This document shows, one piece after another, positions 1-64,000 of a stretch of 64,000 bases of DNA. The DNA lies in NCBI GenBank assembly GCA_963791045.1, contig CAWBQK010000018.1, positions 32,001-96,000 on the forward strand, in the 5' to 3' direction. Position 1 is the stretch's first letter; every line of letters begins with the position of its first letter. Made by a program: the position numbers and the translations under genes. The notes below the pieces were generated by a model that had not been told where the DNA came from, did no database searches, and was given only the letters and a program-made list of their open reading frames with translations. The stretch comes from Candidatus Latescibacterota bacterium. GTDB lineage: Bacteria; Krumholzibacteriota; Krumholzibacteriia; WVZY01.

Positions 1-1
1 C

Positions 2-1837
2 GAGGTTTGTGTGGTGCCGGGAGAACAAACGTACCCGCAGATTATACAGGACGGCGAGGGTGGTTACATCGCGGCATGGAAAGATGTGCGAACGGCGGGG
101 ATCGGTATTTACGGGCAGAGAATAACGTCGGACGGGACGATTTCCTGGGGATCGATGGGGGTTGCGTACTGCACGGTTCCCGCCACGGGACTTGGCTGGC
201 CGCAGCTCATTTCCGACGGGTACCACGGTGCGATCGTCGTCTGGCACGATGAACGAACATCGGTCGATCAAAATATATACACACAGCGCGTGGACTATGA
301 CGGAAACATGCTGTGGGGGCCCGACGGCACACTCGTATGTATCGCGACGGGGGATCAGCGTTACCCGGTCCTCACATCGGATGGCGACTACGGCGCCATT
401 ATTACGTGGATGGATGCGAGCGGCGACTACGATGTATACGCTCAGCGCGTAAACGCGAACGGCGTTCCGAGATGGACGCACAACGGAAAGCCGGTGTGCA
501 CCAAGGACGGGTATTCCAACCAGATTCAGATCACGACCGATGACGCGGGCGGCGCGATCATCGCCTGGCAGGACGCGCGGCTGAGTAGCCAGTATGATCT
601 CTGGGCCCAGCGGATCGATCACGATGGTGATCCCGTGTGGCGTGTGGATGGCGTTATCGTGTGCGCGGACTATCCCGAGGACCAGACCCATCCGCGCATG
701 ATCCCCGACACGAAAGGCGGAGCGCTCTTCTGCTGGGACGACGACCGGAACACTCCATATTACGATGTGTACGCGATGCGCGTCGAACGGGCGGGATACT
801 ACGGGTATCCGTGTCCGAGAATCACGTCGGTTGAGGACGTCCCGGGCGACCAGGGTGGTTGGGTGGATGTCACGTGGTCAAGTTCGAGTCTCGATGAAGA
901 CGGCGAGCCGGTGATTGACTATTCGGTATGGCGGAAACTGAAAAGCTACACGGTGTCGTCTCTGCTCGCCAGCGGGGCGAAAGGTGTGGACGAATGGGAG
1001 TTCGACAAAGCCGCCGCCGGACCGATCTACTTCTTTGAAGAAGTGGGAGGAACAACTTACGGATGGGAGTTCATGACGATGACTCCAGCATTCCAGCACA
1101 ATAGTTATACGTTGACGATTCCTACTCTGAACGACCTGTCACCCCAAAACATGGGTTATCACTATTTCAAAGTGATCGCACACACCGCCGAACCGACCAC
1201 ATTCTGGGAATCGCCGGAATTTCAGGGCAATTCGGTCGACAATATTTCGCCGCCCGAAACCTCCGGCCTTTCGGCCGAGCAGAGCATCAGCCCTGCCGGG
1301 TTGAAGCTCACGTGGAATTCGAGTACCGCCCCCGATCTTCTCTATTACAAGATCTACCGCGGAACACCGGCGGACTTGACAATGAATGTCGAAATCGTCC
1401 TGGCGACGACGCCGGACACCACGTACTTCGACGACTAGTGGCGTTGGGACGACATCTACTACTACAAGGTGGTTGGAGTCGATATCCACTATAACGAAGG
1501 CCCGCCCGTCTGGATAGGGAGGGAAGAGGTCATCGGCATCGACCCGCCCGATATTCCACTCACTACTTATATGGAGCAGAACTATCCCAACCCGTTCAAC
1601 CCTTCGACGACGATCAAGTTCGGGTTGAAATCTCCCACGGATGTCACGCTCCGTGTGTACGACGTCTCGGGACGGCTGGTGCGTGAGATTGTAAAAGAGA
1701 ATCGCCCCGCCGGTACGTACAAGGAGAGCTGGAACGGCAGGAACTACACGGGTAAAGAAGCGGCGAGCGGCGTGTATTTCTACAGGCTCAAAGCCGGCGA
1801 TTTCATTGAATCCAAAAAGATGATTTTAACCCGTTGA
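2..1837 (+). CDS. Secreted beta-propeller-repeat protein with FN3-like domain and T9SS/FlgD-Ig-like C-terminal domain; 5'-truncated, interrupted by an in-frame TAG at 1436-1438
   Basis: ORFs 11..1438 and 1469..1837 share a frame. ~60-aa repeats DGxGGAIIxWxDxR...DxYAQR. C-terminus QNYPNPFNPSTTIKF...ASGVYFYRLKAGDFIESKKMILTR. Colinear with the downstream paralog across the TAG. Confidence 0.8.
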
Positions 1838-1921
1838 CGGTTGGACAAATGGAGGTGAATACAAATGAAATTCAGAAGCATAAATAGAAGTAAAAACCAA
1901 TCGTCAGGGAGAGGATCAATC

Positions 1922-4249
1922 ATGCGAAAGCAAATCATGAAGCTGGGCATCCTGGCCGCGCTCGTCGCGCTCAGCGCGATCGTCGTCGTGCCGGCAAGTC
2001 ACGCCGAGTGGGTGAAGGACGGAATCCCAATCGCCGTGTATGATGGCTACCAGGGTGACCAGGACGTTCTCGACGACGGCTTTGGAGGCGTGTTCATAGT
2101 CTGGCAAGACGCTCGCTTCGGCGATGACGATGTCTACGCACAGCGCGTCGACGCACTCGGCAACGAGCTGTGGACTCCCGGTGGTGTGAACGTCTCGGGA
2201 CCGCTTGCCGGCGAGCAGCGAGTGGCGCGGATGGTGGCGGATGTATCGGGCGGTTTCATCGTCGTATACGAAGACAACAACAGTGGAAACTATGACATCA
2301 AGGCACAGAATGTGGACGCCGGCGGCAATGTGCTGTGGACGCCCGGCGGTGTGACGCTCTGCTCCGAAACCGGCGATCAAAAAAATGTCGTCGTGGTATC
2401 CGACGGCGCCGGTGGGGTGATCGCTGTTTGGGAGGATTCCCGCTTCGGCGGCAAGGATGTTTACACACAGAGAGTCAACCATTCCGGGTTCGTTCAATGG
2501 GCGGCGAACGGTGTTGTCATTTGTGATGAGGCCAACGACCAGGGGGCTATCGCGGCGGTTACGAGCGGATCCGGAGGAGCATTGATTGCATGGCAGGATT
2601 TTCGCAGCGGCACGAACTTTGACGTTTACGCCCAGAGAGTCAACTCGAGCGGCGCGAGCCAATGGACAGCCGATGGCGTCGTCGTGTGCGACCAGGCGAA
2701 CAGCCAGTATTTGTGGACAATGGTGACAGACGAAGCGGATGGCGGAATCCTCGCGTGGACGGATTTGAGGAACGGAACCGACGACGATGTGTACGCACAG
2801 CGGATACTCGCGGACGGCAGTCTTGACTGGCCGGTCGCCGGTGTTGGCATTAACACGAGTTACGGCGATCAGTCGTACCCGGCCGCGGTGGCGGACGGCT
2901 CCGGAGGAGCCATAATCGCTTTCACCGCCTATGGCGGACTCAACGAGGACAACATCCGTGTGCAACGGCTGAACTCAAGCGGTTCGGCCTTGTGGTCTAC
3001 CGGTGGAAAAGAAATCTGCGGGATGGGTGGTGTCCAGGAGTTTGTGTCAATTATCCCCGCCGAGGACAGCGGCGCTTTTATCGCCTGGGAAGACGAGCGG
3101 TGGGGAAATGTCGATCTGTACATCCAGAAAGTGGACAGTCTGGGCGCCGCATCTTGGGTAAATGATGGTGTTCCAATAGTCCGCGCCGCGGACCTCCAGG
3201 TTAACATTCGTATGGCCGAAGCAAGCGACGGTGGGTGCATCGCCACGTGGATGGACAGAAGAAATGGATACTGGGATCAGTACTGCCAGCGCATAGACAA
3301 GTCGGGCGAGTGGGGTTACATGGCGCCGAAAAACCTTGTCATCAAAGACGTGCCCTACGATCAGGGTGGTTATGTGACCCTTACCTACGATGCCTCGATT
3401 CTCGACGCTTACCCGGGGACCGAGATCACGCAGTACGTAATTTATCGAAGTCTGACCGGTCCACCGTCGTACGCGTGGTCGGGTGTGGCGTCGTTTATCC
3501 CCACGTATCAGGAAACCTACACCTGGACTGAGGCGACGACGGCTGACTCGAGCGGGTCGGGGCCAGCGTACCATTACTACAAGGTTCGCGCGGGCACGGC
3601 GGATTGGGAATTTTATTGGGAGACGCTTCCCGACAGCGGCTACTCGGTGGACAACACGGTCCCGGCGGCGCCGTCGCCCGTTATCGGCGAACAAAAGATG
3701 GATCCGGGCGGGCTCGAGATCACATGGGCGGCCGGATCTGAGCCCGATCTGTCGCACTATGCCGTCTACAGGGGCACGAGCGAGGGTTTCGCCGCCACGC
3801 CCGATAACCGGATCGCGGTGCCGACCGAACCGCGTTATCTCGATAACGAATGGCAGTGGAGCAGCGGTTACTGTTACAAGATCGCAGCCGTGGATATCCA
3901 CGACAATCAAAGCGCATTCGCCGTTCTTCTTGCCGACGACGTGACCGGCGCCGACACGCCGGCCGTTCGTTACACCAATGGGCTCGAACAAAACGCGCCG
4001 AACCCGTTCAACCCGACAACTCGGATTACCTTCGAGATTGCCGACAGGGCGGATGTGTCGCTGAAGATATACGACGCACAGGGAAGGCTCGTCCGCGACG
4101 TCGTCAACCGGGCAATGGGACCGGGCCGCTATGAAGAAATGTGGGACGGCCGGGTTCACGATGGAAGTCCGGCTGCGAGCGGCGTGTATTTTTATAAATT
4201 GACCGCTGGATCGTTTATCGAAACCAAAAAGATGATCCTTCTCAAATAG
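1922..4249 (+). CDS. Secreted beta-propeller-repeat protein with FN3-like domain and T9SS/FlgD-Ig-like CTD (tandem paralog of the upstream gene)
   Basis: Signal peptide ending ASHA. About 7 repeats of DGxGGxxxxWxDxR...DVYAQRV. CTD QNAPNPFNP...ASGVYFYKL...KKMILLK. GGAGAGGA upstream of ATG 1922. Confidence 0.85.
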   Translation: MRKQIMKLGILAALVALSAIVVVPASHAEWVKDGIPIAVYDGYQGDQDVLDDGFGGVFIVWQDARFGDDDVYAQRVDALGNELWTPGGVNVSGPLAGEQRVARMVADVSGGFIVVYEDNNSGNYDIKAQNVDAGGNVLWTPGGVTLCSETGDQKNVVVVSDGAGGVIAVWEDSRFGGKDVYTQRVNHSGFVQWAANGVVICDEANDQGAIAAVTSGSGGALIAWQDFRSGTNFDVYAQRVNSSGASQWTADGVVVCDQANSQYLWTMVTDEADGGILAWTDLRNGTDDDVYAQRILADGSLDWPVAGVGINTSYGDQSYPAAVADGSGGAIIAFTAYGGLNEDNIRVQRLNSSGSALWSTGGKEICGMGGVQEFVSIIPAEDSGAFIAWEDERWGNVDLYIQKVDSLGAASWVNDGVPIVRAADLQVNIRMAEASDGGCIATWMDRRNGYWDQYCQRIDKSGEWGYMAPKNLVIKDVPYDQGGYVTLTYDASILDAYPGTEITQYVIYRSLTGPPSYAWSGVASFIPTYQETYTWTEATTADSSGSGPAYHYYKVRAGTADWEFYWETLPDSGYSVDNTVPAAPSPVIGEQKMDPGGLEITWAAGSEPDLSHYAVYRGTSEGFAATPDNRIAVPTEPRYLDNEWQWSSGYCYKIAAVDIHDNQSAFAVLLADDVTGADTPAVRYTNGLEQNAPNPFNPTTRITFEIADRADVSLKIYDAQGRLVRDVVNRAMGPGRYEEMWDGRVHDGSPAASGVYFYKLTAGSFIETKKMILLK

Positions 4250-4276
4250 TTTGAGGTTCTGCAGTGGGCTCGCGCA

Positions 4277-4315
4277 AAAACGCCCGGCGGCCGAGAAGTG
4301 GCTGCCGGGCGTTTT
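4277..4315 (+). terminator. Intrinsic terminator hairpin
   Basis: AAAA-CGCCCGGCGGCC / GGCTGCCGGGCG-TTTT just after the stop at 4249. Confidence 0.75.
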
Positions 4316-4395
4316 CCTGCTATTTTGATTCTGATGATATCTTGATATGGTATACTACCGGCGCGACCCCACGCACCCCAATCGGAGGAATCGGT

Positions 4396-5454
4396 ATGTT
4401 GTTTCGATCACTGCTATTGGCAGGTTTCGTACTTCTTTTGTTCGCTCCCGTGCGCGCACAGGTCGATGGCCCCGTCGGAGCCGAGCTTGGCGATCTCGAG
4501 GAACTCTTCATAAAACCGTTTGGTGTCCGCAATCAGGGTATGGGTTGGGGTGGGGTGGCCGATGGAACGGTTGCTGCAAACTTTTACTACAATCCCGCTA
4601 ACCTGTTGTCTCACCGTGGGTTCGAGCTTGCTTTCGAAACCCAGAACTGGATGGATGAGCTCGATTTTTACAACGGCGGCGCGGCGGCGAGATTCAAGAT
4701 CGGTAAAAGCGAAACACGGAAGTACCACATCTCAACGGCGATATGGAACGGGCGGCAAAAGAACGTCTACCATAGCATGGGCGAAACGATTGAAACGACA
4801 AACTGGTATCTGAATTGCGCCCTGGCGTTCGGAATGCAAACCGAACGTTTCGAAATTGGTGTCGGCGCCGCCGTCAAGCCGGCGTTTGTGGAGTTCGAGT
4901 CCTTCGATCAGGACGCCACAGCGTGGGCGTTCGATGTCGGTTTCAAACTTGGTGGTCTTCTGATGGACAAGAGAGGGCACAAGCTTGCGGGATATGGCGG
5001 GGCCAGCATCCTCAACTTTGGTAGCGACGCCGAGTCGCAAGACGCGATGTCCGAGCTTCCGACCGACATACGCGCGGGCGTGTCGTTCCGTTACAGCTCG
5101 CCGCCGACGAGCACACGCGCGCAGACAATGATCTCCGCTCTCACCATCACAATGAATGCCGAAATCGTCGACCGGTCGCTTCGGCGCGAGATCGACATGT
5201 CGAGCGGTGCGAAGAGCCCGCCGATGGGATCGATGATTGGCGCCGAGTTGTGTTTTTACAATGTTTTCAATTTTCGTTACGGTTACATGGACGATGGCAT
5301 CGGCAGCGGAATCAATTCCGAGACTTACGGCGCCGGGTTGCAGTTCTCCAGCGAAAAGTTTGAGGCGGCCCTGGATATTTCTCACCTTCCGGAACTCTAT
5401 TCGGGTGGTTCCGGCGTGACATCGACGGGGTTCAGTTTGGCCTGGTTCTTCTAG
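4396..5454 (+). CDS. PorV/PorQ-family (FadL-like) outer-membrane beta-barrel
   Basis: GGAGG RBS before ATG 4396. Signal peptide. N-terminal motif PFGVRNQGMGWGGVAD...FYYNPANL typical of PorV/PorQ-like proteins. Amphipathic strands and terminal WFF. Confidence 0.65.
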   Translation: MLFRSLLLAGFVLLLFAPVRAQVDGPVGAELGDLEELFIKPFGVRNQGMGWGGVADGTVAANFYYNPANLLSHRGFELAFETQNWMDELDFYNGGAAARFKIGKSETRKYHISTAIWNGRQKNVYHSMGETIETTNWYLNCALAFGMQTERFEIGVGAAVKPAFVEFESFDQDATAWAFDVGFKLGGLLMDKRGHKLAGYGGASILNFGSDAESQDAMSELPTDIRAGVSFRYSSPPTSTRAQTMISALTITMNAEIVDRSLRREIDMSSGAKSPPMGSMIGAELCFYNVFNFRYGYMDDGIGSGINSETYGAGLQFSSEKFEAALDISHLPELYSGGSGVTSTGFSLAWFF

Positions 5455-5566
5455 GGGATTGTCTCGGCCGGGCACGCGGGACTCTTACGAGTAGTCTACG
5501 AAAAGAGCGGGGGGCGCTTTGCGCTCCCCTATATTATATAGTCACGAATTTTCAAAGAGAGTAACC

Positions 5567-7075
5567 ATGCTTTCCAAAAGATATCTCATCCCAATCATTG
5601 CGCTGGTTCTTCTCGCCGCCAGCGGCCCCGAGGTCTTTGGTGGGGAAAGATCGCGGCGGCACGCGCGTGAACTCGATCGCTACATGACGAGGCTCAACGA
5701 GATCGAGCGGCTCAACGGCGCCGTTCTCGTTGTCGAAGATGGCGGGGTCATTTACAAAAAGGCGTTTGGTTTTGCGGATTTTGAATGGAAGACACTGAAT
5801 ACGACGGACACGAGTTTCCGTGTCGGGTCGATTACGAAGACCTTCACAGCCGTCCTCACAATGCAGCTCGTGGAGGAGGGAAAGATCGATCTCGACGGTG
5901 TTATAAATGATTATCTCCCTGACTATCCGCCCAAACAGGGGGGTAAGGTCAAGATCCGCCATCTCGTCACGCATATGTCGGGGATTCCGAATTACGTGAG
6001 GGATATTCCCGAAATGCGCGGCGAAAATGCTCCCTGGTGGACCACCACGTATGAGCCCGGCGAGTTTATCGATTGTTTCTCGACACAGGAGTTGAGATTC
6101 GAACCGGGGACGAAGTTCGAATACTGCAATTCGGGTTTCTACCTTCTCGGGGTCATTATCGAAAAGGTGACCGGCAAAACATACGCAGAACTCCTCGATG
6201 AAAGAATACTGACACCGCTCGAAATGTCCGGAACCGGATATTGGGATATGCGGATGATTGTTCCTAAAAGGGCGAAGGGTCACTATCAGAGTCTCGAGGG
6301 GTACCAGAACGGCAGATACGTAAGTCAGACGGTGATGTTCTCCGCGGGCGGGATGTGTTCGACGGTCGAAGACCTCTACCGATACGATCGGGCGCTCTAC
6401 ACCGATATCCTGTTATCCGAAGAATCGCGGGCATTGATGTTTTCGCAGCACCATCGAAACAAGAAGACCGGACGCGGTTACGGCCTTGGCTGGTTTGTGG
6501 GTGCGCTAGACGTGCCTGGGTTGGACAGAAAATTGCCGTATGTCGGGCACGCGGGTGACGGGCCGGGGTTCTTTGGTTACATGATGCGGTTCGTGGAGGA
6601 TGACGACATGGTCGTGTTTCTCACCAACACGAATGGACTCAATATGAACAACTCCGCGGATATCGTTGCGTCGGTTGTTTCCATCCTCAACGACATACCG
6701 ATTGATACACCAAAACAGTCGATTATGCGCGTACTTTACAAAACGATAGATGAGGACGGTATCGAAGCGGCGGTGTCCCAGTACCACGATCTCAAAAAAC
6801 ACCACGCCGGTTTGTACTTGTTCGACGAGTCCGAATTGAATCGGTTGGGATATTCGTTTCTTGGGGACGGCCGGTTTGATGTCGCGATAGAAATATTCAA
6901 ATTGAACGTGGAGGCGTATCCTGAATCCGCAAACGCCTACGACAGTCTTGGTGAGGCATACATGAAGAGCGGCGAGAAATCGCTCGCGATCGACAACTAC
7001 AGAAAATCCCTCGAACTCGACCCTGACAGTGAAAACGCGGTCAAGATGCTCGAACGTCTCGAGGCCGGTGATTAG
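5567..7075 (+). CDS. Serine hydrolase (AmpC/peptidase S12-like) with C-terminal TPR
   Basis: SxxK (GSITK), YxN (YCN) and HAG motifs. LVTHMSGIP. Signal peptide. C-terminal TPR (YPESANAYDSLGEAY...YRKSLELDP). Confidence 0.9.
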   Translation: MLSKRYLIPIIALVLLAASGPEVFGGERSRRHARELDRYMTRLNEIERLNGAVLVVEDGGVIYKKAFGFADFEWKTLNTTDTSFRVGSITKTFTAVLTMQLVEEGKIDLDGVINDYLPDYPPKQGGKVKIRHLVTHMSGIPNYVRDIPEMRGENAPWWTTTYEPGEFIDCFSTQELRFEPGTKFEYCNSGFYLLGVIIEKVTGKTYAELLDERILTPLEMSGTGYWDMRMIVPKRAKGHYQSLEGYQNGRYVSQTVMFSAGGMCSTVEDLYRYDRALYTDILLSEESRALMFSQHHRNKKTGRGYGLGWFVGALDVPGLDRKLPYVGHAGDGPGFFGYMMRFVEDDDMVVFLTNTNGLNMNNSADIVASVVSILNDIPIDTPKQSIMRVLYKTIDEDGIEAAVSQYHDLKKHHAGLYLFDESELNRLGYSFLGDGRFDVAIEIFKLNVEAYPESANAYDSLGEAYMKSGEKSLAIDNYRKSLELDPDSENAVKMLERLEAGD

Positions 7076-7205
7076 TGCCGCGGGGGGCGTTTGAACTCCG
7101 TTGCATATTGTTGAGCAATGACTTAGAATGAGCGCTTAACGATACTGGGAGCGGATAACCAGTTCGAATACCCCACCAGATTTCAATCCTCAGAAGGAGC
7201 ACCTG

Positions 7206-8991
7206 ATGGACAAACGTGTATTCTTTGCCGTGTTTGCCTGTATAACCATGGCGCTTGCCGTCGCGACGCCGGTGAATGCGCAAAATATCGACGCCAAGGA
7301 GTACCGGCTCGACAACGGCATGCAGGTTTTGATGGTCGAACGCCACGAGGCGCCGACGATCATGGCCTCGATATTCGCCAGGGTCGGTTCGGCAAACGAA
7401 ACAACGGGGATTACCGGAATCTCCCACCTGTTCGAACACATGATGTTCAAGGGAACCGCAACAATCGGCACCAAGGATAGCAAACGCGACCGCGAAATCA
7501 TGGCCGAACTCGACTCGCTCAGGGTGCTCATGCGCGCCGAAGAGAGGATCATGCGCGAGAAACTCCGGCGCGGCGAGATCGACGACATGCTCGATCCGGA
7601 AGCGAAGACGGATCGCTACCGCGAACTCGACAAGGTATTCGACGCGTTGATCGACGAACAACATGAATTGATCATCAAAGATCAGCTCGACGAAATCTAC
7701 ACGAAGAACGGCGGGTTTTTCCTCAACGCGTTCACATCGGACGATATGACCGGGTATTTTATCCGGCTTCCAAAAAACAAAATCGAATTATATATGTGGC
7801 TCGAATCGGATCGTTTCGGCGGCCCCGTCTTCCGCGAATTCTATTCCGAGAGGGATGTTGTGCGCGAGGAACGCCGGTTGGGCGTGGATTCGACGCCGAC
7901 GGGACTGTATCGAGGAGGATTTCCGGGCGATGTTCTGGAAATCGTCGTCGTATCACTGGGATGTGATTGGCTGGTCGTCCGATTTGGGGAGCATTACCCG
8001 TGAGCAGGCCAACCAGTACTTCGGCACGTACTACGCCCCGAACAATCTCACCATGATCCTTGTCGGCGACCTCGAACCCGACAAGATGATAAAACTAGTA
8101 AAGAAATACTTCGAACGTATCCCGCGCGGAACGACCGAGCCGCCCGACGTGGTCACTCTCGAAGAGAAGCAGTACGGTGAAAAACGTTTGATCGCCGAGG
8201 CGGAGACGTCTCCGCAGGCGGAAATCTGGTATCACACCGTGGCCTGGAAACACGCGGACAGCTACGCTCTCCAGGTGCTGGCCGGAGTCATGAACGGCAA
8301 GACGGGCCGTTTGTTCAAGAAGCTCGTCGAGGAAAAAGAAATCGCCAAGAGCACGGGACCCGGCGGGATGCGAATGTTTGGGGGCAGCGATCTTGCGGTC
8401 AACGCTTCCCAAGAATCCATGAAGTACGCCGGCGCTTTTCAGTTGAGCGCCGAGGGTGTTTCCGGCGTTCGTGCCGAGCAACTTGAAGAAGCCATATACG
8501 AGGTTATGGATGATCTCAAGACCAACCCCGTCTCCGACGAAGAACTCCAGAAAGTGAAAAACCAGCTTCGAGTGGAGTCGATACGTTTTATGGACATCAT
8601 GTCGGGGATCGGTGTCTTGTTCTATCTCGGGCAGCACGCTGCGTTGGGCGACTGGACGGAGGCGAACAATAACCCCGAAATGTGCGATCGTGTAACGGCG
8701 GAGGATGTCCAGCGCGTCGCCAATGCTTACTTTGCCAACGATCAGCGAAACGTTTTGATTATCAATCCCAAGAGCGACGGGGAAGGAGAAGAGCCGGTTG
8801 ATCCACGATATGCTCAGGCGCTCCAGATGATCGAATCGATAGACGATCCCGCCCAGATGGAACAAATGATCGGTATGTTCTCCTCTCGAATTGACCAGGT
8901 CGAGGATCCCGAGCAAAAGGCACGGATGGAAAAACTGCTCGAGATCGCCAATGAACGACTAAAGAAACTCAAGGCCGCCGAGAAAAACTAA
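7206..8991 (+). CDS. M16B zinc peptidase, catalytic subunit; +1 frameshift near 7908
   Basis: HxxEH (HLFEH), NAFTS and ERDVVREERR. The frame changes at GGACTG[T]ATCGAG; removing one base gives ...PTGLIEEDFRAMFW... and a 594-aa protein joining ORFs 7206..8003 and 7855..8991. Confidence 0.85.
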
Positions 8992-9006
8992 GAAGGAGAA
9001 TTACAA

Positions 9007-10515
9007 ATGAAAAAGTTTTTTGCAAAGCGGTTTTCCATTTCGGCTGTTTTTGTGACGGCCGTAGCGGTGGCCGCGGTTCTGGTCGTATCGTCAGCCGCAT
9101 GGGCGGGGAAGATTGTCGACCACCCCGACAAGCTCAAATACAAAGAGTTGAAATATCAGCCGCCGAAGCCGGACGGATACCGGCACACACTCGAGTGCGG
9201 CGCCGTGGCCTATATCGCGGAGAACTCCGAAGTCCCCACCTTTGACCTCACGGTGCTGATCCGCACCGGTTCGATGTACGAACCTGTAGACAAGGCGGGT
9301 CTGGCCGATATGACCGCTCGTCTGATGCGAGAAGGCGGCGTCGAGGGAATGACGGCCAAGGAGCTTGACGAGAAACTCGCATTCCTGGCCGGCGATATCT
9401 CGATCACGATTGACGGATCGCGGGGCGCGGCCACTCTCTTTTGCCTGTCAAAAGACATGGACGAGGGTCTCGATCTTTTTAAAAAGGTGTTGCGGTCGCC
9501 GGCCTTCGATGACGAAGCGCTCAAACGCTACCGCACCGACGTGCTGTCGGAGCTCGAGCAGCGGAATTCGAGCACATCCTCGATAGAGTCCCGCGAGTGG
9601 CAGTTTCTCATGTACGGTGCCCACCCCTGTACGATGCCGTACCGCCGCACCGGAGAGACAGTCAACTCGATCACGCGCGAGGACATGGTCAATTTTCACA
9701 AAACCTACTTTTTCCCGAAGAACTTCATTTTTGCCGTGTCCGGTGATTTCAAAACGGATGACGTGCTGAAGAAGCTCAATGGTTTGCTCGCCGGTTGGCC
9801 GGATCAGCCGCTCGACCTCGCGGTGGTCCCGGCCGAGATCCCCGACCCAAAACCCGGTGTCTATATGATTGCGAAAGAGGATGTTAATCAGTCGCGTATC
9901 CGCCTGGGGCATATCGGCGTCACGAGGGATATTCCCGACCAGTACGCGCTTATGGTAATGAATGACATACTCGGCGGCGGCGGGTTCACCTCACGGATCG
10001 TACGCCGTGTGCGGTCGGACGAGGGTCTTGCCTACAGCGCGGGAAGCCGTTTTGACCGGCCCGTCTTGTACCAGGGAACATTCCGTTCCTGGTTCCAGAC
10101 CAAGCATGCGACGGCGGCGTTCGGCACCAGGTTGATCGTCGATGAAATCGACCGTATCCGCACCGAAAAATGCGATGAAGAAATTGTCGAAAACGCCAAG
10201 GCGAGCTTTATCAGCAATGTCGTCAATCCGTTCAGCAGCACGAAGAACATCGTCGGCACGTTTGCGAGCGATGACTTCACGGGACGGCCGGACGACTACT
10301 GGCAGCAGTACACAAAGAACATGGGTGCGGTAACCCCCGACGATGTTCTTGCCGTGGCGAAGAAATATCTTCACCCCGACAAACTCGTGTTCCTTGTTGT
10401 CGGCGACCCGGAGGCGGTCAAGATGGGTTCTGACAAGCAGGACGACCGTTTTACCGATTTTGGTGAAATCACCATTTTGCCCCTGCGTGACCCGATGACT
10501 CTCAAGGCCGAGTAA
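9007..10515 (+). CDS. M16B peptidase, non-catalytic partner subunit
   Basis: M16 fold motifs (GSMYEP, GLADMTA) without HxxEH. Conserved R/Y pair in VRSDEGLAY. Signal peptide. 15 bp downstream of the catalytic subunit. Confidence 0.88.
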   Translation: MKKFFAKRFSISAVFVTAVAVAAVLVVSSAAWAGKIVDHPDKLKYKELKYQPPKPDGYRHTLECGAVAYIAENSEVPTFDLTVLIRTGSMYEPVDKAGLADMTARLMREGGVEGMTAKELDEKLAFLAGDISITIDGSRGAATLFCLSKDMDEGLDLFKKVLRSPAFDDEALKRYRTDVLSELEQRNSSTSSIESREWQFLMYGAHPCTMPYRRTGETVNSITREDMVNFHKTYFFPKNFIFAVSGDFKTDDVLKKLNGLLAGWPDQPLDLAVVPAEIPDPKPGVYMIAKEDVNQSRIRLGHIGVTRDIPDQYALMVMNDILGGGGFTSRIVRRVRSDEGLAYSAGSRFDRPVLYQGTFRSWFQTKHATAAFGTRLIVDEIDRIRTEKCDEEIVENAKASFISNVVNPFSSTKNIVGTFASDDFTGRPDDYWQQYTKNMGAVTPDDVLAVAKKYLHPDKLVFLVVGDPEAVKMGSDKQDDRFTDFGEITILPLRDPMTLKAE

Positions 10516-10645
10516 CGACTCTGTTGCAAGCCAAACACTTAGTAAAATCCCCGTTATGGGGCTTTTGCTTTGTCCGGGGACGGTGTATCGTTGCTCCCGT
10601 CGGCAAAGTGCTTGCCGCACGCCTTGTTCACCCAGGGAGAAATTG

Positions 10646-11317
10646 ATGAGAATGACGATTTCGCGCGCGGTTATTGTTGGCTTTCTTGTGCTCGTGCTCT
10701 TTGTGAGTCTTCCGACGAGCTCCTCGGCGGCCGAAATGCGATTCGGAGCGACCGCCGGGCTCAATTGGACGAGCCTCAACGGGGATGCCCCGGCAAACGC
10801 AAAGTACAATCGCGCCATGGGATTTGGCGCCGGGTTGCTTGTTGATTTTGAGTTGACCGAGGATGTAGCCCTTAGCGTTCAGCCGATGTACGTCCAGCGT
10901 GGCACCAATATCGCCTACAAAGTGGGGGACGAGGAGCCGCGGGACAGTCTCGAAGTGCGGATCGATTACATCGATTGTCTTGTCCTCGCGAAAGTGTTCA
11001 CGGACAGCGAGCGTTTTTATGTCTCCAGCGGGTTGGGTTTCGGGATTGTGACCAGCGCGAACTTGAAAGATATTCACGCGGGGGATACAGATGCGAAATC
11101 GCTTTTCGCGGATTACGATATATCCGTCGTTTTTGGCGTGGGGTATGTGATACCGGCGAGGAGTTCGCTTTTGACCGTTGAGCTGCGTTATCAGCAGAGC
11201 CTGCGCAGCGTGGCCGACCCCGATGCGCTTGCGTCGGAGAGCGGTCTCACTCCGCGGATGCGGTTCAGCGGGTTCCAGGTATTGGCGTCGGTGATGTTTC
11301 CAAGGAATCACAAATGA
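10646..11317 (+). CDS. Small outer-membrane beta-barrel (PorT-like / porin family)
   Basis: Signal peptide. FGATAGLN...GFGAGLLVDF...VQPMYVQRG...IDYID pattern of 8-stranded OMP barrels. Confidence 0.65.
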   Translation: MRMTISRAVIVGFLVLVLFVSLPTSSSAAEMRFGATAGLNWTSLNGDAPANAKYNRAMGFGAGLLVDFELTEDVALSVQPMYVQRGTNIAYKVGDEEPRDSLEVRIDYIDCLVLAKVFTDSERFYVSSGLGFGIVTSANLKDIHAGDTDAKSLFADYDISVVFGVGYVIPARSSLLTVELRYQQSLRSVADPDALASESGLTPRMRFSGFQVLASVMFPRNHK

Positions 11318-12384
11318 CACTCCGCCTGAGGAAGGTACCGATGAAGATCTTTTGTGAAAGACGGTCGGCATTCTCGATACCGATGAATGGATGGGGCTGT
11401 CTGTTTCTTTTGCTCCCCGTGTTGGCGATACTCGTTATTGGTCCGTCCGCCGCCACGGCGCAAGAGGAGCCGCCCGCCCTGGACGAGACGCGGGCCAATT
11501 ATCTGGTTCCCCAGCCCACCGCTCCGACGCTGATCGGGCACCGTTTCATTGAAACGACCAATATTCGCAGCCCTTTTGTGAGAACGCAGTTTCGTAACAC
11601 GATTGGTGTTGGCGTCTCGTCCGGGATTTCGATTCCGGCGATTGAAATCGGAGGAGTGGAATATAATTATGAGACCGGGAGCCTCCTGTATTCGACGATC
11701 GGAGTGGAATATCAGAACGCGGTGAAAGACTGGTTGGCGGTGTCGATTCAGTTCCGCATCGTGGGGCGACTGGGGACCGAAACCACCTCGTTGCTGACGC
11801 AGGGCGTCACTGTCGCGAACGGTTTTGATTTCGGCTGGCTTCTCAAGATCTGGGAGAGAGACGACATGATGCTCTCCGGGGCGATACGGGTCAACAAAAC
11901 GAGTTATACCGCTGTCGATCTCGTCGGTTTTATTAAGGGGATCATCGAAGATGTTCCGGAGTCGGAGAATTCGCTCGTGCACACCGTGCCCCTCCTCGTG
12001 GGGACGACTGGACTTCGTTATGCCTGGGCAATAAACCAGGTGGTTGGTTTGACGGCAGCGGGGGGCGTTGGATTTGGGGATGCACCGGATCGCAGGGCGG
12101 AGAACCAGTGGTATTTCGACATTGGTGCGCTGGTGGATTTTGACCTCCGGCAAAAATTCTCCGCGCCGGTTGGACTAGCGCTCGGCGCTAATATTGCTAA
12201 TCTGGCCGATCAGGACAAGGCGCTCGACGGAAGCGTGTCCACTACGGTTGTCAGGGTCGATTACATCGGGCGTATCGATTTCAATCTCGGGCTCGAAGTT
12301 ATGAGCCAATGGTATGACCATGACAAATTTGAAAAATCGCTGAGATTTACCACGATGATGATGGACTTTCGCTACTATTTCTAG
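11314..12384 (+). CDS. Hypothetical outer-membrane beta-barrel protein
   Basis: Overlaps the previous stop (ATGA). Hydrophobic N-terminal signal. Alternating aromatic/polar strands. Terminal RYYF. True start could be 11341 or 11383. Confidence 0.6.
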   Translation: MTLRLRKVPMKIFCERRSAFSIPMNGWGCLFLLLPVLAILVIGPSAATAQEEPPALDETRANYLVPQPTAPTLIGHRFIETTNIRSPFVRTQFRNTIGVGVSSGISIPAIEIGGVEYNYETGSLLYSTIGVEYQNAVKDWLAVSIQFRIVGRLGTETTSLLTQGVTVANGFDFGWLLKIWERDDMMLSGAIRVNKTSYTAVDLVGFIKGIIEDVPESENSLVHTVPLLVGTTGLRYAWAINQVVGLTAAGGVGFGDAPDRRAENQWYFDIGALVDFDLRQKFSAPVGLALGANIANLADQDKALDGSVSTTVVRVDYIGRIDFNLGLEVMSQWYDHDKFEKSLRFTTMMMDFRYYF

Positions 12385-12422
12385 GCGCCTCGCTCAAGAC
12401 AGACGCCACGCACGTTCAGAGA

Positions 12423-12473
12423 ACCGAAAGAGCCGGCCGCCGGATCGTTGAGACCCGGCGGCCGGTTTTCGGT
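12423..12473. terminator. Bidirectional terminator hairpin between convergent genes
   Basis: AGCCGGCCGCCGG / CCGGCGGCCGGTTTT inverted repeat. Confidence 0.7.
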
Positions 12474-12499
12474 CACAAGCTTCCCCATGCGGGCGGATT

Positions 12500-15010
12500 T
12501 TACTTTAGCATCACAACTTTTTTGGTCGACTGATACGACCCGGCCTTGAGATGTACGAAGTAGACACCGGTCGCAACCTGCCGTCCGTCGGAATCATGCC
12601 CGTCCCACAACGCGTTGTGGAGACCCGCCGGCATGACCTGGTCCTTGAGGGTCCGCACGAGTTCACCGTTCGCGTTGTAGATCCTGAGCACAACCCGCTC
12701 CTGTGATACCAGGTTGAACGGGATTGTGGTTGATGGGTTGAACGGGTTCGGATACGCCGACCGAAGCGCGGTCATCGTCGGTATATCTTCATCCCTCGGT
12801 TTCGGCTGGTCTTCCGTCCGTCGGATGACGATCGTCGGAACGAGCGGGACTGGCTCTCCAAGCGCGAAGATATCCGGCGCGAGGAAATCCAACTCTCCGA
12901 CGCCGGTGTAATGGAAACCGATGGGACCGTAGTCGACATCGAGGTCGATTTGTTCGTCGTCGGTCGGTGTCGACGCGGCGAGCAGCATATTCACTTCGGC
13001 CGCGGAATAATAGAGAGCGAGGTCCATCAGATCCATCGGCGTTGTTGTCGATCTCAAGCGTTTCCTTCGGGAAGAATGACGTCGTAGAGATTTCCAATAT
13101 AGGCCTGTTCAAGATCGATGGACGTAGCGTCGAAAGGAGCGGTTACAACGACCTGTTTCCATCCTTGTCGATTTGTATTCGCCCGGCCGCGAAGGAAGAA
13201 CCACGGCAAACCTGTCAAGCGCGGGGTCAAACCCGATGCCTTCGCCGTCGAATCCTGTCGATGCGAATATCAAGCCGGACTGGTCGTGCGGGACGCGAAC
13301 ATGTTTGATGACGTTGGTGGGGTTGCCGACGCAATCACGGGCCCTGAAAGCCAGCCGGTACACTCTGCCGTCACCGCCGCCGGCGCGTTCCGAACGAAGC
13401 TGGATATGGCGGCGGTTGATGATCTGGATATCGTTGACGGTGTTGCCGTCGCCCTTGCCGTTGTCCGGCTCATCGCTGGTGACGCTCACCAATCGCCAGT
13501 TGGGGGTCTCGCAGCAAACATCTGTCAGTTGGACGGTCACCCTGATATCCGCCATCTTGTGATTTGGCGGCCACAATACATGGCGGTTGAGTCTCACAAT
13601 GAATTCGGGGGGCGTCGTGTCCTCGACGGTAACGTCCGCGCTGCAGGTAGCCGTAAGCCCCGCGCAGTCCGTTGCCGTGAAAGTGACCGTCGTCGTTCCA
13701 AGCGGGAAGCAATCCGGAGCGTCGTTCTCCACGGTGACATCGCAGCAGATATCGTCCGCCGCGACGGCGCCAAAGAAGCCGGTGAGCTGATCGTCCGCCG
13801 GCGTCGTACCGCAGAAGCCGGTGCATTCAACCGTAATATTCATTGCGCAGGCTGTGAAAAACGGAGGTGTTGTGTCTTGAACGGTTATGTCGACATAAGC
13901 GACATCCTCCGCGTCACCGTCGGACACCGTCAACGTCACCGTTGTGGTTCCGAGAGGGAAGCTCCCCGTCGGCGTCGATGATGCGGGGTTGTCGAATGTA
14001 ATACCGGGGGCCGTCCACATGAACGACAACGGATCACCATCGGGATCGTACGATCCCGTGCCATCGAGAACGACGGGTGTGGTTGCCCCGGCGCATTCGA
14101 CGGTTTGATTGGGCCCGGCATCGGAAACCGGCGGATTGTTCAGGCTAATGATGCCAAAAAAGGTTGCGCTGTGGATGCCCCATGCGTCGCCGTTTGTCAG
14201 CGGGTGGAAATCTTCCCAACGGATGGAGGCGACGGGCGCCCACGTATCGAGGCAGCCGTACTGGTTGTTGCCTCCGTCGTCACGCCAGCCGACGACGGTG
14301 ACGAAATGGTCCGTGCCGCCGTTGCCGTCGCTGTCGACGAGGATGACAAAGGGACGGCCCGCGTTGATCTCATTTTTGACATCGTCCCAGGTAAAGTTGC
14401 CCCATTCTCGATAGATTGAAGTTGAGGAGTAGTGGGCCGTGTAAGCGGTGTTGGCCCACGCGACGTATTCGTCCATGCCGTTATCGATCATATCGGAGTA
14501 GGACCATCCATAGTAGAGTCCGTCAATCGAGAATGACGTGTGCATGAAGTCGCCGATACAATTGCTCGCATGCTCGTCACCAGCCGGGGCTTCGGACAAG
14601 TCCGGCTGCACGGGGTTGGGTGAACCGTCGATTGGGAGCGAGTAATCTGAATAATGGGTGTTGGCGCCGTCTCCAGTGGCTATCGCCTGATCGACATCAT
14701 TGGTCTGTGTCAATGCGTCACCCGGGATGAGGAGCGGAAATCCATTTGCATCCCAATAGCCGATCACCATACCAGCGGCCGTTGGTCCGCACCCGTGCCG
14801 CCACAGGTACCCCGGCACGCCGCCGATGATTGTTTGTGACGTTGTGGATACCGATCCCAGATATGGTTCGTATCCTTTCACTGGCGCGGGACCGGTGGGT
14901 GTGTATTCGCTATGAGCTCTCTGCGCCCATGACGATTGCGCCATCCCAAGCGTCATAACAGAACACACCAAAAAAGCGACCACAATGGGTCGCCACATTC
15001 GAAGCCTCAT
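12500..15010 (-). CDS. Secreted papain-like (C39-like/C10-like) cysteine peptidase with PKD and HYR domains and T9SS/FlgD-Ig-like CTD; locally disrupted at 13031-13174
   Basis: GGAGG RBS and ATG 15010. Signal peptide. GCGPTAAGMVIGYWD (Cys), HFVTVVGW (His) and DTW. PKD-like NPPVSDAGPNQTV...LDGTGSYDPDGD. HYR-like FPLGTTTVTFTATD. CTD YPNPFNP...ATGVYFVHL...KKVVMLK. ORFs 13109..15142 and 12500..13057 share a frame. Confidence 0.75.
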
Positions 15011-15130
15011 TTCGACCTCCTCGTTGGGTTTGGAAGGGAGTTGCACCGTTTCCGTCGTCCTCAGGTCGAGCGCGTTGTCTGGCAAGATGCATCGCTGGAT
15101 GTGAATCAATGTGCCGGCTGAGAGGGTCGT

Positions 15131-15159
15131 ATTATACCACAAGTCTATGCCGCTGTTAA
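15131..15159 (-). promoter_or_regulatory. Sigma70-type promoter of the cysteine peptidase gene
   Basis: Minus strand TTAACA-17 bp-TATAAT with an extended -10 (TGGTATAAT). Confidence 0.7.
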
Positions 15160-15228
15160 CCGGTTTTGGGCGATTGGGATGCGGGAAAATCGGTGTGTGC
15201 GGATCGGAGATCCCGGCAAGTTCTCACA

Positions 15229-16494
15229 TTACAATCTGCCATCCACGATCTCCGGGGCGAGGAATGATTTCACGTCATATATGACGCCATCGGCGCCTAT
15301 GAGTGAGGACACGTCGAGGTCGCGGAACTTTTCGTGCGCGACGGCGAGCACTACGGCGTCGTAGCTACCGGGGGCGAGGGCGCTGGATCCGACGAGAGGG
15401 AATCCGTGCTCCTTGACCACTTCGTCGCTGTCGGCCCACGGATCGCAGACATCGACTTCACAACCGAAGTCTTCGAGTTCGCGCACGACATCGACGACAC
15501 GCGAATTGCGGATGTCGGGGCAGTTCTCCTTGAAGGTCGCGCCGAGGACCAGCACGCGCGAGTCTCTCACCTTGTGACCTTTGTGGATCATCAACTTGAC
15601 GATCTGACCGGCGATGAAATTCCCCATGTTGTCGTTGATGCGGCGGCCGGAGAGGATCACCTCGGGGTGGTAGCCGATTTCTTCGGCTTTGTGTGTCAGA
15701 TAGTATGGGTCAACACCGATACAGTGGCCACCGACGAGTCCCGGTCTGAAGGGAAGAAAGTTCCACTTGGAACCAGCTGCTTCGAGGACTTCGAGTGTGT
15801 CGATCCCGAGACGGTCGAAGATGAGGGCGAGTTCGTTTACAAATGCGATATTGATATCCCGCTGTGAGTTTTCGATGACCTTTGCCGCTTCGGCGACTTT
15901 TATCGAAGATGCGAGATGGGTTCCGGCCGTGATAATCGACCGGTAAAGGTCATCCACTTTTTGTGCAATTTCGGGCGTCGATCCGCTTGTGACCTTTTTG
16001 ATTTTTGTAACGGTATGCTGCTTGTCTCCCGGGTTGATCCGTTCTGGAGAGTACCCGCAAAAGAAGTCCTTGTTGAAGACAAGCCCTGAAGTGCGTTCGA
16101 GAATCGGTACACAGTACTCCTCGGTACAACCGGGATAGACCGTCGATTCGTAAATGACGACGTTGCCTTCCGAGAGAACCTGCCCGACGGTCTCGGAGGC
16201 TCGTTCGATCGGGGTGAGGTCCGGCCGATTGTGACCGTCGATAGGTGTCGGCACCGTGATGATATAGAAATCGCACGATCTGATATCCTCGATATCGGTG
16301 GTCACCAAAAGCTTTTTGGCTGAGCGAATATCTTCGGGACTCGCTTCAAGCGTGCGGTCCACTCCATCCTTGAGTTCCTCGACGCGGATCTTGTTGATGT
16401 CGAATCCGACCGTATCCTGATGCTTTCCGAACTCGACGGCCAGCGGTAGCCCCACATAACCCAGACCGATAACGGCGATTTTCGTGCTGCTCAT
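15229..16494 (-). CDS. UDP-N-acetyl-D-glucosamine/galactosamine 6-dehydrogenase (TviB/WbpO family)
   Basis: GLGYVGLP Rossmann motif, [49 protein letters not shown] before ATG 16494. Confidence 0.93.
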
Positions 16495-16588
16495 CACGTG
16501 CTCCTGTTGTGGATATTGGTGATTATTAAATCGACGGGATATGGTAAAGCCTCTGCGGGCCTCTTGTCCATTGTGAAAGCACACGGGC

Positions 16589-16615
16589 AAAAGTGCCGCT
16601 CACGGATGAGCGGCA
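16589..16615 (-). terminator. Intrinsic terminator of the DEAD-box helicase gene
   Basis: Minus strand TGCCGCTCA-TCCG-TGAGCGGCA-CTTTT. Confidence 0.75.
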
Positions 16616-16651
16616 TTGGTGAAAGAATTCTGCTTGGGGATTGACCGGATA

Positions 16652-17893
16652 TTAACGGCGGCGGGAGCGGCGGCGGGCCATTGAACCGCGGCCTTTTGAC
16701 CTCCGGTTCGCCGATGATTTGCTCGATGATTTGGCCATGCACATAGCCCCGAGCGACGGCGAGTGGTACGGATGGTCGTCAACCGCCGTAAGGGACGATT
16801 TCGTCAGTCTTTCGATTGCCCGGAGCATCGACACTTCCTGAAAATCGCAAAACGAAAGCGCCACACCTGCAGCTCCAGCGCGGGCGGTCCGGCCGATTCG
16901 ATGGACGTAGCTTTCCGGGTCGTTGGGTAGTTCATAGTTGACCACGTGTGAAATTCCTTCCACATCAATCCCGCGCGCGACGATGTCGGTCGCGACGAGC
17001 ACCTTTATCGTGCCGCGGTCAAAGGCGGCAAGCGCACGCTGCCGCATCTTCTGGGGTTTGTCGGAATGGATCGAATCCGCGGAAATTCCACGCTCCGACA
17101 GCTGACGCATAACCCTGTCCGCCTGGTGTTTCGTCCTCGTGAATACCAGCGTGCGTCCGGTGTCCGCATCATTCAGGACACTCGAGAGAAGTTCGATCTT
17201 GTCACTGCGTTCGACAAAAAGAACCTTCTGCGCGATGTTTCCCGATACCGTTGCCGCCGGCGTCGCTTCGAGATGAGATGGATTTCTGAGCATGTCCGAC
17301 GCAAATCTCGCGATATCTCCCGACAATGTGGCCGAGAAAAAAGCGGTCTGCCTGTTCTTGGACACCTTGGACACGATCCGGCGTACGTCGTGGACAAAAC
17401 CCATGTCGAGCATTCGATCCGCCTCATCGAGGACGAGCATGTCAACACGGTCAAGAGTGAGTTCGCGACGGCTGAGGAGGTCAAGCAAGCGCCCCGGTGT
17501 TGCGACGAGTATGTCGGGCGACCGGCGAAGCGCCTTAATCTGAGCGCCAATCGATACGCCGCCAAGAAGCACCGTCGAACGAATCGGGAGGTACCGGCCG
17601 TATGTGCGAAAGCTCTCATCCACCTGTATCGCGAGTTCGCGGGTCGGTGTCAAAACGAGCGCGCGGATGTGCCGCTTCTTCTCCAGGCTCTGGTGGAGAA
17701 GTTCAAGAATTGGAAGGGCGAAAGCCGCGGTTTTCCCCGTCCCGGTCTGCGCCGTCGCGAGAATATCTTTTCCTTCGAGCATTTCGGGGATGGCCGTCAG
17801 CTGTATTGGTGTCGGGGTCTCGTAACCTTCCCGTTGGAGGGCGCGAAGAATGGGTTTTCCCAACTTGAGTTCTTTGAAGTTATCGATGTTCAT
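16652..17893 (-). CDS. rhlE: DEAD-box ATP-dependent RNA helicase (RhlE-like)
   Basis: Q motif GYETPTPIQ, AQTGTGKT, PTRELA, TPGRL, DEAD, SAT, ARGID, HRIGRTAR. Basic C-terminal tail. Confidence 0.93.
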   Translation of the reverse strand: MNIDNFKELKLGKPILRALQREGYETPTPIQLTAIPEMLEGKDILATAQTGTGKTAAFALPILELLHQSLEKKRHIRALVLTPTRELAIQVDESFRTYGRYLPIRSTVLLGGVSIGAQIKALRRSPDILVATPGRLLDLLSRRELTLDRVDMLVLDEADRMLDMGFVHDVRRIVSKVSKNRQTAFFSATLSGDIARFASDMLRNPSHLEATPAATVSGNIAQKVLFVERSDKIELLSSVLNDADTGRTLVFTRTKHQADRVMRQLSERGISADSIHSDKPQKMRQRALAAFDRGTIKVLVATDIVARGIDVEGISHVVNYELPNDPESYVHRIGRTARAGAAGVALSFCDFQEVSMLRAIERLTKSSLTAVDDHPYHSPSLGAMCMAKSSSKSSANRRSKGRGSMARRRSRRR

Positions 17894-18026
17894 TTGTTCC
17901 TGTTCGAATGACCGAGATAAACGGCGGCTGATTCTCGGTGAGGTTTGCAAAACAGGTCCACGTGCCGAGGAGTGACGCAGGGAATCGTCGGAAGGTTATT
18001 ATAATTTGGTTGGTTTAACTCGTTGA

Positions 18027-18055
18027 AATATAGAAAAATGTGGCCTCCAATGCAA
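18027..18055 (-). promoter_or_regulatory. Putative sigma70 promoter of the helicase gene
   Basis: Minus strand TTGCAT-17 bp-TATATT. Confidence 0.5.
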
Positions 18056-18315
18056 CACATTTTCGCGCAATCGGCCCCCCTCGCTCCCTCCATCTTAGAA
18101 GTGAAGAAACGCCCAAATCGTCGCAGTTTGGCTGCAATTCATTCAATCATAAGTAGATACGATCTGATTCAAATCAATTCTTTGGTCCAGATCCATTTGA
18201 TTTGGACGCCAAAGTCATGGTATTTACGTGGTTACAATACCTCATCGGGGTGAAATCAGGAAAGTGTTTTTGTTGCCGGAAGAGGGTGTGGTGGGTGAAT
18301 TCCAGAGCACACGGC

Positions 18316-18344
18316 AAAAAAAGGGGACCGCGTGAGCGGTCCCC
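18316..18344 (-). terminator. Intrinsic terminator of the RRM gene
   Basis: Minus strand GGGGACCGC-TCAC-GCGGTCCCC-TTTTTTT. Confidence 0.88.
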
Positions 18345-18372
18345 AATCATAGTCGAACGGATGCAGTCGCGG

Positions 18373-18630
18373 TTATCTGCTGCGACGCTCGCGCGCCTCG
18401 TTCACCGTCAAGTTGCGACCGTTGAAGTCTTTGTCATTCAGGCCTTCGATGGCAGCGGTGGCGCCTTCGACGTCCATTTCGACAAAGCCAAAGCCTCTCG
18501 GGCGACCTGTTTCACGATCTTCGACGAGCGACACTTCGTGAACGGTACCGAAAGCTTCGAACGCCGCGCGGATATCGTCGCGCGTCGCACTGAACGGAAG
18601 ATTGCCGACATAAAGTCTCTTGGTTGACAT
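18373..18630 (-). CDS. RRM (RNP-1) RNA-binding protein
   Basis: RNP2 LYVGNL, RNP1 RGFGFVEM, GRNLTVNEAR. AAGGAG RBS. Confidence 0.95.
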   Translation of the reverse strand: MSTKRLYVGNLPFSATRDDIRAAFEAFGTVHEVSLVEDRETGRPRGFGFVEMDVEGATAAIEGLNDKDFNGRNLTVNEARERRSR

Positions 18631-18836
18631 GGAGGTTAACTCCTTCTTTCGCCCTCTCGACTCTTGCGATCACAAACTTTCTAATTCACGGGAACCGCAA
18701 CTGACCGCAGTTGAGGTTCGCCCGTTGAGGATATCGTTTCCTCTTATCAAACTCGGGAAATGTACTCCGGAACCGACTTTCGAGACAGCGGGGCGAAATC
18801 TGCGGAAACGAAACGTGGCAGGAGAATTCTCTGAGT
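18631..18836 (-). promoter_or_regulatory. Long structured 5' leader of the RRM gene (candidate cis-regulatory RNA)
   Basis: Outer helix 18647-18660 pairs with 18780-18798. Inner hairpins at 18688-18725 and 18727-18743. RBS hairpin GGAG-TTAAC-CTCC directly before ATG. Confidence 0.5.
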
Positions 18837-18842
18837 TGATAG

Positions 18843-18871
18843 AATTTAAACCCAAAAATCGGTATTTTCAA
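18843..18871 (-). promoter_or_regulatory. Sigma70 promoter of the RRM gene, overlapping a hairpin that may terminate fabH
   Basis: Minus strand TTGAAA-17 bp-TAAATT. Inverted repeat ATCGGTA...TACCGAT followed by TTTT spans the -35. Confidence 0.55.
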
Positions 18872-18914
18872 AGGAAAAATTACCGATCTCGAGATTTTTT
18901 TTGCCGTGTGGAGA

Positions 18915-19997
18915 TCAGGGCATTTTGTAGATCAACGCGTTGATATTCATTCCAGCGCCGACCGATGCAAATGCGATTGTTTCTCCGGATTCCAAATGAT
19001 GATTGTCGAGTTTTTTCTTAAAAATAAGGTCAACCAAAGTCGGTAGCGTCGCCACCGAACTGTTGCCAAGCCACGATATCGTCATCGGCATCACCCATTC
19101 GGGTGCTGGATTATCTCCGAAGAGCTTGAACAATCTCGTGAGAATGGCTTCGTCCATCTTGGCGTTCGCCTGGTGGATGAAAACTTTGGATACGTCGGTG
19201 ATTGACAAACCGGCCTTGACGACGCATTCCCTGACAACTCTTGGCACTGTCCGAAGTGCGTACTGATAGAGCTTGTGGCCCTGCATTTTCAAGAACAAAT
19301 CGCCGCCCTTGAAGTCGGGGTTGTACGACGGGCCCATGCGAAGCATGTGCGCGTGCTCAAATGTATCCGAGCGGCTGGCGTGTGACAGGATACCTACCGG
19401 AGCTTCGTTCTTGACCCCTTCGACCACACAGGCGCCCGCCCCGTCGGCGTAGATCATACTGTCGCGGTCGTGTGGATCACTGACCCTCGAAAGAACTTCG
19501 GCGCCAACAATAAGCGCCCGTTTGGCGTCGCCCGATCGGATAAAATAATCCGTTTGGATTAACCCCTGGAGCCAGCCGGGGCACCCGAACGGAAGATCGT
19601 AGCATACGGTGTTTGGATTTCGAATCCTGAGCCTGTTTTTGATTCTGGCGGCGATCGACGGCACCAGGTCCGAACGGCGATTACCGGCCTGAACGTCGCC
19701 GAAATTGTGCGCGACGACAATATAGTCGAGGCTTTCCTTGTCGGTATTTGACGATTCGAGAGCATCCCTGGATGCCTCGTACGCGATGTCGGAGGTGGTG
19801 AGATCGTCACTCACGTACCGTCTTTCATCGATTCCCGTAATCGCCTGGAACTTGTCAATAATTTCCTGTGTGGACCGGTCGAACCGCTTGCCGTTCTCGT
19901 CGAAAAATTCGTGGTCGAGAAAATAAGAGTTGGGGATTCTCTCTGTGGGTATGCAGCATCCGGTTCCAACGATGATCGTGGCTGTGTGGCTACTCAT
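18915..19997 (-). CDS. fabH: 3-oxoacyl-ACP synthase III family protein
   Basis: ITGIDERR. Catalytic Cys (DLPFGCPGW), His (FIHQAN) and Asn (LGNSSVAT). FASVGAG. Confidence 0.9.
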   Translation of the reverse strand: MSSHTATIIVGTGCCIPTERIPNSYFLDHEFFDENGKRFDRSTQEIIDKFQAITGIDERRYVSDDLTTSDIAYEASRDALESSNTDKESLDYIVVAHNFGDVQAGNRRSDLVPSIAARIKNRLRIRNPNTVCYDLPFGCPGWLQGLIQTDYFIRSGDAKRALIVGAEVLSRVSDPHDRDSMIYADGAGACVVEGVKNEAPVGILSHASRSDTFEHAHMLRMGPSYNPDFKGGDLFLKMQGHKLYQYALRTVPRVVRECVVKAGLSITDVSKVFIHQANAKMDEAILTRLFKLFGDNPAPEWVMPMTISWLGNSSVATLPTLVDLIFKKKLDNHHLESGETIAFASVGAGMNINALIYKMP

Positions 19998-20298
19998 AAC
20001 GAAGATTGATTTGCCTTTCGTGTCAGATTTTGAACGGCGGTCATTGTTCCGCACAAGTTATCATAGGCAGTTGGGCTCGTCTCGCGACGTCATTTGGTCT
20101 GGGCAGGGCCATATTACACATCCAGCCGCTGCTTGTCGAACATTTCTTGACCCTCCACGGGCTTCTCTCAGCCGTGGAGGAACCCTGGACTTTTTCGACG
20201 CTCTCAGTAGGTGCCCCTGTTCGCGTCACGGGGATCGAACAGCGTTGCATGTCGCGGGTATTCGTAACTAATTGGAATAAATACAGTTCCCGTGATCC

Positions 20299-20327
20299 TT
20301 GACACGCGCTGGCGGATCACATATCTT
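20299..20327 (+). promoter_or_regulatory. Sigma70 promoter of the FKBP gene
   Basis: TTGACA-17 bp-TATCTT. Confidence 0.6.
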
Positions 20328-20449
20328 CGAAATCAATATACGGCACGTTCTGGAAGCCTGCACCAAGCCTCATAACACGCAGGCAAATATTTGGACCCGG
20401 TGGCAAGGCCGGGTTATTACTTTATTTATAAAGAAGGACAGGTGGCGAC

Positions 20450-20875
20450 GTGGCCAACGCTAAAGACGGCGACAAAGTAAAAGTAAACTACACGGGCAAG
20501 CTCTCCGACGGGTCTGAATTCGATTCCTCCGCTGACAGGGAGCCGTTGGAATTCGTAATCGGAGAGGGTGGAATCATCCCCGGTTTTGAGAAAGCGGTTG
20601 TTGGAATGGCCGCGGGAGATAAAAAATCAGTAACGATTCCGGTCGAAGATGCTTACGGCCCACGTCGTGAGGAACTGAAGCTCACGATACAACGCAGCGA
20701 GTTGCCGCCCGACCTGGAACCGAAGGTCGACGACATGTTGGAGATGCGGCAGGGCGAGCAAGTTTTTCCCGTCCTGGTGACCGCAGTTGCCGACGATGAA
20801 CTCTCACTCGACGCGAATCATCCGCTTTCCGGCGAAGAGCTGCACTTCGATATCGAGTTGGTTGAAATCGTCTAA
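20450..20875 (+). CDS. FKBP-type peptidyl-prolyl isomerase (SlyD/SlpA-like, no His-rich tail)
   Basis: KVKVNYTGKLSDGSEFDSS, IIPGFEKAVVGM, AYG, LDANHPLSG. Confidence 0.93.
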   Translation: MANAKDGDKVKVNYTGKLSDGSEFDSSADREPLEFVIGEGGIIPGFEKAVVGMAAGDKKSVTIPVEDAYGPRREELKLTIQRSELPPDLEPKVDDMLEMRQGEQVFPVLVTAVADDELSLDANHPLSGEELHFDIELVEIV

Positions 20876-20912
20876 TTAACTCGATTTAAACCGGCTTTCT
20901 TGAAATTTTTGA

Positions 20913-20947
20913 CCCCGCGCGTCGCGAGCCGCGCGGGGCTTCTTTTT
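20913..20947 (+). terminator. Intrinsic terminator
   Basis: CCCCGCGC / GCGCGGGG followed by CTTCTTTTT. Confidence 0.7.
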
Positions 20948-21067
20948 ACTCGCCAGCTGTCCCAAATCCTATATATTCCACATATTTATTTTAGAATCTC
21001 AGGGGGCAATTCGCTAAGCCATGGTATTGTAATGCATTAGAGTTTATGGCCGAGCCTCGGTTAGGGC

Positions 21068-21124
21068 TTGACAAATGCACATATGTGCACTATTCTTCTG
21101 TTATGAAACGCACATAAGTGCATT
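21068..21124 (+). promoter_or_regulatory. Sigma70 promoter of the DUF134 operon with two palindromic operators
   Basis: TTGACA (21068-73), 17 bp, TATTCT (21091-96). Perfect palindrome TGCACATATGTGCA (21076-89) in the spacer. Second copy CGCACATAAGTGCA (21109-22) just before the AGGAGG RBS. Confidence 0.8.
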
Positions 21125-21135
21125 AGGAGGTTTGA

Positions 21136-21582
21136 ATGAGAGGCCCGTATCGAAAACGTCGCATAGATATGCCGCCGCGGTTTGGACATTTCAAGCCCGC
21201 GGGGGTACCCAAAAGATATCTCGAACGGGTCGATTTGACGGTCGATGAATTCGAAGCGATTCGCCTCGCCGACTACGAGCAGCTCGAACATCTCCAGGCG
21301 TCGGAGAAGATGAACATTTCTCGCTCGACATTCACTCGCCTTATTGAACGCGCGAGGCAAAAACTTGCCTCGGCGATCATCGAGGGAAAAGAACTCGTGA
21401 TCGATGGTGGCAACGTAGACTATGTCAACACTCTGCACCACTGCAGGGACTGCGGGGAAACGTCCCCCGGACCGGCCGATGAGGACACGGGAAATTGTCC
21501 GGATTGCGGGTCACCAAATGTTGAGGATGTCGCGACACGGTTTCATGGTCGAAGGGGCAGGAGAGGGCAGCGGGATGATTAG
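21136..21582 (+). CDS. DUF134 family predicted DNA-binding protein with C-terminal Zn ribbon
   Basis: FKPAGVP, LTVDEFEAIRLADYEQL, MNISRSTFTRLIERARQKLA, EGKELVIDGG. CxxC...CxxC tail. Confidence 0.9.
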   Translation: MRGPYRKRRIDMPPRFGHFKPAGVPKRYLERVDLTVDEFEAIRLADYEQLEHLQASEKMNISRSTFTRLIERARQKLASAIIEGKELVIDGGNVDYVNTLHHCRDCGETSPGPADEDTGNCPDCGSPNVEDVATRFHGRRGRRGQRDD

Positions 21583-21594
21583 GAGGAATCACTG

Positions 21595-22452
21595 ATGAGG
21601 ATTGCCGTGGCAAGTGGAAAAGGGGGAACGGGGAAGACATTCGTTTCCACCAACCTCGCGAATGTGGCGAGCAAGACCGGTACCGTCGGGCTCTACGATC
21701 TTGATGTCGATGAGCCAAATTGTCATCTGTTTTTCGAACCGAAAAACGAATCGGTCGAGACGATCACGATGATGATTCCGACGGTTGACAAGGACAAGTG
21801 CACCGGGTGCGGAGTGTGCAGCGAAGTTTGCGAGTACAACGCGATCGTTTCGCTGCCGGGTGACGTGCTCGTTTTTGCTGAACTTTGTCACAGTTGCCAC
21901 GCGTGCGTGGAAATGTGTCCCGAGCACGCGTTGGAAGAGGGGGCAAAGGAAATTGGAACGGTCAGCGTTTCCCAGACGGGCTCGCTTTGTCTCGTCACCG
22001 GGCGGCTCGCGATAGGTCAGCCGGCAACGACGGCCCTGGTTCGAAAAACAAAGCAACGAGACGTTCCAAATGCCGATATCATATTGTACGACTCACCGCC
22101 GGGAACGACGTGTCCGGTTATTGAAGCGGTCAAGGATGTTGACTATGTCGTTCTCGTGGGAGAGCCCACACGTTTTGGGATCCATGATCTCGATCTGATG
22201 GTCAAGACCATTCGTCAGTTGGGACGGCCGTTTGGTGTCGTCGTAAACAAGGCTGCCGATGGTTATCCGCTCGTCGAAGAATACTGCGCCAAAAACGGAA
22301 TCGAGATCGTCCTTACGATACCGGAAATGGCCGAGATTGCCGGGGTGTACTCGCGGGGCGAACTCGTTACCGAGTCAATGCCGGTCATGGAGAATCTTTT
22401 TTTGCGGGCCCTGGAAAACATCAGCGAAGCTGTTCGGGAGGTGAAGGTATGA
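21595..22452 (+). CDS. MinD-superfamily P-loop ATPase with inserted 2[4Fe-4S] ferredoxin domain
   Basis: ASGKGGTGKT, DLDVDEPN, CTGCGVCSEVC, CHSCHACVEMCP, DSPPGTTCP. Confidence 0.92.
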   Translation: MRIAVASGKGGTGKTFVSTNLANVASKTGTVGLYDLDVDEPNCHLFFEPKNESVETITMMIPTVDKDKCTGCGVCSEVCEYNAIVSLPGDVLVFAELCHSCHACVEMCPEHALEEGAKEIGTVSVSQTGSLCLVTGRLAIGQPATTALVRKTKQRDVPNADIILYDSPPGTTCPVIEAVKDVDYVVLVGEPTRFGIHDLDLMVKTIRQLGRPFGVVVNKAADGYPLVEEYCAKNGIEIVLTIPEMAEIAGVYSRGELVTESMPVMENLFLRALENISEAVREVKV

Positions 22453-23330
22453 ACGAGATCGTCGTAATGAGTGGAAAGGGAGGGACGGGAAAAACATCGA
22501 TTGCGGCGGCGTTGGGAGTGCTGGCCGGACGCGATGCCGTTGTCGCGGACTGCGATGTCGACGCGGCCAACATGCATCTCCTATACGCTCCCGATACGCT
22601 TCGGGTGAATGAATTCTGGAGCGGCAAGACGGCGGCGATCGACACCGACAGGTGCATGAACTGCGGGTTCTGCGAGGTGAAATGCCGCTTTGATGCAATC
22701 CACGAACGCAATGGGGCGTTCGTTGTCGATGAGGTCGATTGCGAAGGTTGCTCGCTTTGTTACTACATGTGCCCGGAGAACGCCATATCGATGACAGATA
22801 ACCATGCCGGTGACTGGTTTGTATCAAAGAGCCGATTCGGGCACTGGTTCGTCCACGCGCACCTCGGGATCGCTCAGGAAAACTCAGGAAAACTCGTCAG
22901 TCAGGTGAAAAGTGAAGCCTCACAACTCGCCGCCCGCGAGCGGATTCCGTTTGTCATCATCGATGGCCCTCCGGGAATAGGTTGCCCGGCTATCGCTTCG
23001 GTTTCGGGCGCCGCCCATGTTCTTGTGGTGACCGAGGCCACTCAATCCGGTCTGCACGACCTCGAACGGCTGATCGATCTCATCGAGTACTTCAAAACAA
23101 GCGCGTCGTGCGTGGTAAACAAATTCGATGTCAATCCGGAGGTAGGGGAGAAGATCGCCGACCTTTGCCGGAAGCGTGGGGTCGATGTAATTGCGACGAT
23201 TCCCTACGACCCGATATTCAACGACGCGCTACGCGACGGAAAAACTCTGGTCGAAACCAAAGACCTGGCAATTACACAAAAGATCGAGGATATCTGGAAT
23301 CATTTGAAAAAGACGGGAGGTTCGGTATGA
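22449..23330 (+). CDS. MinD-superfamily P-loop ATPase with inserted ferredoxin domain (second paralog)
   Basis: SGKGGTGKT, DCDVDAAN, CMNCGFCEVKC, CEGCSLCYYMCP, ENSGKLV, DGPPGIGCP. ATGA overlap with the previous gene. Confidence 0.92.
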   Translation: MNEIVVMSGKGGTGKTSIAAALGVLAGRDAVVADCDVDAANMHLLYAPDTLRVNEFWSGKTAAIDTDRCMNCGFCEVKCRFDAIHERNGAFVVDEVDCEGCSLCYYMCPENAISMTDNHAGDWFVSKSRFGHWFVHAHLGIAQENSGKLVSQVKSEASQLAARERIPFVIIDGPPGIGCPAIASVSGAAHVLVVTEATQSGLHDLERLIDLIEYFKTSASCVVNKFDVNPEVGEKIADLCRKRGVDVIATIPYDPIFNDALRDGKTLVETKDLAITQKIEDIWNHLKKTGGSV

Positions 23331-23668
23331 AGATAGCGATCACGGCAACCGGCAATGGCTGGACTGAGACCATGGATGAGAGGTTCGGAAGAGCGAAGGG
23401 TTTTTTTGTGTGTGACACGGAAAACGATGAAACCTCGTACATCGACAATCTCAAGAATGTTAATGCCGGTCATGGCGCCGGGACGAGCACCGCACAGGCG
23501 GTTGTCGATTCGGGAGTGAAAGTCGTCATTTCGGGAAGGGTTGGACCCAAGGCGGGGTCGGTGTTGAAGGCGGGTGGTGTGAAGGTTTTTGTCTGTGGAG
23601 ATTCCCCGACAATAAAGGACGCTTTCGAGCGTTTTCGGGACGGGAAACTCCAGGAAGCAAGTGAGTAG
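23327..23668 (+). CDS. NifB/NifX family (FeMo-cofactor-binding-like) protein
   Basis: MKIAITA...RFGRAKGFFV...HGAG...VVISGRVGPKA. GGAGG RBS and ATGA overlap. Confidence 0.88.
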   Translation: MKIAITATGNGWTETMDERFGRAKGFFVCDTENDETSYIDNLKNVNAGHGAGTSTAQAVVDSGVKVVISGRVGPKAGSVLKAGGVKVFVCGDSPTIKDAFERFRDGKLQEASE

Positions 23669-23691
23669 TCCAGAAATGGAAGGAGGCAGTC

Positions 23692-24021
23692 ATGCCAGGC
23701 GGAGATAGAACAGGACCGCAATCGCAAGGTCCGAAGACAGGCAGAGGACTTGGATATTGCACCGGAAGCGATCAACCGGGATACGCCAATCCGGGGATCG
23801 GTGGTCGTGGATTCGGCCGTGGGTTGGGCGGCGGATTTGGCAGGGGCCGAGGACGCTGGTTTGGGCGTGGATTGAGACAAGGGTTCGAACCATTGCCGAT
23901 GTCTGCGACCGAAGCCGCACGTACCGATGAATCTAAGTTAGCGAACATGCAGGCGGAGATTGCAGATCTCAAGACAAAGATCGAGAAGCTGCTCAATCGG
24001 ATTGAGTCCGAAGGGAATTGA
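23692..24021 (+). CDS. DUF5320 family protein (Gly/Arg-rich, C-terminal coiled coil)
   Basis: MPGGDRTGPQSQGPKTGRGLGYC, GRG repeats, C-terminal heptads. Confidence 0.85.
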   Translation: MPGGDRTGPQSQGPKTGRGLGYCTGSDQPGYANPGIGGRGFGRGLGGGFGRGRGRWFGRGLRQGFEPLPMSATEAARTDESKLANMQAEIADLKTKIEKLLNRIESEGN

Positions 24022-24092
24022 TCGAAGCGGGGGCGACGTGATTCGATGACGCGCCGATCGCCGAAATTCCAAATCTGAACGGAGGAGAGGAC

Positions 24093-24464
24093 ATGCGGAT
24101 CGCCGTTGCATCGGACGATGGCAAAACCGTGGCGCTGCATTTCGGTAAAACGCGCGGGTTTCTTGTATTTGAGGTTGATGGAGGCGAAATCCGGAGCCGC
24201 GAATACATCTTGAACACGTTTACCGGTCACGCGAGGGGAATGCGTGGGGTGGATCAATCCGCCGATCGTCACGGCCCAATCCTGTCCGCGTTGTCAGGCT
24301 GTGAAGCGGTTATCTCGCTCGGAATGGGTAAGAGTCTCTACGAAGATCTCAGGAGCGCGGGAATAATCGCCTATGTGGTAAACGAGACCGATGCGGATGC
24401 AGCGTTAAGTTTGTATTTGCGAAACGCGCTTACCGATCATCCGGAAAAAGGATGCGATCACTGA
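24093..24464 (+). CDS. NifB/NifX family protein
   Basis: MRIAVASDDGKTVALHFGKTRGFLVFEV, LSGCEAVISLGMG. Confidence 0.85.
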   Translation: MRIAVASDDGKTVALHFGKTRGFLVFEVDGGEIRSREYILNTFTGHARGMRGVDQSADRHGPILSALSGCEAVISLGMGKSLYEDLRSAGIIAYVVNETDADAALSLYLRNALTDHPEKGCDH

Positions 24465-24490
24465 ACGACACGTAAAGTTGGAGGTTTGAA

Positions 24491-24694
24491 ATGAGCGATG
24501 AAACATGTGGTGGTTTCGAAGAGGGAGGGCACTGTGTGTGCCCAAGGTGCTCACACCAGATCGATCATGGTCGTGGAATCCCGTGTCAGGAAGAGAACTG
24601 TCCGGTGTGCGGCACAAAAATGCTGGGTGAGGGGGTAGGTCCCCAGGACCATTTGCTCGACGTATTGAAAGAAAAACCCAAAAAGGATAACTGA
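24491..24694 (+). CDS. Small Cys-rich (probable Zn/Fe-binding) protein
   Basis: GGAGG RBS. GGHCVCPRC...H..GIPC....CPVCG motif, seen in DUF134/NifX clusters. Confidence 0.7.
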   Translation: MSDETCGGFEEGGHCVCPRCSHQIDHGRGIPCQEENCPVCGTKMLGEGVGPQDHLLDVLKEKPKKDN

Positions 24695-24723
24695 TCCGGG
24701 GATCGGTAGAGACAGGAGGCAAG

Positions 24724-26577
24724 TTATCCAATGTCGGAAAGCCGCTCATCGAATTCATGGGCGGCTTTCTCATAGGCTTTCGTCGCTTTTTCGAGATTCT
24801 CGAAAGCCGCGTCGATATCCTTCGTGAGTTCCTCGTGTCGCCGTGAGTGAGTGCCGATCGCCTCGCCGTCGCCTGCGACGGAGGCCGATTCGAGTTTCGC
24901 GAGGACGTCCGCTGCTTCCGCTTCGAGTGTCTCGATGCGTTGTTCCAGTTCTTTGACTGTTTTCTCGATCGGGCCGACGGCCCGAGATCGCTCCTGGACG
25001 ATCTGGGCACGCGCCTGACGGAGGGACTTCTTGCCAATCGTGGGCGCGGACCGTTTGTCGTCGGCCGACGAGTCCTTCTGACGCAGCGTTTCATCGAGTT
25101 CCCACCCGATCTTGTCCAGAAAATCCTGGTAGCTTCCCGCGAAATTAATTATCCGTCCGCGGTCGAACACGATAAACCGATCGGCGAGCGACCGGAGAAA
25201 CATCTCGTTATGCGTAACGATAGCGACGGCGCCTTCGAACGCATCGATGGCGGCGAGAAGGGAATCACACGAATCGATGTCGAGATGATTCGTGGGCTCG
25301 TCGAGAAGCAACAGGTTGCACGGCGATGCGAGCAATTTGCCGAGCATCACTCTGCTTTTCTCACCGCCGGAGAGGACCGATATCAGTTTAAGCGCATGAT
25401 CATCTTCGAACATCATTGCCCCGGCGATATCACGAGCCGCTTGTCCGACGCAGCCGGCGTTGGCGAGTGTGATTTCGTCGACAACGGAATTGGATGGATG
25501 CAGCGTATGGACATTTGTTTGCGCGAAGAATCCCGTTCGCAAACGCGGGTGACGTGATATCGTACCGCGTTTCGGCGTCAGATCTCCGGCAAGGAGCCGC
25601 AGCAGTGTTGACTTGCCTTTCCCGTTCTGCCCCATAATACAGATGCGGTCGCCATGACCGATTTCCAGTTCGAAGCCTTGTATGATGGGCTTGTCCTCAT
25701 CGTACGAGAACGCGAGCTTCTCGGTTTTCATGAGCACCTTGGCGGGAAAAGGCGCGCTGTTGAAAGAAAACGCGAGCGTCTTGATCTTGTCGAGTTTGTC
25801 CATCGGTTTGTGCTTGGCCAGCATTTTGACTCGCGACTGCACGAGAGATGCCACTTTCTTCTGTGCCCGGAACTGAACGATGAAACGCTCGACTTCTTTG
25901 CGTTTCTTCTCGTCGTTTGTTCTGGTTTTTTCGTAGACCTCTTCTTCCCTGAGGATCTGGTCGTAGAGTTTTCGAGTGCCCCCTTCCATTTTGCGCGCTC
26001 TTTGCCGGTGGATCGCAACGGTGTGTGTCACCACGCTGTCCATAAACGAGCGATCGTGTGTGATAAGGAGAAGCTCCGAACGCCAATCACGAAGAAAGCG
26101 AGCCAACCACCGAATCGAAACAATATCGAGATAGTTCGTTGGCTCGTCAAGGAGAAGAAGGTCCGGCTCGGAAATCAACGCCTTGGCGAGATTGAGTCGC
26201 ACCTGGAACCCACCCGAGAACACTTCCGGAGGCCTCTCCATGTCCTCTGCAGTGAAACCGAGGCCGAAGAGGATTTTCTCCGCTTTCCACGCGTGGTCCT
26301 TGTACTCCCTTGGGAGGGCCTGGCGGGCTTCACCGATGACGGTGTCTTGCATAAAATGAATGGACTGGTCGAGGTGGCCGATCCGGTATTTCTTGGGAAT
26401 GATAATCGTTCCCGCGTCGGGTTCCAACTCGCTGAGAATCATGCGAAAGAGGGTGCTCTTACCGTGGCCGTTGCGTCCGACAAGGCCGACGCGTTCGCGT
26501 TTGCCCACGTCGAACGTCAACTCTTTGAAGAGAAGTTGATCGCCGAAGGATTTTGAAAGACCGGAAATCTTTATCAT
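24724..26577 (-). CDS. ABC-F family ATP-binding protein
   Basis: Two ABC domains (GRNGHGKST/FSGG/LLLLDEPTNYLD and GQNGKGKST/LSGGEK/LLLLDEPTNHLD), no transmembrane segment, coiled-coil tail. Confidence 0.93.
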   Translation of the reverse strand: MIKISGLSKSFGDQLLFKELTFDVGKRERVGLVGRNGHGKSTLFRMILSELEPDAGTIIIPKKYRIGHLDQSIHFMQDTVIGEARQALPREYKDHAWKAEKILFGLGFTAEDMERPPEVFSGGFQVRLNLAKALISEPDLLLLDEPTNYLDIVSIRWLARFLRDWRSELLLITHDRSFMDSVVTHTVAIHRQRARKMEGGTRKLYDQILREEEVYEKTRTNDEKKRKEVERFIVQFRAQKKVASLVQSRVKMLAKHKPMDKLDKIKTLAFSFNSAPFPAKVLMKTEKLAFSYDEDKPIIQGFELEIGHGDRICIMGQNGKGKSTLLRLLAGDLTPKRGTISRHPRLRTGFFAQTNVHTLHPSNSVVDEITLANAGCVGQAARDIAGAMMFEDDHALKLISVLSGGEKSRVMLGKLLASPCNLLLLDEPTNHLDIDSCDSLLAAIDAFEGAVAIVTHNEMFLRSLADRFIVFDRGRIINFAGSYQDFLDKIGWELDETLRQKDSSADDKRSAPTIGKKSLRQARAQIVQERSRAVGPIEKTVKELEQRIETLEAEAADVLAKLESASVAGDGEAIGTHSRRHEELTKDIDAAFENLEKATKAYEKAAHEFDERLSDIG

Positions 26578-26764
26578 GTCGAATCTTGTCGCGGGGTTCG
26601 CTTTTTATTAACGTTCATTTCGCATTAAAAGTTCGGGTGTCCGAATTTAGTAATTATAACACGAGGCATGGTCCGGCGCCAAATTCGTATACATCGCGAT
26701 CAAAGTCTGTATAATTAATCGCCTCGATGTGATGTCACGTTGATTTGCATGAACAGGAGGGCTC

Positions 26765-28120
26765 ATGGTTAACAGACTTCTGATATTCCTCGTGTTGGGG
26801 GCCGTCGCGCTCGCCGCATGGGGTGGTGTCGCCGGGGCGGCCGACACTCCAGAAAAGGGCGCCGGGGCGATGGCCGCCGATGAAGCCTACAACAAGGCGA
26901 TGACGGCGAGGCGTGCCGTCGAACCTATCGAAGAGAGACTTGCCATTACCAAGAAGTTTCTCGATGATTATCCCGAGAGTAGCCATACGGCGAACGCGAT
27001 AAGTGCGGTCGTCTATTACCAGGGAAACGCGCTGGATGATATGGACGGCGCTATCGCATATGCCGAAGCCATCCGTGCGAAGATTACGGATCCCGACGTT
27101 GCCGACGCATTGGATAAAGAGCTGATGGTCGTTTATGGCGAGGCGGGCAAGATGGACAAGATGCTCGCGATTGCCAACACGATGGAGGCCGGCGATAAGC
27201 TCAAATTCAATGACTACTGGAGCATTATCGAAAGCGGTATGCAGGCCGAGGAATGGAAGCTGGTCAGAGACTACTGCGTTAAGGCAAAGGGCATGGCCAA
27301 CGCCGAGACGTTCAAATCCGACTGGCCCGACAACGACGTGAGCGGCGAAGAGCTCAAGGTAGCGGGAGACAACCGCACCGGCATGCTGATGATCGCCGAC
27401 GGTTGGGCGCGCGCGAACCAGGGGGAGACCGACGAGGCTCTCGCCGATTTCGCCGCGGCCGACAAACTTGTGCGGCGTTCGATGTTCGATCGCCCCGAGT
27501 ACAATCTCAACACGTACTGGGCCAAGACATCGCTGATGAAGGGCGACTACCAGGCGGCGATCGACCGTTGTGCGATCGATGCCCTCGTTATGAAAAACAA
27601 GGACGCCCTTGCCGGTTTGAAGACGGCATACGCCGGACTCAACGGTAGTGAAGACGGGTTCGATGCGTACACCAAAGATCTGCACAAGAAGATTGCCCCA
27701 CCGGTGGAAGACTTCGAGCTGGCAGATTACGACGGAAAATCGCACAAGTACGGAGATCTAAAAGGGCAGGTGACACTACTCGCTTTCTGGTTCCCCACCT
27801 GAGGCGGCTGCCGCGTGGAGTTACCACGCCTCGAGCCCCTCTGGCAGAAATACGGAGACAAAGGTTTCTCGGTCATCGCCGTTGAGATCGCACGCGATCG
27901 CGAACGGGCGACCAAGTTCATCGATGAGAACAAACTTACGTACCACCTTCTCGAAGACAACGAGAACGAAGCCGTCGTGCGCGAGCAGTTTGGTGTTGGA
28001 GTATTCCCGACGTCGTTCATGATCGACAAAGAAGGTAAGATCATGTACTGCCACATCGGTTTTGACAAAGGCGACGAGGAAAAACTCGAGAAGGAAATCC
28101 TGGAACTCGGCGGATTTTAG
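26765..28120 (+). CDS. Predicted selenoprotein: exported helical-repeat domain fused to a TlpA/AhpC-TSA thioredoxin-like domain, Sec at codon 346 (UxxC)
   Basis: ORFs 26765..27802 and 27815..28120 share a frame. Read-through gives DLKGQVTLLAFWFPT-U-GGCRVELPRL...GVFPTSFMIDKEGKI, with TGA at the first Cys position of the TlpA CxxC. Downstream SECIS-like hairpin. AGGAGG RBS and signal peptide. Confidence 0.85.
27803..27837 (+). promoter_or_regulatory. Candidate bacterial SECIS element
   Basis: GCGTGG (27813-18) pairs with CCACGC (27824-29) around loop AGTTA, with G at loop position 2 and the loop 16 nt after UGA. Lower stem GGCT/AGCC. Confidence 0.7.
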
Positions 28121-28152
28121 GCTTTCCTGGTTGCAGAGAGATTTGAAAATGA

Positions 28153-28192
28153 CGAAGCGGCCGGCGCGAAATCGCCGGTCGTTTCGCGTTTT
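28153..28192 (+). terminator. Intrinsic terminator after the selenoprotein gene
   Basis: CGAAGCGGCCGGCG / CGCCGGTCGTTTCG stem followed by CGTTTT. Confidence 0.65.
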
Positions 28193-28333
28193 GAGCGAGT
28201 TTTCGACGGCCCCAAACAATACTTGAATTAATCGGGGTTAAGCGATAAAGTGGCTCGGATATCCACGGCATTACGGCACACACCGGCCCGCCCGGGTCGG
28301 GGGAGGTTTTTTTCAGAAAGGGAGGTATGCCTG

Positions 28334-29584
28334 GTGGAGAAACGTACTGCATCTTTTATCACTACACTTCGTTGTCAGAACCGAACCGGAAACATCATTG
28401 TGATGATCGCGTTTGTTTGCGCGATTGCCGCGGCGTTTGTGACGGTTCCCGGCGAAGCAAGGGCGGACGAGGCGCTGAAGTTCAAGGTCTATGGGTTTTT
28501 GCGGTTTGACATTATGTCGAGCGATTCGCGAATGAATAACAACCTGGTGCCCATGTGGGTGTTGAACGAGTACACGCCCGATGCGATTAAGGACGATGCG
28601 AGCCTTGCCTATCATCCGCGTCTGACGCGGGTCGGTATGAAGTTCCAGGGTCATCCGCTTAGCGACAAATGGTCGCTCGACGGTGGGGTGGAGATTGACT
28701 TCCAGGTTTTTGACGCGGGCAGTGAGTCGCGGCAGGTGCCGCGAATGCGGCTTGGATTCATGCGGCTCAATTACAATGATCTTCATATTCTCGCCGGCCA
28801 GCATTGGGACGTCATATCGACGCTGTATCCAAACGTCAACCTCAACGGTGTCAACTGGAACGCCGGTAACACCGGTGACCGCCGGCCGCAACTTCGAGTG
28901 ACATTCTCGCCCGAGGTTGGGAACGGAAACATCAGGCTTACAGGAGCGTTGACGGAAGCGGGCGCCGTAAACATGTCGGATGTCGACAAGAACGGCGTGC
29001 CCGATGGGATCGACAGTTCGGTTCCCATGCTTCAGGGTTGGTTTGGAACCGAACAGAATATGGGAGAAAATGGGAGTATCAAAGCGGGTGTGTGGGGTCA
29101 CTACTGGGAAGAGAAAGACCTGCGCATTCCTCCCACTGTTCCTGAAATCGGAGACACGACGCTTGCAGATCTTACGTCGTGGAGTGTTGGAATCGATTTG
29201 AGAGTCCAGGCTGTTGAGTGGCTGATGTTCCAAGGCGAAGCCTGGACCGGCGAAACTCTCGGCGATATCCGAGGTGGCATCGGACAGACGATCAACGCTG
29301 ATGGCGAGGCGATTGGCGCCACCGGTGGATGGGTCGAGGCCGACATATCTCTGGGCGAGAAATTCGTACTCATCGGCGGATACACAATGGACGATGTCAA
29401 AGATGACGATATATCGGACGGGATGCGGGCGAAGAACCAGGCTCCTTACGGTGCTCTCCGCTGGAAGCCTTTCAAGAAACTGATGTTGTCGTGTGAGTAT
29501 ATCCGCTTCGAGACGACATACAAGAGTTACGAAGAGACATCGGTCAACAACCATATTGACCTCAATATGATGTACTTCTTTTAG
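28334..29584 (+). CDS. DcaP-like outer-membrane porin
   Basis: GGAGG 8 nt before GTG 28334. Signal peptide. FKVYGFLRFD, TRVG, VEIDF, PRMRLGF, LAGQHWD, RRPQLR pattern. Terminal YFF. Confidence 0.75.
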   Translation: MEKRTASFITTLRCQNRTGNIIVMIAFVCAIAAAFVTVPGEARADEALKFKVYGFLRFDIMSSDSRMNNNLVPMWVLNEYTPDAIKDDASLAYHPRLTRVGMKFQGHPLSDKWSLDGGVEIDFQVFDAGSESRQVPRMRLGFMRLNYNDLHILAGQHWDVISTLYPNVNLNGVNWNAGNTGDRRPQLRVTFSPEVGNGNIRLTGALTEAGAVNMSDVDKNGVPDGIDSSVPMLQGWFGTEQNMGENGSIKAGVWGHYWEEKDLRIPPTVPEIGDTTLADLTSWSVGIDLRVQAVEWLMFQGEAWTGETLGDIRGGIGQTINADGEAIGATGGWVEADISLGEKFVLIGGYTMDDVKDDDISDGMRAKNQAPYGALRWKPFKKLMLSCEYIRFETTYKSYEETSVNNHIDLNMMYFF

Positions 29585-29619
29585 TCTATCGCGTAACTTG
29601 TTGTCATAATGCAAGAAAT

Positions 29620-29648
29620 GACGGCCGCCCCCGCAAGGGGCGGCCGTC
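29620..29648. terminator. Hairpin between convergent genes (probable bidirectional terminator)
   Basis: GACGGCCGCCCC-CGCAA-GGGGCGGCCGTC perfect 12-bp stem. Confidence 0.7.
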
Positions 29649-29713
29649 GTCATTTATGCTCCGGGCGCTATCAGAACGGTCGGCGCCGATGTACGGAAGG
29701 GGTGGTCGGCGGC

Positions 29714-30745
29714 CTATTTTTCGCGGACGACGATCGATCCGTCGTTACCCATAATGCGGACCAGCGGTCCGCCGTTGTTGATCGAACCGCGGAGGGCGTG
29801 ATCTGACACGCGGCCGTCAATATTCAGTTTTGCGCGAATTCTGACATCGCCGCCGCCGAGGTCGAGATCGAACCCGGTACCCTTCGGCAGAGTGAGCGAC
29901 ACGTCACCGTCGTCGACATCGATGTCGGCCTCCATGGCTTCGAGGAGCGACACGTCGACGTCTCCGTCCGAGCAATTGATTTCAACCCGTTCACCGGACA
30001 CTGCGACCTCGAGATCTCCGTCTGCCGTTCTTATTTTCGTGATGGCGGACTCGACACGAGAGGCGAGAATGTCTCCATCCTCTGTAAGGATGTCGGCGCG
30101 TTTCGCTTTGAGATTATCGATCTCGATGTCGCCGTCCTCGGTTTCAACCAGGACTTCTTTGCCCCGAAGGGATTCCGCTTCGACATCGCCGTCCTCGGTG
30201 CGTATCTCGATCGAGGCGCCTTCGATCTCAACAATCTCGATATCGCCGTCTTCTGTGATCACCGAGGCGTTGCCTGACACTTTGTCGATTCGGATGTCAC
30301 CGTCTTCTGTGTCTATGTCAATATTGGTGTCACCGGGGATGGTAACGACGACCCACACGCGGGGGTGGCGAGTTCCAAACCAGGTCTTCCAACCTTCATG
30401 CTTGGCGTCGCGGCTGCTGATCTCCAGTGTGCCGCCATCAAGCCGGGCCTCGAATCGCATTCGATCGAAATAATCGCGGGTGTCATCGCGATCGTCTCCG
30501 GAAACGTAGACCACGACGCTCGCGTTTCCGCCATTTTTTGTTTCCAGGATGACGTCCATGTCCGCTACGTCGACGAGGAGATTCCCGCCTTTGCCAAGCG
30601 CGAACTCTTCTTCAAATACGATGTCTTTGGCGTGTTTGCTCGATTGTGATTTCTTGGCGGATTCTCCTGAAACGGATGTGGCGGCGAAGATGGCGATCAT
30701 CGCGATACACACCGACAACCGGCATCCCGGCAGGGAGCGTCTCAT
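29714..30745 (-). CDS. DUF4097 family beta-strand repeat protein
   Basis: AGGAGG RBS before ATG 30745. Signal peptide. Many ~20-aa TEDGDI repeats. C-terminal GSINNGGPLVRIMGNDGSI. Confidence 0.85.
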   Translation of the reverse strand: MRRSLPGCRLSVCIAMIAIFAATSVSGESAKKSQSSKHAKDIVFEEEFALGKGGNLLVDVADMDVILETKNGGNASVVVYVSGDDRDDTRDYFDRMRFEARLDGGTLEISSRDAKHEGWKTWFGTRHPRVWVVVTIPGDTNIDIDTEDGDIRIDKVSGNASVITEDGDIEIVEIEGASIEIRTEDGDVEAESLRGKEVLVETEDGDIEIDNLKAKRADILTEDGDILASRVESAITKIRTADGDLEVAVSGERVEINCSDGDVDVSLLEAMEADIDVDDGDVSLTLPKGTGFDLDLGGGDVRIRAKLNIDGRVSDHALRGSINNGGPLVRIMGNDGSIVVREK

Positions 30746-31044
30746 AGTTACCTCCTGGGCAGACTCGAATCGTGACAAGGGTTTGGAGCGAGGGCGGTCA
30801 GCGTACACCAGTATCCAGGCTCCCCCGGGACGGGTTCTTATTGTTTTAGACGGGAGAATCGCCGAAAAAGTTGCAAAAAAGACGAATACGTCGTGAGAAA
30901 TCAGCTTGACCGGCGTGGACGGCGTGATTAGGTTGAAATCGGTATTAGCAGGTCGAAAACAGCATAAATGGAAAGAGTCAACAGGGACTTGGCGATAACC
31001 AGGCCCCTTTTTGTTGGATAACGGGATAGAACGGAAACGCCAGT

Positions 31045-32088
31045 ATGGACGACAGGAATAACACCGTCGACGCAAAAACGCGGAAATCCAGATTGATGCA
31101 GGCCCTCGCGCCGTATCAAATACCGAGTATGGCGAGAAGTATTTTTCAGATTGCGAATTCTCTCATTCCTTATGTTGCGCTCTGGTGGCTCGCGTACAGG
31201 CTTCTCGATGTCTCCTATTGGGCGACGCTGGGCGTGTCGGTTCTTGCCGCTGGTTTTCTCGTGCGGTTGTTTATAATCTCGCATGATTGCGGCCACGGAT
31301 CGTTCTTCAAGTCAAAGAAAGCCAACGGCATCGTCGGCAGCATCACCGGTTTCTTCTCGTTTGTCCCGTACTATCGGTGGAAACGCGAACACTCGATTCA
31401 TCACGCCAGTTCGGGTGATCTCGACAATCGCGGTGTGGGCGACATCGAAATGATGACGGTGGCCGAGTACATGGCGCTCCCACGCGGGAAGCGGATTGCG
31501 TACCGGTTGTACCGCAACCCGCTGGTCATGTTTGGTATTGGGCCCTTGTTTATTTTTCTGATTAACCACCGGTTTTTCCCCAAGAACGCGACTCATCGTG
31601 AAAAGCTCAGCGTCATCCGCACAAACATTGCGATGGCCGCCGTGGTTACGATCATGGCGTTGACGATTGGAATCAAAGCGTTCGTGCTCGTCCAACTGCC
31701 GATTATCGCATTCGCCGCGACCGCCGGCGTGTGGCTTTTTTACGTGCAGCACCAGTACGAAGGCGTGTATTGGGAAAGGCATGAGAAGTGGGATTTCCTG
31801 GCACAGGCGCTCGAGGGGAGTTCGTTTTACCGGCTGCCGCGTGTGCTCCAGTGGTTTTCGGGGAACATTGGTTTTCACCACATCCATCACTTGAGCGCGC
31901 GCATTCCCAACTATAACCTGGAACGCTGCCAGAGGGAATTGGCGGAACTTCAGAGCGTGCCGGTATTGACTCTGTCACGAAGCCTCAAGTCGTTGGCGTT
32001 CCGCCTGTGGGACGAAGAGCGGCGGCGTATGGTTGGGTTTGCCAGGGTCGCGGAACTCGAGCGCGACGCCGCCCCGCACGCCGGATAA
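31045..32088 (+). CDS. des: Membrane fatty-acid desaturase (Des family)
   Basis: His boxes HDCGH, HSIHH and HHIHH. FYVQHQYE, RIPNYNL. Transmembrane segments. Confidence 0.92.
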   Translation: MDDRNNTVDAKTRKSRLMQALAPYQIPSMARSIFQIANSLIPYVALWWLAYRLLDVSYWATLGVSVLAAGFLVRLFIISHDCGHGSFFKSKKANGIVGSITGFFSFVPYYRWKREHSIHHASSGDLDNRGVGDIEMMTVAEYMALPRGKRIAYRLYRNPLVMFGIGPLFIFLINHRFFPKNATHREKLSVIRTNIAMAAVVTIMALTIGIKAFVLVQLPIIAFAATAGVWLFYVQHQYEGVYWERHEKWDFLAQALEGSSFYRLPRVLQWFSGNIGFHHIHHLSARIPNYNLERCQRELAELQSVPVLTLSRSLKSLAFRLWDEERRRMVGFARVAELERDAAPHAG

Positions 32089-32120
32089 TCTCACACAGCC
32101 AAATATTCACCTGCCAGCAC

Positions 32121-35100
32121 TTAGTGTGTCACGACAAACTTGCGTGACACCGCCATCTTTGGTGTCTCCAGCTTGAGGAAATACACACCGCTCGCGAGAG
32201 TGCTCGCATCGAACTGGGCACTTCCTGATCCTGCCGGTATTTGCTCGTCCGCGAACACAATGGCCACGCGCCGTCCCAGAACATCGTAAATCGCCATCTC
32301 GGCGACGGCGGGTTGATCCACACTGTAGTCGAATCGAACCACCCCGTTTGCCGGGTTCGGCACCGGCGGCTTGACCACCATTGGCGAGAACGACGGTGTG
32401 TCATCTCCGATACCGGTTGGGACATTGTCACAGCCGTGGACACGCATATGAACGTACGGCGTGTAAAACCGGTCACCGGCGAGTCCGGCGTCATTGACCT
32501 GTATCGCGCCGTACGGAGTGAACGGAAAGCCCGTTGAGTCTTCCCAGTGGGGAAGCTCATTCACATTCGCGCAGACGAATGAGATGTCGATCTCCTCTCC
32601 GCCCGTCCACTCGAACGCCATCGGCACATCATGCCAGCGCATCCCCGGTCCCGATGTGTAAATCAAACTCTCGGCCATCAGCGCATCGCGACCGGTCTCG
32701 GTGGCGCTGTAAATCCGTGCGAGCAGGATTTCGCCTTCGGGGATATCGGCCATCACGCCGAGACCGTAGACCTGGGTTGTGTTCATCGATTCGACGAAGG
32801 CATCGTGGTCGAGGTTGCCACCGATCTGCGAGAATGGCGGGGGAATGCCGTCGGACGCTTTGGCCAGGTCGAAGGGATATCCACCGTTCGCGTAGTCATC
32901 CCAGTTGATCCAGAAGTGGGGGATATTGGTCGAGAGGTATCCGTTGGATTCCGCCTTGCGAACTTCGATCACGCCGTCGACCGTGTCGGGAAGAGACACG
33001 TCGAATTGGTTGACGGCGGGATAGAACCCGTCTCCCTGGAACGACAGCTGCAGGTTGTAGTCCTGTCCGTTCTCGAGATTCGCATGAAGAAACACTTCGT
33101 GGGACGCCATCCCGCCGGTTTCCACGGTGGCGGCTCCGTAACAGACGTGATCACCCCGGGTGTTCCCGGACGCTTCATAAAGCCGTGCGTGAATCTCCGT
33201 GCCGCGAGACAGATCCGCCTCAAAACCAAGCGAGGTCAGACGCATGTTCTCGAGCGCCCCAACGAACAGGCCGAGCTGTGTGTCCGTGGCGGATGTCTCG
33301 TGTACCGGTCCGTCCGGCTGGAGGTCGGTGGTGTGCCCGGTCCATTCCTTCGACGTACTCGAGGCGAGAATCGTTATGTAGGGACACCAGTTTGTTCCTT
33401 CGGCGTCTCCGTTGAAGGCGCCCTCGCGGACACGAAGCAATCCCGCCACATCGTACGGGTATGTAACGTCGATCTCGTTTGCGTACGCGCGGTACAAAGA
33501 CGATGAAATCTCAAACGCGATCTCGTAATCCTGGCACGCCTCGAGTTCGATGCCGATCGGGATGAACTCGTGACCGAACACCGAATTCGGAGCATAAGAC
33601 GTGTTTTCCGCAAGAAGCGGTCCACGTGTATTGCCGTCGGCCTCGTAAACCCTGACGGTGAGCGGCTCGGTGGGCCCGGCAACATTGGGGTCGACTGCGC
33701 AAAGATCGATGTCCTCGAGCGCCGTGACAAAGAGGCTGTGTTCGCCAGCCATCTGTCCCGAATAGTAGGTTTCGACTTCGGGTTCGAGCCATACGACGGA
33801 GCCCCTGCATTCATACGGTTCAACGACGGCGAGGAGAAGCCACGCCAGGGGGGGGGTGGAGCCCGTGCAATTGACAAACGCGATGGTGCTGACGTGATTG
33901 CCCGGCTCTTTGTACCCGGCGAAACGGTTCAGCGAAAACGTGACGTCCTGTGACGCCCCGGGAAGAAGCTGCCCTCCAGTTATTGACGGTGTCAGCCAGT
34001 CCGCCGTGGTGTTTATATGCCAGTTCGCCATAGTCTCGCCCGCGTTCTCCACCGTGTAAGTGAAAGTGTTCGGCCAGAAGAACCCGTTTTCGAAGCCGGT
34101 GGATATTTGCATTGTCGAAGGCGTGATGGAAAGGTCGCTGTTGGCGAAATACGCGTACGCGCCAATCTTCGTCGTCCACGACGGCACCGGGTCGATCGAG
34201 GCGAATGCACCGTGGGTCCAGAATGTACGGCTGTCCGCGTGATCGAGCGCGACCCCCGAGTATGCCCCCCAGCGGTAGGGGTTGCCGGATGTCCCCCCTC
34301 CGCCGAGGGAGTAGTCGGCGACCCCGGCGGCAATTGTGCCGGATTCTATTGTCGAGAGAGGGAACATCGAAAGGATGTCGTAAATGAACGATGGGTACAT
34401 CACGTCGCTGCATGCCGCCGACGTAAGGATCAGATTGGAGTATTCATCCACATCGATCGCCGGAAAAGCGCGTGCGGTTCCGGGGTAGTTCATCCAGAAG
34501 GTGTTGGTGAGGAGGGCGGACGTACTAATCTTGTCGACGTAGACGGCCGACTTGTCACCCTCACCATATTCCTCAAGGGCGGCTCTCGCGCCGTAGAGAA
34601 TTCCTCCGCTGTACACCGCGTCCGTGTATCGGCAATCCAACGACCGGATAAATGTCCCGTTGGGTTGCTGCATTGCGGGTGGTGTCTCATATGGGTAAAT
34701 GCCTATCGAAAAACCATCGAGAACCGGCGACGAGACGGTGCCGGAGATCCTCCAAACCGTTCCAATGTTGCCGCCCTGGTACTTGTTATTGAGAAGATAT
34801 GTATAACCGGCCCATGAGTTCATCTGGGCGGGCCGAATCGCAAATGCAGCGGATGCATCGCCGGGGTTTGTGGAACCGGTGAATGAGGTGTAACTCACCG
34901 ATCCTGGTTGATACAAATCGTCCTTGGGGATAACCGAAATGGTTGTGCCTTTGAAGGAATACGTGCTGACATCGTACCTGTTATAGGTGATGTACAAGGC
35001 CTCTGGGTCATCGGCGATATACATATTGTCCGCAAAACCATTGGTCGGCGCGTTCCAGGAAATAATGTAGACGGCGAGCCACCCCTCCGTTGGATCGCTG

Positions 35101-35891
35101 GAGTTGGAAACAGCCACCCGTAGATAGGAATCGTTGGTCGACGTATTCAACTCCGTGAAGACGACAACCCAACGCCCCCGCCAGTCATCGTATATAACGC
35201 GGGGATCAAAAAAAGTGTTGCTCGATACCTGTCCGAAGTAGTCGAGGAATGTGCCTCCCTCGAGCCAGTTGCCGCATTTGTCGTATACGGCGACCATGTC
35301 GCTGGCAACAGCGACGAGATGCTCGGGGCCGACATCGATATCGGGGCTGGCGTTGGCGAAGCCGGTGAAGCCGATCGCGTTGAACTTGATCATGTCGCCC
35401 GAGACCATGCTTGCCGGCGCGACGGCCTCGCCCGCGGGAAATTTGGAGCCGGTGTTGCTCTTTTGAAAATCATTCGGAACGAATCGTTCTTCGGGGTTCA
35501 TTAGAGATGGTAATTGGGGAACCCGCGCCGCCATAAAGTCGGTAGGCCTCGTGGTACGTTTTGACCTGTCGACAACAACCGGGTGGCTTTCCATGGTCAT
35601 GGACTGGGGTTGGATGACGATGTCGGGTTCTCGCGCGGGAGTTCGCGCCTCGGCGATTAGTCTCGCCTGCCGGATGGCTTCGGCCCGTCTGCCGGGATCT
35701 TTTGGAAGCGGTGGGATGAGTTCGCCGTCCCTCCACCGGGCCTCGTCTGCTATTTCGTTTTTGTCAGAAGAATTTGATGCGGATTGTTCCTGGGCGGATG
35801 CGTTGTTCGTGGTGACGAATCCCACGCCGGCAAGGACGCCGGCTGCCAGTAGCAGGGAACAACATACCCAAAGACCACGCGTGTGTCTCAT
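32121..35891 (-). CDS. Secreted multidomain protein: propeller-like N-domain, BACON-like Ig domain, three tandem ~155-aa repeats, T9SS-like CTD
   Basis: Signal peptide. SPDIDVGPEHLV...FDPRVIYD...RWGAYSG pattern. YTVENAG...WHINTTADWLTPSITGGQLLPG. CTD PNPANG...IYDVLGRRV...LASGVYFLKL...RKFVVTH. Confidence 0.8.
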   Translation of the reverse strand: MRHTRGLWVCCSLLLAAGVLAGVGFVTTNNASAQEQSASNSSDKNEIADEARWRDGELIPPLPKDPGRRAEAIRQARLIAEARTPAREPDIVIQPQSMTMESHPVVVDRSKRTTRPTDFMAARVPQLPSLMNPEERFVPNDFQKSNTGSKFPAGEAVAPASMVSGDMIKFNAIGFTGFANASPDIDVGPEHLVAVASDMVAVYDKCGNWLEGGTFLDYFGQVSSNTFFDPRVIYDDWRGRWVVVFTELNTSTNDSYLRVAVSNSSDPTEGWLAVYIISWNAPTNGFADNMYIADDPEALYITYNRYDVSTYSFKGTTISVIPKDDLYQPGSVSYTSFTGSTNPGDASAAFAIRPAQMNSWAGYTYLLNNKYQGGNIGTVWRISGTVSSPVLDGFSIGIYPYETPPAMQQPNGTFIRSLDCRYTDAVYSGGILYGARAALEEYGEGDKSAVYVDKISTSALLTNTFWMNYPGTARAFPAIDVDEYSNLILTSAACSDVMYPSFIYDILSMFPLSTIESGTIAAGVADYSLGGGGTSGNPYRWGAYSGVALDHADSRTFWTHGAFASIDPVPSWTTKIGAYAYFANSDLSITPSTMQISTGFENGFFWPNTFTYTVENAGETMANWHINTTADWLTPSITGGQLLPGASQDVTFSLNRFAGYKEPGNHVSTIAFVNCTGSTPPLAWLLLAVVEPYECRGSVVWLEPEVETYYSGQMAGEHSLFVTALEDIDLCAVDPNVAGPTEPLTVRVYEADGNTRGPLLAENTSYAPNSVFGHEFIPIGIELEACQDYEIAFEISSSLYRAYANEIDVTYPYDVAGLLRVREGAFNGDAEGTNWCPYITILASSTSKEWTGHTTDLQPDGPVHETSATDTQLGLFVGALENMRLTSLGFEADLSRGTEIHARLYEASGNTRGDHVCYGAATVETGGMASHEVFLHANLENGQDYNLQLSFQGDGFYPAVNQFDVSLPDTVDGVIEVRKAESNGYLSTNIPHFWINWDDYANGGYPFDLAKASDGIPPPFSQIGGNLDHDAFVESMNTTQVYGLGVMADIPEGEILLARIYSATETGRDALMAESLIYTSGPGMRWHDVPMAFEWTGGEEIDISFVCANVNELPHWEDSTGFPFTPYGAIQVNDAGLAGDRFYTPYVHMRVHGCDNVPTGIGDDTPSFSPMVVKPPVPNPANGVVRFDYSVDQPAVAEMAIYDVLGRRVAIVFADEQIPAGSGSAQFDASTLASGVYFLKLETPKMAVSRKFVVTH

Positions 35892-35933
35892 GATTCCCCC
35901 CTTGGGTGCTGTGTGTGACGCTGAAATGTGTTA

Positions 35934-35949
35934 TGTGAATTATATCACA
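35934..35949. promoter_or_regulatory. CRP/FNR-type palindrome overlapping an extended -10 promoter element
   Basis: TGTGA-N6-TCACA. On the minus strand N6 is TATAAT, preceded by TGA (TGnTATAAT), about 45 nt upstream of ATG 35891. Confidence 0.55.
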
Positions 35950-35994
35950 AAAAAGGTGATGCTGGAATCACTTACACGCCCGCTGCCCGGCCTG

Positions 35995-36036
35995 AAAAAC
36001 GCAGAGGCGGCGGGGTCTAGCCCCGCCGCCTCTGCG
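35995..36036 (-). terminator. Intrinsic terminator of the giant protein gene
   Basis: 16-bp perfect stem CGCAGAGGCGGCGGGG / CCCCGCCGCCTCTGCG followed by TTTTT on the minus strand. Confidence 0.88.
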
Positions 36037-36083
36037 CCGTTCTATGGTTGCTTTGTTGGGTTGGTTTGTTGGTTTTGTTTTCG

Positions 36084-39000
36084 TTACTTGAGAATCACCA
36101 TCTTTCTGGTTTTGACAAACGCTCCGGCCTCGAGCTTGTAGAAGTACACACCGCTCGCGACCCGTGAGCCGTTGTTGTCATGACCGTCCCAGACCACCTT
36201 GTACACGTTTGGCTTCTTCTGCTCGTCGACCAGAGTTCTCACCAGGCGTCCGCCGACGTCGTAGACCCTGAGCCGAACGTCAACCGCATCGGGAACCTTG
36301 AACTGAATCGTGGTCGACGGGTTGAACGGGTTCGGGTAGTTCTGTGACAGGTCGAACACCTTTGGGAGTTCGGAGTACATTATGTCCGGCGTCTCGATCG
36401 GGATCACCCCGGCGTCGAGGATCTTGGCCTGGTTGATGTCCCGGGCGATCTTTCGCGCCGTCTTGTCGTTGATCGTGTTTCCGTCGTCAATCATGTTGTC
36501 GACAACAGTGATCGCCATCGAAACCGTCGCATTGTCGCGCGACGCCTTGTCGCCGAGATGGAGTTTGCCCGACGCAACGTTGAAGAGAAGCGAGAGAAGT
36601 TCCTGCTTCGCGTGCGCGAGTTCGGTCATCTTCCCCTTCAAGTTGAGCAGGTCCTTTGCCACGGTCAGCTTGTCGATGCATTCTCCAGATGACGGAGGCT
36701 GGTAGACTTCTACCGGGTTCATCCGGTTGGTGTTGAAGTGCGTCTCGATCAGATCGAGGTAGTCGCACAACATTGCCGCGTCGATTTCGGGATTGCCCTG
36801 GCCGGACAACGCGAGTCCAAGCTGATGCTTCCAGAAACTCATCTTCCGCGGATCCGGGATTATCGTCTCTTTTATCAAGTTGAATTCGATATCCAACTGC
36901 GTGCCCGGTTCATAGGTGATGAGAGTCTCCTCTGAAGCGACTGTATAGCCTAGTGGCGTCACGATGGTGAGGTTGTAGACGCCAAACGCAAGGTCAAGGA
37001 CATAAACGCCGTCGTCATCGGTGATCATCGTGGAGACCAGCTCACCCGTACCCAGTTCGAACGCGTCGATTTCGACGCCGGGAACCGGTGTCGCCGCTAC
37101 GGGTTCGTCGGTTACGACGCGCCCCGTTAGCTCAGTCTTCGTGCCGAAGACAGAGACGGTGTTGTCGCCGGAATTAGTCACGATGAAAGTGCCGTCGATT
37201 GGGCTGAATGCAATGTTCGACGGGTCTTCACCGGCAACGAGCGTATCGACTAGCGCCACCTCAAGCCGTGTGGGCGGAAGATCGGTCCCGTCCTCGATTA
37301 CACTGACCGCGTTCTTGACGGTGAGCGACGCGACGATGATGACATCGGTAGATTCCTGGATCAGGTAGAGAAGACCGCCGTCAGGTGATATGCCGACGGT
37401 TCTCGTTCCCGATCCGGTTGTTACGCCGGCGACGACCTGGTCTTGTGTAGGGCTGTCCGGATGGATGTCAAAAATGTTTACAACGCCTTCCGTCGTAAGC
37501 AGGATGAGGAATGCCCCATCGGGCGTTACCGCGACGGTTCGCGTCGCGCTCCCGGTGGTTACATTCGACACAACCGAATAACCCGAAACAGACATCACCA
37601 GGTACCCCGAGTCGGTTCCGAGGTACAACAAACCGCCGTCGGGTGTGATCGAAACAGTCCGCGTTCCCGTCGACGTTTTTGGGTTCGAGACAACCGAGTG
37701 GAATGTCACACTGTTCGGATCTGTGTCGAGAACACTCAGATCATTCGATCCATAATTGACCACGACAAGCCGATCACCGTCCGGCGTAATCGCGAGATCT
37801 GTGGGCGCCTGGCCGACACTGATGGCGTCGACGACGTGGTGCCGCTCCGGACTGGCGGGATCGATATCAAAGACTGTCACGGTTCCGTCGACATGGTTGG
37901 CGACATAACCAAGCGTTCCCTCCGGGTTGAGAGTGATTGCCACCGGGTTCTCACCTACAGGTATGCTCGGCCAGGCAATCAACTTTGTGAGGTTGATTGG
38001 AATGACCCTGTTCGCGTACGGACTCACCCCGTAAGCAAACGCCCCGTCCGGCGAGATCGCTACACTGCGTGTCGCAGAACTTGTCGATACGTTGGCGACC
38101 ACATCATCCGCACGAACCGCCTCGGGATCAATCACGGTGAACCCGACGGCGTTCGACGTATCGGGAATCTCGGTGTCGATCACGCGAACGGCGATGTAAC
38201 CGATCGGCGCGTCGAGCGGGACGATGGCGTCGATGAAGTCTTTGCCGACTTCACGAAGTGTCGCCTCGGAATAGTTGAAGATCACCTTGTTCAAAGAGGG
38301 GTCGGGGTTGAAGCTCGCTCCCGAAAGCACGAATGGTGCGCCCCTCGATCCGCTAGTCGGCGCGATGGATCCGAGCGTTATCGGCGGGAGCGCTTCGGTC
38401 ATGAATGTCGAGGTCACCGGTTGGTCCAGTGCGCCGCCGATTTCGTCGAGCACGCCCGTCGTAACCTCAATCATATATGTCGCCGTTGGTGCGAGTACCC
38501 GGCGCGGCGACAAGGAAACCCGCCGGTTGAAATCGGAGAACCCGATTACCACTGGTATCGGGACGAGATCGCCGTCGTGCAGGAATACGGTGGTGTCATC
38601 GATCGTCAAGGGATCCACGGGCCTGCTGAATGTCACCTGTATTGCTGTGGTAGCACTGACATACGTTTGCTGGTCCACGGGAGTTACCGACGTCACAGTC
38701 AGCGGAAGCGTCAGTGGATCGTCCAGGGCATCCGCTGTAAACGTGAGAGGCGATCCGACCAGGCCCGACGATGTCGCCTCGACCGTATGTGCGCCGAACC
38801 CGATAACGCCGCCGAGCCTCCACTCGACGCCGGCGATTCCTTCGTCATTTGTGGTTACCACATGCGTCGTAGAACCCGTGGCGTCAAAGTAGCCGCCGCC
38901 TGTTGTCACGGTGAATGTCACCGGCACGTCGGCGACGGAACCGCCCGATCCGCTTACCTGGACCTGGATGGGTCGGGGAAGCGGTTCGTCGATCACGCCC

Positions 39001-42000
39001 GTCTGACCATCGCCGGATAGAATCGCGATGCCCTGAACGGTGCTGAAGTCGTAGATAAGGAGATTGTCACTCGACTCCGAGAGGCTGTAGAACACCGACG
39101 CGTCTGGCGCATAAGCGTTATCCAGTGTGGAGAGGTGATCGGGAAGATCGCCGGCCTGCTGGATGAGCGCGAGGGCATCGGGATTCGTGGTGATGTCGAT
39201 ATTGAAGTACCCCTCTTCGAGGACACTTGCCACAGCGCGGTCGCCCCGCGGTGAAACATCGATATTGTCCGCAGACAACGGCGCCGCGCCCCCAAGAGGA
39301 AGCGTCGTCGTCATCACGGGCGCCGCCGGGTCGGAAGCATCGACCATCACGACCGAGCGGTTTGGTGCCGGTATATCTCCCGAGGTGAGTACCAGGCAGC
39401 GCTCGCCGTCCGGTGTGAAAGACAGGGAGACCGGAATCTCCTGGGGCGCCGCGCCGGGAAGCGTGAGCGTCGAAACAATCGTCTGATAGGCCGGGCTTCC
39501 CGGGTTAGTGTCCATCACGAGCACAACGGCCGGGTCGGAATCATGTACCGGGAGGTACACGTAATCGCCCCCCGGGTGGAATGCCATTTCGTGGACGATA
39601 CCGTTTATATTGCCGCTCGCCAGTGCGATCGACGCGACCACCTGGTATTCGGTCGGGGATTCGATCACGATATCGACGAAATGCACCTGGAAGGTGCCGA
39701 CGTCGGACACGAGAAGCCTGGTCCCATCGGGGCTCAATGCCACTCGGGAAATATCGGCGCCGGATATACCGGCGAAATCGATACCGCCGATGTCAGTGAG
39801 GAAATCACCGCCCAGCGGGTTGACATCGATAACTCTTACCGCGCCGGCGCTGGGGATCGCGACAAATGCGCGGTCGCCGTCGAGTGATATTGCAATGTCT
39901 CCGGCCTCTGCGCCAAGATCCACCGACCCCGAGTACTGGTGGTAGCCGGGTTTGTCGGGATCCGTCGCCATGATATGGAGGCCTCCGGTTCTGTCCCCGA
40001 TGGCGAGGAAAGCGCCGTCGGGAGCCGCACAGAGAACCGATCCACCGTCACCCGTGCCCGAGGGCGTGCCGGGGAGCGCCGCGGCGAGCCGGAGGGCATC
40101 GTCGAGTGTCGAACCAAGGACGTTGAAGAAGGAGGCGTTGGATCCGAGCGACGTTCCGTCGGTGTCGACCGCGATTACCGAGACGGGGCCGCTCGCCGCG
40201 CCGGTCGGTACCGAGACAACAACCGAACTCTCGGTCACCCGGTCGGGTGACGCGATGACATCGTCGAACGACACCACTATCTCCGAGTCGGCGACGAAAT
40301 CAGAACCCGAGAACACGAGTGTCGCTCCGACCGGCCCCGCTGATTTAGAAATTGTGGAAAGCGACGGGCCCAGTCCAATGGTGGTAACGACGAGCCGCTG
40401 CTCCGCTTCGGAGACGGTAAATGCATATTCGCCGTCGGACGAAATCTCGATATCGACGGGGTTGATCGGAAGCGGTATTGTCGCCGCGACCGTCCGGTAT
40501 GTCGGTGACGATTCGCGAAGATCAATCGCGTTCAATATGTTGAGTTCTCGGTTGACCGCGTGGGCAAACGCGCCGCCTGGTGTGACCGCGATGCCCCTCA
40601 ACGTCCCGCCGGTCCGGATGGTCTGGACGCAGACATAGTCGTCGAGCGACACAATATTCACTACACCTTCTTCGTCGGATACATATGCACGGTGACCCAC
40701 GGGATCAACCGCAACATCCCTGGGATCGGGGCCGACGGAGATTTCTCCAATAAGTGTCTTGGAGACGAGATCAAAAACGAGGAGCTTGCCCGTTCCGCTC
40801 AATGCGAGGAGACGTTCACCTGTGGGATCGGTAGTCATCTCGCCGCGGATGTTGGGGTCGGGCGTGAGAACACGTCCAACCTGGCTCAAGAAACTCGGGC
40901 TCGTTTCATCGACATCCCAGATCTGAATTTCGCCTTCATCGGTTGGAATGAACGCGTGGTTGCCCCGCGGGTTCACGAGAATGCCGCGCGGTCTTGCTCC
41001 AATCGGCGTTTCGCTGAGGATGCCGATCGAACCCGGCGTCGCATCGATGCGGTAGAGTGTTTCGGTTACCCAGCTCACACCGTAGACGCGGTTTCCCGCC
41101 GGATGTCGCGTCGAGGTCATTCAATCCCCCGGCAATCGGAAGCGATATCGCCGTGAGATATCCGCCTATCGAAGGATCGACCACAACCGCTTGGGCTCCG
41201 AGATCCGTGGCCATAAAGGCGTAGCTGGCGTCGGGCAGTATCGTGAGCGCCCGCGGCGTTTCGCCGAGGACCGTCACGCCCGATTCGAACCCTTTGGGAA
41301 CTTCGTCGGAAGAGAGGATCGTAAATTGAAGGTCGTTGCTCGCCAGTCCCTGTGTGTGATTGGTCACATTGACAACGCCCGAAGTTGCGCCGACGGGAAC
41401 GGTAACGACAAGCTGTGTGGCCGAGGCCTTGCTTATTTCAGCCGGAATTCCATTGAAAACGACTGTGTTGTTTGACGGCTCGGAATCAAAACCCTTTCCG
41501 TTGACCGAGACGATGATGCCTTCGATGCCTTTGCTCGGCGCCAGGCTCGTGAGCGCCACCGGTGGCTCGGCTTCGGTCACAAAGGTCATGTCGAACGGGG
41601 TTTCAATGCCGTTTCCGAAATTGTCCTGAAGCCCCGTATCGAGGGTCAACCTGTAGGTCGTCGAGAACTCGAGACCGACCGACGGAACGTATGCGATGAG
41701 CATGTCGTCGTTCAAGAACGCGGCGTTACCCAGAGCGAATTCTCCCGTGGCTTCATTGGTGAGACTGAAATTTCCCTGAAGAGTGGCGCTGTTCACGGGT
41801 TCGTCGAATGAAATCAGAATCGATCCGCCGATGGACACATCAGTGGCGTTGGCCTCGGGGACCGTCGAGACGATTTGCGGTCCGACGTCGTCGATATTGG
41901 TCGTAAAATCGGCGATCGTTCCCGGACCACCGGCGAAGACGGCCACAGCCGTTCTCGCCTCCGCATCATCATATTGGGATTCCGCCGCGTCCCACCATTC

Positions 42001-45000
42001 GGGCACGAATACCGTGTTGGCCGTCGCCGAAATGACATGGTTGATATACCCTGGTTGGATGTATCCGACGGCCTTGCTCCCGTTCAACGGATGGATCCCG
42101 ATATAATAATCGCCATCGGGGAGACCGATAAATGTGTAGCTGCCGTCGTGCGGAAGCGTGTACTCGCACGCCACGGTATCCTCGTCCGCCGCGTCGATCG
42201 CGAACACCGCCGCACCGGCGAGAGGTCCGCCTGTGTAGCCATCCGTGATAACGCCGCTCAAACGGCTCGCCGCGGCGATGTCGGCCGTGGTTCCGTATGC
42301 TTTGAAGAGTGTGATTTTATCCTCGGTGGCGAGTGTCGCCGCCGCGGTGTCGGGCGGGAGGACAAAGTACATCGTCGAGGATAGCACTGCCGAGTGGGAC
42401 AGCCCGAATACATGGCCCGCCTCGTGGGTGGCCACCGCGTCGATGAGCGTGCCTTCGGCCGGGCCGGCGGATTCGGTCCTGAAGCTTTTGCTTCTGTTGA
42501 AGATCATATCCGAATCGCAAATTTGTCCTATGCGGTACCATTCGTTATTGAACACCGTCGGTTCGGTGAACGACGTGGTGATTCCCACGGCGAGAACGCC
42601 GAGACCGAAATGAAACTCAGTGTCCTCGAATGTAACGAGGTTGATCCCGTCCATCGCGTCGGCGTTCTTCTGCGGCGTGGTGCCGCCGTAGACCACCGTT
42701 GCGTCGGTTCCCGGTATGAGCGTCCATGCGTTCATTGCGTTTTGTATCGCCGTGAAATCGCTCCCGTCGAGGATGCCGGGCGCCCCGTCTTCGTTTATGT
42801 AGTACGTTATCGGAAAGTCGGGACGTTCCCAGTACTCGACGTGACGTCCGCCGGCGCCCTCGTCGATGCAGCCGTCGCCGTCGCTGTCGAAGTTGAGCGC
42901 GCTTTCAAACGGACACAGATCTTCCGGATCGGGAACGCCGTCATCGTCGGAGTCCCAATCGCTCACACTGTAATTGACGCTTGCCGTGTTGTTCGCCTCA
43001 TCGGATTCGTCGATGATCGAGAGCGCGTCGGCGGTCGCCGTCGCGGTGAAGCTTCCGATGTAAGGGAAGTTGTCGATGCGCGTGACCACAACCGACTCGC
43101 CGCCCTGGATGTAGTCCTGATACTTCATGAGGAAAGCGTCCTCGCCGCCGCCTCCGGACTCCCCGGGGAGAATTCCCGATGTTTGTCCGGCGACAAAGAG
43201 TCCCTCGTTCGACGCCGCGACGCCTGTTAGCTTGTCGTGCGTCGTCGTCCCGACAATCTCCGTCATGAGTTCGCTGCCGTCGAAATCATACCGGCGAACA
43301 AACCCGTCGTTGCCGCCCAGGGGGGCGTGTCCGGGAAGGTTCGATCCGACGTATCCGACGACGACGAGGGTCAGGTCCTCGATCGCGAAATCAAGACCGT
43401 GGTCGATGAGAGATGATCCGAACTGGCGGATCCAGACGATTTCGCCGAAGCGGTCGATACGGGCAACATACGTGTCCGACAGCCCCGCCGAGGTGTTGCC
43501 GGGGAGGGTGTTCTGTGTGTTGCCGATCACATAGACGGCGGATGGGTGGACTTCGATCTTGGTCACGTTGTCCCAGTTCGCGCCGCCGAACTGCATCGTC
43601 CAGATCTCGTTGCCGTCCAGGTCGCATCGGCGGACATACGCGTCCTCAGCGCCTTCGTGCGTCTCACCGGCAAACGCGAAATCGACGCAGCCGCCCATAT
43701 AGATCCCCGACGCGTCCGCGGTAACGTCATATGGATACTCATAACCAGGTTGGTCAAACACCTGGGTCCACACAACATTGCCGGCAACGTCATATTTCTT
43801 GAGAAACGCGTTTGTGGATCCGTAGTCGCCGCTTCCGTCGTGGGTGTGGCCGAACACATAAAGGGCGTTGTCGTACAGACAGAGCCCGGCGGCATTGTCG
43901 ACTCCCGAGAGCGAACCGAATTCGTCGGTCCAGAGTTCGGTGCCGTCGAGGTCGTATTTTCTCACCCATGCGTCGCTGTAGCCTGATCCGTGGGTCTGAC
44001 CGGGCAGGTCACCCCAGACCTCACCGCACGTGTAGACGCCCGTGTCATCGACGGCGATGCCCATGCCGCGGAGTTCGTCGCCGGTGCCGCCAAACTGGCG
44101 GGTCCAGACAATGTTCCCGGCGTAGTCGAATTTCGTGAGAAAGTAGTCCGCCTGGCCGTAGTTGGTCTCGGCGGGGAAGGCGCCTTCGGTTCTCCCGATG
44201 ACATAGACGCCGCTTGTGTGACAGGCCACCAGGCCGCCCGTGTCCATCGCGTCGGTTCCGAACTGGGTCGCCCAGACGTCGGAGGGGAATGGGAGGTTCT
44301 CGCCCTCGACCTCATCGGCGATTTTGAAGTTCAATGTTGTCGAACGGATGGGGATGGTGGTGCTGTTCAACACCGTCGCGTCGAAGGTGATGGTGTCGTT
44401 GTCCGTCGGGTTGAGCGGCGTTCGTGTAATGCTGGTGATCTCGAGGTCGGGCTTGTCCAACTCCGCGACTCCAATCAGCACGGAGGAAGTGTTGTTGTTC
44501 TCAACGCTCTCACTCACCTCATCATCGTAATCCACGCCAATCATATTGTTATAGAGTCCCTCGGTCGGGATGTTCTCGAATCGGGTGAATGAAATTGTCT
44601 CGCCCGGCTGGATGAGATCTTCAATCTTTTGAATGAATGCGTTGGTTGTGTCTCCAGGGACACCGGGCTGATCGTTGAGGAATCCACGTGCCCCGGCGAC
44701 ATAGATACCAGAGTTGTCTACGGCCACCGCGTAGGCCGCTTCGTTGTGTTCGGTGCCGAATTGTTGGGTATTCCGCAGTGTTCCGTCGGGGTCGTATCGG
44801 CGGATAAAGCCGTCGATGCGGCCGTAGGCTGTCTGGCCGGGAAGCGGGTAGAGCAATCCGGAGATGCCCACGCGGCCGCTCGCCACGATACATTCGTTGA
44901 AGAATGTCAGGTCGGTGATATGGTCCCATCCGTTGGTGCCGAACTCATCCGTCCACAGGAGGTTGCCGTCACGATCATACTTGCGGATAAACGCGTCGGT

Positions 45001-47214
45001 ATCGCCGGGAAACGCGCCCCCGCAGTAACCGGCGATGTAGACGCCTTGCATGTCGATGGCGATAGCCGTTGGTTGATCGGGACCGTCGGTGCCGAATTGG
45101 TAGAGCCACTCGGGCGGTGTCACCGATTTTTGCACAAATATGTCATAGTCTCCGGAACTTGTTTGTCCGTCAAAGGCTCCGTTTGTGAATCCGACCACGT
45201 ATGAAAAACCGGTCTCGTCACGAATCCACTCTATGGCTGCGTCTTCGCCCGCCGTACCAACTTGCCATGTGTTCCCTTGTAAACCCTCGGGGCTGAAGAG
45301 CGCAAAAAACGCGTCGCTGCCGCCGACGCTTGTTTGGCCGGGTAACGTCCCTGCGGTCTGCCCGCAGACACTGATATGGCCGTCCCGAGTTGAAATCCCG
45401 AACGCCACATCGGTCGTCGTAGTTCCAAATTGACGGGTCCATAACTCGTCGCCGTCGAAGTCATATTTTCGGACGTACGCGTCACCACCGCCGAGATACG
45501 GCTGACCGGACAACGAACCGGAAACTCCTCCACAAACATAAATGCCGAGGGCGTCCGCGCAGATATTGTGCGCGTACCCGACATTGCCCGTGCCTCCGTA
45601 CTGATCCGTCCACACAAGATTCTCGTTGAGGTCATATTTCTGGACAAATACATCCCAGTCTCCGGTGTTGGAAAAACCGGGGAATGTCCCCTTGGTTCTT
45701 CCTACGACATAGAGGAAGTCTTCGAAAATGATTGCTTTCAGGATATAGGTCTCGTCGCCCGCGTCAAATTCGTGGGCCCATGTGCCGCCTTCGGGTATTT
45801 TGAATTGCTTCGCATCGTTGCCGACATACCAGTTCATGGTCGACGCCCAGGCGGGCGCCTGACCGGTGTTGGCAATTGTCGCGTCGAAACGAATGAGGTC
45901 GGCGGTTGTGGCGGCCAGCTCTGCTGACGATTCGTATTGTTGAACCGTCAGGTCCGGCTTTGGCGCGGGGTCAACTATCTGTTCTGTGGCCCAGATCGAA
46001 ACATTGTCAAACATTGGCGCCGCTGTGTGGGTGAGTCCGGAGCCATATGTGCCCGCCCAGGCATAAAACATATCTTTTGCGACAAGTCGAATGCGCATCC
46101 GTGCGGCGCCGGGGGCAATGAGATCGGTCAAATCGTACCCAAAATTTCTGAAGCCCCCGGCCGAATATGAGATGCCAGAGGTTCTTTTCCACGCCCCGCC
46201 TTCCTCCACCGGCGGGGCTGCCACCTCATAATCGAAAAAGACAAGGTTGTCGAGCGGAAGGTTTGCGTATACGTCAAATCTGAGGGTCAAAGAAGATACA
46301 TCGGTCGGAATGTCTATCACCGGTGACTGGATTCCAATTTTGATGTGGTCGCGTTCCGGGTCGAAGGGAAAGACGCCGGTAACGGGGTCGTAGGCCACCC
46401 ATGACCAGGTTCTGTCGGGGCAAGGCAACGAAACTTCACAGGCCGGTGTCGCTTCCAGACGGTAATCATAGTGGGATGGAGGCGGATACACGGATGGAAT
46501 CCACCCGTCCTCACCCGTCTCGAACGTATCGGCCGCGTATCCCGTGACCTGGACGCGGTCAAGCCGCGCCGCCCCGTTGGAGTCCCATTGTCCGTCCAAG
46601 TCGCTCCATGCGCCGTCGGTATTGACAATAAAGCGGATTTCCACTGTCTGATTCTGATAATAGCTGATGTCGTGCGAATGGTTGACAAATCCGCCCGAGA
46701 TGCCATCGTAGGATGCGAGAACGACCCACGTTTCAAAATTGTCATTCGACACTTCGACATAGGTATAGTCGTAGCCCGGTTCGGTGTCGTACTGGATGTC
46801 ATATTCGAGTGTGATTGGGCCTGTCCCCAGGTCGAACGTCTTATAGACGTACTGTTTCCAATCGTTTCCGTAGCCCGGCGGAGTATCGAGCCAGATCGCG
46901 TCGGTGCCACACCACATTACACCTTTGTTGATGAGGCCGTCCTGATAGAAGGCGTGGTGCCAGAACGTGTCCTCCTGCGCAAGACCGTTGAAGGTGGCCC
47001 AACCGGCCGCGTCTTCGTAGAAGTCCTCGAAATAAACCCGATGAGAATTCGGAGTTGATGCGAGGTTTCCGCCGAATTGCGATTCTTCGACGGGCGTGGG
47101 CGGCGCCGGTTCCTTTGCATAGGTTGTTGAACCGATTGCACAGCACACGAATAGAAGAACCGCCAGACCGACTGTCCATCGTTTAACAGAGATATTGTTG
47201 TTATGACGTTTCAT
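36084..47214 (-). CDS. Giant (~3,700 aa) secreted multidomain matrixin-type metalloprotease/adhesin with T9SS-like CTD; +1 frameshift near 41095-41104
   Basis: Joins ORFs 40936..47265 and 36084..41120 (DAT[P/S][A/G]GNRVY). Signal peptide, immune-inhibitor-A-like beta-sandwich, two CARDB plus propeller units, TSP3-like DSDDDGVPD, HEAGHVFGLSH with Met-turn STMY, Ig-like and IPT/TIG domains, three YVTN-like propellers. CTD QNYPNPFNP...ASGVYFYKL...RKMVILK. Confidence 0.82.
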
Positions 47215-47236
47215 GACCATTAACCCCCCCAAAGGT

Positions 47237-47794
47237 CTAGCGGCGGCCGAGCGCCTGGTCGACAAAAGTATCGACGGTTACTTTCTGTGATTTAGTCGGC
47301 CGTTTGATCCCGTCAGCGCCGGAGGCGCCGACGAGCTCGACCCCGTCGAGCGGGGGCGAATCGACATAGGCGACGCCGGTATCGTGGTCGCGTTCGATGT
47401 GGAATTTTCCCTGCGAAAAACCGGTCACCCGGAAGTCGCCAGTATCCTGGCGTTCGGCAAAGAGGAGCACCTCTTCGCCCGGCGCCCACTGGAGGGCCCC
47501 GTGGACGGTGACGCGGACGTTATCGACCACGCCCCCGAGCTGGATGATATCCACCACAGGTTCGTCAACGCCCTTGTAGGTCTCGTCGACACCCACGCGT
47601 GTTCGCGTAAATATCTTGGAGTGGTCGTCGTTCCAGTAGGAATCGACACTGACGACCTTTCCACGGACGACGAGTGATGATTGTTGGCCAAGCTGCTGTG
47701 GGCTTTGGTAGAGAATCTGAGTGGCAAATGCGGTGGATGCGATCAATACAAACGAAAGGCAGAAGAGAATAACTCTTCTAGAGCGGCGTTCCAT
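47237..47794 (-). CDS. Small exported protein with TIMP/NTR-like OB-fold pattern
   Basis: G-rich RBS before ATG 47794. Signal peptide (AFA). Motif S..QL...SSLVVRGKV..V.S.W....IFT...V.VDETYKG...QLGG.V....V.V.G...W..GEEVLLF...V.GFSQGKF. Confidence 0.65.
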   Translation of the reverse strand: MERRSRRVILFCLSFVLIASTAFATQILYQSPQQLGQQSSLVVRGKVVSVDSYWNDDHSKIFTRTRVGVDETYKGVDEPVVDIIQLGGVVDNVRVTVHGALQWAPGEEVLLFAERQDTGDFRVTGFSQGKFHIERDHDTGVAYVDSPPLDGVELVGASGADGIKRPTKSQKVTVDTFVDQALGRR

Positions 47795-47984
47795 GTGGAT
47801 CCCCCCTTGGAATGGCATGGTGTGCGAGGACTTGAGTGTCATCGCACGTGAACTGGATTGAAAAACGTGTAACTGTGCGGGTGCAACAACACCAGCAGGA
47901 TGGAATCGAGGCGCGGCTCCGCGAGAAGGCGGAGCAAAGAAGTATGGTTGAGTCCCCCACGTTACCCCCCAGGAAACGAATGCA

Positions 47985-50900
47985 TCACCAGGGCGACTTT
48001 TCGAGCCCGATGACAACAAACGGGGACCAATAGAAAGGATGTGCGTAACGCGAATCATCCAGCATCACAAGCCGTGCCTCGTTCAAAGCGCGGCTGGCGG
48101 GACGCTTTTTGCGCAACATGCGCTCGTAGAATTCACCCATCAAAATTGCGGTCGATTCATCGGATACCGGCCACAGGCTGGCGACGATTCCCGGCGTTCC
48201 CGATGCGAGAAACGCCCTGCTCAATCCCACGACGCCCTCGCCGCGACCGATCCGGCCGCGGGCCGATTCGCAAGCGGACAACACAACGATACCCGCGTCG
48301 GTATTGAGCGAGAGGATTTCGAGAGTGTGGAGATAGCCGTCTTCCACACCCGCGGGGTCGGGGCACAACGCGATATTCGATGCGGCCGGTTCGACGGGAT
48401 CGATGATACCGTGTGTCGCGAGATGGATGACGCGAACCGACCCGCCTCTTATCTGTTCTTTGAAGACCGCTTCGTTGGCGTCCGCGCCGAATCGGACGGT
48501 TTTTTCTTTGTCATCAAGGGAAGCGCTTATGTTTTGTACCTCACCGCGGGTATGGGGAAGCGGCTCGAGTGTGTTTGTCGCGCCGGCCGCATCCTGGAAG
48601 AGGGAGTAGTCCGGATCGCCCATCGCGAGGAGTTCCGAATCGTATTTTTTCTTTTTGTTTGATTCTTTCAAATTCAGATAGATGGAGGCCGATGGCGCGT
48701 ATGTGACGGAGTGGGTCCTGGCGAGGAAGGGAAGTTCCTGCCACTGTGTCGAATTGCCGGCCACGTCGTCGAGCAACGCTTCGAAGGGCAGCTCGAAGAG
48801 TATTCCATCCGGGATGATTATGAGTTCACGGGAATTGGCGAGACGATCGCCGGCCGGGGCGACGAGTACTTCGTAGAGGTGGTGTGCCGACTCTCGAAGC
48901 GCGTCATCGCCCAGGCCGGGGCGGGAAATCGCGTCCCTGAATCGGATGATTTCTTCGCGTAGTACGGTTCGGTTTGGGATCTGGTAGAGATCGCAGCCTT
49001 TTCTGTCTATCGCCCACATCAGGGACGTGGTGTCGCCGAGAGCGTATGCGAGAAGTGTCGTTCGCTTGGATAGCTTGTCGCGCAGACAGTCGGGTTCGGC
49101 AATAACGGCTGCCGCCGGCGCCAGACCCGATACGGAGGCCTGAACGCGCTCGTCTCTCAAGGAGGCATAACGGTTCTTCAAGTCGCTCTCCCGCTGAGCG
49201 TAATCCGGCGCGTCCGGATCGAGCTGGTAGAGCGAGTCAATGAGCGCCTCTTCGGCCGCAGTATGCTCGGCGAGAACCGATGTTCGCATCAGGTCGAGGA
49301 GCCCGCGCGCCTTGGCCCTTTCGACGGTTTGAAACGCGTATGCCGACCAGATCCCTTCGGAATCCTCGCCGGCGAGTCCCGCGTAGAATCGCGCGACCTC
49401 TTCATAATAGAATCTGCGAACTCCCGCGAGATAACCGGTGCGAACCGACGTGTCGCCGATGTCTTTGCGCGTATCATCGAGAATTCCGAGCGCCCTTTGA
49501 TAATAAACATGCGCACTGTCCGGGTTTGATTTCTCGTAGCTGTGTCCCATCCCAAACGACCACGTCAGTGTCAGGTCGCCTTTGTTTATTTGCTCGATGT
49601 CAGTACTGATTCTGTCGAAAATAGTCCGGGCTTCATCGGGACGGCCGGCCACCACCAGGACATTGGCGATTCCGAGCTGGTCGATAAAGACGTTCGACTC
49701 CGGTCCTTCTATCCGGTCTTTTTCGAGCACGGCGGTCCAGATTTCAATAGCACGATCGTAATTGCCCCGATGACGCTCGAGTTCGGCGGCCAGCGTCGAA
49801 GCCTCCCGGGCCAGTTTGGGATTCTCGAGTTCAACGGCAAGCGCCGCGGCTTTATCGGCGTATGAGAGGCCGTTTTCAAACGCGCCAAGCTCTTGGAGCA
49901 GGTACCCCAGGTTGATATAAGCTTCGAGTTCAAACAACGGCATCTGGTGTTCCTGGCTGAGACGGACCAGAGCGAGAAGTTCGTCACGCGCGCGCTCGAG
50001 CTCGCCGATTCGGAGATACGTAATTCCGCAATTCCTGTGGTAGACGATTGATTGTTCGGCATCGGCATTGGAGACGAGAAGCCCCTTCACGGCATCGAGT
50101 TCCTTGAGGGCGTGGCCGTATCTATAAGCGTCCGCGTAGTTGAGGGCGAGGTTGTTGTGACAGATCATCCGGCGTATCGGATCATCCATTGTCACGGCGA
50201 TTTCAAGGGCCTCGCAGAGGGCCTTGTTCGAGTCCTCGATCCTCCCCATTTCGGCGTTCAAGCTGGCGATGCTTGTGAGGAGTTCGTACTGCTTGGCGGT
50301 GTTCCCGGTGCGGTTCACGACGGGGAGTGCGCGTTCGTAGGCGTCGCGCGCCTCGACGATTCGTCCCAGCGCGAGGTGGGTGTTTCCGAGATATGTGAGT
50401 GATGTGGCAAGGCCGCCGATGTCCCCCGTACGCTTGCGGATATCGATCGCTTGTGTATAGAAATCAAGGGCCGCCGCGTAGTTACCAAGCTGGTAATTGA
50501 CACTTCCCATCCCGTTGAGGGTTTTGCCCTCGAGGATCTTGTCGTCGATAGCTCGTCGTGCGGCGAGCGCGTGCCCGTATTGTTCGAGAACCCCGGGGAA
50601 GTCTCCCGCATACCAGTAGACCACGCCGAGACTGCCCCAAATCACCGCGACCGACCGGTCATCGCCGATCGATTCATGTAGGGTTTTTGCTTCGGTGAAA
50701 AGCGCGATTGAACGCTCAAAATCACCGGCATTTCTCACTTCGACGGCCTCTTGTTCAAGAGATTTTGCTTTCCGGCGGATTGCGCGCTGATCGGGGCTCC
50801 ACGACCTGCAGACTCTCGTAAATTTGAGCGGCGCTTCCGAGCCGCCGGTATCGTCGTGGATAGATGCCAATCGCTCGGCAAAGTCGAAGTTTTCGTTGGC

Positions 50901-51143
50901 CGCTTCGGTTTGTCCCTCATCGCCTATCTGTATCGCAACCTCGAGGAGTTGTCCAACGGCGGCTCCGACCAGGACCGAGTTGTCCCTCACGTAGCCGGCC
51001 AGGACGTCATCGCCGAACGTCGTTGCGATGGAGTCGGCTTCGACTATAAAACGCGTAACAGGATCGTCAGCGTGGGCTGGAAAAGTGAAAAAAAGAACAA
51101 ATATAGAGACAAGAATAGCGAGTACAGACCTGTTTGGACACAT
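47985..51143 (-). CDS. TPR-repeat + CHAT (caspase-like, clan CD) protease with N-terminal signal peptide
   Basis: Multiple TPRs (e.g. EGKTLNGMGSVNYQLGNYAAALDFYTQA). VERAKARGLLD, IIPDGILFELPFEAL, catalytic HLATHG and VVLSACES, ASLWPVSD, HPFYWSPF. Hydrophobic N-terminus ending AHA. Confidence 0.92.
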   Translation of the reverse strand: MCPNRSVLAILVSIFVLFFTFPAHADDPVTRFIVEADSIATTFGDDVLAGYVRDNSVLVGAAVGQLLEVAIQIGDEGQTEAANENFDFAERLASIHDDTGGSEAPLKFTRVCRSWSPDQRAIRRKAKSLEQEAVEVRNAGDFERSIALFTEAKTLHESIGDDRSVAVIWGSLGVVYWYAGDFPGVLEQYGHALAARRAIDDKILEGKTLNGMGSVNYQLGNYAAALDFYTQAIDIRKRTGDIGGLATSLTYLGNTHLALGRIVEARDAYERALPVVNRTGNTAKQYELLTSIASLNAEMGRIEDSNKALCEALEIAVTMDDPIRRMICHNNLALNYADAYRYGHALKELDAVKGLLVSNADAEQSIVYHRNCGITYLRIGELERARDELLALVRLSQEHQMPLFELEAYINLGYLLQELGAFENGLSYADKAAALAVELENPKLAREASTLAAELERHRGNYDRAIEIWTAVLEKDRIEGPESNVFIDQLGIANVLVVAGRPDEARTIFDRISTDIEQINKGDLTLTWSFGMGHSYEKSNPDSAHVYYQRALGILDDTRKDIGDTSVRTGYLAGVRRFYYEEVARFYAGLAGEDSEGIWSAYAFQTVERAKARGLLDLMRTSVLAEHTAAEEALIDSLYQLDPDAPDYAQRESDLKNRYASLRDERVQASVSGLAPAAAVIAEPDCLRDKLSKRTTLLAYALGDTTSLMWAIDRKGCDLYQIPNRTVLREEIIRFRDAISRPGLGDDALRESAHHLYEVLVAPAGDRLANSRELIIIPDGILFELPFEALLDDVAGNSTQWQELPFLARTHSVTYAPSASIYLNLKESNKKKKYDSELLAMGDPDYSLFQDAAGATNTLEPLPHTRGEVQNISASLDDKEKTVRFGADANEAVFKEQIRGGSVRVIHLATHGIIDPVEPAASNIALCPDPAGVEDGYLHTLEILSLNTDAGIVVLSACESARGRIGRGEGVVGLSRAFLASGTPGIVASLWPVSDESTAILMGEFYERMLRKKRPASRALNEARLVMLDDSRYAHPFYWSPFVVIGLEKSPW

Positions 51144-51617
51144 AGTTGCGACCGTCGGCTGAATTGCTGCTGACAATAATTAGTGAATATGTATTGGGAC
51201 TTTGCACAATGTGCTGCGGGTGCCGTGCTGTGTCCCCCCCCAACTGCTTGTAAATAGTCTAGCCCAGAATGGAATGTGCGTCAAGTGTTCCCTGAACACC
51301 CACGACGATTTGTCGGTGTCATTGCGGCGAGTTGATGCCGGTCAACGGGCAATTATGTTCGTCGCACGGTCGAGGATTGAAATGACCGGTTTTGAATCAT
51401 GATTTCACCGAGGTTTGTTCTTGATTTGAATCAATTAGGGATGATTCCGCCGCCCGGGACCGGTTGAATACGGCTTGAGACAGCGTGTACTAAGTGTCAG
51501 GTTCTCTGGTGCTTCCGAGATTGCTTTCAACATCCGATCTTTTTTGTTACGCTAGCTATCGAGGGTTGGATTCATCGACTGTGAACCGGGGCTGTAACGC
51601 CGCGACAGGTGGAATCA

Positions 51618-54600
51618 ATGGTTGGCAAGTCAATACTCCATTACACAATCGTCGAGAAAATCGGCCAGGGTGGAATGGGTGTGGTTTACAAGGCCGAAGA
51701 CACCCGGCTCAAGCGAACCGTCGCCCTCAAATTTCTCCTCCCGCACATCCTGTCGAGCGACGAGGAGAAGTCACGCTTTGTCCACGAGGCCCAGGCGGCC
51801 GCAGCGCTTCATCATCCCAATATCTGCACGATCTACGAAATCAATGAGGCCGACGATCAGACCTTTATCTCGATGGCGTACCTCGAGGGAGAGGGGCTCA
51901 ATGAGCGGATCGATCGCGGAAGGCTCAAACCCGTCGAGGCGGTCCGGATCGCGTTGCAGTTGGCAAGGGGTTTGAAGGCGGCGCACGAAAAGAACATCGT
52001 TCACCGGGATATCAAGTCTTCCAACATAATGGTGGCCGTCGACGGCCGTGCGACGATAATGGATTTCGGTCTGGCGAAATCCGTCAAGCAAACCCACGCG
52101 ACACAGCGGGGAGCTCAGGTCGGAACCATTGCGTACATGTCGCCGGAACAAACCCGCGGGGATGCCGTCGATCACCGGACGGACATATGGGCGCTCGGTG
52201 TTCTGCTCTACGAAATGGTTGGCGGCCGGCGGCCTTTTGTGGGTGATTATGACGAAGCGGTCATCTATTCGATCCTCAACGAAGAAGCGGAACCGCTCGA
52301 CGCGTTGGCTCCTGACGCGCCCGAGGATATCTGGATAGCCGTTCGTCGCGCCATCGCCAAAAGCCCCGATAATCGTTATCAGACGACGAATGAACTGGTC
52401 GAAGATCTCGAAATACTCTACGACGACCTGCGCACGGGAACGTCGACCCGCCGCAGGGTGCTTCACGCGAGCCGGATCGTGCAGCCAAAAAAACCGGTCA
52501 CAAAAACGTGGTTCTCCTCACGCGTGTTTTCGACACTCGCCATTTATCTCGTTGCTTCATGGTTTCTCGTGCGCGCCATAGGTTGGGTGGCGGGCCGGAT
52601 GGAGTTTTCTCCGCGGTGGGCCGATGTGGCGCTTATCGGATTTCTTTCACTCATACCGACGGTGTGGATACTTGCCGCGCGTGACCGCGCCGTGCCGCGG
52701 ATCTGGCGGCGTGTCGTCAAGGTAGGTATCCCGGCCAATCTTGTCGCCACGGCAGTATTGCTCGTTGCATTGTTCGCGGGCCGCGATTTGGGCGCGACGA
52801 CAAAACGCGTAACGGTCCTCGACGAGGAGGGAAAACCGATCGAACGGATGGTGGCGAAAAGCGAGTACAGAAAAAGCCTCCTCGTGTTCTACCTCGACAG
52901 CAGGATGGAAGACACCACGAAACTCTGGGTTGGCGGCGGGATGATGCTCCTTCTCCAGGTGGATCTCTACCAGGACGGATATGTCTACGCGATGTCGAGT
53001 ATTGACCAGCAATTTCGACGGCAGGTCCGTGACGCGGGCTTCTCCTCGTGGTTCGACGCGCCGTGGAGCCTCAAGCGACAGACGGCCGAACGAGCGCACC
53101 TGGATTATCTGGTTACGGGGTCGTTTGAGTTCGAGGACAGCGCGTTGGTGGTGGAGTTGCTTCTCCATGAGTCACAGAGTGGCCGACTGGTGATGCAGCG
53201 TGAGTTTCGCGGAGAGAGTATCTTCGAAGTAACCGATGAAGCGAGTGTCGCGCTGAGACGTGCGATGGGGTTTTCCGAGGGTCACATCGACGCAATTCGG
53301 GATCTTCCGGTCTCCGAAATTTTTACAGGGTCCGTTCCCGCCGTGAGACACATGTGCCTCGGTATGTTTGGCGCGTTGAGTCTGGGTGACTGGGCGGCCG
53401 GCGTGGAAGAACTAGAGCTGAGCGTTGCCGAGGACCCGACGTTTGCGTGGGGCCATTTTACGCTGAACCAGCTCTATATGGCAAACAATGTGGCTGACAA
53501 GGCCGACGGTTCGATGCAATTGGCGATGCGTCACATTTACAGACTCCCCGAGCGGATGCAGTTTATGCTCAAGTCCGCGTATTACGATCATGTCGGTGAT
53601 CCCGAGAAGCGGCTCGCGGTCGTGCAAATGATGACCGAGCTGTATCCCGAAGACCTTACTGCACGGATGATGTTGGCGGATCTGAGATTGCGGCGCGATG
53701 AAAGAGCGCTGGCGATCGAACAATTCGAGGCGATTTTGGAAATCGACCCGTCGCGAACAGAATTCATGTCTCAAATCGGAGAACAGTATCGGGAGATGGG
53801 ACGGTTTGATGACGCACGCCGGGTTTACGACGAGTATCTTCTCCGTTTTCCAAACGATGGGGCGGTCTGGCACGCACGCGGGCTCGTTGACGAGGTCGAG
53901 GGCAGGTATGAAGACGCGTTGGCTCACTATGAGAAAACGCTGGTTCTCGATCCCAACAATTCCGGCGTACTGTGCGATATCGGAGATATCGAGGGAAAAA
54001 TCGGCGATGACATCAAGGCGCTCGAGATGTTCGACAGAGCGATGGAAGTTGCCAACACGCCGCAGGACCGTGCGCGCGTCCATGAGTCGCTCCAAAGATT
54101 CCACATGCATCGAGGGCAAACAGATTTGGCGATCAGGGATTTGTATGCCTGGTGGGATGAACGTGCGAAATACCTTCCTCCGGTCGTCGCGGAGATGGAA
54201 AAACTCGGGGATTTGGGTCAGTTTGTGAGAGCGGGGAAAACACAGACCGCTTTAGACGAATACGAATTGATCGCATCGCGTGTCGTGCCGCCTTTCGATG
54301 GAATGCTCCCGCTCGGACGAATGGCAATCTACTTTGAGCTCGAAGAGCCGGACAGTATCGAGACCGCGGTGAGGAGTCTGCGGATTTACATTGCGGATAA
54401 CCAGGCTGAGTTTCTCAGGGATGACGTCGATTGGGCCGAAGGGGTGATGGAAGAAGCGAGGGGTAATTATGAATCGGCAATCCGGGCATACGAGCGCAAA
54501 CTGGAAATCGATCCAACGGAGGCCGGCGTTTACCGCTTCATCGGAAGGTGCTACAGAAAACTTGGGCGGTACGATGAGGCAATAGAATCGCTGGAACGGG

Positions 54601-54776
54601 TACTAGCTGTTTATCCAAAACGAGGCCCGTCGAACTATGAGCTCGCCCTCGTGTACTGGGAATTGGGCGATAGGGCAAGGGCGCATGAACATCTCGAGAA
54701 AGCGCTCGAACGATGGAAGGACGCCGACCCCGATTTCGAACCGGCGAACGAAGCGAGACAAAGATTGTCCGAATGA
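51618..54776 (+). CDS. Membrane Hanks-type Ser/Thr kinase with TolB-N-like and TPR domains
   Basis: GQGGMGVV, VALK, HRDIKSSN, DFGLA, GTIAYMSPE. About 3 transmembrane helices. Multiple C-terminal TPRs. Confidence 0.92.
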   Translation: MVGKSILHYTIVEKIGQGGMGVVYKAEDTRLKRTVALKFLLPHILSSDEEKSRFVHEAQAAAALHHPNICTIYEINEADDQTFISMAYLEGEGLNERIDRGRLKPVEAVRIALQLARGLKAAHEKNIVHRDIKSSNIMVAVDGRATIMDFGLAKSVKQTHATQRGAQVGTIAYMSPEQTRGDAVDHRTDIWALGVLLYEMVGGRRPFVGDYDEAVIYSILNEEAEPLDALAPDAPEDIWIAVRRAIAKSPDNRYQTTNELVEDLEILYDDLRTGTSTRRRVLHASRIVQPKKPVTKTWFSSRVFSTLAIYLVASWFLVRAIGWVAGRMEFSPRWADVALIGFLSLIPTVWILAARDRAVPRIWRRVVKVGIPANLVATAVLLVALFAGRDLGATTKRVTVLDEEGKPIERMVAKSEYRKSLLVFYLDSRMEDTTKLWVGGGMMLLLQVDLYQDGYVYAMSSIDQQFRRQVRDAGFSSWFDAPWSLKRQTAERAHLDYLVTGSFEFEDSALVVELLLHESQSGRLVMQREFRGESIFEVTDEASVALRRAMGFSEGHIDAIRDLPVSEIFTGSVPAVRHMCLGMFGALSLGDWAAGVEELELSVAEDPTFAWGHFTLNQLYMANNVADKADGSMQLAMRHIYRLPERMQFMLKSAYYDHVGDPEKRLAVVQMMTELYPEDLTARMMLADLRLRRDERALAIEQFEAILEIDPSRTEFMSQIGEQYREMGRFDDARRVYDEYLLRFPNDGAVWHARGLVDEVEGRYEDALAHYEKTLVLDPNNSGVLCDIGDIEGKIGDDIKALEMFDRAMEVANTPQDRARVHESLQRFHMHRGQTDLAIRDLYAWWDERAKYLPPVVAEMEKLGDLGQFVRAGKTQTALDEYELIASRVVPPFDGMLPLGRMAIYFELEEPDSIETAVRSLRIYIADNQAEFLRDDVDWAEGVMEEARGNYESAIRAYERKLEIDPTEAGVYRFIGRCYRKLGRYDEAIESLERVLAVYPKRGPSNYELALVYWELGDRARAHEHLEKALERWKDADPDFEPANEARQRLSE

Positions 54777-54843
54777 GACTCGCGATAGAGTCAATTGCCG
54801 GGCCGGCAAGGCTTGCAGCCGCGGCAAACAATCCTTCTCTGGG

Positions 54844-55863
54844 CTACGGCTCCTCCAATACTTCGACGAGGAGCTTCCCACGATTCGATCCATCGAAGAG
54901 TCTGTTGAGTGACTCGGGCGCGTTTTCGAGACCTTTGACCACATCAACACGGTACTTGATCTTGCCCTGTGAATGCCAGGCTACGAGTTCCTTCACCGCT
55001 TCGTGCGCGCGATCGTAATAATCAAAAACTATGAAACCCTCGAGGCGTGCGCGCTTGGTTATCGCGTTGGCCAGAAAATACGGTCCGGGCATCGGTTTGT
55101 CGAGGTTGTACTGGGAGATCATTCCGCACATGACGATCCGCGCTTTGAGATTGATGGACGCGAGGGCCGCGTCAAGAATTTCGCCCCCGACGTTGTCGAA
55201 AAACACATCGATTCCATCTCTGCAGTGGCGTTTGAGACCTCGCAATACCGACGAGGATTTGTAATTGATGGCAGCGTCAAACCCAAGTTCATCGGTCAAC
55301 CAAAGGCATTTCTCATCGGACCCCGCGATCCCCACGACACGGCAGCCCTTGATTTTTGCGATCTGACCGACCAGTGAGCCGACGGCACCCGCCGCCGCGG
55401 ATACGACCACCGTCTCGCCTGATTTGGGTTTTCCAATGTCGAGGAGGCCGAAGTATGCGGTGAGTCCAATGTGGCCGAGGAGGCCGAGATGCGCGGTGAG
55501 CGGTATAGTTTCGTCGTGTTCAATCTTCTCGACGCCGGCGCCATCCGACAGGGCGAAGGTTTGCCAGCCGAAAAGTCCCTGCACGATGTCTCCGATTTTG
55601 AAATCGGCATGCCGGGACTCTTCGACGACGCCCAGCGCGAAACCACGCATCACGTCGCCGATCTTGACGGCTGGAAGGTACGAAGGGGTGGAGTTTGCCC
55701 ACACTCGGTTGGTGGGATCCAAAGAAAGGTAAATGTTGCGAACAAGAATGTGCCCGTCTTCGGGCGAAGGAATGCGCTCTGCATGCCAAGAAAAGTTATC
55801 CGGACTAATAGCTCCGTCCGGACGGGCGGCGAGCTGCCATTGCCGGTTGGTTCGGTCGGACAT
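54844..55863 (-). CDS. NADP-dependent oxidoreductase (MDR; prostaglandin reductase/CurA-like)
   Basis: LAARPDG, YLSLDP, GLTAYFGL, VSAAAGAVGS, FDNVGG, CGMISQYN, NRGKLLV. Confidence 0.92.
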   Translation of the reverse strand: MSDRTNRQWQLAARPDGAISPDNFSWHAERIPSPEDGHILVRNIYLSLDPTNRVWANSTPSYLPAVKIGDVMRGFALGVVEESRHADFKIGDIVQGLFGWQTFALSDGAGVEKIEHDETIPLTAHLGLLGHIGLTAYFGLLDIGKPKSGETVVVSAAAGAVGSLVGQIAKIKGCRVVGIAGSDEKCLWLTDELGFDAAINYKSSSVLRGLKRHCRDGIDVFFDNVGGEILDAALASINLKARIVMCGMISQYNLDKPMPGPYFLANAITKRARLEGFIVFDYYDRAHEAVKELVAWHSQGKIKYRVDVVKGLENAPESLNRLFDGSNRGKLLVEVLEEP

Positions 55864-55914
55864 GGGGACGCTCCGTGAGATCGGGGTTCGTTTTGTCGGT
55901 CGTTTGAAGGGAGT

Positions 55915-57501
55915 CTATGCCACTTCGCTGCGTCGCAACAAGATAAGAGTGACATCGTCCGAATTTGGCTGAGCGCCCAGAAACGCGCTCACCGCTGTGA
56001 TTATCCCTTCGCGTATCGCGGGAAGCGGATCCCTGTGTTTTCCGGAGAGGATGATTTCTACGGGTTCGATTCCAAGGAATGTTTCACCGTTGGTTGTTGC
56101 TTCCGGAATACCGTCGCTGACCACCATAAGAAGGTCTCCAGGCTCGATCGTTGTTTCGCCGCTGTCGATGATGAGGTCCTCGATCATCGCAACCGGCATC
56201 CCCGTCGGTTCGAGTTTTTCCATCGTCCGGTTTTTGCGGAGCAGCAGTGGCGGCTCGTGACCCGCGTTGACATAACGCAGTTGTCCCGTGTCTCCGTCGA
56301 GTTCTCCGAGAAAGAGAGTGATGAACTGTTCCTCGCTAAAACTCTTGAAGAGCTGCTTGTGAAGACGCTTTGTCAGGTCGACAAGTTCGAGATCGATTTC
56401 GGCGAGTAGCCCGATCGAAACGATGGCGGCGCTCATGGCGAGCGCGGCGGGCGTGCCTTTTCCCGAAACATCGCCCAGCGCGAACAAGACCTTGCCGTCC
56501 GGTCGCTCGATACAATGGTACAGGTCACCACCGACGGATCGGCACATGACCTGGTGCGCGTCGATTTCGTATCCGGCCGGAACATCGAGAGAACTGGGAA
56601 GCATTGTTCGCTGGATTCTCTCGGCGACCTTGAGTTCGCTCTCGAGACTCAGGTTGCGGAGCTTCACCGCGACGGCGTTCGCAGTCGCCGTCAGTACTTC
56701 GATATCCGCGTGGGAGTACTGAACGTTGGTGTCGGCCGTGTCGACGTATATGATGCCTCTCACTCGTTCATTGTCAAAGAGCGGGGCCGCCATGGCGGAA
56801 CGGAGACTCAACGCCATGATGCTCTGCTGACCTACATAATTGGGGTCTTCCTTGGGATTGGCAACGAGTACGGATTCACGCTGTCGGATGACCTGTCCGA
56901 CGATGGTCGAACTCAGATGGAGCGGCGCCCCATCGTCCTGATCCTGCGTCCATCTCGCCGCGGCCTCGATCGAGGTGGCCTCGCCCTTGTCTTTCAATAG
57001 AACAACACGGTCCGCGGAAACGCACTGGGCCACGAATCGGCAGGCGGCTTCTTCGACCTCTTCCGTGTTTTGTCCCGAAGCGAGAAGTTCGAAGAGTTGT
57101 GAGCTCTGCTCCATGATTCGATCGCGAGCAGCGTTCGAGTATCCTTCCTTCGGGTTGTAACTCATCATGCTGCTGACCTGGTCGGGCCGGACAAACGTGG
57201 TGTTGAGCGGAGACGCCGTTCCGGCCAGTTTCAAGATCGCGCCGCCAAAATTGATGATCGCCGTCGACGGTACCTCGACTTCCGTTTGTCCGACGCGCTC
57301 CCCGGAGATGTCGGTGCCGTTCGTGCTTCCCAGGTCGCGGACAAAAATCTTGTCTCCATCAATCCGAACGACAGCGTGATATTTGCTGACGCGCGCCATG
57401 GGGATGCGGACGACATTGTCACCGGCGCGGCCGACACTATGTTCTCCGTCGCCGAGGTGATAAGGAAGCGTACGGTCTTCCCAGGAAAGATCGAATTTCA
57501 T
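55915..57501 (-). CDS. FHA-GAF-PP2C (SpoIIE/RsbU-like) protein phosphatase
   Basis: FHA motifs VGR, SKYHA, DLGSTNGT. GAF motif SAMAAPL...GIIYVD. PP2C motifs GGDLY, GDVSGKG, SDG, DDVT. GGAG RBS before ATG 57501. Confidence 0.92.
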   Translation of the reverse strand: MKFDLSWEDRTLPYHLGDGEHSVGRAGDNVVRIPMARVSKYHAVVRIDGDKIFVRDLGSTNGTDISGERVGQTEVEVPSTAIINFGGAILKLAGTASPLNTTFVRPDQVSSMMSYNPKEGYSNAARDRIMEQSSQLFELLASGQNTEEVEEAACRFVAQCVSADRVVLLKDKGEATSIEAAARWTQDQDDGAPLHLSSTIVGQVIRQRESVLVANPKEDPNYVGQQSIMALSLRSAMAAPLFDNERVRGIIYVDTADTNVQYSHADIEVLTATANAVAVKLRNLSLESELKVAERIQRTMLPSSLDVPAGYEIDAHQVMCRSVGGDLYHCIERPDGKVLFALGDVSGKGTPAALAMSAAIVSIGLLAEIDLELVDLTKRLHKQLFKSFSEEQFITLFLGELDGDTGQLRYVNAGHEPPLLLRKNRTMEKLEPTGMPVAMIEDLIIDSGETTIEPGDLLMVVSDGIPEATTNGETFLGIEPVEIILSGKHRDPLPAIREGIITAVSAFLGAQPNSDDVTLILLRRSEVA

Positions 57502-57792
57502 CTTATATGACTCCGTTAATGATAAATCAGTGACACAAAATTGACGAGCGGTCGATATGCAAATCCGCCTCATTAGTTTGTGAAATCACGAACAAGCTAT
57601 TCGAATTGAACAAGTTATACAATAATTGATTGGCATCTTGAACGCGAATACAATATTTTTCAATCTGAGTTTATCTATTATAGAGGAATCAGCAGCACTT
57701 CAACGAAATCAGTTTTTAAAGACCGGCACACCGCCATCATCGACGGTGTGTAGTCGCATTGAACACGATCGCAACCGGAGGAAATCCACAGA

Positions 57793-60471
57793 ATGATCGG
57801 CAAGAAACTTTCACACTACGAAGTCATCGAGAAGATAGGCGCTGGTGGAATGGGCGAAGTGTACCGCGCCCGCGACACAAAGCTGGGGCGTGACGTCGCA
57901 CTCAAGATTTTGCCTGAGGTTTTTGCGAATGACACCGAGCGACTTGGGCGATTCGAGCGGGAAGCGCAATTGCTTGCTTCGCTCAACCACCCAAACATAG
58001 CGTCGATTTATGGTCTGGAACAATCGGGCTCCCACAAGTTCCTCGTTCTCGAATTGGTCGAAGGCGATGATCTGTCCAAACGTCTCGCGTCCGGACCGCT
58101 CTCGATCGAAGACGCATTGACCGTTGCGAGACAAATATGTGACGGCCTCGAAGCCGCTCACGACCAGGGTGTAATCCACAGAGATTTGAAACCGGGTAAC
58201 GTAGTCGCGAATGCGGACGGCGATGTCAAGGTTCTTGATTTTGGTCTTGCGAAAGCCCTCGACACGGAAGTGTCCGGTGTTTCCGATCTGTCGCAGTCGC
58301 CGACGATTATGACTGGCGCAACCATGCACGGCGTGATCCTGGGTACCGCGGCATATATGAGTCCGGAGCAGGCCAGGGGAAAGCGTGTCGACAGGCGGGC
58401 GGATATCTGGGCGTTTGGCTGCGTGCTTTTTGACATGCTCGCCGGCCAGCAGGCATTCAGCGGTGAAACCGTGTCGGACACGCTTGCATCGGTGCTCGCA
58501 CGTGAACCCGATTGGGACAGGGTTCCAAAGAATACACCGGCGGCGATCCAGCGGCTTCTCCACCGCTGTCTGACAAAGGATCCCAAACAGCGTCTTCGCG
58601 ATATTGGTGAAGCGAGGATTATTATAGACGCGGTGAGAAGGGGCGAAATTAGTGATCCGGTGGTGGCATCAGAGCCCGCCGCATCGGTCAAGAAGACAAA
58701 ACCGATCGTGTCCTGGACGATTGCCGCTGTATTCGCCATGGTTAGCCTTTTATCGCTCGCGGCATACGTTCGTAAGGCGCCGGAAGAGCCAAACGTGATT
58801 CGTGCGCTGATCCCTCCCCCCGATGAATCATCGTTCGAGCTCAGTTCCGTTCACCCGGGACCCGTGGCGATTTCGAATGATGGAACAAAGTTGGCGTTCA
58901 CGGCGCGAAACCCCGCGGGGGCCGTGGTTTTATGGGTTCGACCGCTTGATGAACTCGAGGCGCGACCGTTCCCAGGAACCGAGGGCGCCGGTTATCCGTT
59001 CTGGTCGCCCGACGGGAAATCCATTGGATTTTTTGCTAACGCCAAGCTCAAAAGGGTAGATTCGTCAGGTGGCCCGCCGTTGACCCTTTGTGATGCTTCG
59101 GTGGGAAAGGGAGGCACATGGAGCGAGGACGACGTTATTCTCCTCGCGCCGTCGTTCAACGGCCCAATTCACCGTGTGTCGGCGGCCGGTGGCGAATCGA
59201 CGCCGGTGACTGAAGTCGACGCGTCGCGTGGGGAAAACTCCCACCGTTTTCCTGTGTTTCTCCCTGGTGGAAACCGATTTTTGTATTTCGCCAGAGCGAC
59301 GGGGGCCGCGGCGGCCTCGGACGATGCTTCGGGCAGTATGATTTATGCCGGTTCTCTCGATGGGGAAGCGTCCAGGAGTCTGTTCCGGTGCCAGTCCCAG
59401 GTCACCTTCGCCTCGGGACACCTGTTGTTTGTTCGGGAGAACGCGCTGATGGCCCGGCCTTTCGATTCTGAAAGCGCCGAGTTTACCGGCGACGCGTTTC
59501 CGATTGTCGACCAGGTGAATTTTCTCCCGGCGGCATCGCGCGGAATATTTGATGCGTCGCAAAACGGGCAGCTAATTTATCTGGCGGGGGCGGCCACACC
59601 GGGAAGCAAACTAAAGTGGCTGGATCGGAATGGAAAAGACATCGAGATTCTCGGCGACCTGGCGACGTATGACGAACCTTCAATTTCGCCGGACGGAAAA
59701 AAGGTCGCCGTCGTAGTTACCGATCCGCGGAATTCTACCTGGGATGTGTGGGTGTACGAAGCGTCGCGAGGGGTACGCACCCGGTTCACATTCGGGCCTG
59801 ACGCGTTGAACGGAAACCCCATCTGGTCGCCCGACGGCTCACGTTTGATTTATCGATCGGATCGTGCCGCCAAAGCCAATCTCTATTCGAAGGCGTTCGC
59901 CGGTTCGGCAACCGAAGAGCTCATTTTGGACACCGACGAGCCCAAGGGGCCGACGAGCTATAGCCGAGACGGTAAGTACCTGCTTTTTAGTTCGTACGCG
60001 ACCGACACCAAGGCTGATGTGTGGATAATGTCCATGGAGGGTGAGACGGACATCCAGCCTCTTCTCAGAACTGAGTTTATGGAAGGCGGGGCGGTGTTTT
60101 CTCCTGATGGTAAGTGGGTCGCGTATTCGTCGGATGAATCGGGACGGTTCGAAGTGTATGTCATGCCGTTTCCCGGACCCGGTCGCAAATGGCAGGTCTC
60201 GTCGGCCGGTGGTCTGACGCCGCGTTGGAGAGGAGATGGCGGCGAGTTGTACTTTCAGACTCTCAACAATCAAATAAAGGCGGTCTCGCTTGGATACCAG
60301 GACTCCGCGTTGATTGTCGGGGCTGATGAAGAGTTGTTCCAGTTTCCGACGGGACGTGGGTATGACGTTTCGGCTGACGGACAGAAATTCCTGGTCGTAG
60401 ACGAAGAGGATCGTGTGTTTTCACCGTTGACACTGGTGGTCAACTGGACTGCTGAACTCGAGGACGAATAA
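57793..60471 (+). CDS. Membrane Ser/Thr kinase with TolB-like (PD40) beta-propellers
   Basis: GAGGMGEV, HRDLKPGN, DFGLA, GTAAYMSPE. One transmembrane helix. Repeated WSPDG/FSPDG blades. GGAGG RBS. Confidence 0.94.
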   Translation: MIGKKLSHYEVIEKIGAGGMGEVYRARDTKLGRDVALKILPEVFANDTERLGRFEREAQLLASLNHPNIASIYGLEQSGSHKFLVLELVEGDDLSKRLASGPLSIEDALTVARQICDGLEAAHDQGVIHRDLKPGNVVANADGDVKVLDFGLAKALDTEVSGVSDLSQSPTIMTGATMHGVILGTAAYMSPEQARGKRVDRRADIWAFGCVLFDMLAGQQAFSGETVSDTLASVLAREPDWDRVPKNTPAAIQRLLHRCLTKDPKQRLRDIGEARIIIDAVRRGEISDPVVASEPAASVKKTKPIVSWTIAAVFAMVSLLSLAAYVRKAPEEPNVIRALIPPPDESSFELSSVHPGPVAISNDGTKLAFTARNPAGAVVLWVRPLDELEARPFPGTEGAGYPFWSPDGKSIGFFANAKLKRVDSSGGPPLTLCDASVGKGGTWSEDDVILLAPSFNGPIHRVSAAGGESTPVTEVDASRGENSHRFPVFLPGGNRFLYFARATGAAAASDDASGSMIYAGSLDGEASRSLFRCQSQVTFASGHLLFVRENALMARPFDSESAEFTGDAFPIVDQVNFLPAASRGIFDASQNGQLIYLAGAATPGSKLKWLDRNGKDIEILGDLATYDEPSISPDGKKVAVVVTDPRNSTWDVWVYEASRGVRTRFTFGPDALNGNPIWSPDGSRLIYRSDRAAKANLYSKAFAGSATEELILDTDEPKGPTSYSRDGKYLLFSSYATDTKADVWIMSMEGETDIQPLLRTEFMEGGAVFSPDGKWVAYSSDESGRFEVYVMPFPGPGRKWQVSSAGGLTPRWRGDGGELYFQTLNNQIKAVSLGYQDSALIVGADEELFQFPTGRGYDVSADGQKFLVVDEEDRVFSPLTLVVNWTAELEDE

Positions 60472-60476
60472 GAATT

Positions 60477-63152
60477 ATGATAGGCAAAACTTTTTCGAAT
60501 TATGAGGTTGTAGAAAAAATCGGAGCAGGTGGAATGGGCGAAGTGTTTCGCGCTCGCGACACCAAGCTCGGGCGCGATGTCGCGTTGAAATTCTTGCCCG
60601 ATTCGCTCTCGCACGATCCGGATCGTTTGGCCCGATTTGACCGCGAAGCAAAACTCCTCGCATCGCTCAATCATCCGTACGTCGCGTCGATCCATGGTTT
60701 TGAACATGTTGACGGCAAGCACTTTCTTGTTCTCGAAATGATCGACGGCGAAGACCTGGCCGAACGGCTGACTCGGGGGCCCATTCCCGTTGATGAGACA
60801 CTCCGCATCTGTCTACATGTCGCTGAAGCGCTCGAGGCGGCTCACGAGGAAGGCATTGTCCACCGCGATCTCAAGCCGGGGAACATCAAAGTGTCGTCGA
60901 ACGACACTGTCAAGGTTCTCGACTTCGGTCTCGCTAAAGCGTGGGATTCCGAACCGTCTTCGAGCGATCTTTCGCAGTCGCCGACGGTTCTGGGGAACAG
61001 CCCGACACTCGCCGGTGTCATACTGGGCACGGCGGCGTACATGAGTCCCGAACAGGCCCGCGGCAAGAATGTCGACAAACGTGCCGACATATTTGGATTC
61101 GGATGTGTCCTTTACGAGATGCTCACTGGGAAACAGATGTTCGCGGGCGACACGGTATCGGACACGCTCGCATCCATCCTGAAGTCCGAGCCCGATTGGG
61201 ATGCGTTGCCCTCCGATACGCCGCGAGCGATCAAGAGACTGCTCAGAAGGTGTTTGGAGAAGGACCCTGCGCGGCGATTGAGGGATATCGGCGAGGCGCG
61301 GATTGTCATCGACTCGGTAATAAAGGGCGAAACAACCGATGATATCGTAACGAATGAAACGGTCGCACTGCAAACGTCCGGCCGGAGCAAAATGGCCTAC
61401 GCCGGGTGGGGTTTGTTGGCTGTCGTCGCCGTGGTTTCATCCCTGTTCGCGTTCACGGGTTTTTCAAAAACGTCGCCGTCTGAGATGCCCGTGATGCGAA
61501 CATCGATTCTGCCGCCTGACGGTGTCAGATTCAGCCTTCGCGGAGTTCATCCGGGTCCCGTCGTTATTTCGCCGGATGGCCGCCGCGTTGTATTTACGGG
61601 GCGCCAGACAGGCGGAAAATCGCTTCTCTTTGTACGCGAACTTGACAGCACCGAAGCCAGGGCCCTGATTGGAACCGATAATGCCGGTTATCCTTTCTGG
61701 TCACCCGATGGGCAAAGTATTGGGTTTTTCGCCGATGGAAAACTCAAGCGCGTGGATATCTCGGGTGCACCTCCGCTTGCTCTCTGTGAGGCTCCTGTTG
61801 GAAAGGGAGGGGCATGGAATGAAGATGGGACGATCGTGTTTGCGCCGTCGTTCGCCACGCCTCTGCACAGCGTTCCCGCCGTCGGGGGAATCTCAACACC
61901 GATTACCGAGATGAGACCGGATGAAGGAGAGAATTCCCATCGTTTCCCGCAGTTTTTACCCGACGGAGACCATTTTATCTATTTCGCGCGTCTTGGCGGC
62001 GAAGTTAGCGCGATCCGGTTGAGTTCGGTCTCAGGTGACGAGGACAGGGAAGTTATGCGAGCCACATCAAATGTGGTTTATGCGTCGGAACAAATTTTGT
62101 TTCTGCGGCAATCGACGTTGATGTCGCGGCCGTTCGATCCGGACAAGTTGGGGTTCACCGGTGATCCCGTGCCCGTTGCGGATCCCGTCCGTTTCATTCC
62201 CGGGGCCATGCGCGGGATATTCGATGCGTCTGCCGATGGGATGCTGGTGTACCAGGCGGGATCGAGTATCCCCGGCGCGCAGCTCGTCTGGCGAGATTTG
62301 GATGGTAAGCGACTCGGCTCGCTAGGAGATATCGTCCAGCAGGACAACTATTCGATTTCACCGGACGGTACCAAGGTTGCCGTCGATCTCTTTGACAAGA
62401 CGGGTGGCACCACGGACATCTGGATTTACGATGTGGCCAGAGAAATCCGGAGCCGGTTCACTTTCGATTCCGGGAATGACTCCAACGCGATCTGGTCGCC
62501 CGATGGATCGCAAATCGTGTTTACCAGCACACGGTCGGGAAAAGGTCAGCTTTATATCAAGAATGTCGGCGGCGCGACCAACGAAGAGCCCCTCATCGAA
62601 ACACCTGGTTCGACGTGGCCGACCGATTGGTCCATGGACGGACGATACGTGGTCTATTTTATGAATGACTCGACCAATACGGGGAATGTGTGGGCGCTGC
62701 CTCTCTTTGGCGACCAGAAACCGTTTCCCGTGGTTTCGTCGGGGTACAGCGAATACAACGGACTCATATCGCCCGATGGAAACTGGATGGCCTATGTATC
62801 CGATGAGTCGGGGACCTTCGATGTGTACGTGACATCGTTCCCCGAAGCGGGAAGAAAATGGCAGATTTCCAGCGGGGGGAGCGTTGAACCGCGTTGGGAT
62901 CCGAAGGGCAGAGGGATTTACTACTTCAGTCTCAACGACGAGTTCCATTTCGTCGAAACCAGTCAGGATGCGTCGACGTTTGCCGTCGGAGCGGCGCGGC
63001 TGCTTTTCGAGTCTAATTCCGCGATCTACTACAGGACGGCGCCGGACGGCGAGAGATTGCTTGTTCTCGAGGATGCGGACGAGGGTGGGGTGTCTCCGCT
63101 CACGCTCGTGACAAACTGGACGCGCGATCTCGTTGATCGTCGGAAGCAGTAA
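60477..63152 (+). CDS. Membrane Ser/Thr kinase with TolB-like (PD40) beta-propellers (tandem paralog)
   Basis: Same architecture and colinear motifs as the upstream kinase. 5-bp intergenic gap. Confidence 0.94.
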   Translation: MIGKTFSNYEVVEKIGAGGMGEVFRARDTKLGRDVALKFLPDSLSHDPDRLARFDREAKLLASLNHPYVASIHGFEHVDGKHFLVLEMIDGEDLAERLTRGPIPVDETLRICLHVAEALEAAHEEGIVHRDLKPGNIKVSSNDTVKVLDFGLAKAWDSEPSSSDLSQSPTVLGNSPTLAGVILGTAAYMSPEQARGKNVDKRADIFGFGCVLYEMLTGKQMFAGDTVSDTLASILKSEPDWDALPSDTPRAIKRLLRRCLEKDPARRLRDIGEARIVIDSVIKGETTDDIVTNETVALQTSGRSKMAYAGWGLLAVVAVVSSLFAFTGFSKTSPSEMPVMRTSILPPDGVRFSLRGVHPGPVVISPDGRRVVFTGRQTGGKSLLFVRELDSTEARALIGTDNAGYPFWSPDGQSIGFFADGKLKRVDISGAPPLALCEAPVGKGGAWNEDGTIVFAPSFATPLHSVPAVGGISTPITEMRPDEGENSHRFPQFLPDGDHFIYFARLGGEVSAIRLSSVSGDEDREVMRATSNVVYASEQILFLRQSTLMSRPFDPDKLGFTGDPVPVADPVRFIPGAMRGIFDASADGMLVYQAGSSIPGAQLVWRDLDGKRLGSLGDIVQQDNYSISPDGTKVAVDLFDKTGGTTDIWIYDVAREIRSRFTFDSGNDSNAIWSPDGSQIVFTSTRSGKGQLYIKNVGGATNEEPLIETPGSTWPTDWSMDGRYVVYFMNDSTNTGNVWALPLFGDQKPFPVVSSGYSEYNGLISPDGNWMAYVSDESGTFDVYVTSFPEAGRKWQISSGGSVEPRWDPKGRGIYYFSLNDEFHFVETSQDASTFAVGAARLLFESNSAIYYRTAPDGERLLVLEDADEGGVSPLTLVTNWTRDLVDRRKQ

Positions 63153-63217
63153 ATGGATCGGTAGAGAGAGTATCCGCCGATTCCTCTTCGCCGTGAATTA
63201 TAAGCACGAACCTCTAA

Positions 63218-63253
63218 GCCGCCCCCGCATTCCCGCGGGGTGCGGTTTTTTTT
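63218..63253 (+). terminator. Intrinsic terminator after the kinase pair
   Basis: GCCGC-CCCCGC / GCGGGG-TGCGG followed by a T8 tract. Confidence 0.8.
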
Positions 63254-63360
63254 CGTTGAAATGCACCTATTGCCGTGTAACCATCAGCCGGGGAATTGTC
63301 TGCTGGGTGGCGCGTCAGTTTACAAAACGCGAGCGAGGGTTCAACAGGAGGCTTCGGGAA

Positions 63361-64000
63361 ATGAAAGTTGGATTGGTGTTGGGCGGAGGCGGCGCGCGCG
63401 GTTTCGCGCACATTGGTGTGTTGCGTGCCCTCGAAGAGCGAAAGATCGAGCCCGTTGCCATCGCCGGTTGTTCGATGGGTGGAATCATAGGCGCGTTCGT
63501 GGCCCAGGGGGCGGGTTCAGAGGAGATCTACGAGGCGTTCAAAGAACTCAAGCCGCACAAGCTGCTTGATTTCTCGAGCGGCGGAGCGTTGATCGGGGGC
63601 AGAGGGATCGCCGAGCAGCTCGAGGCGCGTCTTCCAAAGAAATTCTCCGACCTGGATCTGCCGCTCCGTGTCACGGCGGTTGATGTTCAAAAGGGCCGCG
63701 TGGTCACATTGTGGGAAGGAGATCTCATTCCCGCGCTGCGCGCGACAAGCGCTGTACCTGGGATATTCACACCCGTGGAACATGGGGAAAACGTTTTGAT
63801 AGATGGAGGGTTGCTGAACAACGTCCCCGTGGACGTGATTCAGGGCATGACCCACGAGCCGGTTATCGCAGTCGACGTGACCGTCCCCCCCAACCGAAAA
63901 CTTATTTTTGAAGACCCGCGCTCTTTTTGGGAAAAACTCAGAGAGCCTTTCCAGGCGGGGAAGCGCCCGTTGTTCATAGAACTGCTGATAAAGGCGTACG
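63361..64000 (+). CDS. Patatin-like phospholipase (3'-truncated; absent from the ORF track)
   Basis: Translated by hand: MKVGLVLGGGGARGFAHIGVLRAL...AGCSMGG (GxSxG)...LIDGGLLNNVP (DGG). AGGAGG RBS. Confidence 0.9.
   Translation, partial: MKVGLVLGGGGARGFAHIGVLRALEERKIEPVAIAGCSMGGIIGAFVAQGAGSEEIYEAFKELKPHKLLDFSSGGALIGGRGIAEQLEARLPKKFSDLDLPLRVTAVDVQKGRVVTLWEGDLIPALRATSAVPGIFTPVEHGENVLIDGGLLNNVPVDVIQGMTHEPVIAVDVTVPPNRKLIFEDPRSFWEKLREPFQAGKRPLFIELLIKAY

Follow-up and report, generated by a model that had tools for sequence, protein, structure and literature searches.

The region at positions 26765 to 28120 (+ strand) of the window, by which we mean the whole 64,000-nucleotide stretch of DNA that was analyzed, is very probably one gene for an exported selenoprotein in which UGA codon 346 is read as selenocysteine. 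Translation of this region gives a single frame of 451 codons plus a TAG stop (positions 28118 to 28120) with one internal TGA at positions 27800 to 27802, which is codon 346 and is flanked by the residues LLAFWFPT-U-GGCRVELP. An earlier inspection of the DNA (here called the sequence-only reading) had described a single frame split by this TGA, and translation confirms it. Under translation table 11, the same DNA yields two open reading frames, one of 345 amino acids (26765 to 27802) and one of 101 amino acids (27815 to 28120). That gene callers would split the gene in this way had also been predicted, and the database entries are in fact N-terminal pieces of ~330 to 350 amino acids that are labeled "hypothetical" or "TPR repeat protein." Taken as a whole, the earlier observation is confirmed and its interpretation is supported. 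What is expected of a bacterial selenoprotein gene, an in-frame UGA that aligns with Cys in homologs and lies within a protein that is conserved on both sides, is found here.

We compared the window gene with 29 full-length relatives from Latescibacterota, Acidobacteriota, and Fibrobacterota metagenome-assembled genomes (MAGs); full-length identity between the window protein and 28 relatives is 32 to 62%. The aligned codon is TGA in all 29 full-length loci of named MAG records, and the minority forms that use Cys have it at this same position, which is the pattern that the sequence-only reading had proposed looking for, together with retention of the downstream hairpin, which is also kept. Among 60 related genomes, 10 have a full-length gene, at 11 places that each contain one TGA, 10 of which were read at the motif. 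The family is large and mostly of the selenocysteine type: clustering at 50% identity gives at least 161 clusters (E values up to 1e-30), and of its 150 best database representatives, 130 end precisely at the selenocysteine site while 9 carry Cys. In a FastTree phylogeny built from the N-terminal domains only, the Cys forms are scattered, which suggests at least 4 independent switches. Most relatives appear to use selenium, and Cys seems to have replaced selenocysteine secondarily, more than once. There are 21 invariant columns in the 29 sequences, and 17 of these are at or after residue 322.

The same comparisons bear on whether the TGA is a sequencing or assembly error, with a true codon of TGC or TGT in an ordinary Cys-type TlpA-like gene. 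This explanation could draw on the existence of Cys forms in the family, on apparent frame breaks in lepA on the same contig, and on the fact that the window's own reads were not located: in a search of sequencing runs for the window's own stretch, the best run contained 0.13 of the sampled words. However, the TGA is the same in 29 of 29 independently assembled relatives, the great majority of database representatives stop at this site, and the lepA frame breaks resemble indels, not substitutions. In addition, contigs of relatives from four metagenome runs cover positions 27768 to 27853 with no listed difference at 27800 to 27802. A substitution error at this codon is not credible when independent assemblies and the contigs of relatives from four runs show the same TGA and hairpin, and we regard this explanation as having almost no chance of being correct. 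One 99%-alike contig piece from the sequencing runs stops before the TGA. The genome itself is a MAG that is 81% complete with 5.8% contamination.

The sequence-only reading had called for a search of the genome for the selenocysteine machinery, and all of the components sought were found. Profile matches to selA (460 bits), selB (374 bits), and selD (373 bits), and a tRNA-Sec (66 bits) that is located on the window's own contig, are all over their curated cut-offs in the same genome. The selD gene of this genome itself contains a TGA. The presence of the selenoprotein gene among relatives does not track that of selA because selA is nearly universal there (over cut-off in 56 of 61).

The genetic code is not changed in this organism, since TGA still terminates ordinary genes: it is the stop codon of 6 other long frames in the window and, in three relatives, of this same selenoprotein gene. 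This argues against the UGA being read without selenium, either because the code has been reassigned to Trp or Gly or because the hairpin stimulates near-cognate read-through. In other systems, stable hairpins 3' of stop codons can favor read-through, and selenocysteine at residue 346 is a prediction, so such decoding has something in its favor. Against it are also the complete selenocysteine machinery of the genome and the location of the UGA at the catalytic Cys position, exactly where the Cys forms have C. Decoding without selenium is, in our view, highly improbable.

The RNA element expected downstream of a selenocysteine codon is present as well. A bacterial SECIS core with a 6-bp stem, GCGUGG/CCACGC, and the loop AGUUA is found at positions 27813 to 27829 (+ strand), made up of GCGTGG at 27813 to 27818, AGTTA at 27819 to 27823, and CCACGC at 27824 to 27829. 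The hairpin starts 10 nucleotides after the UGA, and its loop starts 16 nucleotides after the last base of the TGA, so that the G-containing loop lies where the sequence-only reading had placed it. Its form agrees with the bacterial SECIS described in PMC1088965, a stem-loop that directly follows the UGA and whose small apical loop contains G. The 66-nucleotide stretch folds with -26.5 kcal/mol (z, -2.4), and 4 of 200 shuffled sequences fold as well; this statistic is modest taken alone, so the weight of the case is carried by comparative evidence.

The core hairpin GCGUGG-AGUUR-CCACGC keeps its pairing in all 30 sequences; 2 G-U pairs occur, and the 1 compensatory change, from G-C to U-A, is coupled to replacement of R350 by L. 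Only 3 of the 17 hairpin nucleotides vary (the two bases of the closing pair and a single base of the loop), in genes whose proteins are down to 32% identical, and the same hairpin sequence occurs in Latescibacterota, Acidobacteriota, and Fibrobacterota. Synonymous variation is nearly absent at codons 350 to 355, for which CGC is used in 28 of 28 cases, GTG, GAG, TTR, and CCA each in 29 of 29, and CGC in 26 of 29. By comparison, other conserved columns with four- or six-fold degenerate codons have 0.9 to 2.0 bits of codon entropy, and the other conserved Pro residues are mostly encoded by CCC or CCG. The peptide CRVELPRLE also occurs in a distant Cys protein, where it is encoded as CGA GTC GAG CTG CCC CGG from the Arg onward; the hairpin cannot form from these codons, although this is a single control. 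RVELPR is also conserved as a peptide, one that is common to a Cys-type TlpA, and part of the nucleotide conservation therefore reflects the protein. Since the core hairpin is nearly invariant, covariation amounts to one event only, and the case for an RNA element under selection rests mainly on the missing synonymous variation.

A possible lower SECIS helix (positions 27801 to 27841, + strand, in which 27801 to 27809 pair with 27834 to 27841) lies within the minimum-energy fold. Its conservation was not supported: 74% of cells are paired compared with 38 to 56% in slid controls, and it is absent from the RNAalifold consensus. Rfam at its gathering thresholds and ARAGORN gave no match in the window, the SECIS included, and the hairpin that follows the UGA of selD, folded for comparison, has no clear motif in common with this one.

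The UGA lies within a TlpA/ResA/DsbE-like thioredoxin-fold domain that extends over residues 313 to 451 (positions 27701 to 28117, + strand) and is recognized by Pfam, Foldseek, and phmmer. Two Pfam families match across the TGA at residues 313 to 443, Redoxin (PF08534) with 72.3 bits (cut-off, 26.6; E value, 5e-20) and AhpC-TSA (PF00578) with 69.7 bits (cut-off, 26; E value, 3e-19). Foldseek aligns the C-terminal domain to 3gl3 and ResA structures over 138 columns with a TM score (target) of 0.90 and an rmsd of 1.7, and phmmer of this domain against the PDB gives an E value of 1e-19. Domain score and fold thus both place it in the TlpA/ResA/DsbE-like family (Redoxin/AhpC-TSA, cd02966). As the sequence-only reading had claimed, the UGA (positions 27800 to 27802, + strand) is at the site of the attacking Cys of the TlpA/AhpC-TSA motif: it aligns with the first Cys of CxxC in the solved DsbE/ResA-type proteins 3gl3, 2l5o, and 4nmu, which makes selenocysteine 346 the predicted attacking residue of U-G-G-C. 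Cys349 (TGC at positions 27809 to 27811, + strand), the putative resolving residue of UxxC, is invariant in the 29 sequences. In the AlphaFold model, U346 and C349 lie where helix 347-366 begins, the place of a CxxC-type pair at helix alpha-1 in this family. The conserved proline loop is intact downstream, as had been noted, with VFPTSFMID at residues 413 to 421; Pro415 (FPT; positions 28007 to 28009, + strand) is invariant in the 29 sequences, corresponds in the alignment to the proline of "PTSF" in relatives with solved structures, and is presumed to be a cis-proline. Glu352 is conserved as in the TlpA/ResA/DsbE family. The description of FWFPT-U-GGC as a nonstandard motif has to be softened, since the solved Cys protein 2l5o has FWFPSCPGC.

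The continuity of this fold weighs heavily against translation that stops at the UGA, which would make a 345-residue exported TPR protein followed by a remnant or a small second protein. The two table 11 open reading frames are exactly those that this would require, databases list the first of them as a protein, and some termination at UGA in competition with selenocysteine insertion is expected in bacterial selenocysteine decoding. However, the thioredoxin fold spans the UGA, with strand beta-1 and W-F-P-T before it and helix alpha-1 and C349 after it; conservation of the protein is highest downstream of the UGA, always in the same frame, in the 29 sequences; and the unchanged hairpin codons are not expected of a remnant. 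We consider two separate products or a decayed gene to be very unlikely, and a single selenoprotein that continues through the UGA remains the preferred reading.

The architecture that the sequence-only reading had proposed was a signal peptide, a TPR-like N-terminal domain, and a TlpA/ResA-like C-terminal domain. Models and fold searches bear out the two domains, while the signal peptide was judged by eye only. The full AlphaFold model has a pLDDT of 90.2 and a pTM of 0.82, with pLDDT below 50 at residues 1 to 31. By eye, the N-terminus (MVNR, a hydrophobic run, and AGA|AD) resembles a Sec-pathway signal peptide, predicted to be residues 1 to 25 (positions 26765 to 26839, + strand). Similar N-termini are seen, also by eye, in 10 of 10 sequences aligned from the start codon, and some relatives have lipobox-like motifs such as LAGC, LSGC, and VAGC instead. 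From these features we infer that the product is exported.

Residues ~33 to 310 (positions 26861 to 27694, + strand) are modeled as a TPR-like helical solenoid of 15 helices, with the repeated helix pairs and superhelix of a TPR solenoid. Modeled alone, this domain has a pLDDT of 96 and a pTM of 0.90. Its top fold matches are TPR proteins throughout, with Z values of 12.4 to 14.8, a range that helical repeats easily reach, and a Foldseek E value of 3e-4. Pfam matches to TPR families are weak: TPR_2 matched 22 of 29 members at E values of at most 1, the best being 1.9e-5. No Pfam family matched the N-terminal domain of the window protein itself.

The flanking DNA contains candidate expression signals; in the search of sequencing runs, no RNA run containing the gene was listed. 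A promoter-like sequence, TATACA-16 nucleotides-TATAAT, is at positions 26688 to 26715 (+ strand; a pattern match only, with 10 of 12 matches in a consensus scan), and a Shine-Dalgarno-like AGGAGGG is at 26755 to 26761 (+ strand), 3 nucleotides before the ATG; relatives are likewise GG-rich just before their start codons. A possible terminator (hairpin CCGGCG-CGAAAT-CGCCGG with a T-rich tail) at positions 28160 to 28193 (+ strand) is weak because it is not in the terminator scan output. In a comparison of 30 loci, no gene is kept beside the selenoprotein gene beyond close relatives, and an ABC ATPase is upstream of it in 6 of the 30. Pfam annotation of the neighboring genes in the window gave no pathway link, and no cytochrome c maturation genes adjoin the selenoprotein gene. 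There is one DsbD/CcdA-type gene in the genome.

Based on these features, the product would be made and would act as follows. Translation would start at ATG 26765, the hairpin would recruit SelB with Sec-tRNA(Sec) at UGA 27800 to 27802, and selenocysteine would be inserted at codon 346, after which translation would go on to the TAG at 28118. The signal peptide would take the product across the inner membrane, with some relatives probably being lipoproteins. The mature protein would then be a TPR-like solenoid of ~280 residues packed on a TlpA/ResA/DsbE-type fold with the active site U346-G-G-C349. Its selenolate would attack a disulfide or other oxidized sulfur in an envelope protein, Cys349 would resolve the resulting selenylsulfide, and the oxidized Se-S centre might be rereduced through a membrane electron carrier, DsbD/CcdA, while the groove of the TPR domain would bind the client protein or peptide. 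We infer the reductase direction, the dependence on DsbD, and the role of the TPR domain; the disulfide reductase with its own substrate-recruiting domain that the sequence-only reading put forward may be the function of this protein.

The same selenoprotein might instead carry out other chemistry, as a Prx-like scavenger of peroxide or hydroperoxide, as a disulfide isomerase or oxidase, or as a protein that handles polysulfide, selenium, or metals, and we give this an appreciable, though minor, probability. The AhpC-TSA score is close to the Redoxin score, there is a weak thiol peroxidase match (NF006960, 30.8 bits versus a cut-off of 140), no neighboring gene fixes the pathway, and in the literature, similar proteins are placed in a "Prx-like thiol:disulfide oxidoreductase" group whose function is unknown. 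In contrast, the closest sequences and folds are those of ResA, DsbE, and TlpA, which are envelope reductases, a DsbD/CcdA-type gene is present in the genome, and the motif is UxxC rather than the TxxU given for peroxiredoxin selenoproteins in the literature.

Beyond an envelope reductase, we suggest, as a speculation that we think is probably wrong in at least some part, that these proteins form a large group of envelope "chaperedoxins" with an ancestral dependence on selenium. In them, a TPR clamp would grip envelope proteins that are unfolded or oxidized, a selenocysteine-Cys centre would reduce or reshuffle these, and selenocysteine would be the original and strongly preferred residue. If so, the hairpin shared among phyla would imply either strict SelB constraints or a gene that moves with its own recoding signal. 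Other consequences require only that the selenoprotein reading itself holds. The Cys relatives of most selenoenzymes are far more numerous than the selenocysteine forms, according to a 2026 review; this ratio would be reversed here, which would make the family well suited to studying where selenocysteine is irreplaceable. The 161 or more clusters are filed in public databases as truncated "hypothetical" or "TPR repeat" proteins with their catalytic domain uncalled, and a family model with a selenocysteine-aware rule would mend annotation in many sediment MAGs. Common phyla of anoxic sediments would need selenium in the cell envelope, and the hairpin would show cleanly, in nature, how an RNA signal constrains codon choice and could double as a search motif.

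Several known systems resemble the window protein in part. Bacterial CnoX/YbbN and plant TDX combine a Cys-type thioredoxin fold with a TPR module that binds client proteins, and the role that we propose for the TPR domain is modeled on this client binding. These proteins are cytoplasmic or cytosolic, the domain order of CnoX is opposite to that of the window protein, and to our knowledge none of them uses selenocysteine. The ResA/TlpA/CcmG (DsbE) proteins share with the window protein the fold (the TM score of 0.90 and rmsd of 1.7 are to 3gl3 and ResA), the layout W-x-x-x-[C/U]-x-x-C-x-x-E-x-P with a later P-T-S-F, and a DsbD/CcdA-type partner gene in the genome; export, predicted by eye for the window protein, would be a further likeness. 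Unlike them, the window protein has selenocysteine in place of the attacking Cys and a TPR-like domain of ~280 residues in front, and its gene is not beside cytochrome c maturation genes. It scores below the NCBIfam cut-offs for ResA (NF002854, 81.8 versus 170), TlpA (NF047696, 55.8 versus 230), and DsbE (TIGR00385, 46.3 versus 123.15). NF041054 (WAxxUGC_long) likewise describes a ResA-like selenoprotein with extra sequence, and residues 315 to 427 align to positions 85 to 195 of this profile. However, this profile of 354 positions has its redox domain near the start and the motif UGC versus UGGC in the window protein, which reaches 46.7 bits against a cut-off of 300, in the redox domain only.

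Both the Sargasso Sea study and a table of the 2026 review include UxxC selenoproteins with a TlpA/Prx-like domain and a hairpin after the UGA, the same combination as in the window protein. The words "TPR" and "tetratricopeptide" have no occurrence in the available text of that review, and we found no description of a TPR-fused TlpA-like bacterial selenoprotein in open-access papers and bioRxiv. The architecture of the window protein may already be included under the labels "Thiol-disulfide isomerase-like" (cd02966, UxxC, in the Sargasso Sea list) or "Prx-like thiol:disulfide oxidoreductase." What the sequence-only reading had called unusual is so in part: exported UxxC thioredoxin-fold selenoproteins as a kind have been known since 2005, while the TPR fusion, which the published passages on these proteins do not mention, looks new, as do the dominance of selenocysteine forms and the missing annotation. 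Since UxxC thioredoxin-fold chemistry is expected, this finding extends a known kind of selenoprotein rather than founding a new one.

The gene at window positions 26765 to 28120 on the + strand translates as a single frame of 451 codons, which ends in a TAG at 28118 to 28120 and whose sole interruption is a TGA at codon 346 (27800 to 27802). Translation table 11 splits this frame into a 345-aa ORF and a 101-aa ORF, the latter beginning at an in-frame GTG. Residues 313 to 443 match Pfam Redoxin (72.3 bits) and AhpC-TSA (69.7 bits), both matches span the TGA, and the motif around it is FWFPT-U-GGC-RVELP. Alignment to solved structures puts the TGA at the first CxxC Cys of a DsbE-like protein from Chlorobium (FWASWCGPC), of a thioredoxin-like protein from Neisseria (FWFPSCPGC), and of a Bacillus ResA (FWGTWCKPC). 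Translation, Pfam matches, and structure alignments agree with the sequence-only reading that one frame is split by a TGA at the position of the attacking Cys. The hairpin that it described is found at 27813 to 27829, with a loop that begins 16 nt past the TGA. The observation is right in each checkable detail, its interpretation as a hidden selenoprotein gene is supported, and the finding is real.

A six-frame search of 60 related genomes returned 11 full-length matches (39 to 62% identity) spread over 10 genomes, each listed with one internal TGA, which lies within W-F-P-T-U-x-x-C in the 10 loci returned for these matches. One copy (genome G016, loci L027/L056) additionally has a TAG 19 codons past the Sec codon, after ...KKYRD, so that either this copy is truncated or the assembly is wrong there. 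One genome for each prokaryotic species was then scanned, using one pattern downstream of the TGA and one in the N-domain, neither of which could favor TGA over TGC; this gave 30 loci. Twenty-nine are full-length relatives (32 to 62% identity; ~10 of them are records shared with the 60-genome search), from MAGs labeled Latescibacterota, Krumholzibacteriia, Acidobacteriota, Thermoanaerobaculia, Holophagae, Chitinivibrionia, and Fibrobacteraceae, and in every one the aligned codon is TGA. The remaining locus is a distant actinobacterial TlpA-like gene in which the redox domain alone matches and the codon is TGC. In the 29-sequence alignment, the best-conserved stretch comprises W342, P344, T345, U346, C349, V351 to R355, and E357, and conservation runs on to the C terminus (P415, H430, G432, and F433).

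The genetic code is unchanged, because TGA terminates six other long frames within the window and the selenoprotein gene itself in three relatives. The Sec machinery presupposed by the sequence-only reading is all present in the genome: selA, selB, and selD are above curated cutoffs (selA in 56 of the 61 genomes of the class sample), and tRNA-Sec scores 66 bits against a gathering score of 47. The tRNA-Sec gene (G000:C18:158792-158887, locus L013) is on the window's own contig, ~63 kb past the window end, which links the machinery to this organism and argues against MAG contamination as its source. The selD product is a selenoprotein itself, with an in-frame TGA in ...SCAG-U-AAKF... (L010:1531, on contig C6 of the same genome); the fold downstream of that TGA does not obviously resemble the hairpin of the window gene. 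Four independent lines (relatives, downstream conservation, code, and machinery) agree that the TGA is real and is read as Sec, and we are nearly certain that the region is a genuine selenoprotein gene. The 60-genome search also returned TlpA-like redox-domain matches with one in-frame TGA from other families of the same class (e.g., G059:C3:65236-65634, G044:C20:39851-40303, G039:C2:262558-262959, and G049:C32:157322-157783), which may represent additional thioredoxin-fold selenoproteins whose N-terminal parts differ.

Folded singly, the 66 nt around the hairpin give -26.5 kcal/mol (z -2.4; 4 of 200 shuffles are as stable), which is suggestive, not strong; comparison across relatives is stronger. 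All six GCGUGG/CCACGC pairs form in 30 of 30 sequences (29 distinct rows). The closing pair is G-U in two of these and U-A in locus L057, which has CGC to CTC (R350L) on one side and the synonymous CGC to CGA on the other. The RNAalifold consensus is the core hairpin alone; the lower helix of the single-sequence fold, with 74% of cells paired and absent from that consensus, is unconvincing. Because the hairpin hardly varies, we tallied codon use at conserved amino acid columns in 29 sequences, leaving out L056 (which has the TAG) and L080 (not full length). Codons 350 to 355 are CGC (28/28), GTG (29/29), GAG (29/29), TTA or TTG (29/29, never CTN), CCA (29/29), and CGC (26/29), while elsewhere in these genes the conserved Pro, Leu, Val, Gly, Ala, and Arg columns draw on three to five codons (0.9 to 2.0 bits), and CCA occurs at the three other conserved Pro columns in 0, 2, and 5 of the 29 sequences. 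The one control, a Cys protein with the same peptide, is encoded by CGA GTC GAG CTG CCC CGG, with which the hairpin is impossible. Relatives' contigs from four metagenome runs align to the window almost only at 27768 to 27853, where the differences listed are at third codon positions and a loop A/G (27823), with none in the TGA or stem arms, a position without a listed difference not being thereby proven identical.

The sequence-only reading had anticipated that gene callers would split such a gene, and the databases bear this out, as do the two table 11 ORFs. None of the 99 proteins from a word-based search with the read-through protein is full length; ~92 cover only the N-terminal 60 to 76% of the query, are mostly 330 to 350 aa (range, 270 to 382), and bear the name "hypothetical protein" or "TPR repeat protein." An N-domain profile found 966 matches among 1.84 billion representatives (235 at E ≤1e-10 and 161 at E ≤1e-30). 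Among the best 150 of these 966, 117 stop at W-x-P-T, 13 more (counted by eye) stop there too but have a different final residue or FFFPT, 11 are fragments, and nine have C-x-x-C at the Sec spot (CIGC, CGPC, CAFC, CGSC, CQKC, CGEC, and CSAC), eight of the nine being 432 to 470 aa. Cys forms thus exist, as a small minority of the family, with Cys aligned to the UGA, the classical criterion. A FastTree of N-domains with 126 rows (119 Sec type, including the window protein, and 7 Cys; fragments of <290 aa and P0245 were left out, and P0233 was dropped by the program) needs 7 state changes, and well-supported branches force at least 4 of these. This quick, midpoint-rooted tree, which has several long branches, suggests repeated replacement of Sec by Cys in a basically Sec-type family.

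A full-length AlphaFold model, built from the 29-sequence alignment with Cys standing in for Sec, has a mean pLDDT of 90.2 and a pTM of 0.82, with pLDDT of <50 at residues 1 to 31 only. Residues 313 to 451 superpose on DsbE-like/ResA structures (target TM 0.90; rmsd, 1.7 Å; ~138 columns). Modeled alone, residues 33 to 310 form 15 helices (pLDDT 96), and the best fold matches are all TPR proteins (Foldseek E from 3e-4), with VIA-align Z of 12.4 to 14.8 among the 50 matches listed, values that helical repeats easily reach. Weak Pfam TPR matches occur in 22 of 29 N-domains (best E, 1.9e-5), and the window's own N-domain has no match to Pfam TPR models; the models show a predicted TPR-like solenoid, nothing more specific. 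By inspection, the N terminus begins with basic sequence, continues with a hydrophobic run, and includes AGA|AD, and several relatives instead have an L-[AS]-G-C-type lipobox, which we read as putative export signals. The genome has one gene for a DsbD/CcdA-type membrane electron carrier, with a Cys TlpA-like gene ~3 kb from it.

The sequence evidence supports a model in which the in-frame hairpin would direct SelB-dependent Sec insertion at UGA 346, yielding a 451-residue precursor. Judging by its fold and by established knowledge of ResA, TlpA, and CcmG, this product would be exported, U346 would be the nucleophile, C349 would resolve the selenylsulfide, and electrons would arrive via the DsbD/CcdA-type carrier. 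The TPR solenoid may bind the client, by analogy with TPR-thioredoxin proteins. We lean slightly toward disulfide reduction in the envelope as its role, over isomerase, oxidase, or peroxidase activity.

The next gene downstream (28250 to 29584, +) encodes 444 aa with no Pfam match, ending in ...NMMYFF; its product looks like an outer-membrane beta-barrel, and the gene is not a conserved neighbor of the selenoprotein gene at other loci. Pfam annotation places a run of genes within 21595 to 24464 (+), for two P-loop ATPases of the MinD/ParA type into which 4Fe-4S ferredoxin motifs are inserted, a DUF5320 protein, and a small protein of the Nitro_FeMo-Co family (dinitrogenase cofactor-binding-like), and a 1,256-aa protein with a C-terminal Por_Secre_tail sorting domain (type IX secretion signal) at 32121 to 35891 (-). 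Outside the window, lepA (EF4; L007:1471-3359, ~159.5 to 161.4 kb on the same contig) is readable only by switching between at least three frames, which points to assembly indel errors or a broken gene and fits the remark in the sequence-only reading on single-base errors in this contig.

UxxC thioredoxin-fold selenoproteins are a well-known kind; tables of the Sargasso Sea study include "Prx-like protein," "DsbA-like," "DsbG-like," and "Thiol-disulfide isomerase-like protein," all UXXC. The window protein reaches 46.7 bits against the cutoff of 300 for the ResA-like selenoprotein model NF041054, and no NCBIfam model matches it at its cutoff. The available passages on known UxxC families make no mention of a TPR fusion with such a selenoprotein, and in the full text of open-access papers and bioRxiv preprints, we found no account of a TPR-fused selenoprotein of this type. 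The family may already be included under one of these broad labels. The finding extends the prokaryotic selenoproteome on firm ground and clearly corrects the annotation, with no new mechanism. What looks new relative to known systems is the combination of TPR and TlpA domains, the size of a family that has gone unannotated, a SECIS core hairpin of the same sequence across three phyla, and an excess of Sec over Cys forms, against the published rule that Cys homologs of selenoproteins far outnumber Sec forms.
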